This document shows, in pieces, positions 1 to 64,000 of a stretch of DNA of 64,000 nt; position 1 is the stretch's first letter, and each line of letters opens with the position of its first letter. Both the position numbers and the translations under genes were made by a program. The notes beneath the pieces are model-generated. The model did not search any database, had not been told where the DNA came from, and was given only the letters and a program-made list of their open reading frames with translations. The stretch comes from Porphyridium purpureum (Eukaryota): positions 1 to 64,000 of the forward strand of contig VRMN01000005.1 in NCBI GenBank assembly GCA_008690995.1, given 5' to 3'.

Positions 1-1056
1 TTCTCCATTCAGCCCGTTTGTCTAGACGACATTGTCGTCATGGACCAACAGGAGCGCTTTGCGCGCATGCTGAGGCTCGTGCTCAAATTGCTAAATGCCA
101 AAGTCTCCGACGACTCCTCAGTGGATGACTTGGACTTCGTGCTGTCGTGTGGTAATGCCATATTAGAGTGCAGGTGGAGCTTGTACGAAAAGTACTTGAA
201 AACGCCGCTCGTGTCCATGCAGCACGCGCGTTGGAACGACATCCTCCTCCTTGATTTGAGCCTGGAGCAGGCCCTCAAAACGCTGCTTGAGTCAAACGGG
301 TCCCTTGCGGTCAGCGATATGGACGCAACTTTACATCTCGTCCAGCTCGCGTTGGAGAATAGCTGTTTGTCCGCGATGCCGAATGGAGAAATTCTGATCT
401 GCGCGCGGCAGTTCAATTCGTTTGCATTTGACGCTGGCGAATGGAAGGGCACAGACTGGGCCCTGCGGTTACATGCAACCATCCAACGTCTGTACGAGCT
501 GCTTGGTGCCGAGTCGATTTGGTGGTGCTCAGCGCTCGGCACCCTGTCCACCCGCTTGGGCGAGAGCCTCAACGCAAGCGACCCGCATGTGTGCAGCATG
601 CTCCCGGAATTCGTTGTCCGCGGCACACACTTTGCCTCGTTGTCGCAGCTGTTGCCGAACCTCGGCAAGATGGTTCGTGGACTGGCTGGACTGGGCAGTT
701 GGCAGGTTGTGTGCGCCGGGAACGCAACATCAAGGGGCGTTTCAGGAATCGTCCGTGTATTGGATGAATTGAAGCTTGTCACTGACGAGGATCAGATTGC
801 GCAAGAGCCGTGCATTTTGCTCGCTTCGACCGTCCATGGCGAAGCCGACATTCCGGCCCAAGTTGTGGCTGTGCTGACGCTGTCCACACTCGATATTCTC
901 AGCCACATTGCAGTGCGTGCGCGCAACGAGCGCAAGATGCTAGCGAGTTGCTGTGACGACGCCGAGTTTGCAGGGCTCCAAGCGCATGCTGGCAAGCGCA
1001 TGCAGGTTACGTGTCGTGGCGAGGGAGACAGCGTCCACTTTGAAGTATTAGCGTAG
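1..1056 (+). CDS. Glucan/phosphoglucan water dikinase-like protein (5' partial); ends after the phosphohistidine domain
   Basis: Frame is open from position 1. Contains LGSWQVV..G, ILLASTVHGEADIP..VVAVLT and the GWD/PWD phospho-His motif DILSHIAVRARN. Stop at 1056. Confidence 0.75.
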   Translation, partial: FSIQPVCLDDIVVMDQQERFARMLRLVLKLLNAKVSDDSSVDDLDFVLSCGNAILECRWSLYEKYLKTPLVSMQHARWNDILLLDLSLEQALKTLLESNGSLAVSDMDATLHLVQLALENSCLSAMPNGEILICARQFNSFAFDAGEWKGTDWALRLHATIQRLYELLGAESIWWCSALGTLSTRLGESLNASDPHVCSMLPEFVVRGTHFASLSQLLPNLGKMVRGLAGLGSWQVVCAGNATSRGVSGIVRVLDELKLVTDEDQIAQEPCILLASTVHGEADIPAQVVAVLTLSTLDILSHIAVRARNERKMLASCCDDAEFAGLQAHAGKRMQVTCRGEGDSVHFEVLA

Positions 1057-2163
1057 CATGCATCGGAGCACAGGTCAAGATATCAGACTGCGTTCGGGCG
1101 ACCGGTATGTGAATTGTGTTCGCGTTTACTTATGTTCAAAGTCAGGTTTCCAGAATCGCACGATGGCTTGGGGACAATAGACAGAGCTTGTCACCAAAAA
1201 TGACGTTCTTAGACATGTTACTTGCGAATGACCAGCGGGGCGTGGTCATGGAGCTGGGCGCGCCGCAGAGCCGCGGCTCGCGGGTCGCGCGTGCGAGAGC
1301 GTCCCGTGCGGAACTCGGCCAGTTCAAGCGATTCGAAGCTGCCCAGGCTAGTCCCTCGGGACTCCATGGCCTCATGTGTTTCGTCTTGCCCCTGTGTTTC
1401 TGATTTGGTCCGTTTGCGCGGGCTGCCCATCATGACTTGTATGTATGTCGACTCGCGGCGTCGCTTGGTGGGGCCCGGTGCGAAGTTTGTTTTGTATCAT
1501 TCGCTTTTCGTAGCTCCTTTTTCTCACTGCTCGTTCCTCGCGTACTTGTGAACAGGCACGATTAGCCCTCGACCCTCTTTTATAGTCGGCGACACGCGCG
1601 GGAGAGGATTTTGCGTGAGAGCGAGAACAGTCAAGCATGCGCACGTGCATTCTCGCTCGTTCAGAAGCTGGAAAAGAAGAAGAAACCACAACAACAATAA
1701 ACAAACACCTTCGCTTCCTCGCGTGCTCACGGTGACGCCAGAAACGCTGGCGCGTCGCCAACATCACGGCCAGTTGCGATGACCGCGCGCCCAATCATGT
1801 CGTGGTTCGGGTGAGAACGACGCGGATCGATGGTGCAGTGGTGCGGCAGTCGCCAACCACTCAAGTCACGCTCTGCCGTCTTGTGCAACACGCACGCGTC
1901 AAGCGGCTCGCTTTACTACGCGCGGAGCGGGTGATTTACAGGCGAGAGGACGCTCTCTTTGAGTGTGCTTCCGAGAAGAAGAACAGGACAACCCAAACTG
2001 CTGACTCTGATGATCATGGCGATGACGATCCTAATCAAGACCGTGTGCACAGGTTCGGTCGATAGAGGCGGCGCTCGTTCCGGCGCCTGTTGCGCGCGTC
2101 TGCTCATCGCGCGCGCCAAACGTGCGTGCAGGGTAGAACGAAGAGCGGCGAGCGAGGAGCGGC

Positions 2164-2193
2164 GAGCGTAGAGCGTAGAGCGTAGAGCGTAGA
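2164..2193 (+). repeat. 7-bp tandem repeat (GAGCGTA)x4
   Basis: Read directly from the sequence. Confidence 0.9.
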
Positions 2194-3281
2194 TATTGTT
2201 TTCTGAACAGTAAGCCGTAGAAAAATGCCTGAAACGCCGGAAATGCGTGGAGGACCGGGAGCGCCCATGACCACATCGCGCGACGATGCATCGAATCTCG
2301 AACAGGTCAGCACAGCAATGGAACGCAGCAAGCCGGCGTGGAAAGAAACGAAAACCAAAATCTGCAAATGAATGGCATGTGTGTGTGTGCGTGGAAATGG
2401 GGTGTGCTTGCCATACAAAGAGGATTCGTAGATTGGCGCAAGGCAACAGAGAACAAGAAAAGCCCGATTTGGGGTGGCTGTAAAATAGGTTTACAACAGA
2501 ACCTTAAAAACAGCACGGGGTTACGGACCGGTAACGCTGAACGGCGCAATTAGGAGCACCATACCGGTTCGCGAGCAGCGTTTGGCAACAGGAGTGTTGG
2601 TTCGCGGCCGCCGTGTCTATCGCCGCGCGGAGACGTGCGGCTCCTCTCACAGTCCCCAAGCCGCCGCTGGAGTATCCAGCGTCTTCGGCTGCAAAGTTCT
2701 GAAACGCTGCACCTGCAGCTTGCCTCGCTTTTGTTTCCTGCCGCCGCTCAAACGTTCACTTTGGGGCGGAGCAAGCAAGGGGGGCTCTTATCGCAAAGCC
2801 GCTTCTCGCGCAGTGCCCTGTTTGCTCGATCAAGCAACGTCAGGGGGGACCGCTCTCATCATCGTCCCCAACCGCGTCCACAGCCGCGTCATCGTGATGT
2901 TCAGCCACAGAAGACACAATCTCAGATACCACCTTCTGCCTCAATACTTGGGCCTGTCCAAAATCGTCGTAGAAGAACGCGAGCCGCAGCCGCAACGCTC
3001 GACTCGCTCCCAAGGGACTTACTTTCCTGCGCAGACAAACAAGCAGCATCCACCATACCTTCTCTCACAAACCCGACGCCGGCGCACAGGAGTTCACTCA
3101 CCGTGAGTCGTCCCTTCCACGCATCAGCTGGCCGCCAGCAAAAGCCTCCGCGACAGCGCGTGCATGGCCCATAGTCGATCGCCTTGACAGTATATGCTTG
3201 GGATACGGCGCAGGACATAGCCACAGACAGGCCGGGTGTCGCGCATGACGCACAGACACCACGGCGCGGTAACTTGCTCCG

Positions 3282-4604
3282 TCACATGATGAACACACGC
3301 TTGAATTCTGCGGCAGGATCGTTCGGGTTCGACGGCGGATACACAAAGTGCTCCCTGGTGCGCGGATCAAATACCATGCCAGATTCCTTGGCCATGGACT
3401 CGAGTGCGGACTCACTGTACACATTGCCATTCGGAAGCACGATGGGCGCGTTGTGCTCATTCATCAACTTGCCCGTAATCTTGCACACCAGCACAGAGTG
3501 CACGTGGTGGCTGAAGGGCAAATCTCTGGCCAGACTTTGAAACGGCTCATTACACGTGGGACAGTTCACGTTGTATTCAAACGTGTCGCCGTCTGCGTCG
3601 TGCGCAAAGCAGAAGCGGGTCTTTAGTGACGACACGCCTGCCTTGATGAGTATGCTCAGAAGCGATTCATGCGTGAGTCCATGCAGCATGTATGAATCAT
3701 TTTTGAAAATGGCAATCAAGTCCTTCCAGCGCTCTTTGGCATACAAAGAAGCGTACGGCTCGCACCTTGTATCTGGCTCGAACGCGAGCAGCGCCATCAC
3801 CGTTTGAAATTGAGTTGTCATGCCATCTTGCGACATGGTCATGCCGACAGACAAATGCTTACGCGCATACTGCGTCGCTTCTGCAATCTTTCCGGCACGG
3901 CGCAGCTCGACAAACTCCTGCAAGCGTAAGCGGAACTCAAATGTGCTGTTGATTTTGGCAAGCCGCCGCTTGTTCTCCACACACCACTTGAAGGCCTCTG
4001 TGCAGTCGCCCGCGCCGAGCGATTCTATCACTTTCGCGCGAGTTAGGAACACGTCCACGTCTACCAGATTCTCCACACCAGCCTCCTTGGCCAGCTTCTG
4101 CGCCGACGAGTAGAGGCCTTCGCGCAAAATATGGTCCACCAAGATGCGGTACAAGCGCGTCTTTTGCCATTGCAACAGACGAAGTGCCTTGGTGCTGGGA
4201 TCACATGCGCCCTTGTCCGACATTTCTTCTCCAGCGCTTGCTGCTCCGGTCCCGTCATTGGTGCCATTCTCCTCGTAGCCTTCCACAATCTCAAAGTATC
4301 GCTTGACGTACTGCACGCGCACGCGCAGCACATCAAGTGCCTTTTGCTCAGCTTGGCATAACACGACCCACTTTTTCTTCAGTGTCTTGAGGCGCGCAAT
4401 CTGCTTGTCTAGTCGGTCCTTCAGCAGCTGGTGCTGCTGCGACGACCCGGCTGTCGGCCACGTGCTTGCAGACAAAGCAGCGTTATACTCGTTCATCAGC
4501 GCCACACAACTTTCTACCTCCTTATCCACTGCCTTTTTCGACGCGCGAAAGTGCTTCATCAGCGCCTCGCTGGGCACCTTGAGTACTGCATACTCCAACT
4601 CCAT
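3282..4604 (-). CDS. MAEA: CTLH/GID E3 ligase subunit MAEA/Gid9 (LisH-CTLH-CRA-RING)
   Basis: LEYAVLKVPSE N-terminus, LisH (RILVDHILREG), CTLH (WCVENKRRLAKINSTFEFRLRLQEFVEL), C-terminal LPFSHHVHS.LVC.ITG..MNE.N.PIVLPNGNVYS. Confidence 0.9.
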   Translation of the reverse strand: MELEYAVLKVPSEALMKHFRASKKAVDKEVESCVALMNEYNAALSASTWPTAGSSQQHQLLKDRLDKQIARLKTLKKKWVVLCQAEQKALDVLRVRVQYVKRYFEIVEGYEENGTNDGTGAASAGEEMSDKGACDPSTKALRLLQWQKTRLYRILVDHILREGLYSSAQKLAKEAGVENLVDVDVFLTRAKVIESLGAGDCTEAFKWCVENKRRLAKINSTFEFRLRLQEFVELRRAGKIAEATQYARKHLSVGMTMSQDGMTTQFQTVMALLAFEPDTRCEPYASLYAKERWKDLIAIFKNDSYMLHGLTHESLLSILIKAGVSSLKTRFCFAHDADGDTFEYNVNCPTCNEPFQSLARDLPFSHHVHSVLVCKITGKLMNEHNAPIVLPNGNVYSESALESMAKESGMVFDPRTREHFVYPPSNPNDPAAEFKRVFIM

Positions 4605-4710
4605 CTTCCTTCTTTGCGCTAACCCTTTCCTCCTGCCTTGCCAGCGTCTTCGATCTCGAGCACGCTAACTAGCAAGTGTGTGAGTTGGCACTCATAGGCA
4701 AGCTGGGAAA

Positions 4711-6045
4711 ATGATGTTCCGGCGGCTACAGCAGAGCTGGCGAGCAACGGCGGCATGTGCTGTCGCTGCAGCTGGCGGGTATGTTGCTGGTGGTTCTCGC
4801 AATGTCCTGGACAGTGAATCTTCGCGTCGGGTGCGCCCATTCCCAGTTTCTGTGGAAGGCACGGGAAGCGGCGCCGCCTTCTCGGCTGTGAGTGATGAAG
4901 CGCTGAGACGGGCAGAATTGAGGCATGCCGACCGGTCGATCCATGTACCTCAGATGTTGTCGCCACCGCCAGCAGTATCATCACCGCCAGTGTCGGGTGC
5001 GCCGCTGGGCAGGTATACAATAGCTGAAGCCATTGACAGAGCAGGTCCGGCCGTTGTCAACATCACGTCAGCAGCAGCAGATGAATCATTGTTCGGGCTG
5101 TTTGGCCCTCGCGTTCCTGGTGCGCTCTCATCAGGCTCTGGATTCATTATTGATGGTGTCAAGGGCACGGTGCTCACGAATGCGCACGTCGTTGTATCTG
5201 CCAAACGCAGTGGTAACCCGGTAAGTGTTTCACTGCGCGATGGACGCAGCTTCGAGGGCATCATACGTTCGGTGGATACCACTGCTGATATTGCTGTTGT
5301 AGAGCTCGTGCGCGAGCCGCCCGATGTACAAGATCCAAACTCGCCGGTACCATTACCAAGCGTTGAACTGGGAGACTCGACCAAGTTGAGAATGGGCGAA
5401 TGGGTCGTGGCGCTTGGGTCTCCCCTGACGCTTAAAAATAGTGCGTCACTCGGCATCATTTCGGCAACAGAGCGCGAAGGATACGAAATTGGATTGGTTG
5501 GCGGGGCGCATGCTTTTATCCAGACGGACGCCGCAATTAATGTCGGCAACTCGGGCGGCCCGCTTGTGGACCTGGACGGCAAGGTTGTGGGGATCAGCAC
5601 CATGAAGGCAGCGGATTCGGACGGCATTTCATTTGCTTTGCCGATCAATTACGCGAAAGAAGTGATCCAACAGCTCGAGCAGTATGGCTCGGTGCGGCGT
5701 CCTTACCTCGGCTGCAAGCTGCTCACTTTGCACCGCGTGCTTGCGGATGAGCTCGCACGCAAGAGCTTTAACTTTCCTCGCGAAATTGACAAAGAGTGGG
5801 CATCCAAGAATGCCGATGAGCTCGGTGTGCTCGTGCACGAAGTGGAGCCGAACGGTCCCATGGCAAAATCGGGCATCATGCCAGGCGACATTGTGGTGCA
5901 GGTTGGCAAGAAGAAAATCATGAACACAAGCCAGTTTCTGGCGGAGCTCGGCCACAAGGTCGAAATGGACGTCGCCATTGTTGTCATTCGCGGAAAGGAT
6001 GCGCGGCGCCTCGAGTTCACATTGCATCCCGACATACGGAAGTAG
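4711..6045 (+). CDS. HtrA/DegP-family serine protease with PDZ domain (HTRA2-like, probably mitochondrial)
   Basis: GSGFII, TNAHVV, DIAVV and IQTDAAINVGNSGGP catalytic motifs, C-terminal PDZ, Arg-rich presequence-like N-terminus. Confidence 0.92.
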   Translation: MMFRRLQQSWRATAACAVAAAGGYVAGGSRNVLDSESSRRVRPFPVSVEGTGSGAAFSAVSDEALRRAELRHADRSIHVPQMLSPPPAVSSPPVSGAPLGRYTIAEAIDRAGPAVVNITSAAADESLFGLFGPRVPGALSSGSGFIIDGVKGTVLTNAHVVVSAKRSGNPVSVSLRDGRSFEGIIRSVDTTADIAVVELVREPPDVQDPNSPVPLPSVELGDSTKLRMGEWVVALGSPLTLKNSASLGIISATEREGYEIGLVGGAHAFIQTDAAINVGNSGGPLVDLDGKVVGISTMKAADSDGISFALPINYAKEVIQQLEQYGSVRRPYLGCKLLTLHRVLADELARKSFNFPREIDKEWASKNADELGVLVHEVEPNGPMAKSGIMPGDIVVQVGKKKIMNTSQFLAELGHKVEMDVAIVVIRGKDARRLEFTLHPDIRK

Positions 6046-6285
6046 AGGAAGGGGTTTATACTTTTGGGTTCTAGTGCTCGATAGCACAGCCAACATAATT
6101 GTGTCTTTCAAAGCCGTCCTAGTCACTGAATGCGCTGCGGCCCGACGCGTGCTACAAGTCGAGCGTTTCCCGACATGTGTGAAAGATGTCTTTTGCTTCA
6201 TGACGGATGTACGCTCATGTGCAGGACGTACTTGCTACCCAATCGCGCATGTAAATGCATGACATGGAAGTGCTTTCGGTGCTTC

Positions 6286-6843
6286 TTAGGAAAGCTTGTA
6301 TAAAACCGGCAACTTGGACACAGCGGCTGCGCATGATTCCAACTCATCCTTGAAATCCGCGGCCTTATCTGCCGACACCAGCACGATCGACGTTGGTCTC
6401 TTTGTTAATGCGGCTGCACCCAGATCGACCTTTTGCGGGACGTAGCAATAAGGAATCCGGGCCTCCTCAAGCGCGACAGGAAATCCCGAAATCACATCAA
6501 TGGGGAAAATGTCACCGGCAATGACGCAAAGCCCCTTGCCCTGTTTCCGCACAGCCTTGGCCACCTCCTTGATCCCGCGCCTCAACGCCTTCGCCTTGGC
6601 TGCCTTGGTCACGAGCTTCAGTATCTTTTTTGCGAGTTTCGGGTCTGCCATCGGCGACGAAATCGGACTCAGATAAACTAGCTTTTCCGTCTCGGGGTGC
6701 GCAGCGTCGCCGGTGTCAGCCGACACGTTCTCATCCTTCTCCTTTTTCGGCGTCTTTTCCTTCTTAGTCTTCTTCTCCTTTTTCTTCGGCGTTTCGAGCG
6801 CTTCCGCCTCCGCCTCTCGCGTGCGCTTCTTCTCCGATCCCAT
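6286..6843 (-). CDS. NHP2: H/ACA snoRNP subunit NHP2 (L7Ae family)
   Basis: Lys-rich N-terminus; LRRGIKEVAKAVRK, IAGDIFPIDVI, IPYCYVP.K.DLGAA..TKRPTS. Confidence 0.92.
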   Translation of the reverse strand: MGSEKKRTREAEAEALETPKKKEKKTKKEKTPKKEKDENVSADTGDAAHPETEKLVYLSPISSPMADPKLAKKILKLVTKAAKAKALRRGIKEVAKAVRKQGKGLCVIAGDIFPIDVISGFPVALEEARIPYCYVPQKVDLGAAALTKRPTSIVLVSADKAADFKDELESCAAAVSKLPVLYKLS

Positions 6844-7934
6844 CTCGAGGATAATTTTTCTTGAACCCGCACGTGAGACGCAAACACCTCTGCCCGCCGC
6901 GCACGCACGCTTGGCTCGTCGGTTCAGGCGGCTTACCGGTTTCTCGGCTCATGCGCGGCTGCTGTACTGCAAGTAAGCGAACCGCATTTTCCGACGCAGC
7001 ATGCGAGCCTTTCAACCGTTTAGCCATCTTGAATTATTGTCTGCTAAAATAGACGCATTTTAGTGACACAAGATCAATATATTAAGTAAACACGAATTGC
7101 TAGCAATATCTTCCTATCAAAGATGGTTGAATTGGCATCTGATTGTTAACGGTTTATAGTTACAAAACTTGGTTGTGCATCAGAACCGGGGACGAGCATG
7201 CTTCGCATGGAGAAGTTTCACTTTTGGAGGGTTGATTCGTACTCCGGACGTTACTGGACTCCATTCACTTGCCAAGTTCTGCACCTGGCCTGGCTTCTAC
7301 CACCGTACGTGGACTGCTGGGCACGAGTATGATGCTCTTTCTGATGTGCAGAACGTCCGCATCGAAAACGCATGCTTTCGGCTCTGCTGAAAGGTTCACT
7401 GCGGCATTCACGCGAAACGTCTGCTGACAACACTCCTTTCTATGTCATTAAGAAGCGGACCATGGACCATCGATAGTGAGTGGCAAGTGATTTTCAGTCG
7501 CAACCCTTCAGAACGCGGCGGCGTTGCTCTTCCTGTCCACGACACTTTGGGCAGCAGCCTATTCGCGAACACGTGCTTTTGCGGTTCTGACCCAACAACA
7601 CATCATCAGACACTAGTCACATCCAGTCTTGGAGTAGAAAGATACCTTGTCCACTTTTACAATTTAAACGGCAAAGTGAGGCCGTTTGTTCATGACCCAC
7701 AAAGTCCGCCGCAAACGGCTTCTGGCAGGCATCTACAATGCAACAGACGTAGCAGCCCGCAGAGACTCTGGGCGTATGGGGGCAAACAGCTCGCGCATAA
7801 AGTTGACGCGCTCATCGTATGATATAGAGACAATTTACAGCGTCTGTCGCCCGAGACAGAAACGGCACGACCTGTCATTCGCGAATTCTTCGTGTCCATT
7901 CGTGGTTGAATTTTTTCCGGCGCATAGCTAGCTT

Positions 7935-8714
7935 TCAGCTAGTCGTGCCGTTACCGCGATACGTGTTGCGGATTTGCGCGAGAGATTCGGCTCGCGCGGC
8001 GTTCGATGTCCGAGTGGTGAACGTGTCTTGTCCTTCGCCAGACAAGATTTCGATGACCTGGTTCAAGGAAATGAGCACGAAAACACGAGCGATCGTGAGC
8101 ACCGTCCAAATCAGCGCCTCAATGGCGACCAGCACCTTGTAGACCACGTCGCCGTAATTAAAGACAAGGAATCTGAACCAGCCGTTGAAGTTAATGACTG
8201 GCATTAGCGTATACAGCAGCGAGATGGCAATGAGCGCAATGTCCATGAAGCTTGCGTTCCGCATCACGTTTGCGGACGAAAATCGTGCGCCGCGAAATGT
8301 CATGGCGTAGGCCGTGCACGCGAGCATCACAAAGCCAAATCCCAGAATTGGCGAAAGCACAAGCCCGAGCCATCCCAGATCTGCGCCTATGGCCGTGACG
8401 TACACGTTCACGCCCAGATTCACGAATAGCGTGGCGCACGTCGCTACCAGCAGCGCGCGCGACCGTCGCAAGACCTTTTGAGCGGCCTCGATGCGAAGCG
8501 AGCTCAACTCGCCCACGTAAAAGAGCTTTAGAAGGGGCGGGAAATTTTTGACGTCACTGGATGTGTCAACTGCGGCTTCAACCTCCACATCCGCAGCGGC
8601 ATTCGTACCAAACACAGAGAACTTACTTTCCCTCGCGCCAGTGCCTCCCAAATCAGCATCAAGCCCCAGCCCGCTGAGCTGCCGGTCCAGCGCCTTTCCA
8701 CTTAACCAATCCAT
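7935..8714 (-). CDS. Four-TM membrane protein, SCAMP-like
   Basis: KNFPPLLKLFY resembles the SCAMP NWPP..FY motif and is followed by four hydrophobic segments. First ATG at 8714. Confidence 0.5.
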   Translation of the reverse strand: MDWLSGKALDRQLSGLGLDADLGGTGARESKFSVFGTNAAADVEVEAAVDTSSDVKNFPPLLKLFYVGELSSLRIEAAQKVLRRSRALLVATCATLFVNLGVNVYVTAIGADLGWLGLVLSPILGFGFVMLACTAYAMTFRGARFSSANVMRNASFMDIALIAISLLYTLMPVINFNGWFRFLVFNYGDVVYKVLVAIEALIWTVLTIARVFVLISLNQVIEILSGEGQDTFTTRTSNAARAESLAQIRNTYRGNGTTS

Positions 8715-9616
8715 CTGCCGAGCGCTGCGCGGGCAAGACACACTGCGCTCACGGACCAATCCCACTCCACCGCACCCAGGCGCTGCAGGAGAACAACCGC
8801 TGACACCGAAAAGCAGGCCAAGCCTTCTTCAAGGATAGGAGAAACTGTGTGCTTATTCTCCCATACCCCACGCGCGCCGCACCGCTCCTGGACTGTGTCT
8901 CTTGCTTCTGCTCTCGAAACCCAACTCACCGCACCGGCTCTTCCCGTTCCCCTTCCCTTCTTCCCCCCGTCACCCACAGCCGCGTCTTCTATCCGCGTTC
9001 ATGCTGCCACCGCCCACTCCATCAAACTAGTGTTATCCCATCAGCTTGCGAATACTCTAAACTGTACCCTACTCTCATTTTATTCCACGTCCTTGGTGTC
9101 CACGTTAGCAGCCGCTGTACACCTCATTTCCGCAATTTCTTTATCATTACGTTTTTAACGTTAATAAAATATCGGCAGCTGTACAGTCGCCACATGAACA
9201 CCCACCCCCAAGTCAACCATCGCTTACTCCGATTCCGATGCCTATGCGGCGAAAATCTGACGCATGTACGTGAGCTCTATGTCTCCCTGTCTCTCGGGCT
9301 GGCTCGCTCTCTCCCTCTGTGGATGGTATACGTGTTTGTGTGTCTGTCCATGCGGTCTCTCCATTGACATCACCATCATGGCAACCATCATTGCCACTAT
9401 TGCCACGATCACTACCAGTATCGCCACGCTCGTCCCTGACGTGTCATATCTTCTGCAATGTGAGTTACCTTCCAAAACACAGCCGAGGCGCGACTTGGCC
9501 ACCTTGAAACCTTGCGCGTTGAAAACGGCCCGTGAATGAAAAGGGGAAAAGGGGGGGCGGGGGTTTGGTGAAAGCAAGAAGGGGCCTCTTGAGGTGAATG
9601 ATGCGGAGAGGGGGGG

Positions 9617-10570
9617 ATGGTGAGGATGGTGGAGAGGATGCATGGCGTGGTGGTTGCTGCACCAGTGGGAGAGATGTGCGTGCTGCGACGACGGACTGGA
9701 GAGGGCGGCGTGACGCGAGCACGTCGTGGCAGTTCAGCGGCGGACATGCGGCGGCGGCGGCGGCGGCGGCAGCAGCAGCAGCAGCTGCTGGTGGTCGGGC
9801 TGGTGGTGGCGGTGGTGGCAGTCATGGTTGGTAACGCAAATGCGGTCAGCGAGGAGGCGTGCAGCGCGGCGGGAGATCACGTGCAGCGCTGTGAGGCGCA
9901 AGTGTGTGAGCGTTTGACGGGAGCAAGGGCTCTGGAAATGGACGCGGAAGCGGCGAACCCAGGCGCAAAGGTGAACCTGCAGCAAGAGCCCGTCTGCACC
10001 ATACCCGCAAAGGTTGAATGTCAGTGGAAGGACTCGGCGGCGACCGACTGGCGGCACTTTGACGTTTCTGACCGCCACGCTTTTTGTAGGAAGCCACCAC
10101 GCGCGCCGTGTGCTTACGACCGGAAGGTGCGAGCTTATATCTTGTCTGCGGCATTGGTGCTAAGCCTGCTCCTCTTTTTCTTGTGCCTCATTGCATTCGA
10201 TTATTCCATTGGCCTCTCGGCGTCCAACAACCGTCCGATTGCGTATCTTCGCTCCGTCCAAGAGGCTGGGCTGAGCGGTGACACAAACGCGGCGTCACCA
10301 ACAAAGCAGCTCGTGCGCGCAAAAGTGTGGACGCCTGTGACGTGGTCATACCTTGCGTCACATGTCAAGACCGACTCGGGCAAGCACGTGCTGAACATTG
10401 ACGATACTTGTACCATCTGCCTGGAGCCTTTAATTGCACTCGCGCCGCACACCGAGGCGCGCTCGTGCGCACAGTTGGAATGTTTGCACATTTTCCACGC
10501 GCCGTGCTTGTCCGGCTGGCTTGAAAATCGTGGCAACTCATGTCCACTGTGTAGGAAATCATTTCGCTGA
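9617..10570 (+). CDS. Transmembrane RING-H2 E3 ubiquitin ligase
   Basis: Signal/TM segment, Cys-rich lumenal part, second TM, C-terminal CTIC..C.HIFH..C..W...CPLCR. A (GCG)n(GCA)n microsatellite encodes poly-R/poly-Q. Confidence 0.85.
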   Translation: MVRMVERMHGVVVAAPVGEMCVLRRRTGEGGVTRARRGSSAADMRRRRRRRQQQQQLLVVGLVVAVVAVMVGNANAVSEEACSAAGDHVQRCEAQVCERLTGARALEMDAEAANPGAKVNLQQEPVCTIPAKVECQWKDSAATDWRHFDVSDRHAFCRKPPRAPCAYDRKVRAYILSAALVLSLLLFFLCLIAFDYSIGLSASNNRPIAYLRSVQEAGLSGDTNAASPTKQLVRAKVWTPVTWSYLASHVKTDSGKHVLNIDDTCTICLEPLIALAPHTEARSCAQLECLHIFHAPCLSGWLENRGNSCPLCRKSFR

Positions 10571-10797
10571 GGCGCATACGCGATGAGACGCGCAAGACGC
10601 TAATACACCCGTGTACATTCATTCGCGACAGTTCTCAGGAAATATGCACAAAGCACAACATGGAGTCCTTGCCCGGCCTGGAAGAAAAACGAAATTAAAA
10701 AAAAGCGTGGAGTAATTTTTGTACAGAAAAATGCCATTCGAAAGCGACGGCACTTCCTCCCCCACGCGGTCTCGCAAAGCCCGACTCGCAGCCTCCG

Positions 10798-11808
10798 TTA
10801 TTGTGCAATAATAGAATGGCCCTGGAAGAACAGGCGCACGGCTCGCGCAACCGCGGCTGGCTGTTCGTGAAGTACGAGAAGTCCGGCATGCGGCACTTCC
10901 ACCACAGAGGTGTACTGTCGGCTCAGCAGCTGGCGGGCCGCGTCCACCTGTTCGACTGCTGTGTAGCATTCCTTTCCGACAATGATCAGTACACTGGTGT
11001 GGCTCAAGGCGCCACCCACGAGTCGAGCATCGGCGAGAAGGTCAGTGCGCACTGCATCTGCATATACCAGCCGAAGCACATTTGCCACTGACATTCGATC
11101 CAGCGTCTGGCTGAACAGTCGTACCTGTTCTGCTCTTTGCTCGCGAAACGTGTCCGAAAACCATCTAGCGAGAAAATAATTGTGCGCCCATTGTGGCCAA
11201 GCCGTGATTCCTTTGAGCCAGTAATTCACCATCATTCTCGTGTACATAATATCGGTGACACCTGCGCTTTGCAGGGTCGGTGATATCAGGATAATGGAAC
11301 GCACATCGTGCGCATGGGCAAGTGCATGTCGAAACATGACGTTCGCCCCAGTTCCGACACCCAGAAGGAAGTAGTTTTTGAGGCCATAGTGACTTACCAC
11401 GTGCGCAACACTTGCTGCGAGGTCGTCGAGCGTGATCCATTCTTGTTCTTCGGCAATATCACCTGCGCGTAGCTCGTGCCCGGGTGCCTCCAAGTGGTAA
11501 TGGCAAGTCTGATACAATTCTTCGCACACACCAGCTGAACAAAACTGCAGAAAGGCCGTAAAAGTGGACGCGGCATTCAGACCTATGTCGTGAAAAGTTA
11601 GGAGCGCCGGCTTGGACTCATCACCGTGCACCGACACCCGCAATCCGGCGATGTGTTCCGCGCGCACAAACGTGCCCGGCAGGTTGCTCACGCATCCGTC
11701 TTCGCCCTCGATCACCAGGTCTCGCAAACTCTCTACAGATTCCCCCGGCAAAAGGCTAGAGCCGATCGCTCTTAGCCCCTCTTCAACGCCCTCGACATCC
11801 CCATCCAT
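10798..11808 (-). CDS. NDRG/NDL-family alpha/beta-hydrolase-fold protein
   Basis: KPALLTFHDIGLN, HLEAPGHE, LGVGTGANV and GLLVLHEQP motifs of the Ndr family. Confidence 0.88.
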   Translation of the reverse strand: MDGDVEGVEEGLRAIGSSLLPGESVESLRDLVIEGEDGCVSNLPGTFVRAEHIAGLRVSVHGDESKPALLTFHDIGLNAASTFTAFLQFCSAGVCEELYQTCHYHLEAPGHELRAGDIAEEQEWITLDDLAASVAHVVSHYGLKNYFLLGVGTGANVMFRHALAHAHDVRSIILISPTLQSAGVTDIMYTRMMVNYWLKGITAWPQWAHNYFLARWFSDTFREQRAEQVRLFSQTLDRMSVANVLRLVYADAVRTDLLADARLVGGALSHTSVLIIVGKECYTAVEQVDAARQLLSRQYTSVVEVPHAGLLVLHEQPAAVARAVRLFFQGHSIIAQ

Positions 11809-11922
11809 TGTTGGTCCCCGACCGTATTGGACAAAGAAACGTCGCCTCCCGCACTTTGTCCGTGAGCGTTTCCCCGAACACCGGCGAAGCGTTTACCACT
11901 CGATGGGTGCCGGCGGCAGTGC

Positions 11923-12699
11923 ATGATGCGGCGGCGGGGCAAGTGGCTGGAGGGTTTTGGCCTGTTTTGGAAGAACCGCCGATGCAACCCAAGCCACAGT
12001 ACTGGCCAGGGCAACAGGCACAGAAAGATGAGTCGAGACGTCAGAGACACATCGCTGGCCCTCGTCACGACGTTGGACGTGGTGGATTTTGACGGCACGC
12101 TGGTGTGGACGCCCGGTCCAGAAGACGGCCGCAACCTGTATCAATCGTGCACGGGAGTTCCATTCCCATGGAGCGGGTGGTGGGGTCGCCCAGAGTCGCT
12201 GCGGCCCCCGCTTGTACCTTCTCCGGCGCCGCGCGACATGCTGAATGACGAGCTTGCTCAGCGGCTGCGTGCGTCGTGGAAGGATCCAACACATTTTAGC
12301 ATTGTGCTCACCGGCCGTGTCGAAAAATTGCGCGCCGATGTGGAGCGCATACTGACAGATCTCGACATGGGCTTTCTGTGCGGCGAGGATAGGCTGTTCA
12401 TGAAACGCGGTAGCGACGACGTGCTGCGGTTCAAGAGCAACTTGCTCCTCAGTCTCGTTCTCGGCGACGTGGCGGCGCTGAACCTGAGCGGCGTGAAGAA
12501 GCTGGTTTTGTGGGACGATCGCATCGACCAAGTCCGCGGCTTTGACGAGCTTCTTCGGCCGAGATTGGAGGCGCGTGGCATTGATGTGGATTTTTATCAT
12601 GTATCAAAGGAAACAGGCTGCACACCGTTTCCGCCGCGGACCGACGAGACGCCTGTAGGTGCACGCTCTGGGAGTTTGGGTTCTTCGATTGAACGATGA
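11923..12699 (+). CDS. HAD-superfamily phosphatase (Swiss-Army-Knife RNA-repair-like HAD, HAD_SAK_1)
   Basis: DFDGTL..TP.P motif I, WW.RPESL, LTGR, WDDR motif IV. True start may be the ATG at 12028. Confidence 0.75.
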   Translation: MMRRRGKWLEGFGLFWKNRRCNPSHSTGQGNRHRKMSRDVRDTSLALVTTLDVVDFDGTLVWTPGPEDGRNLYQSCTGVPFPWSGWWGRPESLRPPLVPSPAPRDMLNDELAQRLRASWKDPTHFSIVLTGRVEKLRADVERILTDLDMGFLCGEDRLFMKRGSDDVLRFKSNLLLSLVLGDVAALNLSGVKKLVLWDDRIDQVRGFDELLRPRLEARGIDVDFYHVSKETGCTPFPPRTDETPVGARSGSLGSSIER

Positions 12700-12827
12700 T
12701 GACGACATTTTGGTCTGCATGAATTGCACGCGGCACAAGCACACAGAGGTCCGAAGGTCAATGCCGTCACTTTACAGTGCAAGTATTCTGGATCGCACCT
12801 AACTGTCAAATGTAAATCAAAGCCATC

Positions 12828-14537
12828 TCACACGGATTTGCTTCCCACGGTCGGTATTCGAAGTCCCAATCTCACTCGCAGAAAGTCGATCATTTGGCGG
12901 CGCGCACGTTCGTAGTCTATTCCGGCGAAGCTGGAGGCTCTTCGCATGGCTCCAAAGGTGCGGTCCAGAAACATGCTGCCAAATATGATGGCATAGAAAA
13001 AGTACCCCAGCATGCCTACTGTCACTGCGAGATCCAACACCACTCTCCGCCAAATGTGGAAGTATGCATGGATGAGCACGATCACAAGAAAGACGCTTTC
13101 GGCTTTTTCCTGAACCGCCGCCGGGTCGATCGCGAGATGGATTGCGACAACCAGGTCCAAGAAAATGGCAAATCCATGCGTCATTACCAGAAAGAGAAAC
13201 AGGGTCTCTTGGTCAACGCGCATGCGGTCCAGCACGTCTTGCTGATGGATCGCCGTGAGCAAGAAGCAGAGGCAGAATACCACAAACAAGTACCCGCTCA
13301 GCATGGTATGCACCTGGTTGGTCTGCAGCGTCGACATGTATTGGCGAGCATAGTGAAACAGCGAAAACGATGACACGAGCGGCAAAATCATCCCAAAATA
13401 AAAGAAGAGGCCCCGATAAAATGCCGAACGGCTAGCCTCTGGGACGACACGATCCACGCTTTCCGCAATCTCTACCGCTACCTTGTCATTGAACTCAGCA
13501 GCAGCTTCCAGTCCTTCGAGCATGGGTGAGATGACGCGAGAGGCCTTTCGGATACTCCCACGAAGCAAGGGCGACAAGTTCTGAAAGCGACGGTCAAGCC
13601 ACGTTTCAAAGAATGAATCCTCACGCAGCTTGATGACTAAATATTGGTACTGCTGCAGCAGGTTTTGATATGTCCTTGTCTTCTCTTCTACGGATTTGCC
13701 CGCCAACTGCTTTTCGCTGAGCACCTTCTTACCATGCTCCTCGAGCTCCGGAATCTGCAACCGAAGCGTGCGCACACGTTCTTCAGCTTGGAACTTCAGC
13801 TTGGCCTCCAACTCACGCCGATCAAATGTATTCTTGTACCTCTGCCTCATCACTTCCAAGTCTGCCTTTGTCTTTTCCACATTAGCCTGTAGGTTGGCGA
13901 CTTGTGCCTGGGTCGCATTGTACTCCTTGAGCTTCTGCAGTACTGCTGTTCGCAGATTTTCCAATGCGAGCTTATCCTCTTGTTCTGCCGCGACGGCCGC
14001 CCGGGCTCTCGCGGCTGCTGCCGCTTCTTCCGCTGCCAGCGCTTGCTCAGCAGAATCTCGCCGTGAATCTGCTCCACCGCCGATAAGATCGGAACCGTCA
14101 AGCAACCCTTGACCTGAGGTTTGCGACTTTTGCGCTCGATCCATTCCAGATCCAAACGAGGACGCATGTATGTTATCATGATTCTGTGCCTGTGCCGATG
14201 CTATTTGTTCCGTCAATATTCTTCTGTGATCCTCGTTCGTCCCGAAACTCCTGGTTGAAGTGCTGGGGTCCACTTGCCCAGCTGGCTCAGTCGCGCCGCC
14301 ACCTCTAGAGCCCTCTGGCGCGCCAACCGCTCCCCGTCGCCGCAATATATCATCAATCAAATGAGCCCCACCCCCTTGACTCCCACTGCCTCGGTCAAGA
14401 CTCCCAAAAGCCGGCGAGTAAGTCCCAGGGCCATCGGCGCCCACGACAGTTCGCACAGCGTGCGCACATAAAAGAACAAACATGGCGAGCCGCGCAGTTT
14501 TTGGACATAGCAGCCTGTGCCGCGAAAGCCGCATCAT
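12828..14537 (-). CDS. Hypothetical secretory-pathway protein: signal peptide, long coiled coil, about 5 C-terminal TM helices
   Basis: Long ORF with a hydrophobic N-terminal segment, heptad-rich middle and multi-TM C-terminus. No family recognised. Confidence 0.7.
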   Translation of the reverse strand: MMRLSRHRLLCPKTARLAMFVLLCAHAVRTVVGADGPGTYSPAFGSLDRGSGSQGGGAHLIDDILRRRGAVGAPEGSRGGGATEPAGQVDPSTSTRSFGTNEDHRRILTEQIASAQAQNHDNIHASSFGSGMDRAQKSQTSGQGLLDGSDLIGGGADSRRDSAEQALAAEEAAAAARARAAVAAEQEDKLALENLRTAVLQKLKEYNATQAQVANLQANVEKTKADLEVMRQRYKNTFDRRELEAKLKFQAEERVRTLRLQIPELEEHGKKVLSEKQLAGKSVEEKTRTYQNLLQQYQYLVIKLREDSFFETWLDRRFQNLSPLLRGSIRKASRVISPMLEGLEAAAEFNDKVAVEIAESVDRVVPEASRSAFYRGLFFYFGMILPLVSSFSLFHYARQYMSTLQTNQVHTMLSGYLFVVFCLCFLLTAIHQQDVLDRMRVDQETLFLFLVMTHGFAIFLDLVVAIHLAIDPAAVQEKAESVFLVIVLIHAYFHIWRRVVLDLAVTVGMLGYFFYAIIFGSMFLDRTFGAMRRASSFAGIDYERARRQMIDFLRVRLGLRIPTVGSKSV

Positions 14538-14823
14538 GGCCACTGTGCCTGAGCTTGCCCCACCCGTTCTAAACCCCGGTCTGCCGTTCGCACAGTCGCC
14601 ATGCACATCTGAACAAGCTTCAACCGCACACACATAAGCTTCACACGAGACGCGTTGACATGACCCTCCCTCGTTTACTAAACCAAGTTTGTGATAAAAT
14701 AACGCTTCCCTAGCAAGACATGACGCCGATTTGCGTCTGTGTCAACGCAAACGGTGATACGTAGCTCGCGGGGATGGCTTACGAGCGCGCACGGATAGAG
14801 CACTTGGTCGAATGCAGAGCAGT

Positions 14824-15201
14824 CTACGGCTTGGTCAGAAATGCGACGCCGACCAGAAATGCCAGGAGCGCAGCGAATGTGAGACCAAAGTGCTGCACAC
14901 TCTTGGGCGCCTGGTACACCATGTTGCGCATGGCCAGCTTGATGAACGAGTCCTTCTCCTGCGGCGGCGGCGCTGGGGTCTGTGCCTGTGCTTTAACAGC
15001 CTCTTCATCCGTGGACTTTTGCGCGCTTCGCACCACTCTCCTCGCCGTCGCATGGGCAACACTCACACGCCTCGTGCTCATCCTGTTCATCTTCATTGCC
15101 ATGCGCGATGTCGCCGCCACATCCTCTGTCTCGCGCGCTGACAACACGCCGTTCATCCTCACCGCCCATTGCCCGTAGGCAGGCGCTGTAAATGCCATCA
15201 T
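14824..15201 (-). CDS. Plastid-targeted small membrane protein with a cyanobacterial DUF3285-like domain
   Basis: MMAF.. transit-peptide start; C-terminus SFIKLAMRNMV....SVQHFGLT..LL.FLVG.AFLTK matches my recollection of DUF3285. Confidence 0.7.
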   Translation of the reverse strand: MMAFTAPAYGQWAVRMNGVLSARETEDVAATSRMAMKMNRMSTRRVSVAHATARRVVRSAQKSTDEEAVKAQAQTPAPPPQEKDSFIKLAMRNMVYQAPKSVQHFGLTFAALLAFLVGVAFLTKP

Positions 15202-15480
15202 TACTCGTCCGCTGAACCACCAGCCCTCTACCTCTACTGCTTCAGAGACAACCGGCGTCGCTCTTCCCTTTCCCACAACTCTCATCACCGCTTTTTTTCT
15301 TCACCAGTGAAATAACAACCAGCCACGCCCGGCCTTTCAAAAAGTGGAACGTGGGCGGGTGTACAGTAATAGGGTACAGTTTAAATTGGTTTGTTTTTTA
15401 AACATTAAGAATTTTGTGAAAGGAAGGAAGTGCGAGAGGGGAGAGGGCAGACGGAAGGGGAGAAAGGATGGTGAAGAGCA

Positions 15481-18400
15481 ATGGGGATAGAGGAGAGTGT
15501 GATTGCGGCGAGACTGCAGAACTTCTACGCGACTGGACAAGGACATGAAGAGCTTGTGAGTTTCCTAGATCACGCCGAAGCGCTGCCGTTTGCGCGCACA
15601 GTGCTGCTGCAGTTCTGCGCACCGCGTGCGCAGTTCGCTCAGACCGACTTGTACGCATTGTACTACGCGATCACAATCGTGCATCATGTGGTCGCACAAG
15701 ATATGCTGCTGCCTTCCGCGTCGGTCTCGGCGCTTGCTCAGCAGCGCTTTGAGCTTTTGCGCGAGCTGAGCGCCGCGCAGCGCGCCGCGTTGGTTTATGC
15801 AGGCCCGCAGGTTGAGTTCGTGCAGGCCGCGCGCCGAAAATTGGCGCATACCCTGGCAAAGATCGTCCAGCGCGACATTGTTCTACGCATGTCTGCGGAC
15901 GCGGCGAATTCCACGTGTCCTTTAATGGCGACTCTGGTGCAGCAGATATCAAGTGCATTCCAAATCGGCTTCGAGCAACTGCAGGCCCAGTGCGGCGATC
16001 CGGGAAGCACTCTGTTCAGTGCGGTATGCGCGATAGAGACACTCGGTGTATTTGTCAACACGGTTTTGCAGGAACAGTCTGACGGCACGAGTTCGGAGCT
16101 GCTGCACAGTCACAGAATGTGCATTAAGACCCTTATTCAGAGCGCAGAGCAAATGCACAGTCTAGCGTTATGCATGCAGCGCGGTGCTGATTTGTGCAGC
16201 CTCCTGAGACCAGCATATTCACGCAGCGAAGATTGGTTTGCGCTGTCACGCGTGGTGTCGATTCAAAAGGAATGCATACAGGCGTGCCAGCTCATTCTAC
16301 GTACCAGCGCGAACCGACTTCCGTCTCCGCACGTCGCCGTCGAGCTTGTGCAAACACTACGTAGCGTGGCGTCACTCGACCTCGACGAAAAGGAACTCGC
16401 GCTTTCAGCGCTGGGAGCGCTGTCGAGCATGTTCAACGACGGCTCTGCGTCGCTACTTCAGCTGCTTAGGGTACATGGAGTCACATTTGAAAGTTTACTG
16501 GGCGATTCGTTAACTCATATACGTCAAACTCTGAGCGCCGCATCCTCACGGAACCGTTGGTCCGACGAGGACTACTCAGCCACACTGCTGGAGTACGTAC
16601 AATCGCTCGTCGGAAAGCACATTGTGGTGCTCACAGTTCCCGCCAGTGCGGGCCTGCTGAACGATATTCTTGGACAGCTGCTTGAAGTTACCTTTGCGTC
16701 CAAAAATTCACCGAGGCTCCTCCCGAAACTGACGCGCTTCTGGGCAGAATTTGTGAAGCGTCTTGCGGAAGGAGACAAGGTCACGGAAAGCTTGAACCAG
16801 CCGAAGGCGTTTCTCAAGGACGGATTAATTCAATTGGCCAGTCATTTGGTCGGCATGGCGACATTTGCCGGGAATGCAGATGTTCTTCAGGGCCTGGAGG
16901 AATGGGGCGACGACGACGATGACGCAGAGGATGGCGACGGTGATGGCAACGATCGCAGGTATTGCATAACCCGAGCAGATGCCTCGGCAATGGACTGTGT
17001 GCGCCAGCTACATCGCCAGTTTGTGCCTGAGCTCCGCCACGAGGATCGCTCTGCGGATGACGAGGAGCAGCACGTCTACTCTGAGCGCAAGGAGTATATT
17101 TTCATGTGCATGTCAGTAATTGGCGAGGTGTGCAGTTTGTATCCCCAGGATGCCGCGGTGCCGGTGGCAATGTTGGTCAAAGACCGTCTGCTCCACATCG
17201 ACAGCATTGAGGCGCAGGACGTCACGACGTACTTGCGACTCGCATTGAGCGTTTCGTCGTTTCTCATGGTAGACTCGCCTGCCACGCGTGAACTGCTGCA
17301 GGTCATCGTAGAACGGGCCCTTGACTTGAATTCGCTCATGTCCAAAAGTAAGTTGCAGGTTCGCGTTTTGTTCAAAACGGTCGGCGCTTTGCTCAGGCTT
17401 TTGCTTTGTTTACCTGAGAACGTTTGTCAAGACGTAGTCTTGCGCCTCGTCGCAAGCCTGCGCTGGTGCATTCTGGATTCGGGGCGTGAGGACACGATCT
17501 TACCGGCTGCGAAGCTTTTGGCCGAAATCTGTAGTAAGCTACGATTGGGCTTGTTTCGTGACCAGCCGCCCATCAGCGCCAGTGAGTGGCTCCATCGGCG
17601 CGCTTCTGTCAATGATACTTATATCCGGCTGGAAACAGGACGCTACATCACTGCCACGGCAGAGCGCGCGCTGCTGTTTCCCAGCCAAGGTGTTAAAAGT
17701 AGCCAGGCACTGCCTCCGGAGGAGTGGGAACTCCGGGCAACCCGATTCCGTGAATTTTTGTCCACGATTCTTTCTGACTTTGTAGCACAGCTCGGCGCGT
17801 TGAAGGCAAGCGAGCAATTGTCATTGGACACGAATGCGATGCTGTGCGTTGAGGAAGGTGTCACGTTGATGCACACGATGGTGCTGGTCATGTATGGAGA
17901 GCTCAATACTCCGAGGGACGCGTTGTGGTTCTGCTGCCAGGACCTGATTGGAGCTCTTGTTTCAGACGTGCTGCCCCGCATCGTCCCGGTGCGTAGCATC
18001 GAGAGTGGCAGAATGTGTGGGCTTGTCGTCAGTATGGTATCGTCGGCCGACCAGTGCTTCCGAAAGCACATGCACCATGTCACGAAACGCTGCTGCACAG
18101 TGGTCATGACCAGCTTGAGCGGCATTTTGGCGGACGGATCAAGCGGGGCCTTGAGCAGCAGTACCGGAACCGACCAGGTTTGCCTCGCCATGCTCGAGTT
18201 TATGCGCGAGGTCTTGTCGCAGGGTAGTAGCGCGGATGTGGAGTGGCTTGTGCAGGGCTGCATCACGCTTTGCTCCCGCGCACTCACTTCGATATGGTTG
18301 CCGCAAATCAGTTATTCCGTGCAGCAGCCTCAGTCTCTGTCCGCGCAGAATCAGCACCTTGCAGAAGAGCTGGCTGTCAGCAGTTGTCGCGCCATTGGGG

Positions 18401-18960
18401 AGATCCTTGTGCGGCACTGGCTCTACCTTTTTTCGTCCACACACGTTTCTGTGGAGGCACTGCAGACGGCCTCTTCCGTTGTTGATGCATCCGCACGAGT
18501 GGACGAGTTTATGCTGCTAACGTCTGGATTGCTGTACGTGCTGGAACACGCGCAGGAAGCTCCTGTTATCCGTAGCGCGTTGCAGGCATTGCAGGAGGCA
18601 AATACCACGCGCCGACTGTATAGCCGACCTGTTTTTGCCGCGCAAATGCTGCGTGTCCAGTTTGAGGTGCGCGTGCTCATGTGCATGACCAGCGAAATGC
18701 ATCACGCTCTGCGTGACGACCTGCAGATGTGCCTGTTTGACATGGTGAGCTGTGACTGGCAGGAATTCCATGCCACTGTGCTCGGCTCGTTTTTCGAGAC
18801 CCCAGCGGCCGCTTTCCTGCTTCCGCTGCAGCGTGACTTGCTGCGCTCGGTTTTCTCGAATGAAGACTCACAGCAGGGTTTTCTGCAGGCCTGCAGGATC
18901 TTCTGCAACGACTTTGCATTCTATCGTAACGTCGTCAAGCGTGCTTCGCAATTGGCGTGA
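15481..18960 (+). CDS. XPO6: Importin-beta-family karyopherin, exportin-6-like
   Basis: 1159-aa HEAT-type protein. Segments resemble XPO6: F..N..VL..LE(acidic)..SE.KEY...C..VI..V..LYP, and C-terminal H..LRDDL...LFDM.S.DW..F and F.ND..FYR. Confidence 0.65.
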   Translation: MGIEESVIAARLQNFYATGQGHEELVSFLDHAEALPFARTVLLQFCAPRAQFAQTDLYALYYAITIVHHVVAQDMLLPSASVSALAQQRFELLRELSAAQRAALVYAGPQVEFVQAARRKLAHTLAKIVQRDIVLRMSADAANSTCPLMATLVQQISSAFQIGFEQLQAQCGDPGSTLFSAVCAIETLGVFVNTVLQEQSDGTSSELLHSHRMCIKTLIQSAEQMHSLALCMQRGADLCSLLRPAYSRSEDWFALSRVVSIQKECIQACQLILRTSANRLPSPHVAVELVQTLRSVASLDLDEKELALSALGALSSMFNDGSASLLQLLRVHGVTFESLLGDSLTHIRQTLSAASSRNRWSDEDYSATLLEYVQSLVGKHIVVLTVPASAGLLNDILGQLLEVTFASKNSPRLLPKLTRFWAEFVKRLAEGDKVTESLNQPKAFLKDGLIQLASHLVGMATFAGNADVLQGLEEWGDDDDDAEDGDGDGNDRRYCITRADASAMDCVRQLHRQFVPELRHEDRSADDEEQHVYSERKEYIFMCMSVIGEVCSLYPQDAAVPVAMLVKDRLLHIDSIEAQDVTTYLRLALSVSSFLMVDSPATRELLQVIVERALDLNSLMSKSKLQVRVLFKTVGALLRLLLCLPENVCQDVVLRLVASLRWCILDSGREDTILPAAKLLAEICSKLRLGLFRDQPPISASEWLHRRASVNDTYIRLETGRYITATAERALLFPSQGVKSSQALPPEEWELRATRFREFLSTILSDFVAQLGALKASEQLSLDTNAMLCVEEGVTLMHTMVLVMYGELNTPRDALWFCCQDLIGALVSDVLPRIVPVRSIESGRMCGLVVSMVSSADQCFRKHMHHVTKRCCTVVMTSLSGILADGSSGALSSSTGTDQVCLAMLEFMREVLSQGSSADVEWLVQGCITLCSRALTSIWLPQISYSVQQPQSLSAQNQHLAEELAVSSCRAIGEILVRHWLYLFSSTHVSVEALQTASSVVDASARVDEFMLLTSGLLYVLEHAQEAPVIRSALQALQEANTTRRLYSRPVFAAQMLRVQFEVRVLMCMTSEMHHALRDDLQMCLFDMVSCDWQEFHATVLGSFFETPAAAFLLPLQRDLLRSVFSNEDSQQGFLQACRIFCNDFAFYRNVVKRASQLA

Positions 18961-19350
18961 CCGGAAATGTACAATTCATGGTGTTAAATCAAACTTGATG
19001 TATACATACACTCTGCTCACCTGGACCATTGCTTACAAAGCAGACAGCGGCAGGGTGCCACGCGCGTGGCTGGCGGCCTGCCTGAGCGGCGTATGGCCAC
19101 TGCATCCTGCGTTGGTGTCCAGAACGCGCGCGATCAAACCAAAAAATGCGCGCGGTCCGTCCTCATCAGCGATTACTCCTGCGCGAAGATCGTCCGTTCA
19201 GGCTCAAGGCCTAGGAGGCATCGAGCCTTCCATGGAGACACACGAGCTGCTGCTGCATGCCTGAAGTGCGTCTTGTCGGCGCACGAGCGCCCAGAAGAGT
19301 GCCCTTGTTCTTCTTCCTCGGTGCTCGCGCGTGTGTGCGCGCGCCGCAAA

Positions 19351-19652
19351 CGTGGAAAGTTGCCCGTCCCACTCGTCGATGGGCGTGCGGAAGGGCGAGT
19401 GCGAACGTACCGGGACGTCGTGACGGGGATTCAGCGGGTGTAATGCGATGTGACTCGACTAGCGTCCCGCCGGATGCCGATGTGACGTGACTCGATGTGG
19501 TCAGATTGCATCAACAAGGACCCGGCGGGCGTCTATATAGTGGGTGCGGTCGCGCAGAGATGGCAGACGGATAAGCCTAGAAGAAAAGAGAGAAGGTAAG
19601 GGAAGGGGAATAGTAAAAGGGTTCTTCGTTGATCGTTAACAGAAAACCCACG
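19351..19652 (+). repeat. 5' LTR of outer element (CGTGG...CCACG)
   Basis: Identical by eye to 29915-30216. TATATA at 19534; 5-bp terminal inverted repeat. Confidence 0.97.
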
Positions 19653-19669
19653 TGGTATCATCGCCGGTT
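19653..19669 (+). other. Primer-binding site (tRNA-iMet type) of outer element
   Basis: TGGTATCATCGCCGGTT immediately after the LTR. TGGTATCA is complementary to the 3' end of eukaryotic initiator tRNA-Met. Confidence 0.85.
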
Positions 19670-19712
19670 CGGCGGGTGAGGAGCGGTAGTCTCTGGTGCG
19701 GGGCCTGTCGGG

Positions 19713-20453
19713 ATGGACGAGGAGACGGGGCCAGTTGTGAGGCCGGCGCGGCTCAGCCAGTTCGCGGGGCAGCGGAACCAGCGAGTGGTGATGAACTGGT
19801 TGTTCGAAGTGGAGACGAAGGTTCTGCCGTTCGCCAGCTCTGAGCGCGAAGGAGTCAACGTAGCCATGAGCTACTTGACGGATACTGCATTGCAGTGGTT
19901 GCGTGGCCTGCCGGTCCGTCCAGAGAATTGGGCCGGGTTTCGAACGGTGTTTATGGAACAGTTCTTGCCGGCGGACTACAAGCGTCGCGCGCGAGATGCG
20001 CTGCATGGATGGCGCCAGACGAGGGGCGTAGCGGTGTACGCGGCCGAGTTCAGGGACCTGGTCCTAGCGTGTGAGGACGTGGGTGCCGCGGAGGCGTTGG
20101 ACAAGTTCACGCGTGGACTTAAGCCCGCCATAGCGTTCGAAGTTATGAAGGAGAATCCAAGTAGCCTCGATGAGGCCTGCCGAGTTGCCCTTTGCGCGGA
20201 GGACGCATTCGTGGCGGCGCGTCGCGGTTCGCCATCATCCCAGGGTCTTGGGATCCACCATCGCTCAGGCCCGACGCGCGCTTTCGACGTGCCGTATGGA
20301 GAGAGCTCGGCACCAATGGAAATCGGGGCGCAGGCTATGGAGGTAACCTGTTACAACTGCGAGGAACGCGGGCACTTTGCGCGAGACTGCCCCAAGCCGC
20401 ACCGCGCGCGAGCGCAGGCGCAGCCGGGAAAAGGCGCCCCGCGCCGAGACTAG
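19713..20453 (+). CDS. gag: Gag of outer element (Ty3/Gypsy Retrotrans_gag type with PMEIG motif and CCHC knuckle)
   Basis: W..F...F...F, RRARD.L..RQ, KFTRGLKP, APMEIG, CYNCEERGHFARDC. Confidence 0.93.
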   Translation: MDEETGPVVRPARLSQFAGQRNQRVVMNWLFEVETKVLPFASSEREGVNVAMSYLTDTALQWLRGLPVRPENWAGFRTVFMEQFLPADYKRRARDALHGWRQTRGVAVYAAEFRDLVLACEDVGAAEALDKFTRGLKPAIAFEVMKENPSSLDEACRVALCAEDAFVAARRGSPSSQGLGIHHRSGPTRAFDVPYGESSAPMEIGAQAMEVTCYNCEERGHFARDCPKPHRARAQAQPGKGAPRRD

Positions 20454-20471
20454 GGCAGGTGTCGGCGCGGG
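20426..20471 (+). other. -1 programmed ribosomal frameshift signal (outer element)
   Basis: G_GGA_AAA heptamer in gag frame (20426-20432), 5-nt spacer, perfect 10-bp stem CCCGCGCCGA (20438-20447) / TCGGCGCGGG (20462-20471). pol is in the -1 frame. Confidence 0.85.
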
Positions 20472-23335
20472 AGCCGTCAGAACTTCTGACGTTGCACGTT
20501 CGCTTCTGCGGGAAACGTGCGATGGCAATCGTAGACTGTGGCGCCACACATGTCTTTGTGGATAAGGCATGGGTGCGCCATTCAGGGTTATTATCATTTT
20601 GCGAAGCGACACCGGGACTTCAGGCCGTCCTTGCCGACGGGCGCAAGACTAATGTTGTCGGGAGCCTTCTCGGTCATTTGGAGCTGAACGGCATCGGGTC
20701 ACGTCGCTGCCGTGCGATTGTATGTCCGGCACTGATGACCGACCTCGTCATCGGTATGGAGTTCCTGACGCGTACTGGGATGGTCATTGATTACGAGGAC
20801 GGGAGCATTTTCATGCGTAAGCGGGAAGATATGAACTTGAAAAGGGACAAGGAGCAGAACGGGAGCGCAGGGCGCACGAGCGGAGGAACGGCTGGGCCGG
20901 GCAGAGAGCAGAACGAGAGCGCAGGGCGCACGAGCGGAGGAACGGCTGGGCCGGGCAGAGAGCAGAACGGGAGCGCAGGGCGCACGAGCGGACGAACGGC
21001 TGGGCCGGGCAGAGAGCAGAACGGGAGCGCAGGGCACGTGGAAGCAAGCTCTGTCAATCCGCAGCCGCGAAATCAAGGACGGAGCGCGGGGCGCTCGAGC
21101 GTACATGTGGACGGGCCATGCGTGAACCGAGACACAAGCGCGGGGCGCGTGCATGAAAAGAACGTCGGAAAGTCATCAGGGCTGAGCGATGAAGAGAGCG
21201 CGGGGAGCTCCAACGCATGCTCGACAGGAGCGAACGGTTACGAGAACGGGAATATGAGCCCGGAGCGCGTAGATTGCGAAACAGATAGGCCGAACATGGG
21301 GGCGAATGTCGAGGTCCATTCGAACCAAGCATGCAAAGGCACCCCGTTGGCGAAGTCGGCTGAGTGCCGCGAAACGGAGGTACGGACGCGAGGAAGGGAC
21401 CAAGTGATGGGCAAAACGAAGGCGAGGAGCAACACGGACCCTGCGCAAGACTCGCTAGTCAGGAGTAAAATCGGGTCGCGGCATGGCGGCAGTGCGTTGA
21501 AGGAAACCGCATACCCTTCCGGAGACTGTAGCCTGATCCCAGAACCTGATTCGCCGGGGGAGGCACAAACCGGCGACATAGCGTCAAGTTCAAGCGACGA
21601 TGGAGCGCCAAATGCGATACGAGGTATTCGACGCGCAATGACATGGGTCGATCGTCTCGCCCTTGGCACCACAGTTTCAAATGTGCCCGACGGACACGCG
21701 CTCCTGCACATGCCTGCTCGCACGTCGTGCGAGGTTTGTACAAGGGCGAAGCTGAAAATGCGGCCGTCTTACCGAATTGATGTCGACGCGCACGCGCGAG
21801 CACCTGGGGTCGCTGCACGCTTTGACGAAGAAATAGGGGTGGACCTGGTCGACGCCGGCGCCAAGGTCCGTTCGCGGGAAGGATATCGATACATCCTGAC
21901 ACATGTCGACGAGCACACGGGGTGGATAGAAGTCGCGGGAGTCGTCGATAAGACTGCCCTGGCCTGCCGCGAGGCGCTTGTCGAGTGCCAAGCTGGGAGA
22001 GATTGGCCGAAACGGATGCGCACAGATTCGGGCAGCGAGTTTAGGGGCGCGTTCGCGCGCGTTCTGCGCGAGAGGAACGTTGAACATACCCTCTGCATCC
22101 CTCATAGACCGAACGGACACGCGCGACTGGAAAGACTGCACCACACGTTGAATGCCGTCATTCGTTGCCTCTTATGGCAATCGGGTTTGCACGTCGTCTG
22201 GTTTTTCAGAGCAGCCAAATTCTTCGCGTTCTGGTACAATCGGGTGCACCTGGGTAGGGACGGACTAACTCCCTTTGAGCGCAGATACGGACAGGGATGG
22301 GTCGAGAGCGGCAAGCCATGGCTGATGGCTCCATTCGGATCGCGGGTGGTCTATAAAGTGGACGACGTAGCCAACAAGTTCGCTCCTACCACGCGCGAGG
22401 GAGTGGTCGTCGGGGCTCGGGACCACCCCGCCGCCCTCGAAGTTCTCGAGACAGGGTCTGGAGCGACGACGTGGACAAGAGATTTCAGAGTATTCAAAGA
22501 CTTCACCATGCGCGTGCCGGGCGCAGAACCGCTCGCAGAAATGGAAAAGGTGATCGCGTACGATCCGGACGGGGATTTGGCAGTCGCACAGCGCGACAAC
22601 GTCGCGTCGGAAGAGACGGGAATCAAAGCGAGGGTTGAAGCAATCACGGAACGCCTGAAGGCCATCGACGAGCGGGAAAAGCAGCTAAGCCAGGAGGTCG
22701 CGGCGCGGCGGGCGGCTAAGGAGGGCAAAGAAATCAGGCGTACAAAGAAGAACGCCCGTCGCTCGGCCCGAATAGCGGCGCGCTTTCCTTCCGTGACCAT
22801 AAATGTTACCAGGGTAATGAGCAGACGAGAAGCCACCACGGATGGAAGGGCAGCTGAGGCCATTGAGAATGAGCTCGGGCAAATGCGGCGCTTCGGCGTG
22901 TGGGATCCGGAACCGGTCACTCTGAACTCCATTACCGAGGGACTTATTGTAAGGGCGCACATGGTGGTAGCCGAAAAGCACACGGAGCGTCCTGTTGAGG
23001 AGCGCAAGATCAAGGCAAGGCTCGTGGCCGGGGGGGATCGCATTACGGACATGACGGGGGTCCCAGTGTCTCTTACCGTTCCCTACGAGGCGCCGGCATC
23101 TTTAGCTGCGCTAAGGATCGTGCTGGCGTGGGCGCAGATGAACGAATTAGAAGTGGGCTTTGTTGACATCACCAGCGCCTACCTGCAGGCCGAGTGCAGC
23201 GGGGGACCGGTGTATGTAATCCTTCCCAGCGAGGCAGGCGGGAAGACGGGCACCGCCCATCATCTCCGCAAGGCAATGTACGGATTACCGAGAGCGGGAG
23301 CGGACTTCGCGCGCGAAGCTCGTAGTCGCTTGTTG
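20432..23335 (+). CDS. pol: Outer element Pol, 5' part: protease, repeat-rich linker, integrase, N-terminal half of Copia-type RT
   Basis: PR IVDCGATH; IN H-x3-H-x6-C-x2-C, VDLVD, TDSGSEF, LERL; RT AIENEL, KARLVAGG, VDITSAYLQ, LRKAMYGL. Broken at 23335 by the insertion. Confidence 0.93.
20852..21035 (+). repeat. In-frame 54-bp tandem repeat, 3.4 copies (EQNGSAGRTSGGTAGPGR)
   Basis: Units start at 20852, 20906, 20960 and 21014 (partial). Confidence 0.95.
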
Positions 23336-23628
23336 TGTTATCCGTTCGACCCCAGTCACCTAGAACGGTTCGGTTAATCCGAAACCGGTAAGCCGTTAAA
23401 CCGTCAGACCGTTTAACCGTTTCTAGAAGCTTCTAGAGGTTCCAGAAACTTCTAGACGCGCGCAGAAATGCCAATGGTTTGCATTGTCATTTCTCTTGGC
23501 GCCTTGCTGTCCCTAGCGGAAGTAAGGGTATAAAAAGGCGACGCGCCTGCCCGGACTAGCCGGTCAGGTCTTGCTCGGAGACAGAAGAGGTAAGAAGAAG
23601 CAGAGTAAAAGGCACAGCATTGGTAACA
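23336..23628 (+). repeat. 5' LTR of inner Gypsy
   Basis: Matches 28504-28796 except for two adjacent bases (23404-23405). TATAAAAA at 23529. Confidence 0.97.
23421..23457. promoter_or_regulatory. Two tandem heat-shock elements in Gypsy LTR (second copy at 28589-28625)
   Basis: TTCtaGAAgcTTCtaGAg (23421-23438) and TTCcaGAAacTTCtaGAc (23440-23457) are alternating nGAAn units about 70 bp upstream of the TATA box. Confidence 0.75.
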
Positions 23629-23630
23629 TT

Positions 23631-23647
23631 TGGTATCATCGCTGGTT
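23631..23647 (+). other. Primer-binding site (tRNA-iMet type) of inner Gypsy
   Basis: TGGTATCATCGCTGGTT, 2 nt (TT) after the LTR-terminal CA. Confidence 0.85.
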
Positions 23648-24200
23648 ACCTGGGGTTGCTCTAAGGTTCTCTTAGAGTTTCTCTGGGGTTGCCTGGGTGG
23701 GAGAGTCTGCGGGTAAGGGGGTTCGAGTAAGTCGATCCGGAGGGTGCGACGGGTGGAAGCGGGTCTCAGTCTTGGCTGTACGATAGGCCTAGGCCTTGAC
23801 GGCGGACTCGCTCTCTGCCTTAGCACGTATTAGTAGGCAAGAGCCGTAACGGTCAGCCTTCACTAGGATTCATCCTAGTGTCGCACGACCACCTTTGCGA
23901 AGGTAGGCGCCGAACACCTCCATATAAGATCGCATCTATAATCCCCGCCCCAGTGCAAAGGCCCGGGCCGCTCCCCATCCAGCGCAACAGAGGAGGATTG
24001 CTGTGTGCTTTGTTGTGTGTGCGTGAGAAGATTGCTGTGCGTGTGTGTGTGCGTGAGAGGACAGCTTCGTGTGTCGGTTTGTGTTCGTGAGGGCGACCGA
24101 GCCCGTTCGTGGTGCGCGCAGCTGTTGGAGAAAGTGAGCATCGGAGGCTTGCTGTTCGTGTCGTTATTGTGATCGGTGAGCGTGCTTTAGTCCAGAAAGC

Positions 24201-25007
24201 ATGGAGATTGATTCGGAGACGCTGGGACCACGTGGCCCGAAGGAGGCCCGTCTGATGAGGTTCGACGGGAAGCGTGACCTTCTGGTTGTGAAGACGTGGT
24301 TGTTCCAGGCGAGAAAGAAGATCTTGGGCCGGTTGTTGGAGAGCATCCACCCGGACGATTTGGAGAAACGTCTGCTTGCGGAGAGGCGTGCTGTGGACTT
24401 GGCTTCTGACTATTTCGAGGGAGAGGCGCTTCATTGGTGGGTTCTAAACTGCGAACGCTACCCGCAGGAGATCCCCACGACGTGGAATGATTTTGCTGCC
24501 CTCGTGAGTGCTCGGTTCACGCCGCAGGATTCGATCAGGCGTGCAAGGGACAAGTTGACGCGTCTTTCGCAGAAAGGCCCGGCCCATGCGTATGTGGCGG
24601 CTTTTCAGGACGCGGCACTTGTGATTCCGGACTTGTCGGACGCAGAAATGATGGACCGCTTTGTGAGGGGTCTGAAGCCCGAGGTCCGCTTGGAAGTTTA
24701 CAAGCGAGGAGTGAGTACGTTTGCGGAGGCTGCGCAGGTGGCGGTGGTCGTGGATGACGCCATTCATGCGACTCGCGGCGTGCGTGATTCAAGTGTGAGG
24801 ACGCCATTTTTCGGTCGCGCAGCGCAGGAAGGACCTGTCCCGATGGAGCTGGGACATGTGCAGGGTCAGAGGCGTGTTCGAAGCGAGCTCAAATGCTGGA
24901 ATTGTGGAAAGCCGGGACACATCGCCAGGAAGTGTCCCGAGGCAAGGAAGACTATCCAGCAGCTGGAGGGAGACTCGCTGGAGTCAAAAAACGAGGAGCT
25001 CGAGTAG
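24201..25007 (+). CDS. gag: Gag of inner Gypsy
   Basis: A..WW, TWNDF, RRARDKL..L.Q, RFVRGLKP, PVPMELG, CWNCGKPGHIARKC. Confidence 0.95.
   Translation: MEIDSETLGPRGPKEARLMRFDGKRDLLVVKTWLFQARKKILGRLLESIHPDDLEKRLLAERRAVDLASDYFEGEALHWWVLNCERYPQEIPTTWNDFAALVSARFTPQDSIRRARDKLTRLSQKGPAHAYVAAFQDAALVIPDLSDAEMMDRFVRGLKPEVRLEVYKRGVSTFAEAAQVAVVVDDAIHATRGVRDSSVRTPFFGRAAQEGPVPMELGHVQGQRRVRSELKCWNCGKPGHIARKCPEARKTIQQLEGDSLESKNEELE
24986..24992 (+). other. -1 frameshift slippery site A_AAA_AAC (inner Gypsy)
   Basis: Canonical heptamer in gag frame just before the gag stop; pol is in the -1 frame; a short GAGGAGC/GTTCCTC hairpin follows. Confidence 0.8.
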
Positions 25008-28000
25008 AGAGGTTCCTCGGACAGTCAGAGGGAAAGGAGGCTCGCAGGCGTTACGAGACCTCTAGGGGCGGCAATGAAGACCGCTGTGGTGGCCTTGGTA
25101 AGCCAAGGTCTGGCTGTCCGACACCTTGTGGGCGAAACTCGAGCGCCAATCAGCCCGTGATCAAGGAACTTGGAGGGATGGGAGCTGCCATGCTTCTTCG
25201 AGTTCGAGGAAAAGTGCACAAGTCCGACGGAGAGGCCACGTTTTTGATTGACAGTGGCGCGACGGACAACTTTATGAGCGTGGACTTTGTGCTGAAATCC
25301 GACGGCCTGAAGCAGAAGGCGTCGTGGAAGAGAGATCATGTGACCCTAGCGGATGGGTCTGTATTGGAAACAGCCGGAGAGGTCTCCAATGTCAAGTTTG
25401 AACTGAGCGATGGGTACTCAGGGGCCGCTAACTTTGCCATTTGCCGGATTGCGGGACAAGACGCAATTCTGGGCATGGAGTGGCTGAAGCGGGAGAACCC
25501 AGTGATTGATTGGCAGTCTGGCATGTTGGCCTACGGAGAGAAGAAGGCCTGGAGCATGACGCAGATGCTGGTGCCGCGGAAAGAGCTCCGTCGGCTGTTG
25601 AAGAGTCAGGAGGTAGAAGAGTGCTACCTCGGCGTGCTGAAAGGAAGGGAGGAGCCCTGTTCAGTGGAGCGCAAAGACGCTGACTCTGTGAGAAAGATGC
25701 TCAAGGATTTCGAAAATCTGTTCGAGGAGCCACGAGGGCTGCCTGAGAGCCGAACAGTGGAGCATGTGATTAGGCTGAAAGATGAGAAGCCTGTGAGAGT
25801 GGGCAGGGTCTACCGACTGAGCCCTGCGGAGTTGAAAGTCCTCCGAGAGACTTTGGATGACTTGCTGGACAAAGGATTCGTCCAGCCGAGTCAGAGCCCG
25901 TTTGGAGCACCCGTGCTGTTCGTGAAGAAGAAAGACGGCAGCATGAGGATGTGCGTCGATTATCGGGCGTTGAACGACGCAACTGTGAAGGACCGGTATC
26001 CGTTGCCGAACATGGATGAGTTGCTGGATCGACTGGGCGCAGCTCACTGTTTTTCAAAGTTGGATTTGGCATCGGGATACCACCAGTTGCGTGTTCGGGG
26101 AGAGGATGTGCCGAAGACCGCGTTCCAGACCAGGTACGGACAGTTCGAGTTCCGTGTGATGCCGTTTGGTCTTTGCAACGCGCCGGCAACTTTTCAGAGG
26201 GCCATGAACGAGCTGTTTGCAGATCTGCTGGACAAGACCGTCATTGTCTACTTGGACGATATTTTGGTCTTCACCAAGGATAGGCAGTCGCACAGCGAGG
26301 CCCTCAAGGAAGTGTTGTCGCGCTTGCAAAAGGCAGGGTATCGTTTGAAGCGCAAGAAATGCAGCTTCTTCGTTTCTGAAGTCGAATACCTGGGAAACAT
26401 TGTCGGTAACGGTTGTGTGAAGATGGATCCACGGAAGGTGGAAGCTTTGAAAGATTGGCCAGTGCCAAAGACGGTGACGGAGTTGAGATCCTTTTTGGGA
26501 ATGACAAACTGGTTTCGCAGGTTTGCCAAAGGATACTCTACCGTCGTGGCGCCGCTGACTTCGCTGTTGCAGAACGCAAAGTCGAAGAAGCAGCTGATCG
26601 AACTGGGAGATGAAGGCAAGTCGGCCTTCAAGAAGATTGTGGGGATGTTGACGGAAGCGCCGGTGTTGGCTTTGCCAGACCCTGAAAAGCCATTCGAGGT
26701 GTACACAGACCGCTCCGAAGTCGCGGTGGGGGGATGGCTGGCACAGGAAGGCAGACCGGTCGCGTTTACGTCAAGGAAGCTGCTGGACCGAGAGACCAGG
26801 TACAGCAGCTATGAAGGTGAGCTCATGGCCGTCATTCACTGTCTGCGAGAGTTTCGACCTTATCTGTACGGAGCACAGTTTGTGCTTCATACAGATCATG
26901 AGGCGTTGAAACATTTGATGACGCAGAAGGAGCTGAATGGCCGGCAAGCACGGTGGCTGGACTTTTTAGCCGAGTTTGACATCACGATCGACTATGTGAA
27001 GGGAAAGTCGAACGTGGTAGCCGATGCTTTGTCGAGGAAGCCAGAGTTACATGCGCTAGAGTACCAAGTTCGGTGTGATGAATTTGGTGCGGGTTTCCAG
27101 GCATTCGTGGGTTCGTACTCGAGTGACCCAGACTTTGGTACTTTGATGGGTGACTTACCGACCCACCAGGGTTTTCGAACCGAAGCTGGGCTCTTGTACT
27201 TGAGGAATCGCGTTTGCGTGCCGAGGAAGTTCAGAGAGCGTGTCATGCAGCTCCACCACGATATCCCGACAGCAGGACACCGTGGAGCCGACACGACGTA
27301 TGCATCTTTGATCACTCGCTTCTACTGGCCAAAGATGAAGCGAGACGTGAGCCGTTTTGTGAAGACTTGTCACGCATGCCAAGTGACAAAGTCAGAGAAT
27401 CGGTCGTTTGGAAAGCTGAAGCCCTTGTCGATCCCAGAAGGACCTTGGGTCGACATTTCGATGGACTTTGTGACGGAGCTGCCTCGGAGCGAAGGCAGCT
27501 GTGATGCAATTATGACTGTGGTGGATCGCTATTCGAAGATTGCGCTGTTCATCCCGACGCGCAAGGACTTGACAGCAAAGCGTTGTGCTGACTTGTTCGT
27601 GAAGCACGTCGTGAGCCGTTTCGGATACCCCAAGTCAATTGTATCGGACCGAGATCCGCTGTTTACGTCCACGTTTTGGCAGCAGTTGAGCAAGCGGGTG
27701 GGCATGAAGTTGGCTATGTCTACCGCCAACCACCCGCAGACAGATGGCCAAACTGAGCGAGTGAACCGCGTGATTCGGGAAATGCTCAAGTTGATGGCGA
27801 CGAATAGTGGCTGGGTGCGAGACTTGCCGTTGTACGAGTTTGCGTACAACTCTGCACCAAGCAGTGCCACTGGATTCGCGCCGTTCAAAGTGGTATATGG
27901 AAGGGATCCTTGGTTTCCACCGAGCGAAGGGTGGAGGCCTGCGCGCGACGGACAGACAAAGGACATGGCGGAGCACTGGTTTCGCCTGTGCAAAGTCCAT

Positions 28001-28384
28001 GAAGAAGTCCGCGACAATTTGATCGAAGCCCAGGGGAGAATGCAGAAGTTCTTCGATCGACGCAAGGATGCCCGGGAGTTTCAAGTTGGTGATCAAGTGT
28101 TGATCACGGCGCCGCAATTGCGGCCGAACAAGAGTGATTTGGCGGCACCAAAGTTTCTTGGTCCGGTGCCTGTCATTGAGAAGGTAAGCTCGCATGCTTA
28201 CCGAGTGATTTTGCCCGAGGGTGTGGCTTGTCATGATGTTTTTCCGATCCAACATCTGAAGCCATACTATGGACGCGAAGACTACATGGCAGGGGAAAAT
28301 GATGAAGAAGTACCCGACGACCTGCCAACGTCCGATTCTGAGCCAGACTTGTTGAAAATTATCGAAGAGTCTGACTCTGAATGA
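24986..28384 (+). CDS. pol: Pol of inner Gypsy: protease, RT, RNase H, integrase (no chromodomain)
   Basis: LIDSGAT; SPFGAPVLFVKKKDGSMRMCVDYRALN, MPFGL.NAP, YLDD; VYTD.S, ELMA, TDH, N.VADALSR; HHCC, DFV/SDRD/QTDGQTER, GP(Y/F)-like motif. Uninterrupted ORF. Confidence 0.97.
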   Translation, partial: KKRGARVERFLGQSEGKEARRRYETSRGGNEDRCGGLGKPRSGCPTPCGRNSSANQPVIKELGGMGAAMLLRVRGKVHKSDGEATFLIDSGATDNFMSVDFVLKSDGLKQKASWKRDHVTLADGSVLETAGEVSNVKFELSDGYSGAANFAICRIAGQDAILGMEWLKRENPVIDWQSGMLAYGEKKAWSMTQMLVPRKELRRLLKSQEVEECYLGVLKGREEPCSVERKDADSVRKMLKDFENLFEEPRGLPESRTVEHVIRLKDEKPVRVGRVYRLSPAELKVLRETLDDLLDKGFVQPSQSPFGAPVLFVKKKDGSMRMCVDYRALNDATVKDRYPLPNMDELLDRLGAAHCFSKLDLASGYHQLRVRGEDVPKTAFQTRYGQFEFRVMPFGLCNAPATFQRAMNELFADLLDKTVIVYLDDILVFTKDRQSHSEALKEVLSRLQKAGYRLKRKKCSFFVSEVEYLGNIVGNGCVKMDPRKVEALKDWPVPKTVTELRSFLGMTNWFRRFAKGYSTVVAPLTSLLQNAKSKKQLIELGDEGKSAFKKIVGMLTEAPVLALPDPEKPFEVYTDRSEVAVGGWLAQEGRPVAFTSRKLLDRETRYSSYEGELMAVIHCLREFRPYLYGAQFVLHTDHEALKHLMTQKELNGRQARWLDFLAEFDITIDYVKGKSNVVADALSRKPELHALEYQVRCDEFGAGFQAFVGSYSSDPDFGTLMGDLPTHQGFRTEAGLLYLRNRVCVPRKFRERVMQLHHDIPTAGHRGADTTYASLITRFYWPKMKRDVSRFVKTCHACQVTKSENRSFGKLKPLSIPEGPWVDISMDFVTELPRSEGSCDAIMTVVDRYSKIALFIPTRKDLTAKRCADLFVKHVVSRFGYPKSIVSDRDPLFTSTFWQQLSKRVGMKLAMSTANHPQTDGQTERVNRVIREMLKLMATNSGWVRDLPLYEFAYNSAPSSATGFAPFKVVYGRDPWFPPSEGWRPARDGQTKDMAEHWFRLCKVHEEVRDNLIEAQGRMQKFFDRRKDAREFQVGDQVLITAPQLRPNKSDLAAPKFLGPVPVIEKVSSHAYRVILPEGVACHDVFPIQHLKPYYGREDYMAGENDEEVPDDLPTSDSEPDLLKIIEESDSE

Positions 28385-28489
28385 CTTGGGAATTGTGAGA
28401 AGTTTGCTAGGCAGAGGTTTTCTCCCGGAGCGCGGGTTCCTCGAGCCAAGAATGCAACTTAGTTTGAAGTCTCGCCGAGACGTCGAGCC

Positions 28490-28503
28490 AAGAGGGGGGG
28501 AGA
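28490..28503 (+). other. Polypurine tract of inner Gypsy
   Basis: AAGAGGGGGGGAGA directly before the 3' LTR. Confidence 0.92.
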
Positions 28504-28796
28504 TGTTATCCGTTCGACCCCAGTCACCTAGAACGGTTCGGTTAATCCGAAACCGGTAAGCCGTTAAACCGGTAGACCGTTTAACCGTTTCTAGAAGCTT
28601 CTAGAGGTTCCAGAAACTTCTAGACGCGCGCAGAAATGCCAATGGTTTGCATTGTCATTTCTCTTGGCGCCTTGCTGTCCCTAGCGGAAGTAAGGGTATA
28701 AAAAGGCGACGCGCCTGCCCGGACTAGCCGGTCAGGTCTTGCTCGGAGACAGAAGAGGTAAGAAGAAGCAGAGTAAAAGGCACAGCATTGGTAACA
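28504..28796 (+). repeat. 3' LTR of inner Gypsy
   Basis: Direct repeat of 23336-23628, followed by TSD TGTTG. Confidence 0.97.
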
Positions 28797-28801
28797 TGTT
28801 G

Positions 28802-30007
28802 CGTCTCGGATGGGTGGAGGTCACAGCAGGAGTGTATATCCGTAGAAGCCTCGAGGGGAACGCGGCAGGACTCGTCTTGGTAATGTACGTTGACGACGTG
28901 GTCTTAGCGGGGCGGAAAGACGAGGCACGGAATGCCATGAGTGAGTTATATCAAGAATTCGTGATCGACGAGCAACCGCAGTGGCTCGGCGAGAGCCCGG
29001 TCCTTCACCTTGGCATGCGGATTTCCAGAACGAACGGAAGGGTAAAGATTGATGGTACGGACTACGCAAAGACCATTATAGATGAGTACGAGCGCGACTC
29101 GACTGTGAGGACGAGGGGCACGCGCGATGCGGCAACCCCCATGGTATTTCCAGAGGCGGCGCTCTACGACGAAGCGGAAGTCAGTACGACTTGCCGGCAA
29201 CACGTCGGACGCCTAATGTGGCTCGCACGCACGGTAAAGCCCGAAATAGCATACTCGGTCGCATATGTCTCGCGCTTTGTGGACAAGTGGAGCAAGGCAG
29301 CATCGGCGATTCTCGACCGAATCGTGCGGTACGTGCACGGGAGCCAGGATAGTGTCTTGGAATACGGCAGCGCGGGGCGCCTGGGAGATCAGGTACGAAT
29401 AGTCGCCTTTTCAGATAGCGACCATGCAGGCTGTCCCGCGACGCGGCGGTCAACTTCCGGCGGTTGCGTATACTTCTCAAACGGAGAAGAGAACTACTTG
29501 GTAGATTGGTTTTCGAAAGCACAACGGGCCTCGGTATTATCCACCGCGGAGGCGGAACTCACCGCCCTTGGCAGGATCATGCGAACTACGATTCCTAACG
29601 CCGAAGTTGTAATCCGAGGGCTCGTTGGAACGCGCGTACCGCTCGCTGTGTGTTGCGACAGCGAAGCAGCGGTGAAGGCCGTTCGACGAGGATACTCCGC
29701 CAAGATGGCAAGTCTCGGGAAGACACACGGCGTCACTGTAGCCACCCTCTCGGACGCTTTTGATGGAGAAGACTCGAACCTCGTGTCTGTCCCCGGAATA
29801 TCGAATTGCGCAGACATCTTCACGAAGCCGATGGAACGAGTGGCATTTACACGTGCTATTGCCAACCTTAGGAAGGGCGCTTCCAACGATCGAGAGCGAG
29901 ACGTGCACGGGGCGCGTGGAAAGTTGCCCGTCCCACTCGTCGATGGGCGTGCGGAAGGGCGAGTGCGAACGTACCGGGACGTCGTGACGGGGATTCAGCG
30001 GGTGTAA
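28802..30007 (+). CDS. pol: Outer element Pol, 3' part: C-terminal half of Copia-type RT and Ty1/Copia RNase H
   Basis: LVMYVDDVV, VGRLMWLA...KPEIAYSV, FSDSDHAG....RRSTSG, STAEAE, CDSEAA, NCADIFTKP. Same frame as the 5' part. Confidence 0.95.
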   Translation, partial: RLGWVEVTAGVYIRRSLEGNAAGLVLVMYVDDVVLAGRKDEARNAMSELYQEFVIDEQPQWLGESPVLHLGMRISRTNGRVKIDGTDYAKTIIDEYERDSTVRTRGTRDAATPMVFPEAALYDEAEVSTTCRQHVGRLMWLARTVKPEIAYSVAYVSRFVDKWSKAASAILDRIVRYVHGSQDSVLEYGSAGRLGDQVRIVAFSDSDHAGCPATRRSTSGGCVYFSNGEENYLVDWFSKAQRASVLSTAEAELTALGRIMRTTIPNAEVVIRGLVGTRVPLAVCCDSEAAVKAVRRGYSAKMASLGKTHGVTVATLSDAFDGEDSNLVSVPGISNCADIFTKPMERVAFTRAIANLRKGASNDRERDVHGARGKLPVPLVDGRAEGRVRTYRDVVTGIQRV

Positions 30008-30216
30008 TGCGATGTGACTCGACTAGCGTCCCGCCGGATGCCGATGTGACGTGACTCGATGTGGTCAGATTGCATCAACAAGGACCCGGCGGGCGTCTAT
30101 ATAGTGGGTGCGGTCGCGCAGAGATGGCAGACGGATAAGCCTAGAAGAAAAGAGAGAAGGTAAGGGAAGGGGAATAGTAAAAGGGTTCTTCGTTGATCGT
30201 TAACAGAAAACCCACG
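29915..30216 (+). repeat. 3' LTR of outer element
   Basis: Identical to 19351-19652 and followed by TSD GCAAA. Confidence 0.97.
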
Positions 30217-30477
30217 GCAAATGCATCTGCGCTGTACACCCGTGCGTGTACAGCACCACTGTACTCACATCGAGTGCGCGTGTCATCTTTTGACGCCACG
30301 CGGCAGCGTGCAATGCACATCTCTTTGTCATCATTCTGAATTCGGGTCGCGTGTGGAAGTTGGGAGATTGTGGTTGGATCTGCGCTGACAAAGCGTGTAG
30401 CCGCACACGGGACTGGCAGGTTGATCGGAGGGTGGTGGGTGTGTGTGGAGAGGTTAGGAGCGACGTGACAAGGAAAG

Positions 30478-31701
30478 ATGCGAGGTGGTCAGGAGAGGGT
30501 GGCCCGCGTGGTGCGATCCGCGATGATCAGTGGGCTGCGTGGGCGTGGGTATGCGGCCGCTGCGGCCGCCGGCGGCGCGCTGAAGCAGACCGTGCTGCAC
30601 GATAAGCACATGGCGATCGGCGGGAAGATGGTCGAGTTCGCCGGGTACGATATGCCCGTGCAGTATCCAGACGGAATTATGGAGTCGCACTTGTGGGTGC
30701 GCGCAAACGCAGGCCTGTTCGATGTGTCGCATATGGGACAGGTCCGCCTGCATGGCAAGGATCGCGTCGCGTTTTTGGAAAAGCTCGTCGTGGCAGACGT
30801 CGCTGGCATGGCGCCGCATACGGGCGGCCTGTCTGTTTTGACCAATGCAAACGGAGGAATCATCGACGATACAATCATTACGAATCTCGGCGACGTGACC
30901 GGTATGGTGATCAATGCCGGCTGCAAGGATAAGGACCTGGCTCACATGCGCGAGCACTTGGAAGCCGCGAAAAAGTCTGGCATGGATGTAGATCTCGAAG
31001 TAATCGAAGATCACGAGCTGCTCGCGCTGCAGGGACCCAAGGCCATGGAGGTGTTGATCAAGCACTGCACCGGAATCGATTTTGTGCACATGCCTTTCAT
31101 GATGGCGTCGTACGGCACCATCGCAGGCGCTAAGTGCCTCGTGACTCGCTGTGGATACACCGGAGAGGACGGATTCGAAATCTCAATGCCAGCAGCAAAG
31201 ACCTTGGAGATTTTCGAAATGCTCACCGCAGACGCGGCGGTGCGTCCGGTGGGGCTTGGTGCTCGTGACAGTTTGCGTATGGAGGCCGGGCTGTGTCTTT
31301 ACGGAAATGACATTGACGAGACCACCACTCCGGTGGAGGCTGCGCTCACTTGGACAATTGGTAAGCGCAGGAAGGAGCAGGGAGGCTTTTTGGGCGACAA
31401 AGTTATTCTCAAACAGCTCGCAGAGGGCGTGAGCAAGAGGAGGTGTGGCTTTTTGGTGGAAAAGGGCGCGCCTCCGCGCGGGCATGAAACGATTCTGTCT
31501 GAAGATGGGCAAGAGGTCGGAGTGGTGACGTCGGGCGGCTTCGCACCCTCGGTGGGTAAGCCGATTGGAATGGGCTACGTCAACAAGCCCCACAACAAGA
31601 GCGGCACAAAGCTTCAGGTAGTTGTCAGGAAAAAGGCCAACCCCATTTTGATTAGCAAGACGCCGTTCGTGCCGAGTGGGTACTACAAGGTTCCTGAATG
31701 A
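30478..31701 (+). CDS. GCVT: Glycine cleavage system T protein (aminomethyltransferase), mitochondrial
   Basis: GKMVEFAGYDMPVQY, GLFDVSHMG, TRCGYTGEDGFEIS, GLGARDSLRMEAGLCLYG. Confidence 0.97.
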   Translation: MRGGQERVARVVRSAMISGLRGRGYAAAAAAGGALKQTVLHDKHMAIGGKMVEFAGYDMPVQYPDGIMESHLWVRANAGLFDVSHMGQVRLHGKDRVAFLEKLVVADVAGMAPHTGGLSVLTNANGGIIDDTIITNLGDVTGMVINAGCKDKDLAHMREHLEAAKKSGMDVDLEVIEDHELLALQGPKAMEVLIKHCTGIDFVHMPFMMASYGTIAGAKCLVTRCGYTGEDGFEISMPAAKTLEIFEMLTADAAVRPVGLGARDSLRMEAGLCLYGNDIDETTTPVEAALTWTIGKRRKEQGGFLGDKVILKQLAEGVSKRRCGFLVEKGAPPRGHETILSEDGQEVGVVTSGGFAPSVGKPIGMGYVNKPHNKSGTKLQVVVRKKANPILISKTPFVPSGYYKVPE

Positions 31702-31904
31702 AGACCGAGTGGCTGAACACGTGTGGGATATTTCGAAATAAATTTGTTCTCATCTCCCCCGTCCATCCTGAAAATTCTGAACGGGGGTCGCGAAAAACGC
31801 AACATTTTTTGCTCCTCCCTTTCGCTCTTTCTAAATGGCTGCTCAACCTTTCGCTCACAGTTGTGATCCGTCGCGCAGCGACCGACGTGACTGTGCCATG
31901 GATT

Positions 31905-33137
31905 TTACCCAAGCAAAACATCTGAAATTCGGGTCAGAAAGCTTCTCTGAGGTTCTACGCGCAATGGCTGCTGCTGCTGCTGCGAAAGATGGTGCTCCTC
32001 CCTGTGCGCTACGCCAAAGGGTGCCAATCGATCATCTGACGCCATGGAGCCATTCATAGGCGCCTCCCCGGTGAGCTCATGGGTTCGCGTACATTCACAT
32101 ACGCCGACCATCACGTCACCAAAAAGTAATCTGACACGTTTGCTCAGGGCAACTTGCGCCTCGATACGCGAGCGATATCGAACGTGAATCCAGTTGCCTC
32201 GAGGCGGTGACACACAGTTGAGCACATCACCGTAGGAGCGGAATTCACCGAGCACGCCAGAGACTAAGTCTGATGGAAACCCAAATACCGTGACCCAGTG
32301 CTGCAGCTCGTTTGCTTGCTCACTCGCTTGCAGGGACACCGTGGTCGGCGCATGCTCGCCGACGGCAACCACAGAAGGGGTGCCCAAGGTACTCTGCCTG
32401 AGCGCCGATGCAGGCGGGCTTGCAAACCTTGAAGGCTGAGCATTTGTAGGTGTTCGCTCGCCAAGATTGAAAGGACGGATCGAAGCAGCTTCGTCCAGCA
32501 TCGACGTGCGTGGCGGAGGCCGGGCAGCTGTTGGCGTTGGACCCGCTGTCCGGTACGAAAGTCCACCAGGTGTATCAAGCCGGTATGATTGATCACCTAG
32601 TCTTGAGCCGCTACCACTCATGGCAAGTCGCTGCGCACTCGGGGCGCCTCCGTCATATGTCCGTGTTACGTCGACCGCCGGTGACTGCTCCGTCGACTGG
32701 TCGCGCAAGCGTTGATTGAATGTTGTCGTAAACATCGGGGATGCTCCCGGCGTTCCCGCGGGGTTCCTTCTCCCGCTACTCATCTGCACTTCCGCGGCGG
32801 CCTTCATTGCTGCGGGCGGCGCAAAGGCATTCTGCTGCTGTTGCTGCTGCATCATGATCGCGCGCATCTGGCTGGACTCATAATCCCCATTCCGACTCTG
32901 ATTCTGATCCTGAAGAGGTGCTGTGAATCCACTTGTTAGCAAGTGGTTCGGTAAGGCTTGCCCTTGCGGCTGCGCTTGCGCGTGCGCCTGACTTTCAAAA
33001 TCCGCTGCGCCTGGTATTCGCCCATACGATGCCGGCACGCCTGTGCCGACGGGACTCCGAAACGCGCCCGTCGACATGTCCCACTCCATCACTGGACGCG
33101 ACCCCATTTGCTGCGGTGTGTGCATATTCGACTGCAT
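31905..33137 (-). CDS. NUP35: Nucleoporin Nup35/Nup53
   Basis: Low-complexity N-terminus with PPP..SM motif; RRM WVTVFGFP...GNWIHVRY.S...A..ALSK...VMVGV; C-terminal amphipathic helix. Start placed at MQSN to avoid overlap with the next gene. Confidence 0.88.
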   Translation of the reverse strand: MQSNMHTPQQMGSRPVMEWDMSTGAFRSPVGTGVPASYGRIPGAADFESQAHAQAQPQGQALPNHLLTSGFTAPLQDQNQSRNGDYESSQMRAIMMQQQQQQNAFAPPAAMKAAAEVQMSSGRRNPAGTPGASPMFTTTFNQRLRDQSTEQSPAVDVTRTYDGGAPSAQRLAMSGSGSRLGDQSYRLDTPGGLSYRTAGPTPTAARPPPRTSMLDEAASIRPFNLGERTPTNAQPSRFASPPASALRQSTLGTPSVVAVGEHAPTTVSLQASEQANELQHWVTVFGFPSDLVSGVLGEFRSYGDVLNCVSPPRGNWIHVRYRSRIEAQVALSKRVRLLFGDVMVGVCECTRTHELTGEAPMNGSMASDDRLAPFGVAHREEHHLSQQQQQPLRVEPQRSFLTRISDVLLG

Positions 33138-33288
33138 CTTGTCCGCGCACGCTGCAACATCAATCGCGAGAAGCACCAAACACGTGCTTCTTGCCCGTTC
33201 AAACCGCGCGCCCAACCTTGTCGAAAATTGGATTTCGAAATTGCCTTGAGAACCAGCGGCGCTGGCCAGAAAGCGAGAGACTGCGGCC

Positions 33289-34194
33289 ATGGCAACGGAG
33301 CAAGTCGAAGAGGCGTGGGTCTCGAGCGTGCACAAGCGGTTAGCCTCAGTTCGAAGAGCCGCAGGTCATGGGTCACGAGAGGATGAGCGGCGTTTGCTTG
33401 AGCGGCTAATGTATCGCAACAAGAACCAGCACCGACGCGCACACTACTGGTGCCGGATTCGCATGGTGCGGCGTCGCTTGGCCAAGCTCGATGCGTGTGA
33501 TGTGTGGAACGCATTACGCGCTTTGGATGAAAGCGTTCGAGTCTTTCGAGAAGAGAGACCGAAAGAAAGAGCAAAGATAGGAGATGGAAGAGCGCGTCAA
33601 AGAGTGAAAACGCAAATGAAGCATAGGCAACAACTGTCGGCGCTGCTGGCGGCAGCGCAGGCATTTATAAAGCATGCGACTGCTTACGAGCGTCAGGCTC
33701 AGCGCTGGATGGCGCATGATGTACGTCAAGCGGCTCTTGCGGTCGAAACTCTTGTGACTGCCGCCAACTTCTTGCCCTTTGCGGTAGCGATTCTGGCCGT
33801 GCTCGCACGCCTCTACTGTATTGAATCGCGCGTCTTGTCAGAGATCCGCGAGCTGCGGTGCAGCCTGGTTGAGCAAGTGCGCGATATGACGTCTCCGTCC
33901 AGCCGACATCAATTCGAGGATCTCGGTGTGCATGTTGCCGAGACGTGCAGAGAAGCTTCCACGCCGCTTCCTCCGTCTCCGAGCGGCCTCAGGTCGTCAC
34001 CGATATCCCTGTACGATGTATTTACATCTGGCGGTTCACTCTCAGCAGACGTAACCGTGGACTATGCGCGGTCCGATGCAGACACTGCCCAACGTCGTCT
34101 TCAAGCGAATGGGTCGTCAGAAAAGTCGCGGCGCGGTTCGCAGTCGCTGGGCTCGAATGAGATCGATGACATTTTCGGGTCGCAAGCGCTTTGA
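33289..34194 (+). CDS. RNase MRP subunit Rmp1/NEPRO-like protein
   Basis: E..LLERLMYRNKNQHRR..YW motif, FLPFAVAILAVLARL, EDLG, C-terminal EIDDIFG. Confidence 0.75.
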   Translation: MATEQVEEAWVSSVHKRLASVRRAAGHGSREDERRLLERLMYRNKNQHRRAHYWCRIRMVRRRLAKLDACDVWNALRALDESVRVFREERPKERAKIGDGRARQRVKTQMKHRQQLSALLAAAQAFIKHATAYERQAQRWMAHDVRQAALAVETLVTAANFLPFAVAILAVLARLYCIESRVLSEIRELRCSLVEQVRDMTSPSSRHQFEDLGVHVAETCREASTPLPPSPSGLRSSPISLYDVFTSGGSLSADVTVDYARSDADTAQRRLQANGSSEKSRRGSQSLGSNEIDDIFGSQAL

Positions 34195-34257
34195 ATTCGT
34201 ATTAAAGTCATATATATTAGCATGTGCAACATCGCCGGCCAATCTCTACTGGTCCTT

Positions 34258-35574
34258 CTACAGGTGGTTATGGCCCACCGAATGAATTCGCGATCTAGTG
34301 GCGGGGGGGTTCGAACACAGTTTGAAATCCGCAGCCTTCTTGTGCTTATACGCATTGTTGTAAAGGTGCATGAGCGTCTCGTTGAAGCGATGCATTGCAA
34401 GGAAGTGCTCCGTGCATGCCTTGCCGTCCCGATCCCACGGCTCATTCACAAAGTTGCTGTTGTGTTCGAAGACTTTTTCCAGCTTGTCTTTGAACATGGC
34501 ATCCCACGCGGTTGAATCTTTCAAGTCAAGATCCAGTTCTGGATACACGTGTTTGGCCACGATCCCCCCCACCGTCGCATCCTCGAAGCGAATGGGAGCG
34601 AAGGGGCAGTTGCCGACTGGCTCGCACGAACTATACATACCTGGATTGAAACACGCAAAACTGCGCGGTAAGCACTCTGCAGCGACCTTGACTAGGTCCA
34701 TGCTGAGAATATAGGCCGAGCCAAACATGTATGGCGGCCAGCGAGCGTACGGGTACTCTTCTTCTGAAATGACCCATTTGCGCGACTTGGGCCCCTTTTC
34801 TGTGCGGTACGGACTAAAGCCCTTTGCCAGAGATCCTGCGTACAGAGCATGCGTGAAATGCATGAATCTCTTGCCAAACATCTCGTCCAGCCGGTCGAAG
34901 CGAATGTACACATCCGAATCTACCTTCATGAGATGCGTCACGGGCAGTTCCTTTTTCCGTGCCCACGCAAAGATGCTCAATGTAACAAGCGTCAAATTTG
35001 AGTAGGATTCGCGCACGTTGCTCAGCAACACCATGTCCTGCAGCTTTGAGTTTTCTTCTTCCAAAGCGATGCGTTCATTTTCGCTCGACGCAGTCACAAA
35101 GAAGCAGTAGCTCAGCCGCGCTTGCTCCAACTTGTTCATGAGCATGGTTGTCCGCAGTGTCTTGCGGCGAGAGGTCTCATCGGAGCGCGACGTGATGGCT
35201 AAAAACGCGTCCGGCGGTCGCGCGTACTTGGACCGCCTGCGCGGCGCCATGGTTGCGGCCGCCGGGTTGAACTGGACATCAAAGTCGCAAAACTGTGCAG
35301 AGGGCAGGGCGCCCTCTATGCTTTCCCTCCGCGACTCGAGCAGATCGAGCGTGTCCTGAGTCACGTACACTGGCCCGCGGGAGCCCGGCCACCATCCGAC
35401 AAAGGAGAGCACGAACAGAATCAAGGCCATGTACACCACGGGCCTGCGCAGATCGCGGCGCGCGGCGGCCGCGAAGAGGCGCCAGTGCCGCTCCAGCCAC
35501 GTACGAAACGGCTCCTTGGAGCTTCCGGACCGACCAGACGTGGCCACTCCCAGCATTGCGCGGAAACCTTCCAT
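34258..35574 (-). CDS. GT31 beta-1,3-galactosyltransferase family, type II membrane protein
   Basis: N-terminal TM; RR..LR.T, ESYSNLTL, MKVDSDVY, PPYMFGSAYILS, EDATVG. Confidence 0.9.
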   Translation of the reverse strand: MEGFRAMLGVATSGRSGSSKEPFRTWLERHWRLFAAAARRDLRRPVVYMALILFVLSFVGWWPGSRGPVYVTQDTLDLLESRRESIEGALPSAQFCDFDVQFNPAAATMAPRRRSKYARPPDAFLAITSRSDETSRRKTLRTTMLMNKLEQARLSYCFFVTASSENERIALEEENSKLQDMVLLSNVRESYSNLTLVTLSIFAWARKKELPVTHLMKVDSDVYIRFDRLDEMFGKRFMHFTHALYAGSLAKGFSPYRTEKGPKSRKWVISEEEYPYARWPPYMFGSAYILSMDLVKVAAECLPRSFACFNPGMYSSCEPVGNCPFAPIRFEDATVGGIVAKHVYPELDLDLKDSTAWDAMFKDKLEKVFEHNSNFVNEPWDRDGKACTEHFLAMHRFNETLMHLYNNAYKHKKAADFKLCSNPPATRSRIHSVGHNHL

Positions 35575-36417
35575 CCTGCTCCTCTTCACGCTCCGCGTCG
35601 CCCCTTCTGCACCTCAAACCCGCTGCGCACGCGCTCGCAGCCGTTTCGTGCCATTCACTGTACCCTATCACAGTACACCTGCCTCAATTCCTAGCAGTAC
35701 CCAGCAGTACTGTCGTGGAATACGAGGTACAGTTCACTCACGATCATGCAACGGCGCGCGATCGAGCGCACACGGAAGTGAAACGGCGTTCGGAAATTGG
35801 GACAGTTCGCGGCGCCGGACCGTAAACTGCGAACCCAAACCAAGTTATCGCACCCCTACTGGCCGCACCACATTTTCTCCACATCAGCTGCCAGTCTCTT
35901 GCACCACAGCCACCCTTCGATCATTCCTGACGTCCAGCCTCATGCGCGCGGTTGAAGCACGCACCAAACGCACGCAGTCTTCTTCAGACTTTTCATGGCC
36001 TCTCTCTCTGTGCTCAACCCTCGCCACTGGCACGCAGGCACGCTTCTTCGTCAAGCGTCTTACCGGCTACCGGTTCCCCGTTCCTTGTTCGGTTGAAAAC
36101 CGATTCGCGCGCCGTCTCAACAAGAAGGTGTACAGTGCGCTGTACTCGTGCCATGAGCGCCAGCCGCGAAACGAGGTGCGGAGGATCTCGAAATACCGCT
36201 TAGAGCGCCCATAGTAGAACACGGCGTGTATAGTAAGACGCGCAGATTTTCATATGAAACGTCACGCGGACGTGACAGGAGCCGAAGAGCGAGGTGTGGT
36301 GGCTGGGTTGAACGGGTGATAATAGCTTGTGGGGAGAGAGTGAGAGAGAGAGAGAGGAAGAGAGTGAGAGTGTGTGTGGGGGTTGGCGTGCGTGTGGTCA
36401 GGACACAGGGGAACGAT

Positions 36418-37725
36418 ATGGCGTTTGTGTCGAGCGGGGCGATCGGCGTGCACGCGTTCGCGGGTGAGCGGCTGCCGGTATGCAGTAGCAGCAGCAGCAG
36501 GACGCAGCGCTCGGCCGAGCTGCAGATGGTGAATCTGCCCAAGATGCCCAGCCTGCCCAACCCGTTCAAGAAAAAGGGCACTGCGACGGCCGTGCCGGCC
36601 AAGACAAAGGCGGTGTCTATGCCAAAGAAGGCTCCCACCCCGCCGCCAGCGCCAAAGGTTCGGGCCGCGGGCGGCGCCGCGCCAATCAGCTCCAAGCCGA
36701 GGGCGCAGCGACCCAGGTTTGAGAAGCCAAAGCTCAAGGCTCCGGAGATGTACACGCCAGAAAACCGCAGCTACACTTTCCAGAGGAACACCCGCATGCA
36801 GGGCACGACGCAGTTCGACCGCCGCTTCGGCGTCGACGGCCTGCACAAGCTCAATAACGACCGCGTGAACGACATCGGTACGTTCCGCAACATGGACGAG
36901 TACACAGATGAGCTCGTGTGGACCAACAACGACGAGAGCCGGGCGGTCACCGTCAAGGCCGTGTACAAGCAGGTCTTTGGCAACGCATACCTGTTTGAGA
37001 GCGACCTTGCCGCGCTCAAGGGCCCCGAGAGCGCCTTCGTCAAGCACGGTGACGTGAAGGAGTTTGTTCGCGCACTGGGGTGCTCAAGCGTTTACAAGAG
37101 CAAGTTCTTCGACAAGATGACCACGATGCGCTTTGTGGAGCTCAACTTTAAGCACTTCCTTGGCCGCGCACCGCGCAGTCAGGCTGAGTGGTCCACGCAT
37201 ATCCAACTTGTGAACAACAAGGGTATTGTGGCGGAGATCAACTCGTACCTTGATTCACCGGAATTTGACTCGCTGTTCGGTACGACTCGTGTGCCGGCCA
37301 TTAATTTTAAGGGTGGCCACGAGACGGACATGGAGATGAACAGGCTAGCCATCTTGAACGGTACCCCGTCGGACGCCGACGTGACCAGAAAAAAGGCCAG
37401 GTTCCCTGCATTTGTTGGCACAACAGGCGTGGATGCGTTCTCTGTCGAGATCGGTCTGCCGCCCGCTTGGCGCGGTGAAAACCGCGCACGCGCCGCGGCT
37501 GGATTGTCGTTCAAAGTGCCAGGCATGCGCGACAACTCCGAGTTGATCGTGCGCGACGAGCTCGCTTGGAAGATGAAGATGGGCAAGTGGGCCACATTCT
37601 ACTACAAGGACTCACTGCCGTACCAGCAAATCATTAAGCCGAATCTTGTGAACTCGGATGAGGAGAAAAAGATGGCCAACGCTATCCTCAAGTACGGCTC
37701 GCTGATGGCCAAGAGCTATGTTTGA
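36418..37725 (+). CDS. Nuclear-encoded phycobilisome linker polypeptide (PBS_linker_poly domain)
   Basis: MAFVSS transit peptide; AVYKQVFGN, VKEFVRALG.S..YK.KF, RFVELNFKHFLGRAP, EINSYLDSPEF...FG...VP. Confidence 0.92.
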   Translation: MAFVSSGAIGVHAFAGERLPVCSSSSSRTQRSAELQMVNLPKMPSLPNPFKKKGTATAVPAKTKAVSMPKKAPTPPPAPKVRAAGGAAPISSKPRAQRPRFEKPKLKAPEMYTPENRSYTFQRNTRMQGTTQFDRRFGVDGLHKLNNDRVNDIGTFRNMDEYTDELVWTNNDESRAVTVKAVYKQVFGNAYLFESDLAALKGPESAFVKHGDVKEFVRALGCSSVYKSKFFDKMTTMRFVELNFKHFLGRAPRSQAEWSTHIQLVNNKGIVAEINSYLDSPEFDSLFGTTRVPAINFKGGHETDMEMNRLAILNGTPSDADVTRKKARFPAFVGTTGVDAFSVEIGLPPAWRGENRARAAAGLSFKVPGMRDNSELIVRDELAWKMKMGKWATFYYKDSLPYQQIIKPNLVNSDEEKKMANAILKYGSLMAKSYV

Positions 37726-38019
37726 TGTGTTACTCATATTCGCGCGTGCTAGCGTTCACTGCACAGTGCCCTGAAAGGCGAAGGGGGCACCTATCACTAA
37801 GTGAATGATTAAAAGTCAGTTATACAAAGATAAAAGCGCTCGTGCGGTGCACGCTCGATACTGGAAGAGGCGACCATGTGTGTGTTCACGCGAGTGACAA
37901 GTTATGTATCCTTTAGGGCATGATACCAAAACACAGAGCAAAAGCAAGGAGAAATTTACACCAATTGTCCATTCATTCATTAGTCCAGCGTGCGTATCTT
38001 CAACATGGCATTCCTAAGC

Positions 38020-39192
38020 TCACCGATTCTTTGCGGCCCGGCCTGAAGGCGGCAATCCTCCTCTTCCGGTGGTAGCAGAAGCATGCGTTCCGCCTTGTGC
38101 CCCTGCGTCTGCGTTGTCGCGAGGCGTTGGACTCGCGCAGCGGGAAACAGCTGGGGTCGATGCTCCTGAAAGTCCTCTCTGCCGCTTGCTGGTCACAGAG
38201 TTTGCACCAGAGCCTGAGCCTCCGTGCCGCTGGCGCTTCCTAGATGTCACAGCAAAGTCGTCTCCGTCGCCGTCCGAGCCATCCGAGGCATCTTGATAGC
38301 TAACGGATGCCTTTAGCCGCGCGGTGGCTGCCCGACTGGACGACCGGCCACCTTTACCCAGGCACTTTTCATAGTGTGGCGCAAATCTGGCAGCAGCCAC
38401 GTTCGAGCCGCACTGAGAGCACTCGACTAAAACGGCACGCTCAGCCGCGGCGCTCAGCTTTGACGCGCGCGCAGTGTCCTGCGAAAACGTCGCGCTTTGT
38501 ATATCTTTGCCGTCGTCCTTTTCGCCTGAACCACTTCCGGCACCGCTTGATGGATTCAGGCCCGCACTGACAGATTTACCTCCGGCATCTGAGCCATCGC
38601 CTGTCCCAGAGCGATGGCTCCGGCGGGTGAGTTTTTCAACCAGCTGTTGCAGCTTTTCGCGACGCGGATTCAATTCACGTTGCTTGAGAAAGGTCAGGCA
38701 AGCGTCCATGACAGCCCATCGCATCACTGACTGCACAATAAAGTCCAGCTTGTCATTATCCTTATCATTATCTTCAGTTCGCAGATGATGCGACCCATTC
38801 ACGAACGCCGCGCCTACAGTCGCTGCCTGGGCCGATGTATGATCTGATGCCGCTCTGTCAATCCGCCGCTCCGACCTGCTATTTCCAACCTGTCCGCTGA
38901 AGCTCTGCTGTCTTGTCGCCTTGCTGTGCGAATCTTTTTCGTCTGGAACCTGCAATTTCAGCGCAGACGCTCCGTTCGGCCCACCTCGAGGCTGCCCCTG
39001 TACGTCCTCATCAGATGAGCGTTCCTGCGCATCAGCGTCGTGCGTTCCTGCTCGCGCCGCAGCAATGCCGCTTTTCGGATCCACAGCGTCATCTTTCGAA
39101 GCGCGCACTTGCCGCGTGCCTTGCGTCGAACGCCGGCTCCGCATCTCGCTCCTCAGACCTCTCCAAACACGCTTCCCTGGCTCTGCATCCAT
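38020..39192 (-). CDS. SGF11: SAGA deubiquitination module subunit Sgf11/ATXN7L3-like
   Basis: Zinc finger VECSQC...VAAARFAPHYEKCLG.G.RSSSR.A. Confidence 0.85.
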   Translation of the reverse strand: MDAEPGKRVWRGLRSEMRSRRSTQGTRQVRASKDDAVDPKSGIAAARAGTHDADAQERSSDEDVQGQPRGGPNGASALKLQVPDEKDSHSKATRQQSFSGQVGNSRSERRIDRAASDHTSAQAATVGAAFVNGSHHLRTEDNDKDNDKLDFIVQSVMRWAVMDACLTFLKQRELNPRREKLQQLVEKLTRRSHRSGTGDGSDAGGKSVSAGLNPSSGAGSGSGEKDDGKDIQSATFSQDTARASKLSAAAERAVLVECSQCGSNVAAARFAPHYEKCLGKGGRSSSRAATARLKASVSYQDASDGSDGDGDDFAVTSRKRQRHGGSGSGANSVTSKRQRGLSGASTPAVSRCASPTPRDNADAGAQGGTHASATTGRGGLPPSGRAAKNR

Positions 39193-39449
39193 TCATCTAT
39201 CCAGCCATCGACACGACTCCCAAGCTCTTTCTGCAGCCTTGCGCTCGTATCGGCTTATCGGCTAAATCTCATCTTATCAGTTCATCAGTTTATCAGTTTA
39301 TCGGATCATCGGATCGTCGAATTTGGAACCGATTCGGAGGAAACGACTCGAAACGGTTCAGCCTGTTGCTGCCGCGTGCTGGTGGTGAGGGGAGAAGAAT
39401 CTTCGCTTGCTCGGTGGACGGACAGACTACACCATGTACGGTGACCATC

Positions 39450-40742
39450 ATGAGCACAGAAAACGTGCTCCGTAAAAACCCGCCGCAGTGGAAGGACCTG
39501 GCCGGAAAGTATCCGTATCTCAAGCAGTTCCTGGACAGTGAAAACCAGTCGCGCCTGGATTTCAGACGGCCCGGCGCGCATCGTGCCGTGGCAAGAGCCT
39601 TGTTGGCTGAATACTTTGCGTTGGAGGAGTGGGACATCCCGGCGCATTATCTGGCACCTGCTGTCTCGAGTCGTGTAGACTATTTGCTGTGCATTAAGCG
39701 GCTGATCAGTGCCGGCTTCGGTTCGGATCTGAGCGGACTCCAGTTGGGACCGGCCAGCAGTCGAAGCGCCCGACCAACCCGAAAAGTCTTGGACATCGGC
39801 ACAGGGGCGAGTTGTATTTACCCTCTTTTAGGGGTGCGACTATTTCCGGACATTGACTTTTTGGCAACAGACTGTGACGCCGTCGCGCTGGCGTGGGCGA
39901 AGAAAAATGTTGAAGCGCATCCGGACCTCGCAAATCGCATCACGCTGAAATTGGCCCCAATTGCCAACAGTGAGTGCATGCTAGAACATGTGCTGGAGGA
40001 AAATGACAAAGATTTTTTCGATTGCGTCATGACTAATCCACCCTTTTACGACGCAGACACGGCCGAACGACCTGGCGTGCATCCGCACCGTGCCGGCAAT
40101 CCAGAAGGGTCAGTGCAGCAGACGCACACGCCAGGAGGGGAATCCTCTTTCGTTCGGAATCTTGCGCTCGAGAGCTTCCGCTATTCGCGTCGATGCAAGT
40201 GGTTTACGGCACTAGTCGCAAAGAAAAAGGATGCGCAGTTGCTCCTGGAAATGCTAGAGAATGAACTGGGCGCCCCGCACCGACGAATCATCACTCTGTG
40301 TCCTCAAGACAGGACTCGTCGCTGGGTCCTCGTCTGGAGCTTTTGGACTCTTGAGGAACCACTCTGTCGCCTTCAGAACTCTAGCAGTCGGGCTGGCTGG
40401 GCTCTCGATTGCGGAAATTTGGGTCCAGGTATGCAGTTTCTAGACGCTGTGAACCGGTTTGCTCGAGCTGGCTGCGTGAAGGCAGCTGAAGACCGCTGGA
40501 TTGTTCGTATGGATCAGGCATTGGTGACCGAGTCTCGTGAATGTCTGGCAGTGGAGCTGCTTGTCATGACGCGTTTGGAAGCGCATCCGATATCCGTAAA
40601 GCTGCGATTGATCACAAGCTTTCTTCGGCACGCCGTATTTCAGATACAGCTCGTGAACGACCATTCCAGTGGCCCGAAGAACGGCATCCTGAATGAATAC
40701 GTTGAGTCGGTAGAGCGCCAATTACGAAGCTTTCTGTGTTAG
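39450..40742 (+). CDS. METTL16: METTL16/RlmF-family RNA m6A methyltransferase
   Basis: LDF, L.P.V..R.DY, LDIGTGASCIYPLLG, MTNPPFY, GGE..FV, WFT, T.RW.L.WSF. Start at MSTENV. Confidence 0.9.
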   Translation: MSTENVLRKNPPQWKDLAGKYPYLKQFLDSENQSRLDFRRPGAHRAVARALLAEYFALEEWDIPAHYLAPAVSSRVDYLLCIKRLISAGFGSDLSGLQLGPASSRSARPTRKVLDIGTGASCIYPLLGVRLFPDIDFLATDCDAVALAWAKKNVEAHPDLANRITLKLAPIANSECMLEHVLEENDKDFFDCVMTNPPFYDADTAERPGVHPHRAGNPEGSVQQTHTPGGESSFVRNLALESFRYSRRCKWFTALVAKKKDAQLLLEMLENELGAPHRRIITLCPQDRTRRWVLVWSFWTLEEPLCRLQNSSSRAGWALDCGNLGPGMQFLDAVNRFARAGCVKAAEDRWIVRMDQALVTESRECLAVELLVMTRLEAHPISVKLRLITSFLRHAVFQIQLVNDHSSGPKNGILNEYVESVERQLRSFLC

Positions 40743-40767
40743 GTCGATCGTACCAGGCTCACACTTT

Positions 40768-43218
40768 CTATTTTGTCCGGAGCGAACGATGGGCTTCCAT
40801 CAGGATCTCAACTGCGAGTGCCTGCGTGACAGAGTCCTGTGAGGTGACATGGCCGTGTGTGCTTTCGACAGCGCGGACGCAGTGCTGCGCTAGGAGATCC
40901 GACTCAGCGATCATTTGCTCAATGCGCCCCACGGTACCAAGACTTCGGTCGCTTGTGTCTTGTCCGACCACTTTGCTCGTAGCGCACGAAAGTGCCTTGT
41001 CTTCCAGAATACGAGACAATAGCGCTGCGTGGAGCCATGGCATTAGTGCAGTGCTGCATGCGTATCTCAGCTCAACAATGTCACCCTTTTTCTCGTGATG
41101 CCCCAATTCGATATAAAACCGGTCACCGAAGCAGGATTCTAGCGTCGACCTAGTAGCATCGATGTTGGTTTTGCTTTCTTTTACCAAGCGGTGCCAAAGT
41201 GAGCGCATCTCAGTTTCGATGCTGTGGGTGGCAGCAGATGATGAGCAAAGGGATACACATCCCTGTACGTACACCATCCCCAAGGATAAATCAGTACTGA
41301 TCACTTTTGACATACTCAAAAGGTCGACTCGGAAAGAATCCAGAGCGGCACTGAAAGTGAGCTCGCCTCTCGCCGAAGGCCAGTACTGGACGTCAGCCGG
41401 GCTCACAAACAGTATAGAGGGAAAACAGGTAACAGGCATGTACGGGTGAGCCACACAGAGAATAAAGTCAGCCCGTGCACTGAAAGCGGGAGAATCTTCC
41501 GATCCTTGAAACAACACTCGCTCCATAGACTCGATCGGAACATTAAGTGTGCAGGATTTCAAGCATGCGTCGTCGCAGAATGGCGCGTCACCCATGAACT
41601 CACAAAGCAGAACCCACCCAGGGCCGAAAGAAAGTTCTGTACCTGCCTCAAGCGACACTGTCACATGGATCCACGCCTCCTTGTCACCGCCGCTTGAGAA
41701 CGGAAGCACTTTGCGAACTTCACTCGGTCTACACCGTAAAGTCGTCCGGTCCAAACATGCAACAGGCTTCTGCCTGCGGTGGCTGCCGCCGCTACTCGCG
41801 GGCGGAAACCTTGTCTCCTGTACATGTGCTTGCAGTCGCACGGCACACTCGAGACTTTCGACGGCATCGTTGCACCGCATGCCGCGTTCCATGAGCAGAA
41901 TTCGCTCGTCCGCGATCCTATCCAGCTGCTTAAAAATGTCAACCATATTGTGCTGCGACAAATGCCCAGCGCTCATCCGTTCCGGGGATTCCCGCTCAAT
42001 CTCAATCAGCTCTACATGTCCGCTCTCATGAAGGACACAAACTGAGACAGCCGTTCGTTCTAGTTCCATGAACACTTGAGCGTTACAAATTAGGCCGTAC
42101 GAATTGTTATCGTGCGTCACGTCCAGCACACATTCGTGCACTAATCGCGAACCACCTTGTGGGTCGCGGAGGCACTGTACTGAAAATATCCTCCGGACAA
42201 AAGACAGCAGGAATCGATCGTTTCCCGTACTTCCAACAGCCCGAATGGGCTCTGAGTCAGAAAGAGGCAAAACAAGTCGGGCAGCGACCTGAATCGCAGT
42301 GTCCTCGTGCACGGCCGCGCCTCTAGCCCACTTCAGTCCGCCCACAAGCGCAACAGTGCCTGTCATCCCTACGCACAGTGCTTGACTGCCGTCCGCACTC
42401 GCGCACACTGTCGCGAGCGGCTCCGGAAGCACATGAATCAAACTCTCCATGTATCGGACGCTTCCGTCTGCGCCTCCTAGAATAACCCCGTGTGGCGAAT
42501 GAGCGCTCAAGACAGGTTCAATACAGGTAACGTCCGTTCGTGCCGCATCACAAGGGAGCCCCCCTGAGCTAGCATCGTTTGACACCTCTGGGCTCTCGAT
42601 ACCGCGCAAAACCTCAACACTTGTTTCTGTTGTGTGCAGCCACCACATATGCTTGGTCTCATCGTATGTAAGACACCCAAGCTGTTCACCATCTCCATTT
42701 AAGACTCGCACATGGGAGACGCGCAATTCGTTCGATATTCCGGCTTCCATCGGGTAAGTTGGTTGACCGAGACGATCAAAGTCATCGGCAGACACCAAAA
42801 TGTGAACGGTGCGCTCCGCAGAGTCTGCGGCATCAACATCTGCGTCCAGTGGCTGCATGCAAATCCACGCTTGATCACCACCGAGGCGTTCCGGACTCGA
42901 GACCATGACGGCAAAAGCCAGCACCAGCATTGAATCACACCATCGCAGCACGGGCCGCACCTTTTCACACACGCGAACGCGATCATCTCCACACCACACG
43001 ACCGCCCGCATGATGCACCGGCCGTGGCGGTCGACCGCATGCACGTGCCATGCGCCCCAACGCGCCACGTACGCCGCATACGCTACCGCACGTGCGTGTG
43101 CAGCGGAGCCTCGCTGCCCAGTTGCCACAAATAAGGCGTTCGTCGGAACCCATCCTGCACCTCCATGCTCACCACTCTCACTGCCACATCCATCATATGC
43201 AATCCTTCCCAACAACAT
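40768..43218 (-). CDS. Large hypothetical protein, possibly FAAP100-like (beta-propeller, coiled coil, Ig-like)
   Basis: Long ORF. ILGGADGSVRY, a central helix IFKQLDRIADERILL...NDAVESL and SFGPGWVL recall FAAP100, by eye only. Confidence 0.45.
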   Translation of the reverse strand: MLLGRIAYDGCGSESGEHGGAGWVPTNALFVATGQRGSAAHARAVAYAAYVARWGAWHVHAVDRHGRCIMRAVVWCGDDRVRVCEKVRPVLRWCDSMLVLAFAVMVSSPERLGGDQAWICMQPLDADVDAADSAERTVHILVSADDFDRLGQPTYPMEAGISNELRVSHVRVLNGDGEQLGCLTYDETKHMWWLHTTETSVEVLRGIESPEVSNDASSGGLPCDAARTDVTCIEPVLSAHSPHGVILGGADGSVRYMESLIHVLPEPLATVCASADGSQALCVGMTGTVALVGGLKWARGAAVHEDTAIQVAARLVLPLSDSEPIRAVGSTGNDRFLLSFVRRIFSVQCLRDPQGGSRLVHECVLDVTHDNNSYGLICNAQVFMELERTAVSVCVLHESGHVELIEIERESPERMSAGHLSQHNMVDIFKQLDRIADERILLMERGMRCNDAVESLECAVRLQAHVQETRFPPASSGGSHRRQKPVACLDRTTLRCRPSEVRKVLPFSSGGDKEAWIHVTVSLEAGTELSFGPGWVLLCEFMGDAPFCDDACLKSCTLNVPIESMERVLFQGSEDSPAFSARADFILCVAHPYMPVTCFPSILFVSPADVQYWPSARGELTFSAALDSFRVDLLSMSKVISTDLSLGMVYVQGCVSLCSSSAATHSIETEMRSLWHRLVKESKTNIDATRSTLESCFGDRFYIELGHHEKKGDIVELRYACSTALMPWLHAALLSRILEDKALSCATSKVVGQDTSDRSLGTVGRIEQMIAESDLLAQHCVRAVESTHGHVTSQDSVTQALAVEILMEAHRSLRTK

Positions 43219-44286
43219 CGTCCTCCTTCCTGCTTCAAACCCTTTTCGCTCTTTCCTCACACCACCTCTTATCGAGGTGCTCGTTTTCATACCAAGCGGC
43301 AATTCTTTGATAAGATCCTGACAACTCGACTGGGAGAGCGAACGCGCTGCGACACAAGTATGTGCGTGTGTTCCCATCGGCTCATATTGATGGCGTGTAT
43401 CAGACTTTCGAGCGGAGCGGCACACCGCTCGCGCCCGACAAGCCGTCTCGACTCGAGCGGCGCGGCTGAGTGTCGGCAACGTCAAGCTGACTTTGTGTGA
43501 GTACATGTTCGGTTCACACCGTTTTCACAATTGATGAGCCGTCTATCGGCACGTCTCGTGGGAGTACCTCTGTATCGCAGCATCAGCCGAGTTCGACAAG
43601 GGAGCCGCGGGCATTTTTACCTGCGCAGAATCAGGATCGGTGCACGTGGCAGCTTACTGGGTGGTTCCGTCAGCCTGCGCGCAGAGATAGCTCGCGGTTC
43701 CGGTCGCGTTCAACAAGCGGGTCTTGCGGCGTCATGGCGCAAGTGTGTCGATGTCGTGTAGGCGCACACTGAGACAGAAAGCGCTTTTTCAAATGCCGCC
43801 GTTCGAATGTATGTGAATATGGATTGTGCCATAGAAATGTTCAAGCGCGTACGAGAACTGCTACACACAAGCCGGACACGGTTGCTCAGCCAATATCCGG
43901 TCATGCCAAAGTACAGTGATTTCAGTAGTGTTCAGTGGACCAAGGGACATGCCTGACGAGATGCGACTCGGCAAACCGCCTCTGCAACGGTGTGGAGCAC
44001 GCGCACGTACTGATGCACGCTGACCACGCGTCTGGTCAAGTCGCACAAAGAAAACAGTGTGACGTAATCTTTTTATAATACTGACTGAGCTCATAAGGGC
44101 CAATTTGAAGAATTCGCGCGGACACATGTCGGCAGCCAAACGGAATGGACGTTGAACGATGTGCTCGGTTTCACTTGAATCATCGTCAGCGTCGCTCTTG
44201 CCGCCGACCTAGTCGAGGAGTGAAATGCCGAAAGCGCCGTGTCCGACCGCAGCGTTTTGGAATTGTCATGCTTCTTTCTGGATGGT

Positions 44287-45042
44287 TTAAGCTAGCGAAG
44301 CTTGTGGCACTTCTTCCTCCTTTTTACCCTCCTTCGCTTTGGCCTTGGTGGCCTCCCAACGGGCCTTCTTTTTGGCGGCGACGTCTTCAGCCCATGCTAT
44401 GCGGAGGTTCTCGTCGTCCATCATTTCTTTGCTGCAGTTGCCGCACTGGTATGTGCTGTATTCGGCCGGGAGCTCCACGGACGGCTCAAAGTTGACCGTG
44501 CCGCACTCGCACAAGCGCTTAATCCAAAAGCCCGGGTTGTACAGCGGGAACAGCATGCCCTGCTTTGGCTTTTTTGACGATTTCAGGCGCATGAGCTTGA
44601 TGTGCACAGGGTCGGCCTGCGCAGCGCACACAGCCTTGCCGTCCTCGATATGAACCACTGTGCCGTCGCGCTCGTGCGCGCAGATAAGGCACGGCGGTCG
44701 GGTGCCTTTCTGGCGGCGCTCGCGCGTCGGGCGTTCGGCATCTGCCGGCGGGTGCATGGCAAACTCGCTCTCAGCGCCCAACCGCATGCGCTTGATGGGC
44801 TGTCCATCCTCACCAATGACATCTGCGCCATCCGCCTGCGCGTCGGCCGTGGTGGCTGCTGACACGAGGAACGCACTGCCCGACTTTTGCTCGAGCTCGA
44901 GCGCCTTTGTCTGCCAGTCCTCCTTCTCCTTCATGAGCTCCTCCTTCTCCCTACGCAGACTCATCAGCTCGGACTCCTTGCTCTCCAGTGCGTCTGCGAG
45001 CACCTTGATTTCCGGGTCGCCTTCCGCTGGCTTCTCACTCAT
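44287..45042 (-). CDS. Hypothetical protein with coiled coil and Cys/His-rich putative zinc-binding domain
   Basis: Strong coding-like composition; CLICAH, H...C, CECG and CGNC motifs; Lys-rich tail. Confidence 0.75.
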   Translation of the reverse strand: MSEKPAEGDPEIKVLADALESKESELMSLRREKEELMKEKEDWQTKALELEQKSGSAFLVSAATTADAQADGADVIGEDGQPIKRMRLGAESEFAMHPPADAERPTRERRQKGTRPPCLICAHERDGTVVHIEDGKAVCAAQADPVHIKLMRLKSSKKPKQGMLFPLYNPGFWIKRLCECGTVNFEPSVELPAEYSTYQCGNCSKEMMDDENLRIAWAEDVAAKKKARWEATKAKAKEGKKEEEVPQASLA

Positions 45043-47511
45043 GGCGTCCGCTTCGGCTGCGTGCGCTCTGGCCTCTGTTCTATCCACCCTTTCCGTCCAC
45101 CACCTCGGACGCAATGCACCCACGTGTCCAACCGCCTCGCAGCGGGCGTTGCGCGCTGCGCACTCTGCGTGCCGCTTTCACTGCCGTTACCACCACCACG
45201 TCCACGTCCACGTGCACCACCACCACCTCCAGATTTAATTTTCGGTCCCGCGCGGTACAGGACGTCTCTTCCCCCCGTGTTCACTTGCGCCCGTCCTGTT
45301 TCCCGTCGGTACTCTTCGTGCCACACAACTGTTCTCTTCTCTTTCCTGTCCCTCACCGAACCGTCCCCCCCCCCTCTCTTCTTCTTCTCTTGCATAAGCA
45401 CCGAACGTCTCCTCAACACCCCCTGTCTCTTACACGCAGAACCTCGCCCTGTACTTATCATACCACCGCTCCCCTTTTTCTACTACTGACCCAAACACCA
45501 CACTTGCGCGCGCGCGGTCATATAAAAATGCGCATGTTTTATGATTCGCAAAAGCGGTCCAGCGCCGCCGCCACCATTCCGACAGCGCACGCACGTATAG
45601 ACAAAAGGCCTCTATAAAAATGAACTGGTTTTACTTGGTAAAAAGAACCCACCGACACTTGTCAAAATGGCGCGCGGCAACGAGATGGAAAAAGCGCGCG
45701 CTGTACGCAAACGTCCGCACACTGTACATACCCGCATTTGTGAGCGAAATAGTTTCTCCACAAAAAAGCCTCGGCTTTGATATGATTGTTATTGTGATAA
45801 AAGAGCGTGGTTTGTATAGACGTTTTGATGGATATGGTACAGTAGAAGTTCAGTGTATGATCCCGTTTGCGGCAGCGTGCAGTGTGCAGGACTAGGCTTG
45901 CGATGTAGGTGCAATGGCGTGAGCGTCTGGGACGTGGCTCATCAGATTGTACAGCCAATCGGTGCCGCCGCATGAGTCCTGCGACACACGCCTCACTGCC
46001 CGATTGCCCGCATTCGATGGGCTGCTTTTATCGGGCATCGATGCCGAGAGCTCGCCGGGTGCGCGCCACGCAGGCGTCCACTCCGGCAATGATTGGAGCA
46101 CCCGTTGCAATTCAGTGTTCAATTGATTGCCACCGCGCGCCCGTGGTAGGATGAGCGGAATCGTCTGTATATCCTGCGCGTGCTTGGTAGAGCCTTGTGT
46201 GTGCGAACTTCGGAAGGAAGTACAATCTCGAATGCGCGTCTAGCTATCTGTCGCGTATTGGGCCTGCTTTTTTGTCATCCATGGGTCTCGAGGACAAGGG
46301 CACATTGAATCGTGCGAGTTGTGCCCTATCGTGCTAGGGACATCTTCATGGCGCTGCGTGTTATGTGTGCCACTTGCTGATGATATCGCCGTTCACGCTT
46401 CTCAGCAGGCCAGTCCAAGGCTTCTTGGCAGGTGGTGCCGCGTACAGACGTAGACAGCGCGCGTGCAGGTCGATTTGCGCCGAAACTCGGCTTGCGGAGT
46501 CGTTGCGGACCTAAGCGTGAATTTTCGAGTGGTAACTGCTCCAAACATCTTGGTCGGGGCCATGCACCTCACACATCACGTGCCACGCTTTGATCTATAT
46601 ACTGCACATGCGTCTTGGAGACCATCACGTGCACGCGTATTCCAGGCGTTTAAAAAGGCAGACCCAAGTCACAATCATACATATGAATGCTGGGCGCGCA
46701 CGCCATGAGGCAGAACTACCAACGGGTAGTCGCCCGGATGGGCTTGAGGATTCGCTTCAGCAATGCCAGGACATGAAGCAGTCCGTTGCAGAATGGTGAG
46801 GAAAGCGTGCGGGAAAGCAATTTATGAAGCGTTTCCATACCTTTGGAGTCGAGCTCCACCTGGACGAAACAGGCAGGGACGGCGAGCTTCATTCTGTGGT
46901 TGTCGATCCCACGGACGCTGAATGGGGTAGCGAGACAGAGGACATGGACACGATGGTTGGGGACTAAGTGTTCCGTCAACTGAGGGTCGCAACGCTGCAA
47001 ACTTCTCTCAAGTCACAGGGAACAAGGTATGAGTCAACCGGAGCGAGATATTCCTTTGCGAGTTGGAGTCTCTGCCAGACCGGAGCGTTATGACGGCTTT
47101 GGAATCTCGGTGCTGAAACGACAAGTTTCCGGGGCCCGATTGCATCGCTGGCTCCATGCCCATCTTTAGCGCGACGCAAATCGTAAATGCGCGACGCAGA
47201 AGCAGACCGATGAGTTGGGATGTAAATAATGTAGCATGGCCTTCTTTCTCCCCTTCTTCCATTTTCTCCTAGACATGCACAGAAATTCAGGCGTTCATGC
47301 CGAATCGGGTGATATCGAAGAACGCTTACTCGCGATCGCAGGCCACGTGCGAGCTCTGCCACGACCAGGAGTCTGGACGGCAAGAGTCCAGGCCGTGTGC
47401 CTCTTGCGCGGTTTTCTGCAAATCGCAAAATTTACTTCTACGCGCAGTGTATTTTGAACGCCGCAACTTGCTGCAGACACGAAACGCTGACGCGCTTGGC
47501 GCGGTCTAGTG

Positions 47512-49962
47512 ATGGAGGAGCGACCGATGTTGTCACCGCAGGCACATCCGCATCCACATTTGCAATCAGAAGCGCCACCGCAGCATAGTACAGAACAATC
47601 TACTGGCGAAGAGGATGAATCTCAAGCCGGTCAGGCGCGTGCTTGGCAGGAGTTACGGCGCGCGATTGGAGCCGCGCTCGACGAGGTCAAGAGCGCGCGA
47701 GACGTGAAGGATGTGTGCATACAGCTGCTGCGCTTGAATCTCGTGCGCGGTCGAGGCGTATTCGTGCGGTGTGTCATTGACGCGGCGAATGCAGCATCCA
47801 TCCGACAGCAGCGGTGGCAGGAGCAGAATCAGAACAAGCCAAACGAGCGTCCCGAGCGGAAACGTAGTCATCGACAGATAGGCTTTCCCCCGCGGATAGC
47901 TATGTTTGCGGCCGTCGTGTGTGTGGTGAATGCAAAAATTCCTCCCATTGGAGAGCTGCTCGTGTGCCGCCTTGTCAGAGAGCTGCGTGCCGCGTTGACA
48001 AGGCGGCACAAACAAAGTGCGACGGCTGCCTGCCGCTTTCTCGCGCATTTAACGAATCAGCACGTGTGTAGTGAGTTGCTGGCGCTAGAGACTCTAAGCT
48101 TACTGCTGGAGGACTATTCGAACATGTCTGTCGAGGTTGCTGTACAGTTCATGCTCGAATGCGGCATGCACTTGATGGAGAATGCCAAGAGTAGCGCGTT
48201 GCTGGTCTTTGACCGGTTCCGCTTTCTTCTGCAGGAACACAAACTGGGCAGATTTGCAGAAGGCCAAGTGGAGGTACTAATGAACGCCTTCAGAAAGGAC
48301 TTTTCTGCGTATCCGAGCATCGCGCAAGAGTTAGATGTTCTCTCGGACGATGAAAAGATCACGCACGAAATCGGGCTCGAAAATAACGAGCTTGACATGG
48401 ATGCAGAGGCAGCAAACCCCAAACTTGACGCTTTCCGCTTCGATGAGCAGTACTCGCAGCATGAAAATACGTACAAAGAGGCGGCGCGCAGCATTCTTGG
48501 TGCGGCATTCGACGACGTTCCCAAGGCTGCCGCCCAAGTCCCTTCCGAGCTCGATCAAAACGAAGCCGAGCAGAGTACGAAACATGTAGCAGAGTCAAAT
48601 CTTGCACCGACTCGTGACATGACTGACGCAGAAGTGATGACGTTTCGCAAAAGTGTCTATTTGACTATTATGTCCGCACTCTCAGCCGAGGAAGCAGCAC
48701 ACAAGCTCTTCAATCTGATCGGAAGGAACCCGGGACAGGAGCCGCAGCTTTGCAGTATGATCGTAGAAAGCTGCACACAAGAGCGTGCGTACATTGATAT
48801 CTATGCAACTCTCGCGATTCGCTTCTGTCACTTACAACCTTCCACGTACACAATGTTGTACGAGGATCTCTTTGCACTCAAGTACGCCATGGTGCACCAG
48901 CTGGAAACAGGCAAAATTAGGAATCTGTCCAAATTTTTTGCCGCTTTGTTGGAGCAGCGTGCTCTTCCATGGAGTATTCTCGAGCTGATCACCCTCACTC
49001 AGGAGGACACAACGAGCTCGAGCCGCATCTTTCTCAAGTTCTTGTTTCAGCAGCTGGCCGAATCTCTCGGCGTGCAAAATCTTCGAGCCATTCTGCTCGA
49101 TGAGGCGCTAACCGAACCCATGGCGGGCTTGCTTCCAATGCAATCTGACGACATTCATCGCCTTCGCTTTTCAATCAACTTTTTCACAAGCATTGGGCTC
49201 GGGGCCTTGACAGATGAGATGCGTGCGCGTTTCAAGTATTTGCAAGAGCTCTCGCTCAAACAGAGGCAAACGGCCCGTAATGCCACTGCCGATAGTGAGG
49301 ACGAGTCCGAGGAGGACGATGTTGATGTAGAAAACCACTCAGGCTTGAGAAGTCACGATCTGAAAGAAAGCAAGGTCGCTGGTCAAAGCTCTCGCCCTAA
49401 AGGAGATCTGGAGCGCAGTCATCACAGAAGGAATGGCAAGCACGGACGCTCAGAGGGTCTTCAACCACAGGATCGGTCTATGGAGCCGCAAAGAATCCAC
49501 GAAAGGCACGCAAGCAAGCACAAACACAGGCCGTCCAGGAGAAGAAAACGCAGCGAGAGTGAATCAGAGAGTTCATCTTCTAGCTCCACGTGCAGCGATT
49601 CTTCGGAAAGCTCGTCTTCATGTTCAACTTGTAGCTCCTCGAGCAGTTCATCGTATGATCAGAAGGATTATCGCTTATCCAAGCGCCACAAACGCGCGCG
49701 AGCTCGGAATCACGATGACACGTCTACCTCGAGTTCTGAATTTGATTCTCTTCCGTCCGGCACGTTCTCGAAAAGGCAGAAGAAGAGCAAGGCCAGAAAG
49801 CTTTCATTGCGAAAGACTGAGCCTAGAGTGAAGTCGAAATCGAAACCAAAGCCCAGGCGGTCACCGGGGTCGGGACGAACCAAAAAGCGTTCCGGTTCAG
49901 ATGATCGCGCACGTCAAGAGCGCAAAAATCGTTCGAGGAAACGCGAAAGACGACGCGCTTGA
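47512..49962 (+). CDS. CWC22: Pre-mRNA splicing factor CWC22
   Basis: NLVRGRG.F, AAVV.VVNAKIP.IGELL (MIF4G); FRKSVYLTIMS.LS.EEAAHKL (MI); TTSSSRIFLK.LFQ, RFSINFFTSIGLGALT; RS/K-rich tail. Confidence 0.95.
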   Translation: MEERPMLSPQAHPHPHLQSEAPPQHSTEQSTGEEDESQAGQARAWQELRRAIGAALDEVKSARDVKDVCIQLLRLNLVRGRGVFVRCVIDAANAASIRQQRWQEQNQNKPNERPERKRSHRQIGFPPRIAMFAAVVCVVNAKIPPIGELLVCRLVRELRAALTRRHKQSATAACRFLAHLTNQHVCSELLALETLSLLLEDYSNMSVEVAVQFMLECGMHLMENAKSSALLVFDRFRFLLQEHKLGRFAEGQVEVLMNAFRKDFSAYPSIAQELDVLSDDEKITHEIGLENNELDMDAEAANPKLDAFRFDEQYSQHENTYKEAARSILGAAFDDVPKAAAQVPSELDQNEAEQSTKHVAESNLAPTRDMTDAEVMTFRKSVYLTIMSALSAEEAAHKLFNLIGRNPGQEPQLCSMIVESCTQERAYIDIYATLAIRFCHLQPSTYTMLYEDLFALKYAMVHQLETGKIRNLSKFFAALLEQRALPWSILELITLTQEDTTSSSRIFLKFLFQQLAESLGVQNLRAILLDEALTEPMAGLLPMQSDDIHRLRFSINFFTSIGLGALTDEMRARFKYLQELSLKQRQTARNATADSEDESEEDDVDVENHSGLRSHDLKESKVAGQSSRPKGDLERSHHRRNGKHGRSEGLQPQDRSMEPQRIHERHASKHKHRPSRRRKRSESESESSSSSSTCSDSSESSSSCSTCSSSSSSSYDQKDYRLSKRHKRARARNHDDTSTSSSEFDSLPSGTFSKRQKKSKARKLSLRKTEPRVKSKSKPKPRRSPGSGRTKKRSGSDDRARQERKNRSRKRERRRA

Positions 49963-50127
49963 CTCAACCAGAGCCATTCCGGGTCTTTGCTTCTGCTGCT
50001 CGGAACAACGCCTTATGAACAAAGTAAAAGGTTTGACGGTGCGGGACCGTGAGTGCGCGTAATTGCCGACATCGTGAAACCAGCTTCGGCGCGGGGACAA
50101 GAAGTATGAACACCAGCGCGTGTGCGC

Positions 50128-51990
50128 ATGGCATACGATGATGGTCAGCTGTGGGCGGGCGCGCGGCTTGATGATCTGCGAGCGCGCTTGCGTTCGGGAT
50201 TGGGCGCCATGGACCAGGACGGGCAAGGACGGGTCCAGGCGGGTCTGAAGCTGGAAGAGGTCGTGCAAGTCGCGCAGGATTTAGAGCAAGCCCTGCGCTA
50301 CATGAGCTTCGCACAGGGCCTGAAAGAGCTGCGCGACGCGCCGCGCTGGATCCAGAACCTGGTGGAACAGCACGCGCAATTTCTGGCAGATCAGCGAGTC
50401 AGCAGTGCGGTGACGGCTTGCGTATTTTATTACTATGGTGCGGAAGGCACCGACGCAGCGGGCTCCGCGACGGCCCTGCCGCCTGCGAAAAAACACCGCG
50501 GCGCATCAGGTCCCACTGTGGTTCACGAGCAAAAGGCGAAAGTAGTGGAATGGGCTCTTCGACTGGTGAAAAAGTTGGGCGCATACGGAGATCCGGCGTC
50601 GGCGCATGCCGATGTACTGTATTCTTTGCTACCCATTATGGGGGACAAGGTGGATCGCGCTGTCCTGGACGCCACGCGCAAGTCAATACAAAGAATGCTA
50701 GACCATATGCGCAGAATCGTTTGGCACTCATGTCAGCAGGGACGGCAGGTGGAGGAGTGTGTGGAATTGGTTGGCGTCTTGCAAGAAACGGCCGAGCTTT
50801 GCGTTGGTACGATTTGGAATGAGGCAACCATTGCAGTTGTAGACCAACTTGTAGCGGTCATTCTGGGTGCCCAAGAAAAGCCTCTGTGTGTGTGCAAAAG
50901 TATTGAGATATGTAGTGGCGAGATTCTCGAACAGAGTGGACTTGTTGCTGCTCTACTGGGACCAGGTCTACCCCTCACCCATTTATCGCATAGCAATCGG
51001 GTGCGTATGGTACAGACCTTCGAGTTGGTTCTCGACACAATCCTAGGTCAACTGGCGAGCGCAGCCGATCGTGAAGGCACCAATCGGGCACTCTTTGTCA
51101 CGTCGCGTAAGCTGTTGCGCGAAAGCAACACGCTTGGTGTGACCGTGCGTGACGCTGCCGCAAAAGATGTGAGTGTGTTTTGGACGCTGTTCGACCGAGT
51201 TGTAGCTTTCATGCACCAGCCTTGTCTTGAATCATCGTCTCCGTTGTGGCTCTTGATTCACCTTTTGCAGGGTCTCCTTGAAGACGCCCAGATGGATGTG
51301 AGTGTGCTGCTTGATGCAAGGGTAGAGCCACTGGCCGTGCACGTCAGGGCTGCGGGGTGGGAATCTGCGTGTTCTTTTATACGAGCTTTGCGCGTCAACA
51401 TGACCTTGTGGAGAGCTGAACTATGCGCTACCGTTCGTGCCTTATTCCTATTGCTGCTTCCGTATGTCGATGAGTTCTGGTACTCAGCTTCTTGTGCAGC
51501 ATCGACAACTGTGACTGCGCAAGAGCTGCTTGCTTTCGGCTTTACTGCATGCAAAGTTGCCGAAGCTTTTGCGCTGGTGTGGGAAGATAGCAATGACTGG
51601 AATCCTAATGCAGCTCACAACATGCGTCTTCTTGATCTTTGCAAGGCTGCCAGCTCCGTAATGACTGGCTCTGAAAAGCATTCTGCGCGAAATGCCAGCC
51701 ATGCCGGCCCTCTTGATGTTCTGCTTTGGGAGCGAAGTGACATCCTCTTCAGAAATGATCCTACATCCGAAGGTTTACTGCCAAATGACTTGGTCAACCG
51801 AGCAGTTGTGGACCCGGAAGAACTTTTGCTTCGAGGTCCGCGTGCTTGTGTGATACTGCGAGCTGGATTCAACCTAGATGCACTTGCGGTCGGAACTCAA
51901 GCAAGTACAGGCAAGAGACAACAGCGACTCATGCACGTTGTGGAAGCGCTGGCAAGATTCGAAGATCACGGCCCATCAAATCCATCGTAG
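50128..51990 (+). CDS. Hypothetical alpha-helical protein
   Basis: ORF of about 620 aa with Leu-rich helical composition. No family recognised. Confidence 0.7.
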   Translation: MAYDDGQLWAGARLDDLRARLRSGLGAMDQDGQGRVQAGLKLEEVVQVAQDLEQALRYMSFAQGLKELRDAPRWIQNLVEQHAQFLADQRVSSAVTACVFYYYGAEGTDAAGSATALPPAKKHRGASGPTVVHEQKAKVVEWALRLVKKLGAYGDPASAHADVLYSLLPIMGDKVDRAVLDATRKSIQRMLDHMRRIVWHSCQQGRQVEECVELVGVLQETAELCVGTIWNEATIAVVDQLVAVILGAQEKPLCVCKSIEICSGEILEQSGLVAALLGPGLPLTHLSHSNRVRMVQTFELVLDTILGQLASAADREGTNRALFVTSRKLLRESNTLGVTVRDAAAKDVSVFWTLFDRVVAFMHQPCLESSSPLWLLIHLLQGLLEDAQMDVSVLLDARVEPLAVHVRAAGWESACSFIRALRVNMTLWRAELCATVRALFLLLLPYVDEFWYSASCAASTTVTAQELLAFGFTACKVAEAFALVWEDSNDWNPNAAHNMRLLDLCKAASSVMTGSEKHSARNASHAGPLDVLLWERSDILFRNDPTSEGLLPNDLVNRAVVDPEELLLRGPRACVILRAGFNLDALAVGTQASTGKRQQRLMHVVEALARFEDHGPSNPS

Positions 51991-52056
51991 ATGTGCTTTT
52001 CGTACGCGCCGGAGCAACTGCGCCATTGTTTCCTTCTGCCTTGACTCATCATCTTC

Positions 52057-53091
52057 TCAAATGGTTTTCCTGTTCTCCTTGTTCGTATGATACGCGGCGT
52101 ACGCATCGTACATGAAAGGCTCCTCAAAGATCTTACTGGCGACCCAATACGTCCAGCCGAGTAGCGCGCTGAGCACGAGCCCAGCGGGAGACCAACGCAC
52201 TGCTTGATGAAAATCAGGGCTCCACGGTGCAGGGTTTCCGCGCGACACAGCTTTGCCAAAATGCATCAAGGTCGATCCAAGATACATAGGGTCAGGAAAT
52301 ATGTTGAATGGGAATGCACAGACAAAGTCGTCGAAGAAAAAGCCAAAATACTCGCCCATGTACGTGCCGCGAACGCTCAGCCGATAGAAGCCGCTCATTG
52401 AAATGACCGCGCCAAGAATGAAGAGACCATAGCCAACGACACAGCTGATCAATCGCGAGATCAGATTACTGTGCGCGTCCGCGAGCTGCAAGACTGGCTG
52501 CGACAGGAGTGCCTCCTTAAATGTGTGCTCACGGTACGCCGAGAAGCACACAATGTACAGCGCAAAGAAGTTATGTGCTGTGCTCTTATGGCCAAAGAAC
52601 CGTGTCAGAAATCTGGTTCGATGCTCACAGCGGCAGAAGATGTTCCACAGAATTGGTGCCAAAATTGTAACGAGCGCGCATCGTAGCAAGTGTGGGTCTG
52701 CAAAATCGATGACGTGTCCGTCAGCGAGAAGCTTACTTCCTGTCTCGAACGGCAGCAACACTGTCATGGCACCTGGCGGATACCATCGAGAAACGACAAT
52801 GCAAAAAAGCAATGTAGTGAGCGAGTAGACGCTCAGCCGCAGCAGACGCGTCTGCAGTTTTCCGTACATAATGAAACGAAGAAGACGGCGCACGTAGTCA
52901 GTCCAAGCAAAAGCGCTCACCGCGTTCGGGCCTGTGCTCAACGAAAGACAACCTTCTTCTCTTGCCGATCCTGTTCTCGGATAGATTTGGCAGTGCGCAC
53001 CGTCCACCTGCCTGATCGGTTCATCTGCCACACCCAAAGAGCCCTGGCTTAGACTCAGACGTCTCCGTTCTCGCGCCGAAGCGCTGACCAC
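52057..53091 (-). CDS. PEMT: Phospholipid N-methyltransferase (PEMT/Opi3 type)
   Basis: P.LWN...R.EH.TR.LT, GTYMGEYFG, FPFN...DPMYLGSTL, SPAGL.L, FEEPF...Y. Start uncertain (first ATG at 52869). Confidence 0.88.
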   Translation of the reverse strand: MVSASARERRRLSLSQGSLGVADEPIRQVDGAHCQIYPRTGSAREEGCLSLSTGPNAVSAFAWTDYVRRLLRFIMYGKLQTRLLRLSVYSLTTLLFCIVVSRWYPPGAMTVLLPFETGSKLLADGHVIDFADPHLLRCALVTILAPILWNIFCRCEHRTRFLTRFFGHKSTAHNFFALYIVCFSAYREHTFKEALLSQPVLQLADAHSNLISRLISCVVGYGLFILGAVISMSGFYRLSVRGTYMGEYFGFFFDDFVCAFPFNIFPDPMYLGSTLMHFGKAVSRGNPAPWSPDFHQAVRWSPAGLVLSALLGWTYWVASKIFEEPFMYDAYAAYHTNKENRKTI

Positions 53092-53286
53092 CAGCGAGTC
53101 CCAATCTCGTAGTAAAAATTAGTGCCGAATCACAAAATTCGATTCGATGCTCAACGAGCTTCCAAGTTCGTGCTCAAAGTGACCGAGGTCTGTGTCCAAA
53201 TGATATGGGCGTAATTGATCTTTGCGCGCGGCGCGGTCAAATGCATACTGTTCAGCAGCGACGATGCCTGGCGTTCCACCTTTCAT

Positions 53287-53970
53287 TCATTGGTCAGGGT
53301 CGTAGCGGTCAATGCCGAATTCGGCTTCTGCCGCGAGACCGCGATGTGGCAGGCGGGCTTCTCCCCACATCATGTACGTCCTTGAGAAACCAACATTGTT
53401 GCACTCGGGGCTGCAATCATGCGGACCATTGCTGAGCAAGCCGCATGATACATGGAGAATGCTCGGCGGTGAAACCATCTGCCGGAACCTGGCCTTCCTG
53501 ACCGCACTGCATTGAAGATTCAAGCTCGCGACCGACTGGCAAGCACGGGTCGTCGCAGTTTCAATGTCAGGCAAGGTCCAACCGCGCGTCTCTGTAAGTT
53601 TCGTAATTTCGTGATGGTGTGCCACTAGAACCGCACCTAAGTGTGCAAAGGCCTCGAGCACTCTCACCGCCGGGAAGACGGGCTGATTAGGAAAATGCCC
53701 ACTCAGTTCGGGGAAGCGCTCGATATCTACACGCACTTGAGCCTCCACAAGCATATGATTCTGTTGATCTTCCTCTTGCCCTGCGGTGCTTGCACTGATC
53801 ACCAGCTGCACACCCTGGACTAGCTGCCGAACTGGTCTGGACGAATCCAGTCGACGAACCACATGTTCAACAGCGTTCTCAAGGACGTGGATGCGGTACG
53901 CCTTCGAACTCTGTTCACTGTTAGGAACGTGACGGATCGCCCGAGAGCTTTGGAATCGGAGCGCACGCAT
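53287..53970 (-). CDS. FabZ/FabA-like hot-dog 3-hydroxyacyl-ACP dehydratase, probably mitochondrial
   Basis: GHFPNQPVFPAVRVLEA catalytic His/Glu motif, ARFRQMV.P, LAAEAEF; Arg/Ser-rich presequence-like start MRALRFQSSR. Confidence 0.75.
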   Translation of the reverse strand: MRALRFQSSRAIRHVPNSEQSSKAYRIHVLENAVEHVVRRLDSSRPVRQLVQGVQLVISASTAGQEEDQQNHMLVEAQVRVDIERFPELSGHFPNQPVFPAVRVLEAFAHLGAVLVAHHHEITKLTETRGWTLPDIETATTRACQSVASLNLQCSAVRKARFRQMVSPPSILHVSCGLLSNGPHDCSPECNNVGFSRTYMMWGEARLPHRGLAAEAEFGIDRYDPDQ

Positions 53971-54115
53971 GAGAGCGATTGTCCTCGGTTTCGGCGGAAT
54001 CCAACACGTTGCACTTCGTGTAACACGCGCTGTCGAGCGTACCGGTCCTCGCACGAGAGAGGCGTTTGCGCATTGGCGCGCGTGTCAACCGGCAGCACGG
54101 AGACGGCAGCTCGCA

Positions 54116-55183
54116 ATGGCAAGTACGACAATGACGGGAGCCCGCAAAACAGTCTTGCTATTTGCGCCGGCAGGGAGCCCGGCACTGGAGAGCATTCCCC
54201 GCGACAATGCCCTACTTCGCGATCACGTGGATCTGGTGCGGGTGAATGAGGTGCACGAGTTGGAGGAGGCTTTAGCGGGCAAGAAGGACGGTAGTGCTCT
54301 GAACCCGCCTGATGCGGTTCTCTTTATACCGCCGGGTAATGCGGAGCTGCTTCGAAAAGTGTGGCTGGAGAACAAGCTGAAAGAAGTCCGATGGGTGCAC
54401 TGCTTTTACGCTGGCGTGGACCTGCTGAAGCCTTTCATTTCGGATTGTCTACTCAATCCGGATGGCTCGGACACTGGTGTCCCTCTGACGAATGGGCGCG
54501 GAGCCTTCTCGTCGAGTCTGGCAGAATATGCGGTGACCGCGATGCTGCATTTCAACAAGCAGGTGCCGCGATGCCAGGCAAACAAGGCCGAGCACAAATG
54601 GGACAAGTTTGTGATGGATGTGGTAGATCGCAAGAGCGTGGTGTTTGTTGGGTATGGAAATATTGCCCAGGCTACAGCCAAGGTGGTGCGCGCGCTGGGC
54701 ATGCGTGTTATTGCGCTCAAGAGAAACCCGAACGCCGTCGCAGCCGATGCAGAGCGCGCGGATGAGTACTATGGCCTGGATAAGAAGATGGACGTGCTGG
54801 GACGCGGCGACTTTGTTATCTCGACGTTGCCAGGTACGCAAGAGACGTTCAACTTTTTCTCGCATGCCGAGTTTGGTGTTATGAAGCGCTCGGCAGTGTT
54901 TGTGAGCATGGGACGGGGCACGGTTGTAGATGAGGACGCGCTGGTCTCGGCGTTGCAAAGCGACGTGATATCCGGGGCCGGGCTGGACGTATATCAGAAG
55001 GAACCCTTGGACCCCCAGTCGCCGCTGTGGAGCTGCAAGAACTTACTGATGACAGCCCACAACGCAGACTACACGTCGGACTACTTCTCTCTGGGCTGGG
55101 ACGTGTGGCTGCAAAACTTAGAGTGCTTTCTTGACGGCAAAGCAGAATACGCGTCACCCGTCAACAAGCATAGTGGATACTAG
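54116..55183 (+). CDS. D-isomer-specific 2-hydroxyacid dehydrogenase
   Basis: WVH...AGVD, LTNGRG, LAEY, VGYGNI, LPGT.ET, MGRG.VVDE, GAGLDVY..EPL, TAHNAD. Confidence 0.93.
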   Translation: MASTTMTGARKTVLLFAPAGSPALESIPRDNALLRDHVDLVRVNEVHELEEALAGKKDGSALNPPDAVLFIPPGNAELLRKVWLENKLKEVRWVHCFYAGVDLLKPFISDCLLNPDGSDTGVPLTNGRGAFSSSLAEYAVTAMLHFNKQVPRCQANKAEHKWDKFVMDVVDRKSVVFVGYGNIAQATAKVVRALGMRVIALKRNPNAVAADAERADEYYGLDKKMDVLGRGDFVISTLPGTQETFNFFSHAEFGVMKRSAVFVSMGRGTVVDEDALVSALQSDVISGAGLDVYQKEPLDPQSPLWSCKNLLMTAHNADYTSDYFSLGWDVWLQNLECFLDGKAEYASPVNKHSGY

Positions 55184-55477
55184 TGAGAAAGAGTTACTAG
55201 CCTGGTGTAGACGCCGCAGAACAGGCCAGCGAAGCGAATGGGTTAACACCCTCTGCTTCTGGTGCCGCACTCAAGTAGGAAAACACATTATTTTCTTGAT
55301 TTCCCCCTTCCAGCTCTAGTATATTTTCATTCTGAAGTTCGCTCCCGTACCACGCTTAGTCAGAGCGCGCCCAAAGCCAAACGCAAATCATCATAACTTT
55401 GTCCCTTCTTTGTCATCTTCTTTCAGCTTGCGCCTTTCTAGTCCTCGCCTCGCTTCGCCATGGCAAAAGAAAATCAA

Positions 55478-56491
55478 TTACGTAGCGCCATTAAACTTGT
55501 AAATGTACTTGAAATCCTCCGTCTCAAACACGAGCGTGGCTTGGCACGAGCCGAGCTGTCTGGGCGTGAAACGCACAATGATATCTGTCGGGTCACCGTC
55601 ACTGCGGTCCATTGTGCCGTATTCCGGGGTCGCCGTGAAGAAGGGGCTCGAATCCGGCGTGAATACACAGCGGAAGGGCAGGAAGGTGCAAAATGCGTTG
55701 CGGATCGAGAGCTCCACAACCTCGCTCGAGTCCACTCGTGCCGAGAGGTCGAATGTCTTTTCCACTGGGTCCGAGGGGTTAATAACGAGCGGCTTCCACG
55801 TTTCGCCATCCAGACGCTGTCCGGGGATTTCTTGCGACTGGTACATGGACGCGGGTGGCGAGTACGGTTCTGGGGCGCCGTACATGACGCCCTGGCCCTG
55901 GGCCTGGTTCATCTGGTGAATAGAGCGCTGATTGTGCCAGTTCTCCAGCTGCTGGGCGCGCACTTCATCGAGGCGGTTGAGTCTGCGGTCTTCCTCTGAA
56001 ATTTCGGCGATCTTCTGCTCTGCGTAGCCCGTGGATCGACCAAAGTAGTTTCCCTTGGTCGACGCGACGCGAGCCTCCATGGCTGACACGACCTTACCGC
56101 GGCCCACCTGCTCATTGCCAGTCACCTGGGCCTGCCCGAACCCGCCGCGCACGACGTTCGGCGAGTTGTGCTGGTCCTCCAAGTCGGTATTCCCGTCACC
56201 AACCACACCGCCGCCCGAGTCGCCACCGTCAAACTCCATATCTCCCCCGCCAGCAATAAAGGTCTCCAACTGCTTTGTGGCCTCCTCGATGGTCCCGCCC
56301 TTCACCTGGCCCGCATTCCGCGCGCGCACATACTCCTCCCACGAGGTCGGTCCGCCGGCCATGCTCACCACGACGGCATGCCGCCTAGTCGCCCTCGGCG
56401 CCTGCGCCGGGCATCGCGCCGAGCCGCGCGCCGCACCCACCACTGCACCCGCCACCCCACCCGACAGCACAAACATCATTGCGCTCGCCAT
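55478..56491 (-). CDS. Hypothetical plastid-targeted protein with Gly-rich N-terminal part and C-terminal Ig-like domain
   Basis: MASAMMFV transit-like peptide; EFDGGDSGGGVVGDG motif; beta-rich C-terminus (V.P..GTM.R....T..IVRFTP). Confidence 0.75.
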   Translation of the reverse strand: MASAMMFVLSGGVAGAVVGAARGSARCPAQAPRATRRHAVVVSMAGGPTSWEEYVRARNAGQVKGGTIEEATKQLETFIAGGGDMEFDGGDSGGGVVGDGNTDLEDQHNSPNVVRGGFGQAQVTGNEQVGRGKVVSAMEARVASTKGNYFGRSTGYAEQKIAEISEEDRRLNRLDEVRAQQLENWHNQRSIHQMNQAQGQGVMYGAPEPYSPPASMYQSQEIPGQRLDGETWKPLVINPSDPVEKTFDLSARVDSSEVVELSIRNAFCTFLPFRCVFTPDSSPFFTATPEYGTMDRSDGDPTDIIVRFTPRQLGSCQATLVFETEDFKYIYKFNGAT

Positions 56492-57292
56492 CCTCCCGTC
56501 CTCCCCTCTCCGCACCAGCTCCTTCCCCACCTTTCCCTTTCCCCTGTCCACTCCTCCACCCCTCACCCCCTGCTTCCCGTCACGTTTTTCTCGAGATTTC
56601 GCCTTTTTTCCCCTTTACGCTTTTGCCCTTTTTTCGCTTTGTTTTTCCTCCTTTTCCTATTTTTTCCCCCATGTTTCATTCTTGTCTTGTTGGCTGCACC
56701 TCTTGGGACATGCAAGCGGCATTCAGGGGCGTCGCGCTTTCTGCCTATTAAAACACGCCCTTTTCATCAGTTTCATCACACACATCTGCGCGCCTGCTTC
56801 GCTGTAGCTCTTGGCAAGCTCCTCCTTTTTGTCCCCGTTGATTAGAAACACACGCGCCCGTCAGTTCGGTGTCCAGGTCTGTTCTGGACACTATACGCAG
56901 CAGCACCTGCCAAGTCGCGGTGGGAATGACACACGTCGCAATGCGAACGCAGACATAGGGACGACAACGGTGGCCGACCTCATCACTCGTTCACACACAG
57001 AGACGCACGTGTGCAAGCCATTCTCTGAAAGTGGAGTGGCCGGCACGCGCGCGCGTCCCCGCCGCGCGACCACATGAGTGCGTTTCCTTTCTCACCCGAC
57101 ACAGGCTGGGACGCCAGCTGTGTCCAACGATCCTGTTATCGGTTCGTGTCGGCGGTCCAGTTAACCTAACAGTTCGGAAAGTCGTGCTGACGGTTTCGGT
57201 TTCAACTTTGGTTTCGGTTTCGACTTTCTGAACGTTCAGTTCAACGCCAAACGGGTGGACAGTAGAAGTACAGTGTGGCGAGGCGAGACTGA

Positions 57293-57303
57293 TTTGGCGC
57301 GAA
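57293..57303. promoter_or_regulatory. E2F site(s) upstream of RFC2
   Basis: TTTGGCGCGAA is consensus TTTSSCGC plus an overlapping inverted site, about 110 bp before the ATG of a replication gene. Confidence 0.6.
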
Positions 57304-57410
57304 CGCGCGAGTCGCGGATGGTGCGAGGGGTGACGCACGTCGAGAAAGGAACAGGAGGGAGTTCGTGGTGGGGAAGGCAACAGAGGGACGCGCGGTCGCG
57401 GGAGAGGGAG

Positions 57411-58388
57411 ATGTCGCGGGCAGCAGGACAGTATGAGCAGCCGTGGGTGGAAAAGTACCGGCCGGTAAAGCTGGAGGATGTGGTGGGGAACGAGCCGCTG
57501 GTGGGCCGCCTGCGCTTGATTGCGCAGCACGGAAATATGCCGAATATGTTGCTGAGCGGGCCGCCGGGCGTGGGCAAGACAACGACTGTCGCGGCGCTGG
57601 CCAGAGAGATGCTCGGCGACGCGGTGAAGGAGGCCGTCCTGGAGCTCAACGCTTCCGATGAGCGCGGCATTGATGTCGTGCGCAGCACCATCAAGTCGTT
57701 TGCCCAGAAAAAGGTCACGCTGCCGCCCGGAATGCACAAGATCGTGATCCTGGACGAGGCAGACTCGATGACAGAGGCCGCCCAGCAGGCACTCCGAAGG
57801 ACCATGGAGGTGTTCACCGCCACGACCCGCTTCGCGCTTGCCTGCAACACCTCGTCAAAGATCATCGAGCCCATCCAGTCGCGCTGCGCAATCCTCAAGT
57901 TTTCCAAGCTGGGCGATGCGCAGATCATCAAGCGGCTCGTCGAGGTGCTGGACAGAGAAAAGGTCGCGTACGAGAACTCGGGACTCGAGGCTCTCGTCTT
58001 CACTGCCGAGGGTGACATGCGAAATGCGCTCAACAACGCCCAGAGCACAGTGAACGGCTTTGGCTTCCTGTCCGCGGAAAACGTGTTCAAGGTGTGCGAC
58101 CAACCGCACCCAGTCGCCGTGCAGAACTTTGTCAAAATGTGCCACGAGCGCAAGCTCGAGAATGCTTTATCGCTTCTTGTTGCACTGCACAGTGATGGAT
58201 ACTCCACCATGGACATTATTAACACAGTCTTCCGCGTGGTTAAATTCGCAGAATACTTAGCCGAGCGGGAAAAGCTCGAGTTTTTGAGAGTGGTTGGCTC
58301 CACACAAATGCGCGCGGCTCAAGGGCTCGACAGCCTACTACAGCTCACGGCCATGTGCGCTCGCCTCTGCGAGACTGGAGGGTACTAG
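57411..58388 (+). CDS. RFC2: Replication factor C subunit 2 (human RFC2 / yeast Rfc4)
   Basis: PWVEKYRP, GPPGVGKTT, LELNASDERGIDVVR, FAQKKVTLPPG.HKIVILDEADSMT, SRC. Confidence 0.96.
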   Translation: MSRAAGQYEQPWVEKYRPVKLEDVVGNEPLVGRLRLIAQHGNMPNMLLSGPPGVGKTTTVAALAREMLGDAVKEAVLELNASDERGIDVVRSTIKSFAQKKVTLPPGMHKIVILDEADSMTEAAQQALRRTMEVFTATTRFALACNTSSKIIEPIQSRCAILKFSKLGDAQIIKRLVEVLDREKVAYENSGLEALVFTAEGDMRNALNNAQSTVNGFGFLSAENVFKVCDQPHPVAVQNFVKMCHERKLENALSLLVALHSDGYSTMDIINTVFRVVKFAEYLAEREKLEFLRVVGSTQMRAAQGLDSLLQLTAMCARLCETGGY

Positions 58389-58518
58389 CGACCGCGGAGA
58401 AGTGTGCCTTTCAAGCAATCTAAACTTGCAAGTCTTTCAGTTGCAAAATCGAAACAGCGCGAATGCATGCACTTTCACAAGCTCCCGCCAAGGCATGTGT
58501 GCGAGGCGTGCACACGAC

Positions 58519-60007
58519 TCAATTCAGAGTCTGGAATAAGCGTGCCTCCGGGGTCGCGGTGGCCTCCCCGGTGCCTTCCACGAAGGCGTACGAAAGCGCG
58601 TAGTGCTCACGTGCAACAATGCGAGACATCTCGTGCGGCCCGATCTCTACTCGGAACAGGTCGAATAACCGCTTGCTTCTCGATTGGGGCCATGTCATCG
58701 CAATTCTTTCGACTGCTTGGCAGACGCGATCGAGTTCCAGGACTTTACGATGCCACAGAGTGAGAAGCGTTGCCACGACCGACTTTGCAGACATCATACA
58801 CAACAGACTGCACATCTCACTAAATTCATATTTGCGCACACAAAGATGCTCAGCGCAATCAAACAAAGTTTCGCGAGCTACCTCGCCGCTGTTTCCTCCT
58901 AGCAGAAGGCTGTTGCGCAGAAAATGACTGCTCGCTTGAATGCCCCAAGACATCGTCAGCTCAGCGAGCAGCTCTCCGGGTGATTCAAATGCGGTGAACG
59001 CATCTGTACTTAGGCAGAGTCGAACGACCTGCATGATACCGGAAAGGCACGCAGTCGCCTGCTTCACGGTTGTATGATTGGTGAGCGCGCGGATCATGCG
59101 CATGAAAACATTGCGCTCAGCCGGTACGCTCAGTTCCAGGCCCCGGCACCCCGCCATCGTGACACTCGCCACGATAAATCCTTTTGTATACTCGCTCTCA
59201 TTCAGATGGTGCAAAAACATTAATACTGGACCAAGTACCCAATGCAGCAACTGCGTCTCGTCTCCAGTGTGACACGTGCAAAGCATTTGCTGTGAATTGA
59301 AAAAAGATACGTCATCCACCATTCATCGCGCATTAGTACTCACCCTTCGCACGCAATACAGACGACCCGCAAACTGGCACGACAAGACGAAGCCCTTGAA
59401 AGGCGTGTTCGGGATAAGCATGCTTGCAAGCCTTCTCTATTCTTACCTGCGACAAGAAAAGCGCCACCTCCCACTTGTTGGGCAAGCGCAGCGATTCGTG
59501 CATGGCCGTCGCGAGTGAATCAGCAACGACGTCGCATCTGTGCATGCGTCCGATCGGCAAATCATTCTACATTATACGTAGGAATGACAGGAAAATCAGT
59601 CGACCCCAAAATCGCGTGTCAGCGGTCCCCATCCACAGTGCGGAAGCAATAAGCACGGGCAGCACCTCGACACAAGCATGCATGCATCCGCTTCGTGGAC
59701 CTCAAAACCGGGCATGACCACTTGAATCCCTTATCACCTAGTCGAACTGCAGGGGCCCGATTTCACTTACAAGCAAGTCGCTACACAGCGCAAAAACACA
59801 CGGCACTTTGCCGAGGAGAGCATGGTACATGCAATCCTTCCACCCGGATGGTCTGAACAACGCATGCTTCATGATGCTATGCTGCGCGGCCATTCCAAGC
59901 CGTGAGCTCACTAGCGCGAGCTCCGCCGCCTCGTCCCATGCTAAGTGCATGCATATCCGCGGCACTAGCTCCGCAGGGAGCCACTCCAGCATGCATTCTC
60001 CTTCCAT
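58519..60007 (-). CDS. Three-exon F-box protein (exons 60007-59771, 59566-59447, 59289-58519; 375 aa), possibly FBXO47-like
   Basis: F-box LEWLPAELVPRICMHL...ELALVSSRL. Two phase-0 introns (GTAAGT..TAG and GTAAGA..TACTAAT..CAG) join three ORF fragments in frame. Confidence 0.7.
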
Positions 60008-60043
60008 GTATGCGTCAAAGCTCCCACGCCAATATTTTTCTTT

Positions 60044-61570
60044 TCAACTTTCCACACCGTCCTCCTCTCCTTCGCTGCTCTCAAACGCGGCGTCCGGCTC
60101 GGCTTTTGAAGTCTGTACGGGCCGAGCCTCGTCGAGAATGACAAATTCAAGGTGGAATGCAGGAGGCACGTGAACCAAGGCAATCAGGAGCGTGCCAAGT
60201 AGCGCGCCGATCCCTCCGGTGGCCAGCACGCTGACGATCCGCCCAGAAAACATTCTCAGGATCAGCGGGCTGAGCAGGCTGATGGCGACCTCGGGAATGC
60301 ATTGAGAGAGGTTGAATAGGCTGGTGAACACGCCTGTGCGTGTGCTGTGCTGTAAGCTCAGTGTCACAATGCTCCATGGAATGGTGAACGTCGAGCTCAA
60401 CGGAATGGACAAGAGCGCCGAGTTGACCAGCACGCCTGCCGGGCTGCTAACAAAGGGCGTGCTGATCAAAATGCAAGCTAGAAGCAGCTCGCACACGGCC
60501 CAGGTGCGACGAACACCCGCCAGTCGAATCACAGCGGGAAAGATGATGCTCAGCAGCATACTGAACACGCCCATCAGGCAAAGACCCAAGTTTGCTGTCC
60601 TAACACCGCGGTCAAACAGTTCGCGTTCCGGGCTACCCGGCAGCGCGTCGGCGCTTCCATGCGCTACCTCCTTCCCGCTCCAGTCCGTCCAGAAGATGAA
60701 GGTCGAGTACCACGCAAAGTAAGTCGCGGTCTGCACTAAACCTGCTCGCAAAATGTACGGAAACGCCGCGTCGCGCCAAATGGACACCTCGGGTCCGCTC
60801 CTTCCCTGTCTTGACAATAGAGCATTAGATGACGATGGCGACGACGACGACGACGACGACGCTGCGGTTCCCGAAATTCCGTTGATGGTCAGTGCTTGGA
60901 GCTCCTCCGTCCATTTGTTTCCACTGACATTCGGCAACTCGTCCAATGGCACTTCAACGGCCAAACTCACCGAAATGGCCACAAGAAGCGCGAACACAGC
61001 GGACGCAATGCCAAAGAGCAGGCTGTACCCGCTGAACGCAGATGCGCTATGCTGCACCAACAGTGGAGACGCGCCCAACCCGTACCCGACGCTTTTTCCG
61101 AGCCCGTTTCCGAATGCAAACAAGGCATTTGCCATAGGCTGCTCCGCAACTGGTACCGAATCGGCCACCAGCGCGCGCAGCGGACCCTGAATCATGTTGA
61201 TGGATCCGTCGAGCAGCCAGAAACTCGCAATCGCGACAGGCAGTTGCGCCGCCTCGGGCAGGCGCGGCGAGTTGGCGAACACGTTAAGCGCAAGCACCGT
61301 ACAGATTGCCCCGGCCACCATAAAAGGCCGACGCCGACCGAAGCGTGAGCGACACACATCCGACCACGACCCGATGAGCGGCTGCACCACAATCCCACTG
61401 ACTGGTCCGGCTAGCCACACGAGCGGAACGAGCTCGTCCGTCAGGCCCACGCTTCGCAGGAGAGGTGTCGCATATCCAATTTGAACCGCCCACACGGCTT
61501 GAACGCCACTGAACGCCAGCATTGGAAGAAACTTTTGGTACCATCGCGCAGGCCGCGCGGCGGATGACAT
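60044..61570 (-). CDS. SUC/SUT-SLC45 family (GPH/MFS) sugar:H+ symporter
   Basis: GVQ..WAVQ..Y.TP, VWLAGPVSGIVVQPLIG.WSD.C.SRFGRRRPF, FWLLD...N..QGP.RAL.AD, FN...CIPE. Confidence 0.92.
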   Translation of the reverse strand: MSSAARPARWYQKFLPMLAFSGVQAVWAVQIGYATPLLRSVGLTDELVPLVWLAGPVSGIVVQPLIGSWSDVCRSRFGRRRPFMVAGAICTVLALNVFANSPRLPEAAQLPVAIASFWLLDGSINMIQGPLRALVADSVPVAEQPMANALFAFGNGLGKSVGYGLGASPLLVQHSASAFSGYSLLFGIASAVFALLVAISVSLAVEVPLDELPNVSGNKWTEELQALTINGISGTAASSSSSSSPSSSNALLSRQGRSGPEVSIWRDAAFPYILRAGLVQTATYFAWYSTFIFWTDWSGKEVAHGSADALPGSPERELFDRGVRTANLGLCLMGVFSMLLSIIFPAVIRLAGVRRTWAVCELLLACILISTPFVSSPAGVLVNSALLSIPLSSTFTIPWSIVTLSLQHSTRTGVFTSLFNLSQCIPEVAISLLSPLILRMFSGRIVSVLATGGIGALLGTLLIALVHVPPAFHLEFVILDEARPVQTSKAEPDAAFESSEGEEDGVES

Positions 61571-62021
61571 GGTGGCGGACGTCCGTGGCTCCCGCCCTGC
61601 GTTGTCTTCTCAAACAGGGATGAAACAAAATGGAATTGTGCCCCTCGCGTTTCATGAGACCATTTTCAGGATTTGTCGAAACGCAATCGGACTCACGAGG
61701 AGAGGCAGGAGGCGGCGTTTGCGGAGTGTGACCAGCGTCCTACGATTGCAAGATGTGAGGACTGCTTTAGGAGCTTGCGACACGCACGAGTGCGAAAACA
61801 AGTCAGATCAAAAATAACAAGACAGTTCCTCATAACTCCCCAAGTTCCTCTACAGTTACTTTTCTTCATGTGCTACGTCGACACCGCGTCAAGGCGGTGT
61901 ATATCTCGCAGTCTTATGGGCACTGCATGCTTTGCGCTGTGCCGTCCCACACTGCCCAAAGAAATTCGTGCCCATGCGCCAATCTGTTGCCTTCATATTC
62001 AAACAGCCTCAAAAACCATAC

Positions 62022-62990
62022 TTAAAACTTGGCATCGATCACCTTCTTGATCTCGTCGTACATGACCAGCACCAGCGCACCGCCCGCACCACGCAGGACG
62101 TTCGACAGCGCGCCCTTGAAGAAAGCGTTGAGTCCTTCGTTCACATAGATCTTCTTCCAGCAGTCCATGGTGCCGTTGTACATCTTTTCCTTACCACCGG
62201 CCTGCATCATCAATCGACGACGCACGGTGTCAAACGGATACGAAATCACACCAGACAATGAGGTCACAACCTGGGCGACCACCCACTTGGCAAGCACGCT
62301 AGCAGACTTCTCATCCTCGAACAGCATACCCTTGGCAGTATCGTACAAGCCAAAGTACGCACCTCGGTACACGATGATGCCCTGCACCGACACACCAAAG
62401 CCCTGGTAGAGCGCCATCGGGCCGCCTCGCTTGACGGTCTTGCCCAGGCAGTCAAGGAGACCCGAGAACTCGCGCTCGTGAGACTTTCCAACGTCGGCGG
62501 CGAGGCGCGTTCGGGCAAAGTCAAGCGGGTACACAATGAGCAGCGACGCGGCACCGGCCGCGCCACCCGATGCAATATTTGTCAGGAAGAATTTGAACGA
62601 CTCGGTCTTTGGGTTGTACTTGGGGAACATCTTCTTGAAGGTATCCTTGAACGCAAAGTTGAAAGCCTGGGTGGGGAAGTAGCGGATCACGTTTGCGGTG
62701 TTTCCGCGCCAGAAGGACAAGAAGCCCTGCTCGGCCGACACGCGGGTGAAGCAGTTGGCGATGCCGGTGTATCTTGGAATCTCGCCCGACTTGATGCGCG
62801 GGTTTGCGTCCTGCGTCTGCAGCAGCAGCTTGACGCGCTCGATCGGCGCGACGAGCGTCTTGCTGATGCCTCCGGCCGTGCCTCCCGCCGCCAGATCCAT
62901 CAGGAACTTGGTTGTGTTGAACGGCTTCTTCTCCTCCGCCGGCGCCGCCGCGCGCATCGACGCCCCCATGCTTGCCACGAAGCCCGCCAT
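62022..62990 (-). CDS. AAC: Mitochondrial ADP/ATP carrier
   Basis: [53 protein letters not shown] signature. Confidence 0.98.
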
Positions 62991-63030
62991 CTCTTCTGAT
63001 CCTTCTCTCTCCCTAACCCCTACTCACAAC

Positions 63031-63057
63031 CCACACACACACACACACACACACACA
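63031..63057 (+). repeat. (CA)n microsatellite in AAC 5' region
   Basis: Read directly from the sequence. Confidence 0.85.
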
Positions 63058-63705
63058 ACCCCCTCCCTCCCTCTTCCCTTTCCCCCCCGTCCCTTAGTCT
63101 CCCCCACCGCGCGCCTAACACCTTACTCCTCACACGCCGTTTGTTTCCGTGCCCGTTTGCGCCGCACGCACGCACCGAAGCCAGCCGCCGGTTTTAATCC
63201 ACGCGCGGCAGTTCAAACGCCCGCCACAAACGTGTCGCTACTGGGCACGCCGCGCGCGTTTCCACCAAAAACACGCCATTTTAGTATAGCGCCTGCGCAC
63301 AGCACGGGACAAAAAAGGATTTAAAAAAAGAATGAAAAAAAGGAAACCGTCTCGCGGCCGACACGGTACACGCCGCACTGTGCGCATGTGCGCCGTGGCA
63401 GACAGTGCGCGCTGTGCATTTGGCGCTGTGATGCCGAAGCAGAGCAGGGGTGACACTCTGCTTGCCTGCACTGGTGTGGCATGTGGCGTATGTGTCGCAA
63501 CCGTTGTGATACTCATGATCGTCCGACGCTGTCCTCTCCATTCTTCAAAAGCTCTCTCACTCTCTCTCTGGACCACTCCACACCAGACGCACAGCGACGG
63601 TCCCTGCTCGGAGTAATTGCCGGACGCAACGCACTCGGCGATGACTCCTTTCAGTTCATGCAGTCTCGCGCGCGTCGCCGCGCTTCGGGAGGCGATGTAC
63701 GGTGC

Positions 63706-63999
63706 TTACATTGGAACCGACGCAGCTGATTGGAGAAAGGCTTCGAGCGCGTCGACGCATGACGGGAGCGACACACATGCCCCTGTGCGGTGCGTCACGT
63801 CAAACGCTGGTTGAAGAAGGTCCTGTTCAGCAACAAGCAAAGCGCCAGTACCGAGGCCGTGGAACGTGGTCTGCTTAACGCCCGACAACGGCAAGGTCGA
63901 TGGATACGGAGCGAACGCCGTATCGAGGACAGATGCGAACACGCTCTGCCACGCGAGACTCACACCGCTCTCGTAGCATGAGCTGAGAACGAGCTGGAC
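63706..63999 (-). CDS. 3' end of an o-succinylbenzoate synthase (MenC)-like CDS, 5' partial
   Basis: Frame is open from the window edge: VQLVLSSCYESGVSLAW..FAS and FHGLGT..L resemble the MenC/PHYLLO V.S..YESG.GL and HGLGT motifs. Confidence 0.55.
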   Translation of the reverse strand, partial: VQLVLSSCYESGVSLAWQSVFASVLDTAFAPYPSTLPLSGVKQTTFHGLGTGALLVAEQDLLQPAFDVTHRTGACVSLPSCVDALEAFLQSAASVPM

Positions 64000-64000
64000 A

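Follow-up and report, generated by a model that had tools for sequence, protein, structure and literature searches.

Termini, LTRs and target site duplication

The outer of two LTR elements nested in the 64,000-nucleotide stretch of Porphyridium purpureum DNA analyzed here (referred to as the window) ends in CG…CG, and we show that these are the true ends of its family, which produces a 5-bp target duplication upon insertion. Few features of retroelement integration are as conserved as the terminal CA. Here, given standard integrase chemistry, G is the base through which the element is attached to host DNA, with a stagger of 5 bp. Our preferred reading, with a probability of roughly 0.55, is that in this young family blunt cDNA is likely joined through a 3'-G by the element's own divergent Copia-type integrase and that the ends likely arose by replacement of the terminal base pair. 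The outer element spans 19351-30216 of the window, and its ends and the element nested within it comprise the following features:

19346..19350, + strand: left copy of the target site duplication, GCAAA (junction reading; present once in empty alleles)
19351..19652, + strand: 5' LTR of the outer element, 302 bp, CGTGG…CCACG, with 5-bp inverted ends
19653..19669, + strand: primer binding site (PBS) adjoining the 5' LTR without a spacer, 16 of 17 bases as in the PBS of the inner Gypsy element
23336..28796, + strand: nested Ty3/Gypsy element with TG…CA ends, duplication TGTTG and a CA-TT-PBS arrangement, interrupting the outer reverse transcriptase (RT) (domains, junctions)
29909..29914, + strand: weak putative polypurine tract GGGGCG directly before the 3' LTR, assigned by position
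29915..30216, + strand: 3' LTR of the outer element, same as the 5' LTR (sequence identity)
30217..30221, + strand: right copy of the target site duplication, GCAAA (junction reading, other sequencing runs)

Both LTRs of the outer element have a length of 302 bp and are 100% identical, and this identity does not extend by even one base in either direction. With a slash marking each boundary, the junctions read GCAAA/CGTGG…CCACG/TGGTATCA at the 5' LTR and GGGGCG/CGTGG…CCACG/GCAAA at the 3' LTR, so that the letters and both LTR edges given in an initial annotation of this DNA are confirmed, as is its observation that TG…CA lies 2 bp inside each end. The annotation had further claimed that the 5-bp duplication only works with CG as part of the LTR. 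This is borne out by empty alleles devoid of CG (see below) and by the 13 x 12 pairs of boundaries scanned, of which just one, 19351/30216, gave a 5-bp duplication; at the inner TG/CA boundaries (19353/30214) the duplication is reduced to a 2-bp CG match. The element has a 5-bp duplication, within the 4-6 bp of Ty1/Copia, but CG…CG in place of TG…CA, and to judge from the junctions, a finder demanding TG..CA beside a 4-6 bp duplication would reject it, as predicted. The PBS is presumably complementary to initiator-Met tRNA. At the other end, the purine run upstream of the 3' LTR stops 2 nt before it (GGGG-CG-/CG). A search of Rfam with the 5' end of the outer element gave no match.

The nested Gypsy element served as an internal control. 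It carries RVT_1, RNase H and integrase, and RVT_1 and the RT-RNase H-integrase order are found in this element only. Its ends are TGT…ACA, and among the rows listed, the flanks of its family diverge from the element at 28504 (TG) and 28796 (CA), apart from a few rows in which this happens 1-2 bases further out. The CA-TT-PBS arrangement and the absence of the two extra bases from host junctions, both part of the initial annotation, hold for the inner element. Note that its LTRs differ at two adjacent bases (23404-23405 versus 28572-28573), whereas those of the outer host element are identical; the difference may be an effect of reverse transcription or assembly.

Empty sites and further copies of the family

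Six sequencing runs were examined, out of 24 listed and 18 containing the stretch. In runs X5 and X8 a contig, read by letters, matches the left flank up to 19350 and then picks up at position 30222 of the window, and both of these empty alleles contain GCAAA once and lack CG. In run X15 a contig of 6.9 kb tracks the right flank back to 30217, followed by 3.9 kb unlike the LTR, and in X5 and X7 the right-flank contig stops exactly at 30217, as would be expected if filled and empty alleles coexist. Run X1, which may be the source of the window, shows the left junction in its filled form, together with one LTR contig of 302 bp that spans exactly 19351-19652.

The complete listing of loose ends for the outer LTR comprises 13 rows: two empty sites, two that resemble library adapter, one internal junction of polypurine tract and LTR, and eight at LTR edges. 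These eight correspond to 13 records, one of which is the interior of the element itself. In all of the remaining 12 host-junction records, among which the same insertion may recur in different runs, the terminal CG is kept, and in none does the break fall at 19353 or 19650. CG is the end of the family, as had been proposed, the joined 3' base is G, and copies with duplications abutting TG…CA, the case named as refuting this, number 0 of 12. An inner TG…CA flanked by CG on both sides could also mean that a TG…CA element integrated aberrantly on a single occasion, or that CG is itself a 2-bp duplication and GCAAA matches by chance. The absence of CG from the empty site, its retention in the 12 records and the probability of about 0.0009 for a chance 5-mer match at a fixed place make this so improbable that we regard it as refuted.

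One copy, seen in one contig, carries a T-to-C change at base 3 and starts with CGCGG, without an inner TG; it may have mutated after insertion. Among the flanks of other copies that can be read individually, AAACA, TATGG and GCAA-N lie to the left of the element and TTAAC, GCAAC and GTTTT to its right. Paired by hand, with one base unseen and one partner missing, flanks fit 5-bp duplications (GCAAC and a CAG-N-T copy). LTR starts deduced from proteins whose tails extend into the LTR were discarded because of ambiguous codons and a gene-model artefact.

By protein cluster accessions, grouped by hand, the published P. purpureum assembly holds about ten copies, and the outer Pol is 100% identical to P. 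purpureum database proteins. Identical LTRs together with presence or absence between samples point to recent movement and indicate a young, recently mobile family that is polymorphic between samples. Several copies are interrupted by an LTR of the nested Gypsy family: besides the one in the window (23336-28796), these are P0001, P0007, P0010, P0014 and P0016. The interruptions occur in both orientations and at four places in RT/RNase H, corresponding to residues 1114, 1173 (twice), 1302 and 1427 of P0005, an uninterrupted database copy of the outer Pol. Such nesting is striking for a family of some ten copies.

A Gypsy-type Gag and protease on a Copia-order Pol

The element lies in an intron-poor red algal genome, with a phycobilisome linker among the adjacent genes. 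Its coding parts are:

19713..20453, + strand: gag, with Retrotrans_gag, Ty3_capsid and zf-CCHC, Gypsy-type (domain search, alignment)
20426..20432, + strand: candidate -1 frameshift heptamer GGGAAAA in the gag/pol overlap, putative in function
20174..23335, + strand: pol part 1, with a Gypsy-type aspartic protease, a long linker, integrase and the start of RVT_2
28797..30007, + strand: pol part 2, with the remaining RT and RNase H, the frame entering the 3' LTR (domain search)

Judged by its predicted domains, the outer element is a cross-superfamily chimera that joins a Gypsy-type Gag and protease to a divergent Copia-order integrase-RT-RNase H, in agreement with the hybrid nature originally suggested. 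The Gag is 33% identical to that of the nested Gypsy element (E 1e-30), its comparison with the N-termini of five canonical Copia proteins gave E 1e-5 or worse in every case, and the protease scored best with that of the nested Gypsy. Pol follows the Copia order protease-integrase-RT-RNase H, as seen in P0005, where the Copia-type RT is recognized as RVT_2 with E 4e-15. In place of the Copia modules Retrotran_gag_2, Pol_BBD and gag_pre-integrs, none of which is found, the element has Retrotrans_gag, Ty3_capsid, gag-asp_proteas and a short finger. It has the Ty3-type capsid and protease, but neither RVT_1 nor the RT-RNase H-integrase order.

Gypsy-type Gag combined with RVT_2 occurs in 4 of 31 proteins scanned, representing the outer family and three others from P. 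purpureum; many of the remaining proteins in this set lack an N-terminal Gag region. In the pairs that were aligned, the Gags of the four chimeric families are only 23-30% identical, which argues for an old chimera. In a Gag profile search, itself weak, the sole outside match was a plant protein with Gypsy-type domains. The combination of Gypsy-type Gag and protease with a Copia-order Pol (19713-23335), in at least four P. purpureum families, is arguably as notable as the ends. The linker between protease and integrase contains a 54-bp tandem repeat (window 20845-21035).

Origin of the CG ends

We favor an origin in which TGT…ACA became CGT…ACG. In this scheme the tRNA primer would start minus-strand synthesis at the LTR edge and the cDNA would end at CG or at most one base from it, so that hardly any base would have to be removed, as in Ty1. 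The integrase would recognize C-G-3' instead of C-A-3', the second-last C being retained, and the outermost pair of an ordinary TGT…ACA would have been replaced to yield CGT…ACG. With the PBS next to the LTR, the end of the cDNA is probably CG itself or lies within one base of it. Several points favor the base-pair change. Each end is one transition away from the canonical form (CG versus CA, CG versus TG), with the second-last C kept. Since the nested Gypsy element ends in TGT…ACA, T at position 3 is expected, and an inner TG needs just one further chance base; this TG is dispensed with in the CGCGG copy. The CGCCA…TGGCG ends of Troyka, described without inner TG/CA (PMC12440569), support the same origin, and trimming is not foreign to Copia-type elements, as described for Sireviruses (PMC2829016). 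In addition, cDNA ends are made and joined by RT, RNase H and integrase, each of which is Copia-type in this element, and are not shaped by Gag and protease. The Gypsy-type Gag and protease of the outer element are real, but probably incidental to its ends.

Several features run counter to base-pair replacement with blunt joining: a perfect TG…CA lies exactly 2 bp inside both outer ends, CA-NN-PBS is the pattern of the Gypsy element that has the same primer site and Gag type, and the purine run stops early on the polypurine side (see below). The first of these also speaks for an alternative, in which an ancestral TG…CA was followed by a 2-nt spacer from the Gypsy-derived 5' part and a non-trimming Copia-type integrase made this spacer the new end. 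The Gypsy-Gag/Copia-Pol make-up, a PBS almost the same as that of the nested Gypsy and the absence of trimming by Ty1 integrase (PMC8487063) fit this idea as well. Nevertheless, we consider it unlikely: Copia-type elements with trimmed spacers exist (PMC2829016), recombination between Gag and Pol would bring in just the U5-PBS end of the Gypsy parent, yet both ends are changed, the chimera is old, and the local Gypsy spacer is TT rather than CG. CG might also be the recognized end of a longer cDNA that is trimmed back, by one base (the last A of the tRNA) on one side or two on the polypurine side. The purine run stopping 2 nt short of the 3' LTR would permit a trimmed 2-nt extension there, and trimming is described for the Copia-type Sireviruses (PMC2829016), but without a spacer between LTR and PBS at most one extra base is available at that end, and this origin, too, appears doubtful to us. 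Note that base-pair replacement also lacks a precedent for C…G among Copia elements in the plant surveys cited, where the first T is described as invariant and, in lotus, the last base is A or T (10.1101/137141, PMC9804982).

The initial annotation had seen the ends as the footprint of a hybrid. This is not supported, given that the end-making enzymes are all of Copia type, that Troyka, with CG…CG ends and no inner TG/CA, shows that a 3'-G end needs no hybrid, and that one copy, starting CGCGG, does without the inner TG. Its premise that Copia integrases do not trim stands for Ty1 (PMC8487063), but not for Sireviruses, whose 2-nt spacers are described as cleaved by integrase (PMC2829016).

Comparison with known elements

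Tnt1 is reportedly a further Copia-type element with trimmed spacers, beside the Sireviruses. The 3'-G junction, set against a near-universal 3'-A in the initial annotation, and the CG…CG motif are already known from Troyka, a group from aquatic animals with Gypsy order and a 3-bp duplication, the ends of which were confirmed with empty sites (Kojima 2025, PMC12440569). According to this description, the outer element resembles Troyka in its CG…CG termini and in an LTR length within the range of 100-400 bp. It differs in the duplication (3 bp in Troyka, 5 bp here), the ends (CGCCA…TGGCG versus CGTGG…CCACG), the order (protease-RT-RH-IN versus IN-RT-RH with RVT_2), the Gag finger (CX2CX8-10HX4C versus CX2CX4HX4C) and the host, a red alga. 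Of the hallmarks of Troyka, the outer element has the CG…CG termini; the 3-bp duplication, the RP-RT-RH-IN order and the finger are absent.

Non-canonical ends of plant Copia elements are described as one- or two-base changes of TGCA (PMC9804982). With these the outer element shares a Copia-type Pol, an LTR of about 300 bp, a gene-rich site and the non-canonical ends as such, but its first base is not T and its Gag is Gypsy-type and in a separate frame. It resembles Ty1 in the Copia domain order and, should its cDNA be flush with the LTR, in needing no trimming, but Ty1 integrase is described as needing CA at the end (PMC8487063), where the outer element has CG. The diatom elements CoDi3.2, CoDi4.2 and CoDi4.3 are likewise algal, of Copia order and described as lacking TG/CA ends (PMC2806351).

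Troyka was the only CG..CG-ended LTR retrotransposon found in the literature searched, Repbase and subscription journals being outside this search. The literature on Porphyridium, red-algal chimeras and dinoflagellate Copia elements, again apart from Repbase, did not describe the outer family, and for Halcyon, a Repbase group name, no relevant paper was found there. Provisionally, the novelty lies in the finding of CG…CG ends, convergent with those of Troyka, in an element with a Copia-type integrase and a 5-bp duplication, and in a multi-family Gypsy/Copia chimera. That CG…CG ends arose a second time, independently, offers a testable case of changing integrase end specificity, in a culturable alga and a family polymorphic between samples. 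It also reveals a blind spot in annotation: database entries for proteins of this family are ordinary gene models, and the family would be missed by surveys described as relying on TG/CA ends and discarding chimeric-looking elements (PMC6317226).

The integrase and its relatives

The outer integrase has a short finger, HxxxHxPxxxxCxxC, and an intact D-D(34)-E triad. In a tree of RT-RNase H sequences with midpoint root, 18 canonical-finger Copia proteins form a group with a support of 1.0 and the outer lineage lies outside; this tree contains 67 of 119 eligible proteins, with the canonical ones thinned to 18 and later unlabelled ones left out. The outer family has H-A at an integrase site where canonical Copia proteins have N (35/36) and G (35/36), and H-A is common to all five Porphyridium families compared. 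The site aligns with a loop of retroviral integrases that contacts the DNA end, and such changes in the active-site loop may allow recognition of CG. A wider reading, which we offer tentatively and hold to be possible rather than probable, is that end recognition switched from CA to CG independently of Troyka in an active, undescribed lineage of Gypsy/Copia recombinants, possibly with an untrimmed spacer as the end, and that this switch may mark the entire short-finger Pol clade of protists, which TG..CA-based tools would miss.

In viral contigs the LTR-start pattern gave no match, the PBS pattern gave 11 loci, none encoding a retroelement protein, and no related locus was confirmed among 155 and 43 stretches; nor was one among 16 stretches from prokaryote genomes. 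Of 45 metagenome stretches, six gave related loci, with 21-38% identity to the query; these lack a complete pair of LTRs or host junctions, and show no termini. An Atlas lookup returned unnamed clusters and two diatom clusters, to be taken as leads only. The short finger itself (window 21693-22200) belongs to a broad lineage that includes transcriptome and metagenome proteins, 46 of which were aligned, and in one short-finger relative, P0034, an AAA_28 NTPase-like domain is fused after RNase H.

Follow-up and report, generated by a model that had tools for sequence, protein, structure and literature searches.

An LTR retrotransposon of Porphyridium purpureum, lying in the 64,000-nt stretch of contig VRMN01000005.1 that was analysed (the window), combines a Ty3/gypsy-type Gag and protease (PR) with a Copia-type integrase (IN), reverse transcriptase (RT) and RNase H (RH). 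Copia and Gypsy are regarded as separate lineages, and the LLS/ILG split of their proteases serves as a marker. An earlier note on this DNA had proposed such a chimera, and profiles, trees and fold bear it out. The two-part anatomy, intact sister copies, an empty insertion site and further families of the same build are all observed. The reading that we favour, at a probability of roughly 0.78, is that this is a recently inserted copy belonging to one of several such families, which likely go back to an old swap that gave a divergent Copia element the 5' module of a Gypsy sharing its host lineage. The features are as follows, in window coordinates.

19346..19350, no strand: left target-site duplication (TSD) GCAAA; three of four sequencing runs join 19345->30217 directly (empty site; 5 letters ambiguous)
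19351..30216, + strand: whole element, split by a nested Gypsy
19351..19652, + strand: 5' LTR, 302 bp, ends 5'-CG...CG-3', inverted CGTGG/CCACG
19653..19669, + strand: primer-binding site, directly adjoining the 5' LTR
19713..20453, + strand: Gag, 246 aa, Ty3/gypsy-type capsid, PMEIG motif, one CCHC knuckle
20426..20475, + strand: predicted -1 frameshift signal, heptamer G GGA AAA (20426-20432, gag frame) and stem-loop
20495..20773, + strand: aspartic protease, DCGA...LVIG, ILG type
20845..21035, + strand: 54-bp tandem repeat within the PR-IN linker
21695..22500, + strand: integrase, rve core, end approximate
22870..23335, + strand: N-terminal part of RT, Copia type (KARLVA, DITSAYL, LRKAMYGL), start approximate
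23336..28796, + strand: nested Ty3/gypsy, 5461 bp, TSD TGTTG
24201..25007, + strand: gag of the nested Gypsy
28802..30007, + strand: C-terminal part of RT and RNase H, Copia type (YVDD, SDSD..RRSTSG, STAEAE, ADIFTK)
29915..30216, + strand: 3' LTR, 302 bp, same as the 5' LTR
30217..30221, no strand: right TSD GCAAA, duplicate of the left 5 bp; empty site

The boundaries claimed earlier, identical LTRs and a TSD, hold: the LTRs match at 302 of 302 positions with GCAAA on both sides, and run X1 contains a 302-base contig with exactly the limits of the LTR. TG...CA termini are absent: CG...CG is established by the two LTR copies together with the TSD and the empty site. The purine-rich run upstream of the 3' LTR is short. 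The implied A1-U72 pair suggests that initiator-Met tRNA is the likely primer; the primer-binding site shares its first 12 bases with that of the nested Gypsy, has one extra C in runs X5 and X14, and finds no tRNA gene for comparison in the 64,000-nt window. gag and pol lie in different frames (-1), a feature absent from the earlier note. The stem-loop, whose 10-bp core begins 5 bases downstream of the heptamer, has a predicted energy of -33.7 kcal/mol (z -4.4, 0 of 200 shuffles, for a segment picked after the stem-loop had been seen); that of the nested Gypsy is not significant (z -0.8).

The ORF at 20174-23377 encodes Asp_protease_2/gag-asp_proteas, rve and RVT_2 in that order, and its profile scan returned no Pol_BBD, gag_pre-integrs or RVT_1. 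The pol order and the RT and RNase H motifs are of Copia type, as first described, and the pol stop codon sits 93 bases within the 3' LTR. Protease and integrase do share one ORF, but a low-complexity linker of 317 residues, peculiar to this element's family and containing the tandem repeat, separates them. The Copia-like SH3 tail attributed to the integrase is weak, SH3_retrovirus appearing at E 0.047, under the cutoff, in one near-identical copy (P0004). The nested Gypsy has 293-bp TG...CA LTRs with 2 differences between copies, and its pol, PR-RT-RH-IN in a -1 frame, runs to 28384. The RT of the hybrid resumes in frame downstream of it, and the joint 23330->28797 is uninterrupted, with no nested Gypsy, in 4 of 4 runs. 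The present copy is disabled in cis by this insertion; intact sister copies exist, and both pol halves are letter for letter those of one intact protein labelled P. purpureum.

The Gypsy affinity of Gag is observed at the level of profile, alignment, fold and tree. Retrotrans_gag (7.7e-14) is above cutoff, Ty3_capsid (3.5e-6) just below it, zf-CCHC is detected, and no Retrotran_gag_2/UBN2 is found at E<=1; neither Retrotrans_gag nor Ty3_capsid is exclusive to Gypsy, as the canonical Copia P0197, likewise without a UBN2-type Gag, exceeds both cutoffs. The alignment with the nested Gypsy Gag seen by eye in the earlier note is confirmed at 33% over 265 columns (E 1e-31; score 304, shuffle maximum 56; identity range 33-38%). 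A profile built from 5 Gags hits dArc1/2 (1e-6) and the Ty3 capsid (1e-3) across the capsid, and aligns the Copia VLP protein at the zinc knuckle only. With an AlphaFold model of Gag, dArc, Arc, Ty3, PNMA2 and PEG10 rank above the Copia capsid (rank 24, E 0.09). All hybrid-type Gags (9/9) score 32-155 bits on the Gypsy profile and <10 on the profiles of canonical Copia or of the sisters, Copia relatives with LLS proteases; the sister Gags, taken from windows of estimated coordinates, score <3 bits on the hybrid profile. In the Gag tree, which left out P0193, 7 hybrid Gags group with the nested Gypsy and P0086 (96/93), resident Gypsy Gags falling between this family's Gag and the remaining hybrid Gags. 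A single hybrid Gag clade gave p-AU 0.025, a weak test because P0120, whose Gag type is uncertain, is excluded by the same constraint. The capsid core of two hybrid families is 36-43% identical to the co-resident Gypsy pair, unrelated Gypsy Gags being 22-32% identical mutually.

The protease behaves similarly. The likeness to the nested Gypsy protease that had been noted holds (28/97 identical, z 14; range 27-29%), and every hybrid protease scored (12/12; P0229/P0230 were left out, their motif not being found) fits the Gypsy profile (15-69 bits) better than it does either of the two Copia profiles. The protease tree gives the Gypsy-type split a support of 95 and rejects grouping with the LLS sisters (p-AU 0.014), one of which, P0119, itself reaches 27 bits on the Gypsy profile. 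A PDB sequence search with the protease returned no match. According to the available part of Llorens et al. 2009 (PMC2774666), LLS is kept by all but very few Copia proteases.

Downstream of the protease the affinity changes. The integrase core scores higher for Copia than for Gypsy and is without Integrase_H2C2 and SH3_Tf2-1. Its finger is a short H-x3-H-x7-C-x2-C, the usual Copia HxRLGH finger being absent, and 34 residues separate the second D from E; both traits are common to the LLS sisters. All 13 hybrid integrases score best on the LLS-sister profile and worst on the Gypsy profile. RVT_2 matches intact P0010 at 3.5e-15, RT-RH aligns with canonical Copia P0016 at a z far above shuffles, and comparison with the RT-RH of the nested Gypsy scores 36 against a shuffle mean of 35, no similarity beyond the shuffled level; the hybrid has no RVT_1 RT and no Gypsy RNase H. 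Shared ancestry cannot account for a Gag identity of 33-38% next to an unalignable RT, as the nested Gypsy/P0086 pair is still 82% identical in RT-RH with capsids at 49%. The RT-RH tree, from which matches covering <75% of the profile and duplicated copies were left out, places the hybrids in a 100/100 clade with 11 LLS sisters, picked for their LLS-type protease regions, and apart from canonical Copia, to which hybrid RT-RH is 28-33% identical. The clade of hybrid RT-RH has a support of only 82/74 and takes in P0106/P0109, which have canonical integrases. The tree labels 'dino', 'LLSx' and 'canon' were assigned from motifs; dinoflagellate-type names occur on P0046 and P0051 only, and several 'LLSx' rows of one tree are without a protease region in the sequence covered. 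The profile scans and separate trees that the earlier note had proposed give Retrotrans_gag and RVT_2 without Retrotran_gag_2 or RVT_1, and a Gag among resident Gypsy elements on an IN-RT-RH among Copia elements with LLS proteases.

Recent movement as a unit, also claimed earlier, is indicated by the empty site in 3 of 4 sequencing runs, where both halves of the hybrid are missing together, and by the exact match to an intact protein. In runs X6 and X1 the LTR end is joined to other flanks. The same Gypsy-5'/Copia-3' build is common to at least 7 divergent families labelled P. purpureum; RT-RH is 35-51% identical among those with RT-RH sequence, and the families other than this one have only 23-87 residues between the ILG motif and the integrase finger. 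Wider searches added little: a word search with IN and the RT N-terminal part found the element itself only among 7994 candidates, and searching longer proteins with a Gag profile yielded 3 matches, two of them plant Gypsy-type records and the third a member of the family; both searches are weak evidence of absence. A metagenome scan gave 3 loci among 227 candidates (the one inspected, L002, is an unrelated Gypsy), and 0 of 84 viral contigs carried the element. In a protein cluster atlas the clusters nearest to the hybrid are RVT_2 families, and Retrotrans_gag is absent from all 10 matches listed for P0071.

The most serious competitor of an old swap, though improbable, is that an early Copia branch retained a Ty3-like Gag and ILG protease while other Copia elements changed. 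Hybrids and Gypsy as a single integrase clade are not rejected (p-AU 0.41, root not fixed, in a tree that left out P0081 and P0216), hybrid RT-RH stands very far from canonical Copia, and one fold is common to all capsids. Against retention, the capsids of two families are closer to co-resident Gypsy than unrelated Gypsy Gags are to one another, and LLS sisters occupy several nodes around the hybrids in the RT-RH tree when canonical Copia and two distant rows serve as the root. Convergence of a Copia Gag and protease on Gypsy-like motifs is very unlikely; short proteases are saturated, as the score of P0119 illustrates, but the Gag likeness spans its whole length and includes PMExG, the frameshift layout is shared in this family, and sister Gags barely register on the hybrid profile.

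An origin in a single recent recombination of the nested Gypsy family with a Copia element, towards which the earlier note leaned, fares equally poorly. The two share a host, the start of the primer site and -1 frames, and the nested family often inserts into the hybrid family. However, no DNA similarity exists outside the primer-binding site, Gag and protease identities are low, and the shared build of the divergent families refutes this origin unless every one of them arose independently and recently from a donor outside those sampled. Misassembly at the PR-IN junction, named earlier as potentially fatal, is the least credible account. No single contig of the runs examined crosses the tandem repeat, short-read contigs break at 20881-21006, and contig depth is lower on the gag-PR side in three runs; yet runs X12 and X5 have roughly even depth on the two sides, the empty site lacks both halves together, the junction is present in many gene models on several contigs, and other families have the short spacing given above.

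If an old swap did occur, it most probably arose by template switching on co-packaged RNAs, or else by recombination within a nested insertion such as the present one, with a breakpoint between protease and integrase finger. The 5 true Gypsy references were all retrieved by searching with this element, so that naming a Gypsy donor would be biased. The swap between superfamilies was possibly repeated. In the element's cycle, LTR-driven RNA would yield Gag and a Ty3/Arc-like particle, the -1 frameshift would produce Gag-Pol, from which the ILG protease would release IN and RT-RH, and initiator-Met tRNA would prime synthesis. The integrase likely joins untrimmed ends, generating the CG...CG termini and 5-bp duplication, since nothing separates the primer site from the LTR end and both junctions retain the final two bases. 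More speculatively, and on balance doubtfully, Porphyridium may host a radiation of Gypsy/Copia hybrids in which Gag-protease crossed superfamilies more than once, CG...CG being a Gypsy-style end (CA+2) inserted by a non-trimming Copia integrase; on this view LTR elements could exchange their packaging and enzyme modules, which would no longer count as fixed superfamily traits.

A recently mobile mix in several families indicates that a Gypsy particle and protease can function with Copia enzymes; therefore, classification by RT only hides half of the element's history. The alga is small and culturable and has both intact copies and insertion polymorphism, so that packaging across superfamilies, frameshifting and the joining of ends are directly testable.

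The build was not found in the literature searched. Like Ty1/copia, the hybrid has PR-IN-RT-RH order, an RVT_2 RT, Copia RNase H motifs, a 5-bp TSD and an integrase nearer Copia than Gypsy; it differs in its Ty3-type rather than UBN2-type Gag, its ILG rather than LLS (Pol_BBD) protease, its short finger and 34-residue spacing, not DD35E, without gag_pre-integrs, and its CG...CG ends. These ends, CG...CG rather than TG...CA, are newly noted here, and such elements would escape finders requiring TG...CA; the first T of the LTR is described as invariable across 50 plant genomes in the part available of bioRxiv 10.1101/137141. With resident Ty3/gypsy (the nested element, P0086) the hybrid shares capsid-core likeness in two families, ILG protease, -1 layout and primer-site start, but its RT-RH is at shuffle level and its integrase lies upstream, without the Gypsy domains. 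For PyRE10G, the Pyropia element mentioned in the earlier note, a paper title reportedly claims a gypsy-like integrase, a different module. PyRE10G is assigned to GalEa in the available text of PMC3587641. As excerpted (PMC3587641, PMC5445492), GalEa (PyRE10G, CoPorcru1/2) resembles the hybrid in Copia order, red-algal hosts including Porphyridium, KARLVA/YVDD and a Met-tRNA primer site. By the same descriptions, rather than by sequences, GalEa has an HX4HX30CX2C finger, DD35E and TG...CA ends, and the hybrid, with HX3HX7CX2C, 34-residue spacing and CG...CG, is not of GalEa type. Gmr1-like Ty3/gypsy elements, by the sections available (PMC2774666, PMC3587641), likewise join a Gypsy 5' region to an integrase upstream of RT, but Gmr1 is classed as a Gypsy with a moved integrase, whereas IN, RT and RH of the hybrid are all of Copia type. 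Diatom CoDi-A elements, as partially described in PMC2774666, are Copia elements with a Gypsy-typical feature, a chromodomain; this is a C-terminal add-on, whereas the hybrid differs in its entire Gag-protease module.

The outer element is a real and recently mobile LTR retrotransposon, 5400 bp long without the nested Gypsy and flanked by host genes at 391 and 262 bases. The earlier note had described identical LTRs, a target site duplication, a Ty3/gypsy-type Gag and protease (PR), and a Copia-type integrase (IN), reverse transcriptase (RT) and RNase H (RH), all of which are confirmed by LTR comparison, profiles and trees.

Features of the outer element (forward-strand coordinates)
19351-30216: outer element; LTRs of 302 bp, 100% identical; GCAAA on either side
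19713-20453: outer gag; matches Retrotrans_gag, Ty3_capsid (slightly below cutoff) and zf-CCHC
20426: G GGA AAA heptamer in the gag frame; stem-loop downstream
23336-28796: nested element inside the outer RT; 5461 bp, TG...CA LTRs, TGTTG duplication

In a domain profile scan, no match to the Copia gag family was detected in outer gag, and pol contained two retropepsin families of the ILG motif type followed by rve and then RVT_2. The pol frame is -1 relative to gag, and the heptamer and stem-loop suggest that -1 frameshifting would occur. This frame extends 93 bases into the 3' LTR (29915-30007), 5' of which the purine tract is unusually short. The PR-IN linker (20845-21690) consists of 317 low-complexity residues with a 54-bp tandem repeat, a long linker not present in other hybrid families (23-87 residues).

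The two pol halves of the outer element (938 and 401 residues) exactly match the N- and C-terminal parts of P0010, an intact protein record of 1339 residues labelled Porphyridium purpureum whose cluster contains 13 sequences; P0002, with 4 accessions, is an entire gag-pol model. The stretch is present, whole or in part, in 20 of the 24 sequencing runs listed, and contigs from seven different runs were aligned to the window. An empty site, a contig joining 19345 to 30217 with 5 ambiguous letters, was observed in three of four runs, and RT was uninterrupted by the nested Gypsy in four of four. In run X1, from which this DNA may derive, the left flank is joined to the LTR, and other flanks also begin at the LTR end. 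Short-read contigs stop at the 54-bp repeat and therefore no single contig bridges PR and IN. The empty site removes the Gag-PR and IN-RT-RH halves jointly, and the mis-assembly considered at this junction was not borne out.

The two LTR copies, together with the duplication, the empty site and a contig of 302 bases, place the LTR termini at CGTGG...CCACG. The primer site abuts the LTR with zero gap, and in the nested Gypsy CA is followed by two bases and then the primer site. The primer site of the window copy (19653-19669) has one C fewer than in runs X5 and X14. The integrase of the outer element would join untrimmed ends, as does that of Ty1. In the LTR_retriever preprint (10.1101/137141), non-canonical LTR ends of seven types are reported across 50 plant genomes, with an invariable first T.

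The nested element carries RVT_1, Gypsy RNase H, Integrase_H2C2 and SH3_Tf2-1 and is thus a true Ty3/gypsy. Its family is inserted in the outer-element family at four pol sites (P0010 residues 879, 938, 1067 and 1192), all within RT-RH (P0001, P0004, P0007, P0011, P0013); the insertion at 938 is found on each of two contigs, which differ by 2 residues. As the outer LTRs are identical whereas the nested LTRs have 2 differences, the two elements may have been copied together in their nested state; alternatively, the insertion site may be a hot spot.

Sequence comparison indicates that the two halves of the hybrid have different kin. Gag matches dArc and Ty3 capsids by profile and by fold, a five-sequence Gypsy profile is preferred by 9 of 9 hybrid-type Gags (two, P0079 and P0141, without pol sequence), and the Gag tree places hybrid Gags in a clade with the Gypsy pair, the nested Gypsy and P0086 (96/93). 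A Gypsy protease profile is likewise preferred by all 12 hybrid proteases; among the controls, canonical Copia scored 13.5 bits at most, and one of 17 LLS sisters, the Copia-type relatives with the LLS-type protease motif, reached 27 bits. Grouping hybrid proteases with LLS sisters is rejected (p-AU 0.014). In contrast, the LLS-sister profile is preferred by 13 of 13 hybrid integrases, whose spacing is that of LLS sisters, one residue less than canonical, and hybrid RT-RH and LLS-type sisters form one clade separate from canonical Copia (100/100). The break thus lies between the protease and the integrase finger.

Shared ancestry is opposed most strongly by the Gypsy pair, in which RT-RH (82% identical) evolves more slowly than capsid (49%), yet the outer element has 36-40% capsid identity to the pair while its RT-RH scores against the nested Gypsy at shuffle level. 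Counting against a swap, the IN tree is compatible with a root that places hybrids and Gypsy in one clade (p-AU 0.41), the Gypsy reference set is small and was gathered with the outer element as query, and a Ty3-type Gag above the Ty3_capsid and Retrotrans_gag cutoffs is combined with a Copia protease in P0197, whose polyprotein is of canonical Copia type (Pol_BBD, gag_pre-integrs, RVT_2). P0197 is a separate mix affecting Gag only. Further module exchange, within Copia, is indicated by P0105, P0106 and P0109, which have canonical Copia-type integrase (P0105 also a Pol_BBD protease), the RT-RH of P0106/P0109 grouping next to hybrids. A large Copia clade (P0069-P0151) has a short H-x3-H-x7-C-x2-C finger and 34-residue D-E spacing, with CCCH fingers in some members (P0119, P0133).

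One origin is not rejected for hybrid proteases (p-AU 0.34) or hybrid RT-RH (p-AU 0.81), the latter forming two subclades (96/93, 94/88) joined only at 82/74 with P0106/P0109 among them. A single clade of hybrid Gags is rejected (p-AU 0.025), in a test that also forces out an unclassified Gag, and the outer element and P0217 capsids are 30% identical, each being 36-43% identical to the Gypsy pair. Repeated capture of Gag, or return transfer to Gypsy, is possible.

Searching with RT-RH yielded 40 proteins. Apart from the element itself, the top match (38-39%) was another P. purpureum family, in which the short integrase finger of the outer element again follows an ILG protease. A search of 1.84 billion with P0013 listed at least 150 matches, and 71 proteins, mainly long ones from these searches, were scanned with Pfam. 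Ty3-type Gag, ILG protease, IN and Copia RT occur in a single record in four families (P0002, P0071, P0073, P0218). The zinc knuckle is absent from P0002 and P0218, which are therefore probably gene models across a frameshift, and retained in P0071, which looks like one ORF. ILG protease with hybrid-type integrase also occurs in P0054, P0078, P0085, P0093/P0228, P0097, P0099 and P0193. Among 10 matches looked up, the only host labels were Porphyridium; seven were labelled P. purpureum and three are Logan, ENA and JGI records, giving at least seven labelled families with the protease-integrase junction (P0010, P0054, P0069/P0218, P0071, P0073, P0093/P0228, P0099). RT-RH identity is 35-51% among the five of these with RT-RH sequence. 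The build is shared by a lineage, a radiation of families, and is not a one-off. The closest relative of the outer Gag (46% identical, 100/99), an ENA Gag (P0079, P0227), sits on short contigs without pol sequence and possibly represents a sister family from another host. The recombinant proposed in the earlier note is therefore supported in part. The element is a genuine chimera of the two superfamilies and, as the empty site indicates, transposed recently, but it is of old origin and several families share its build.

Llorens et al. 2009 (PMC2774666) tell Copia proteases from all others by LLS versus ILG, a rule with very few exceptions, and CoDi-A and Gmr1 are named there as shortcuts between the families. 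Within Copia, recombination between lineages was inferred by Neumann et al. 2019 (PMC6317226), who discarded apparent chimeras as likely errors. GalEa is the clade to which PyRE10G and two Porphyridium elements are assigned; its finger, spacing and ends, as described in PMC3587641 and PMC5445492, are unlike those of the outer element. Nothing on a Gypsy Gag-protease and Copia pol build came from PMC2806351 or PMC2836005, nor was such a build found described in the openly accessible literature searched, Repbase apart.
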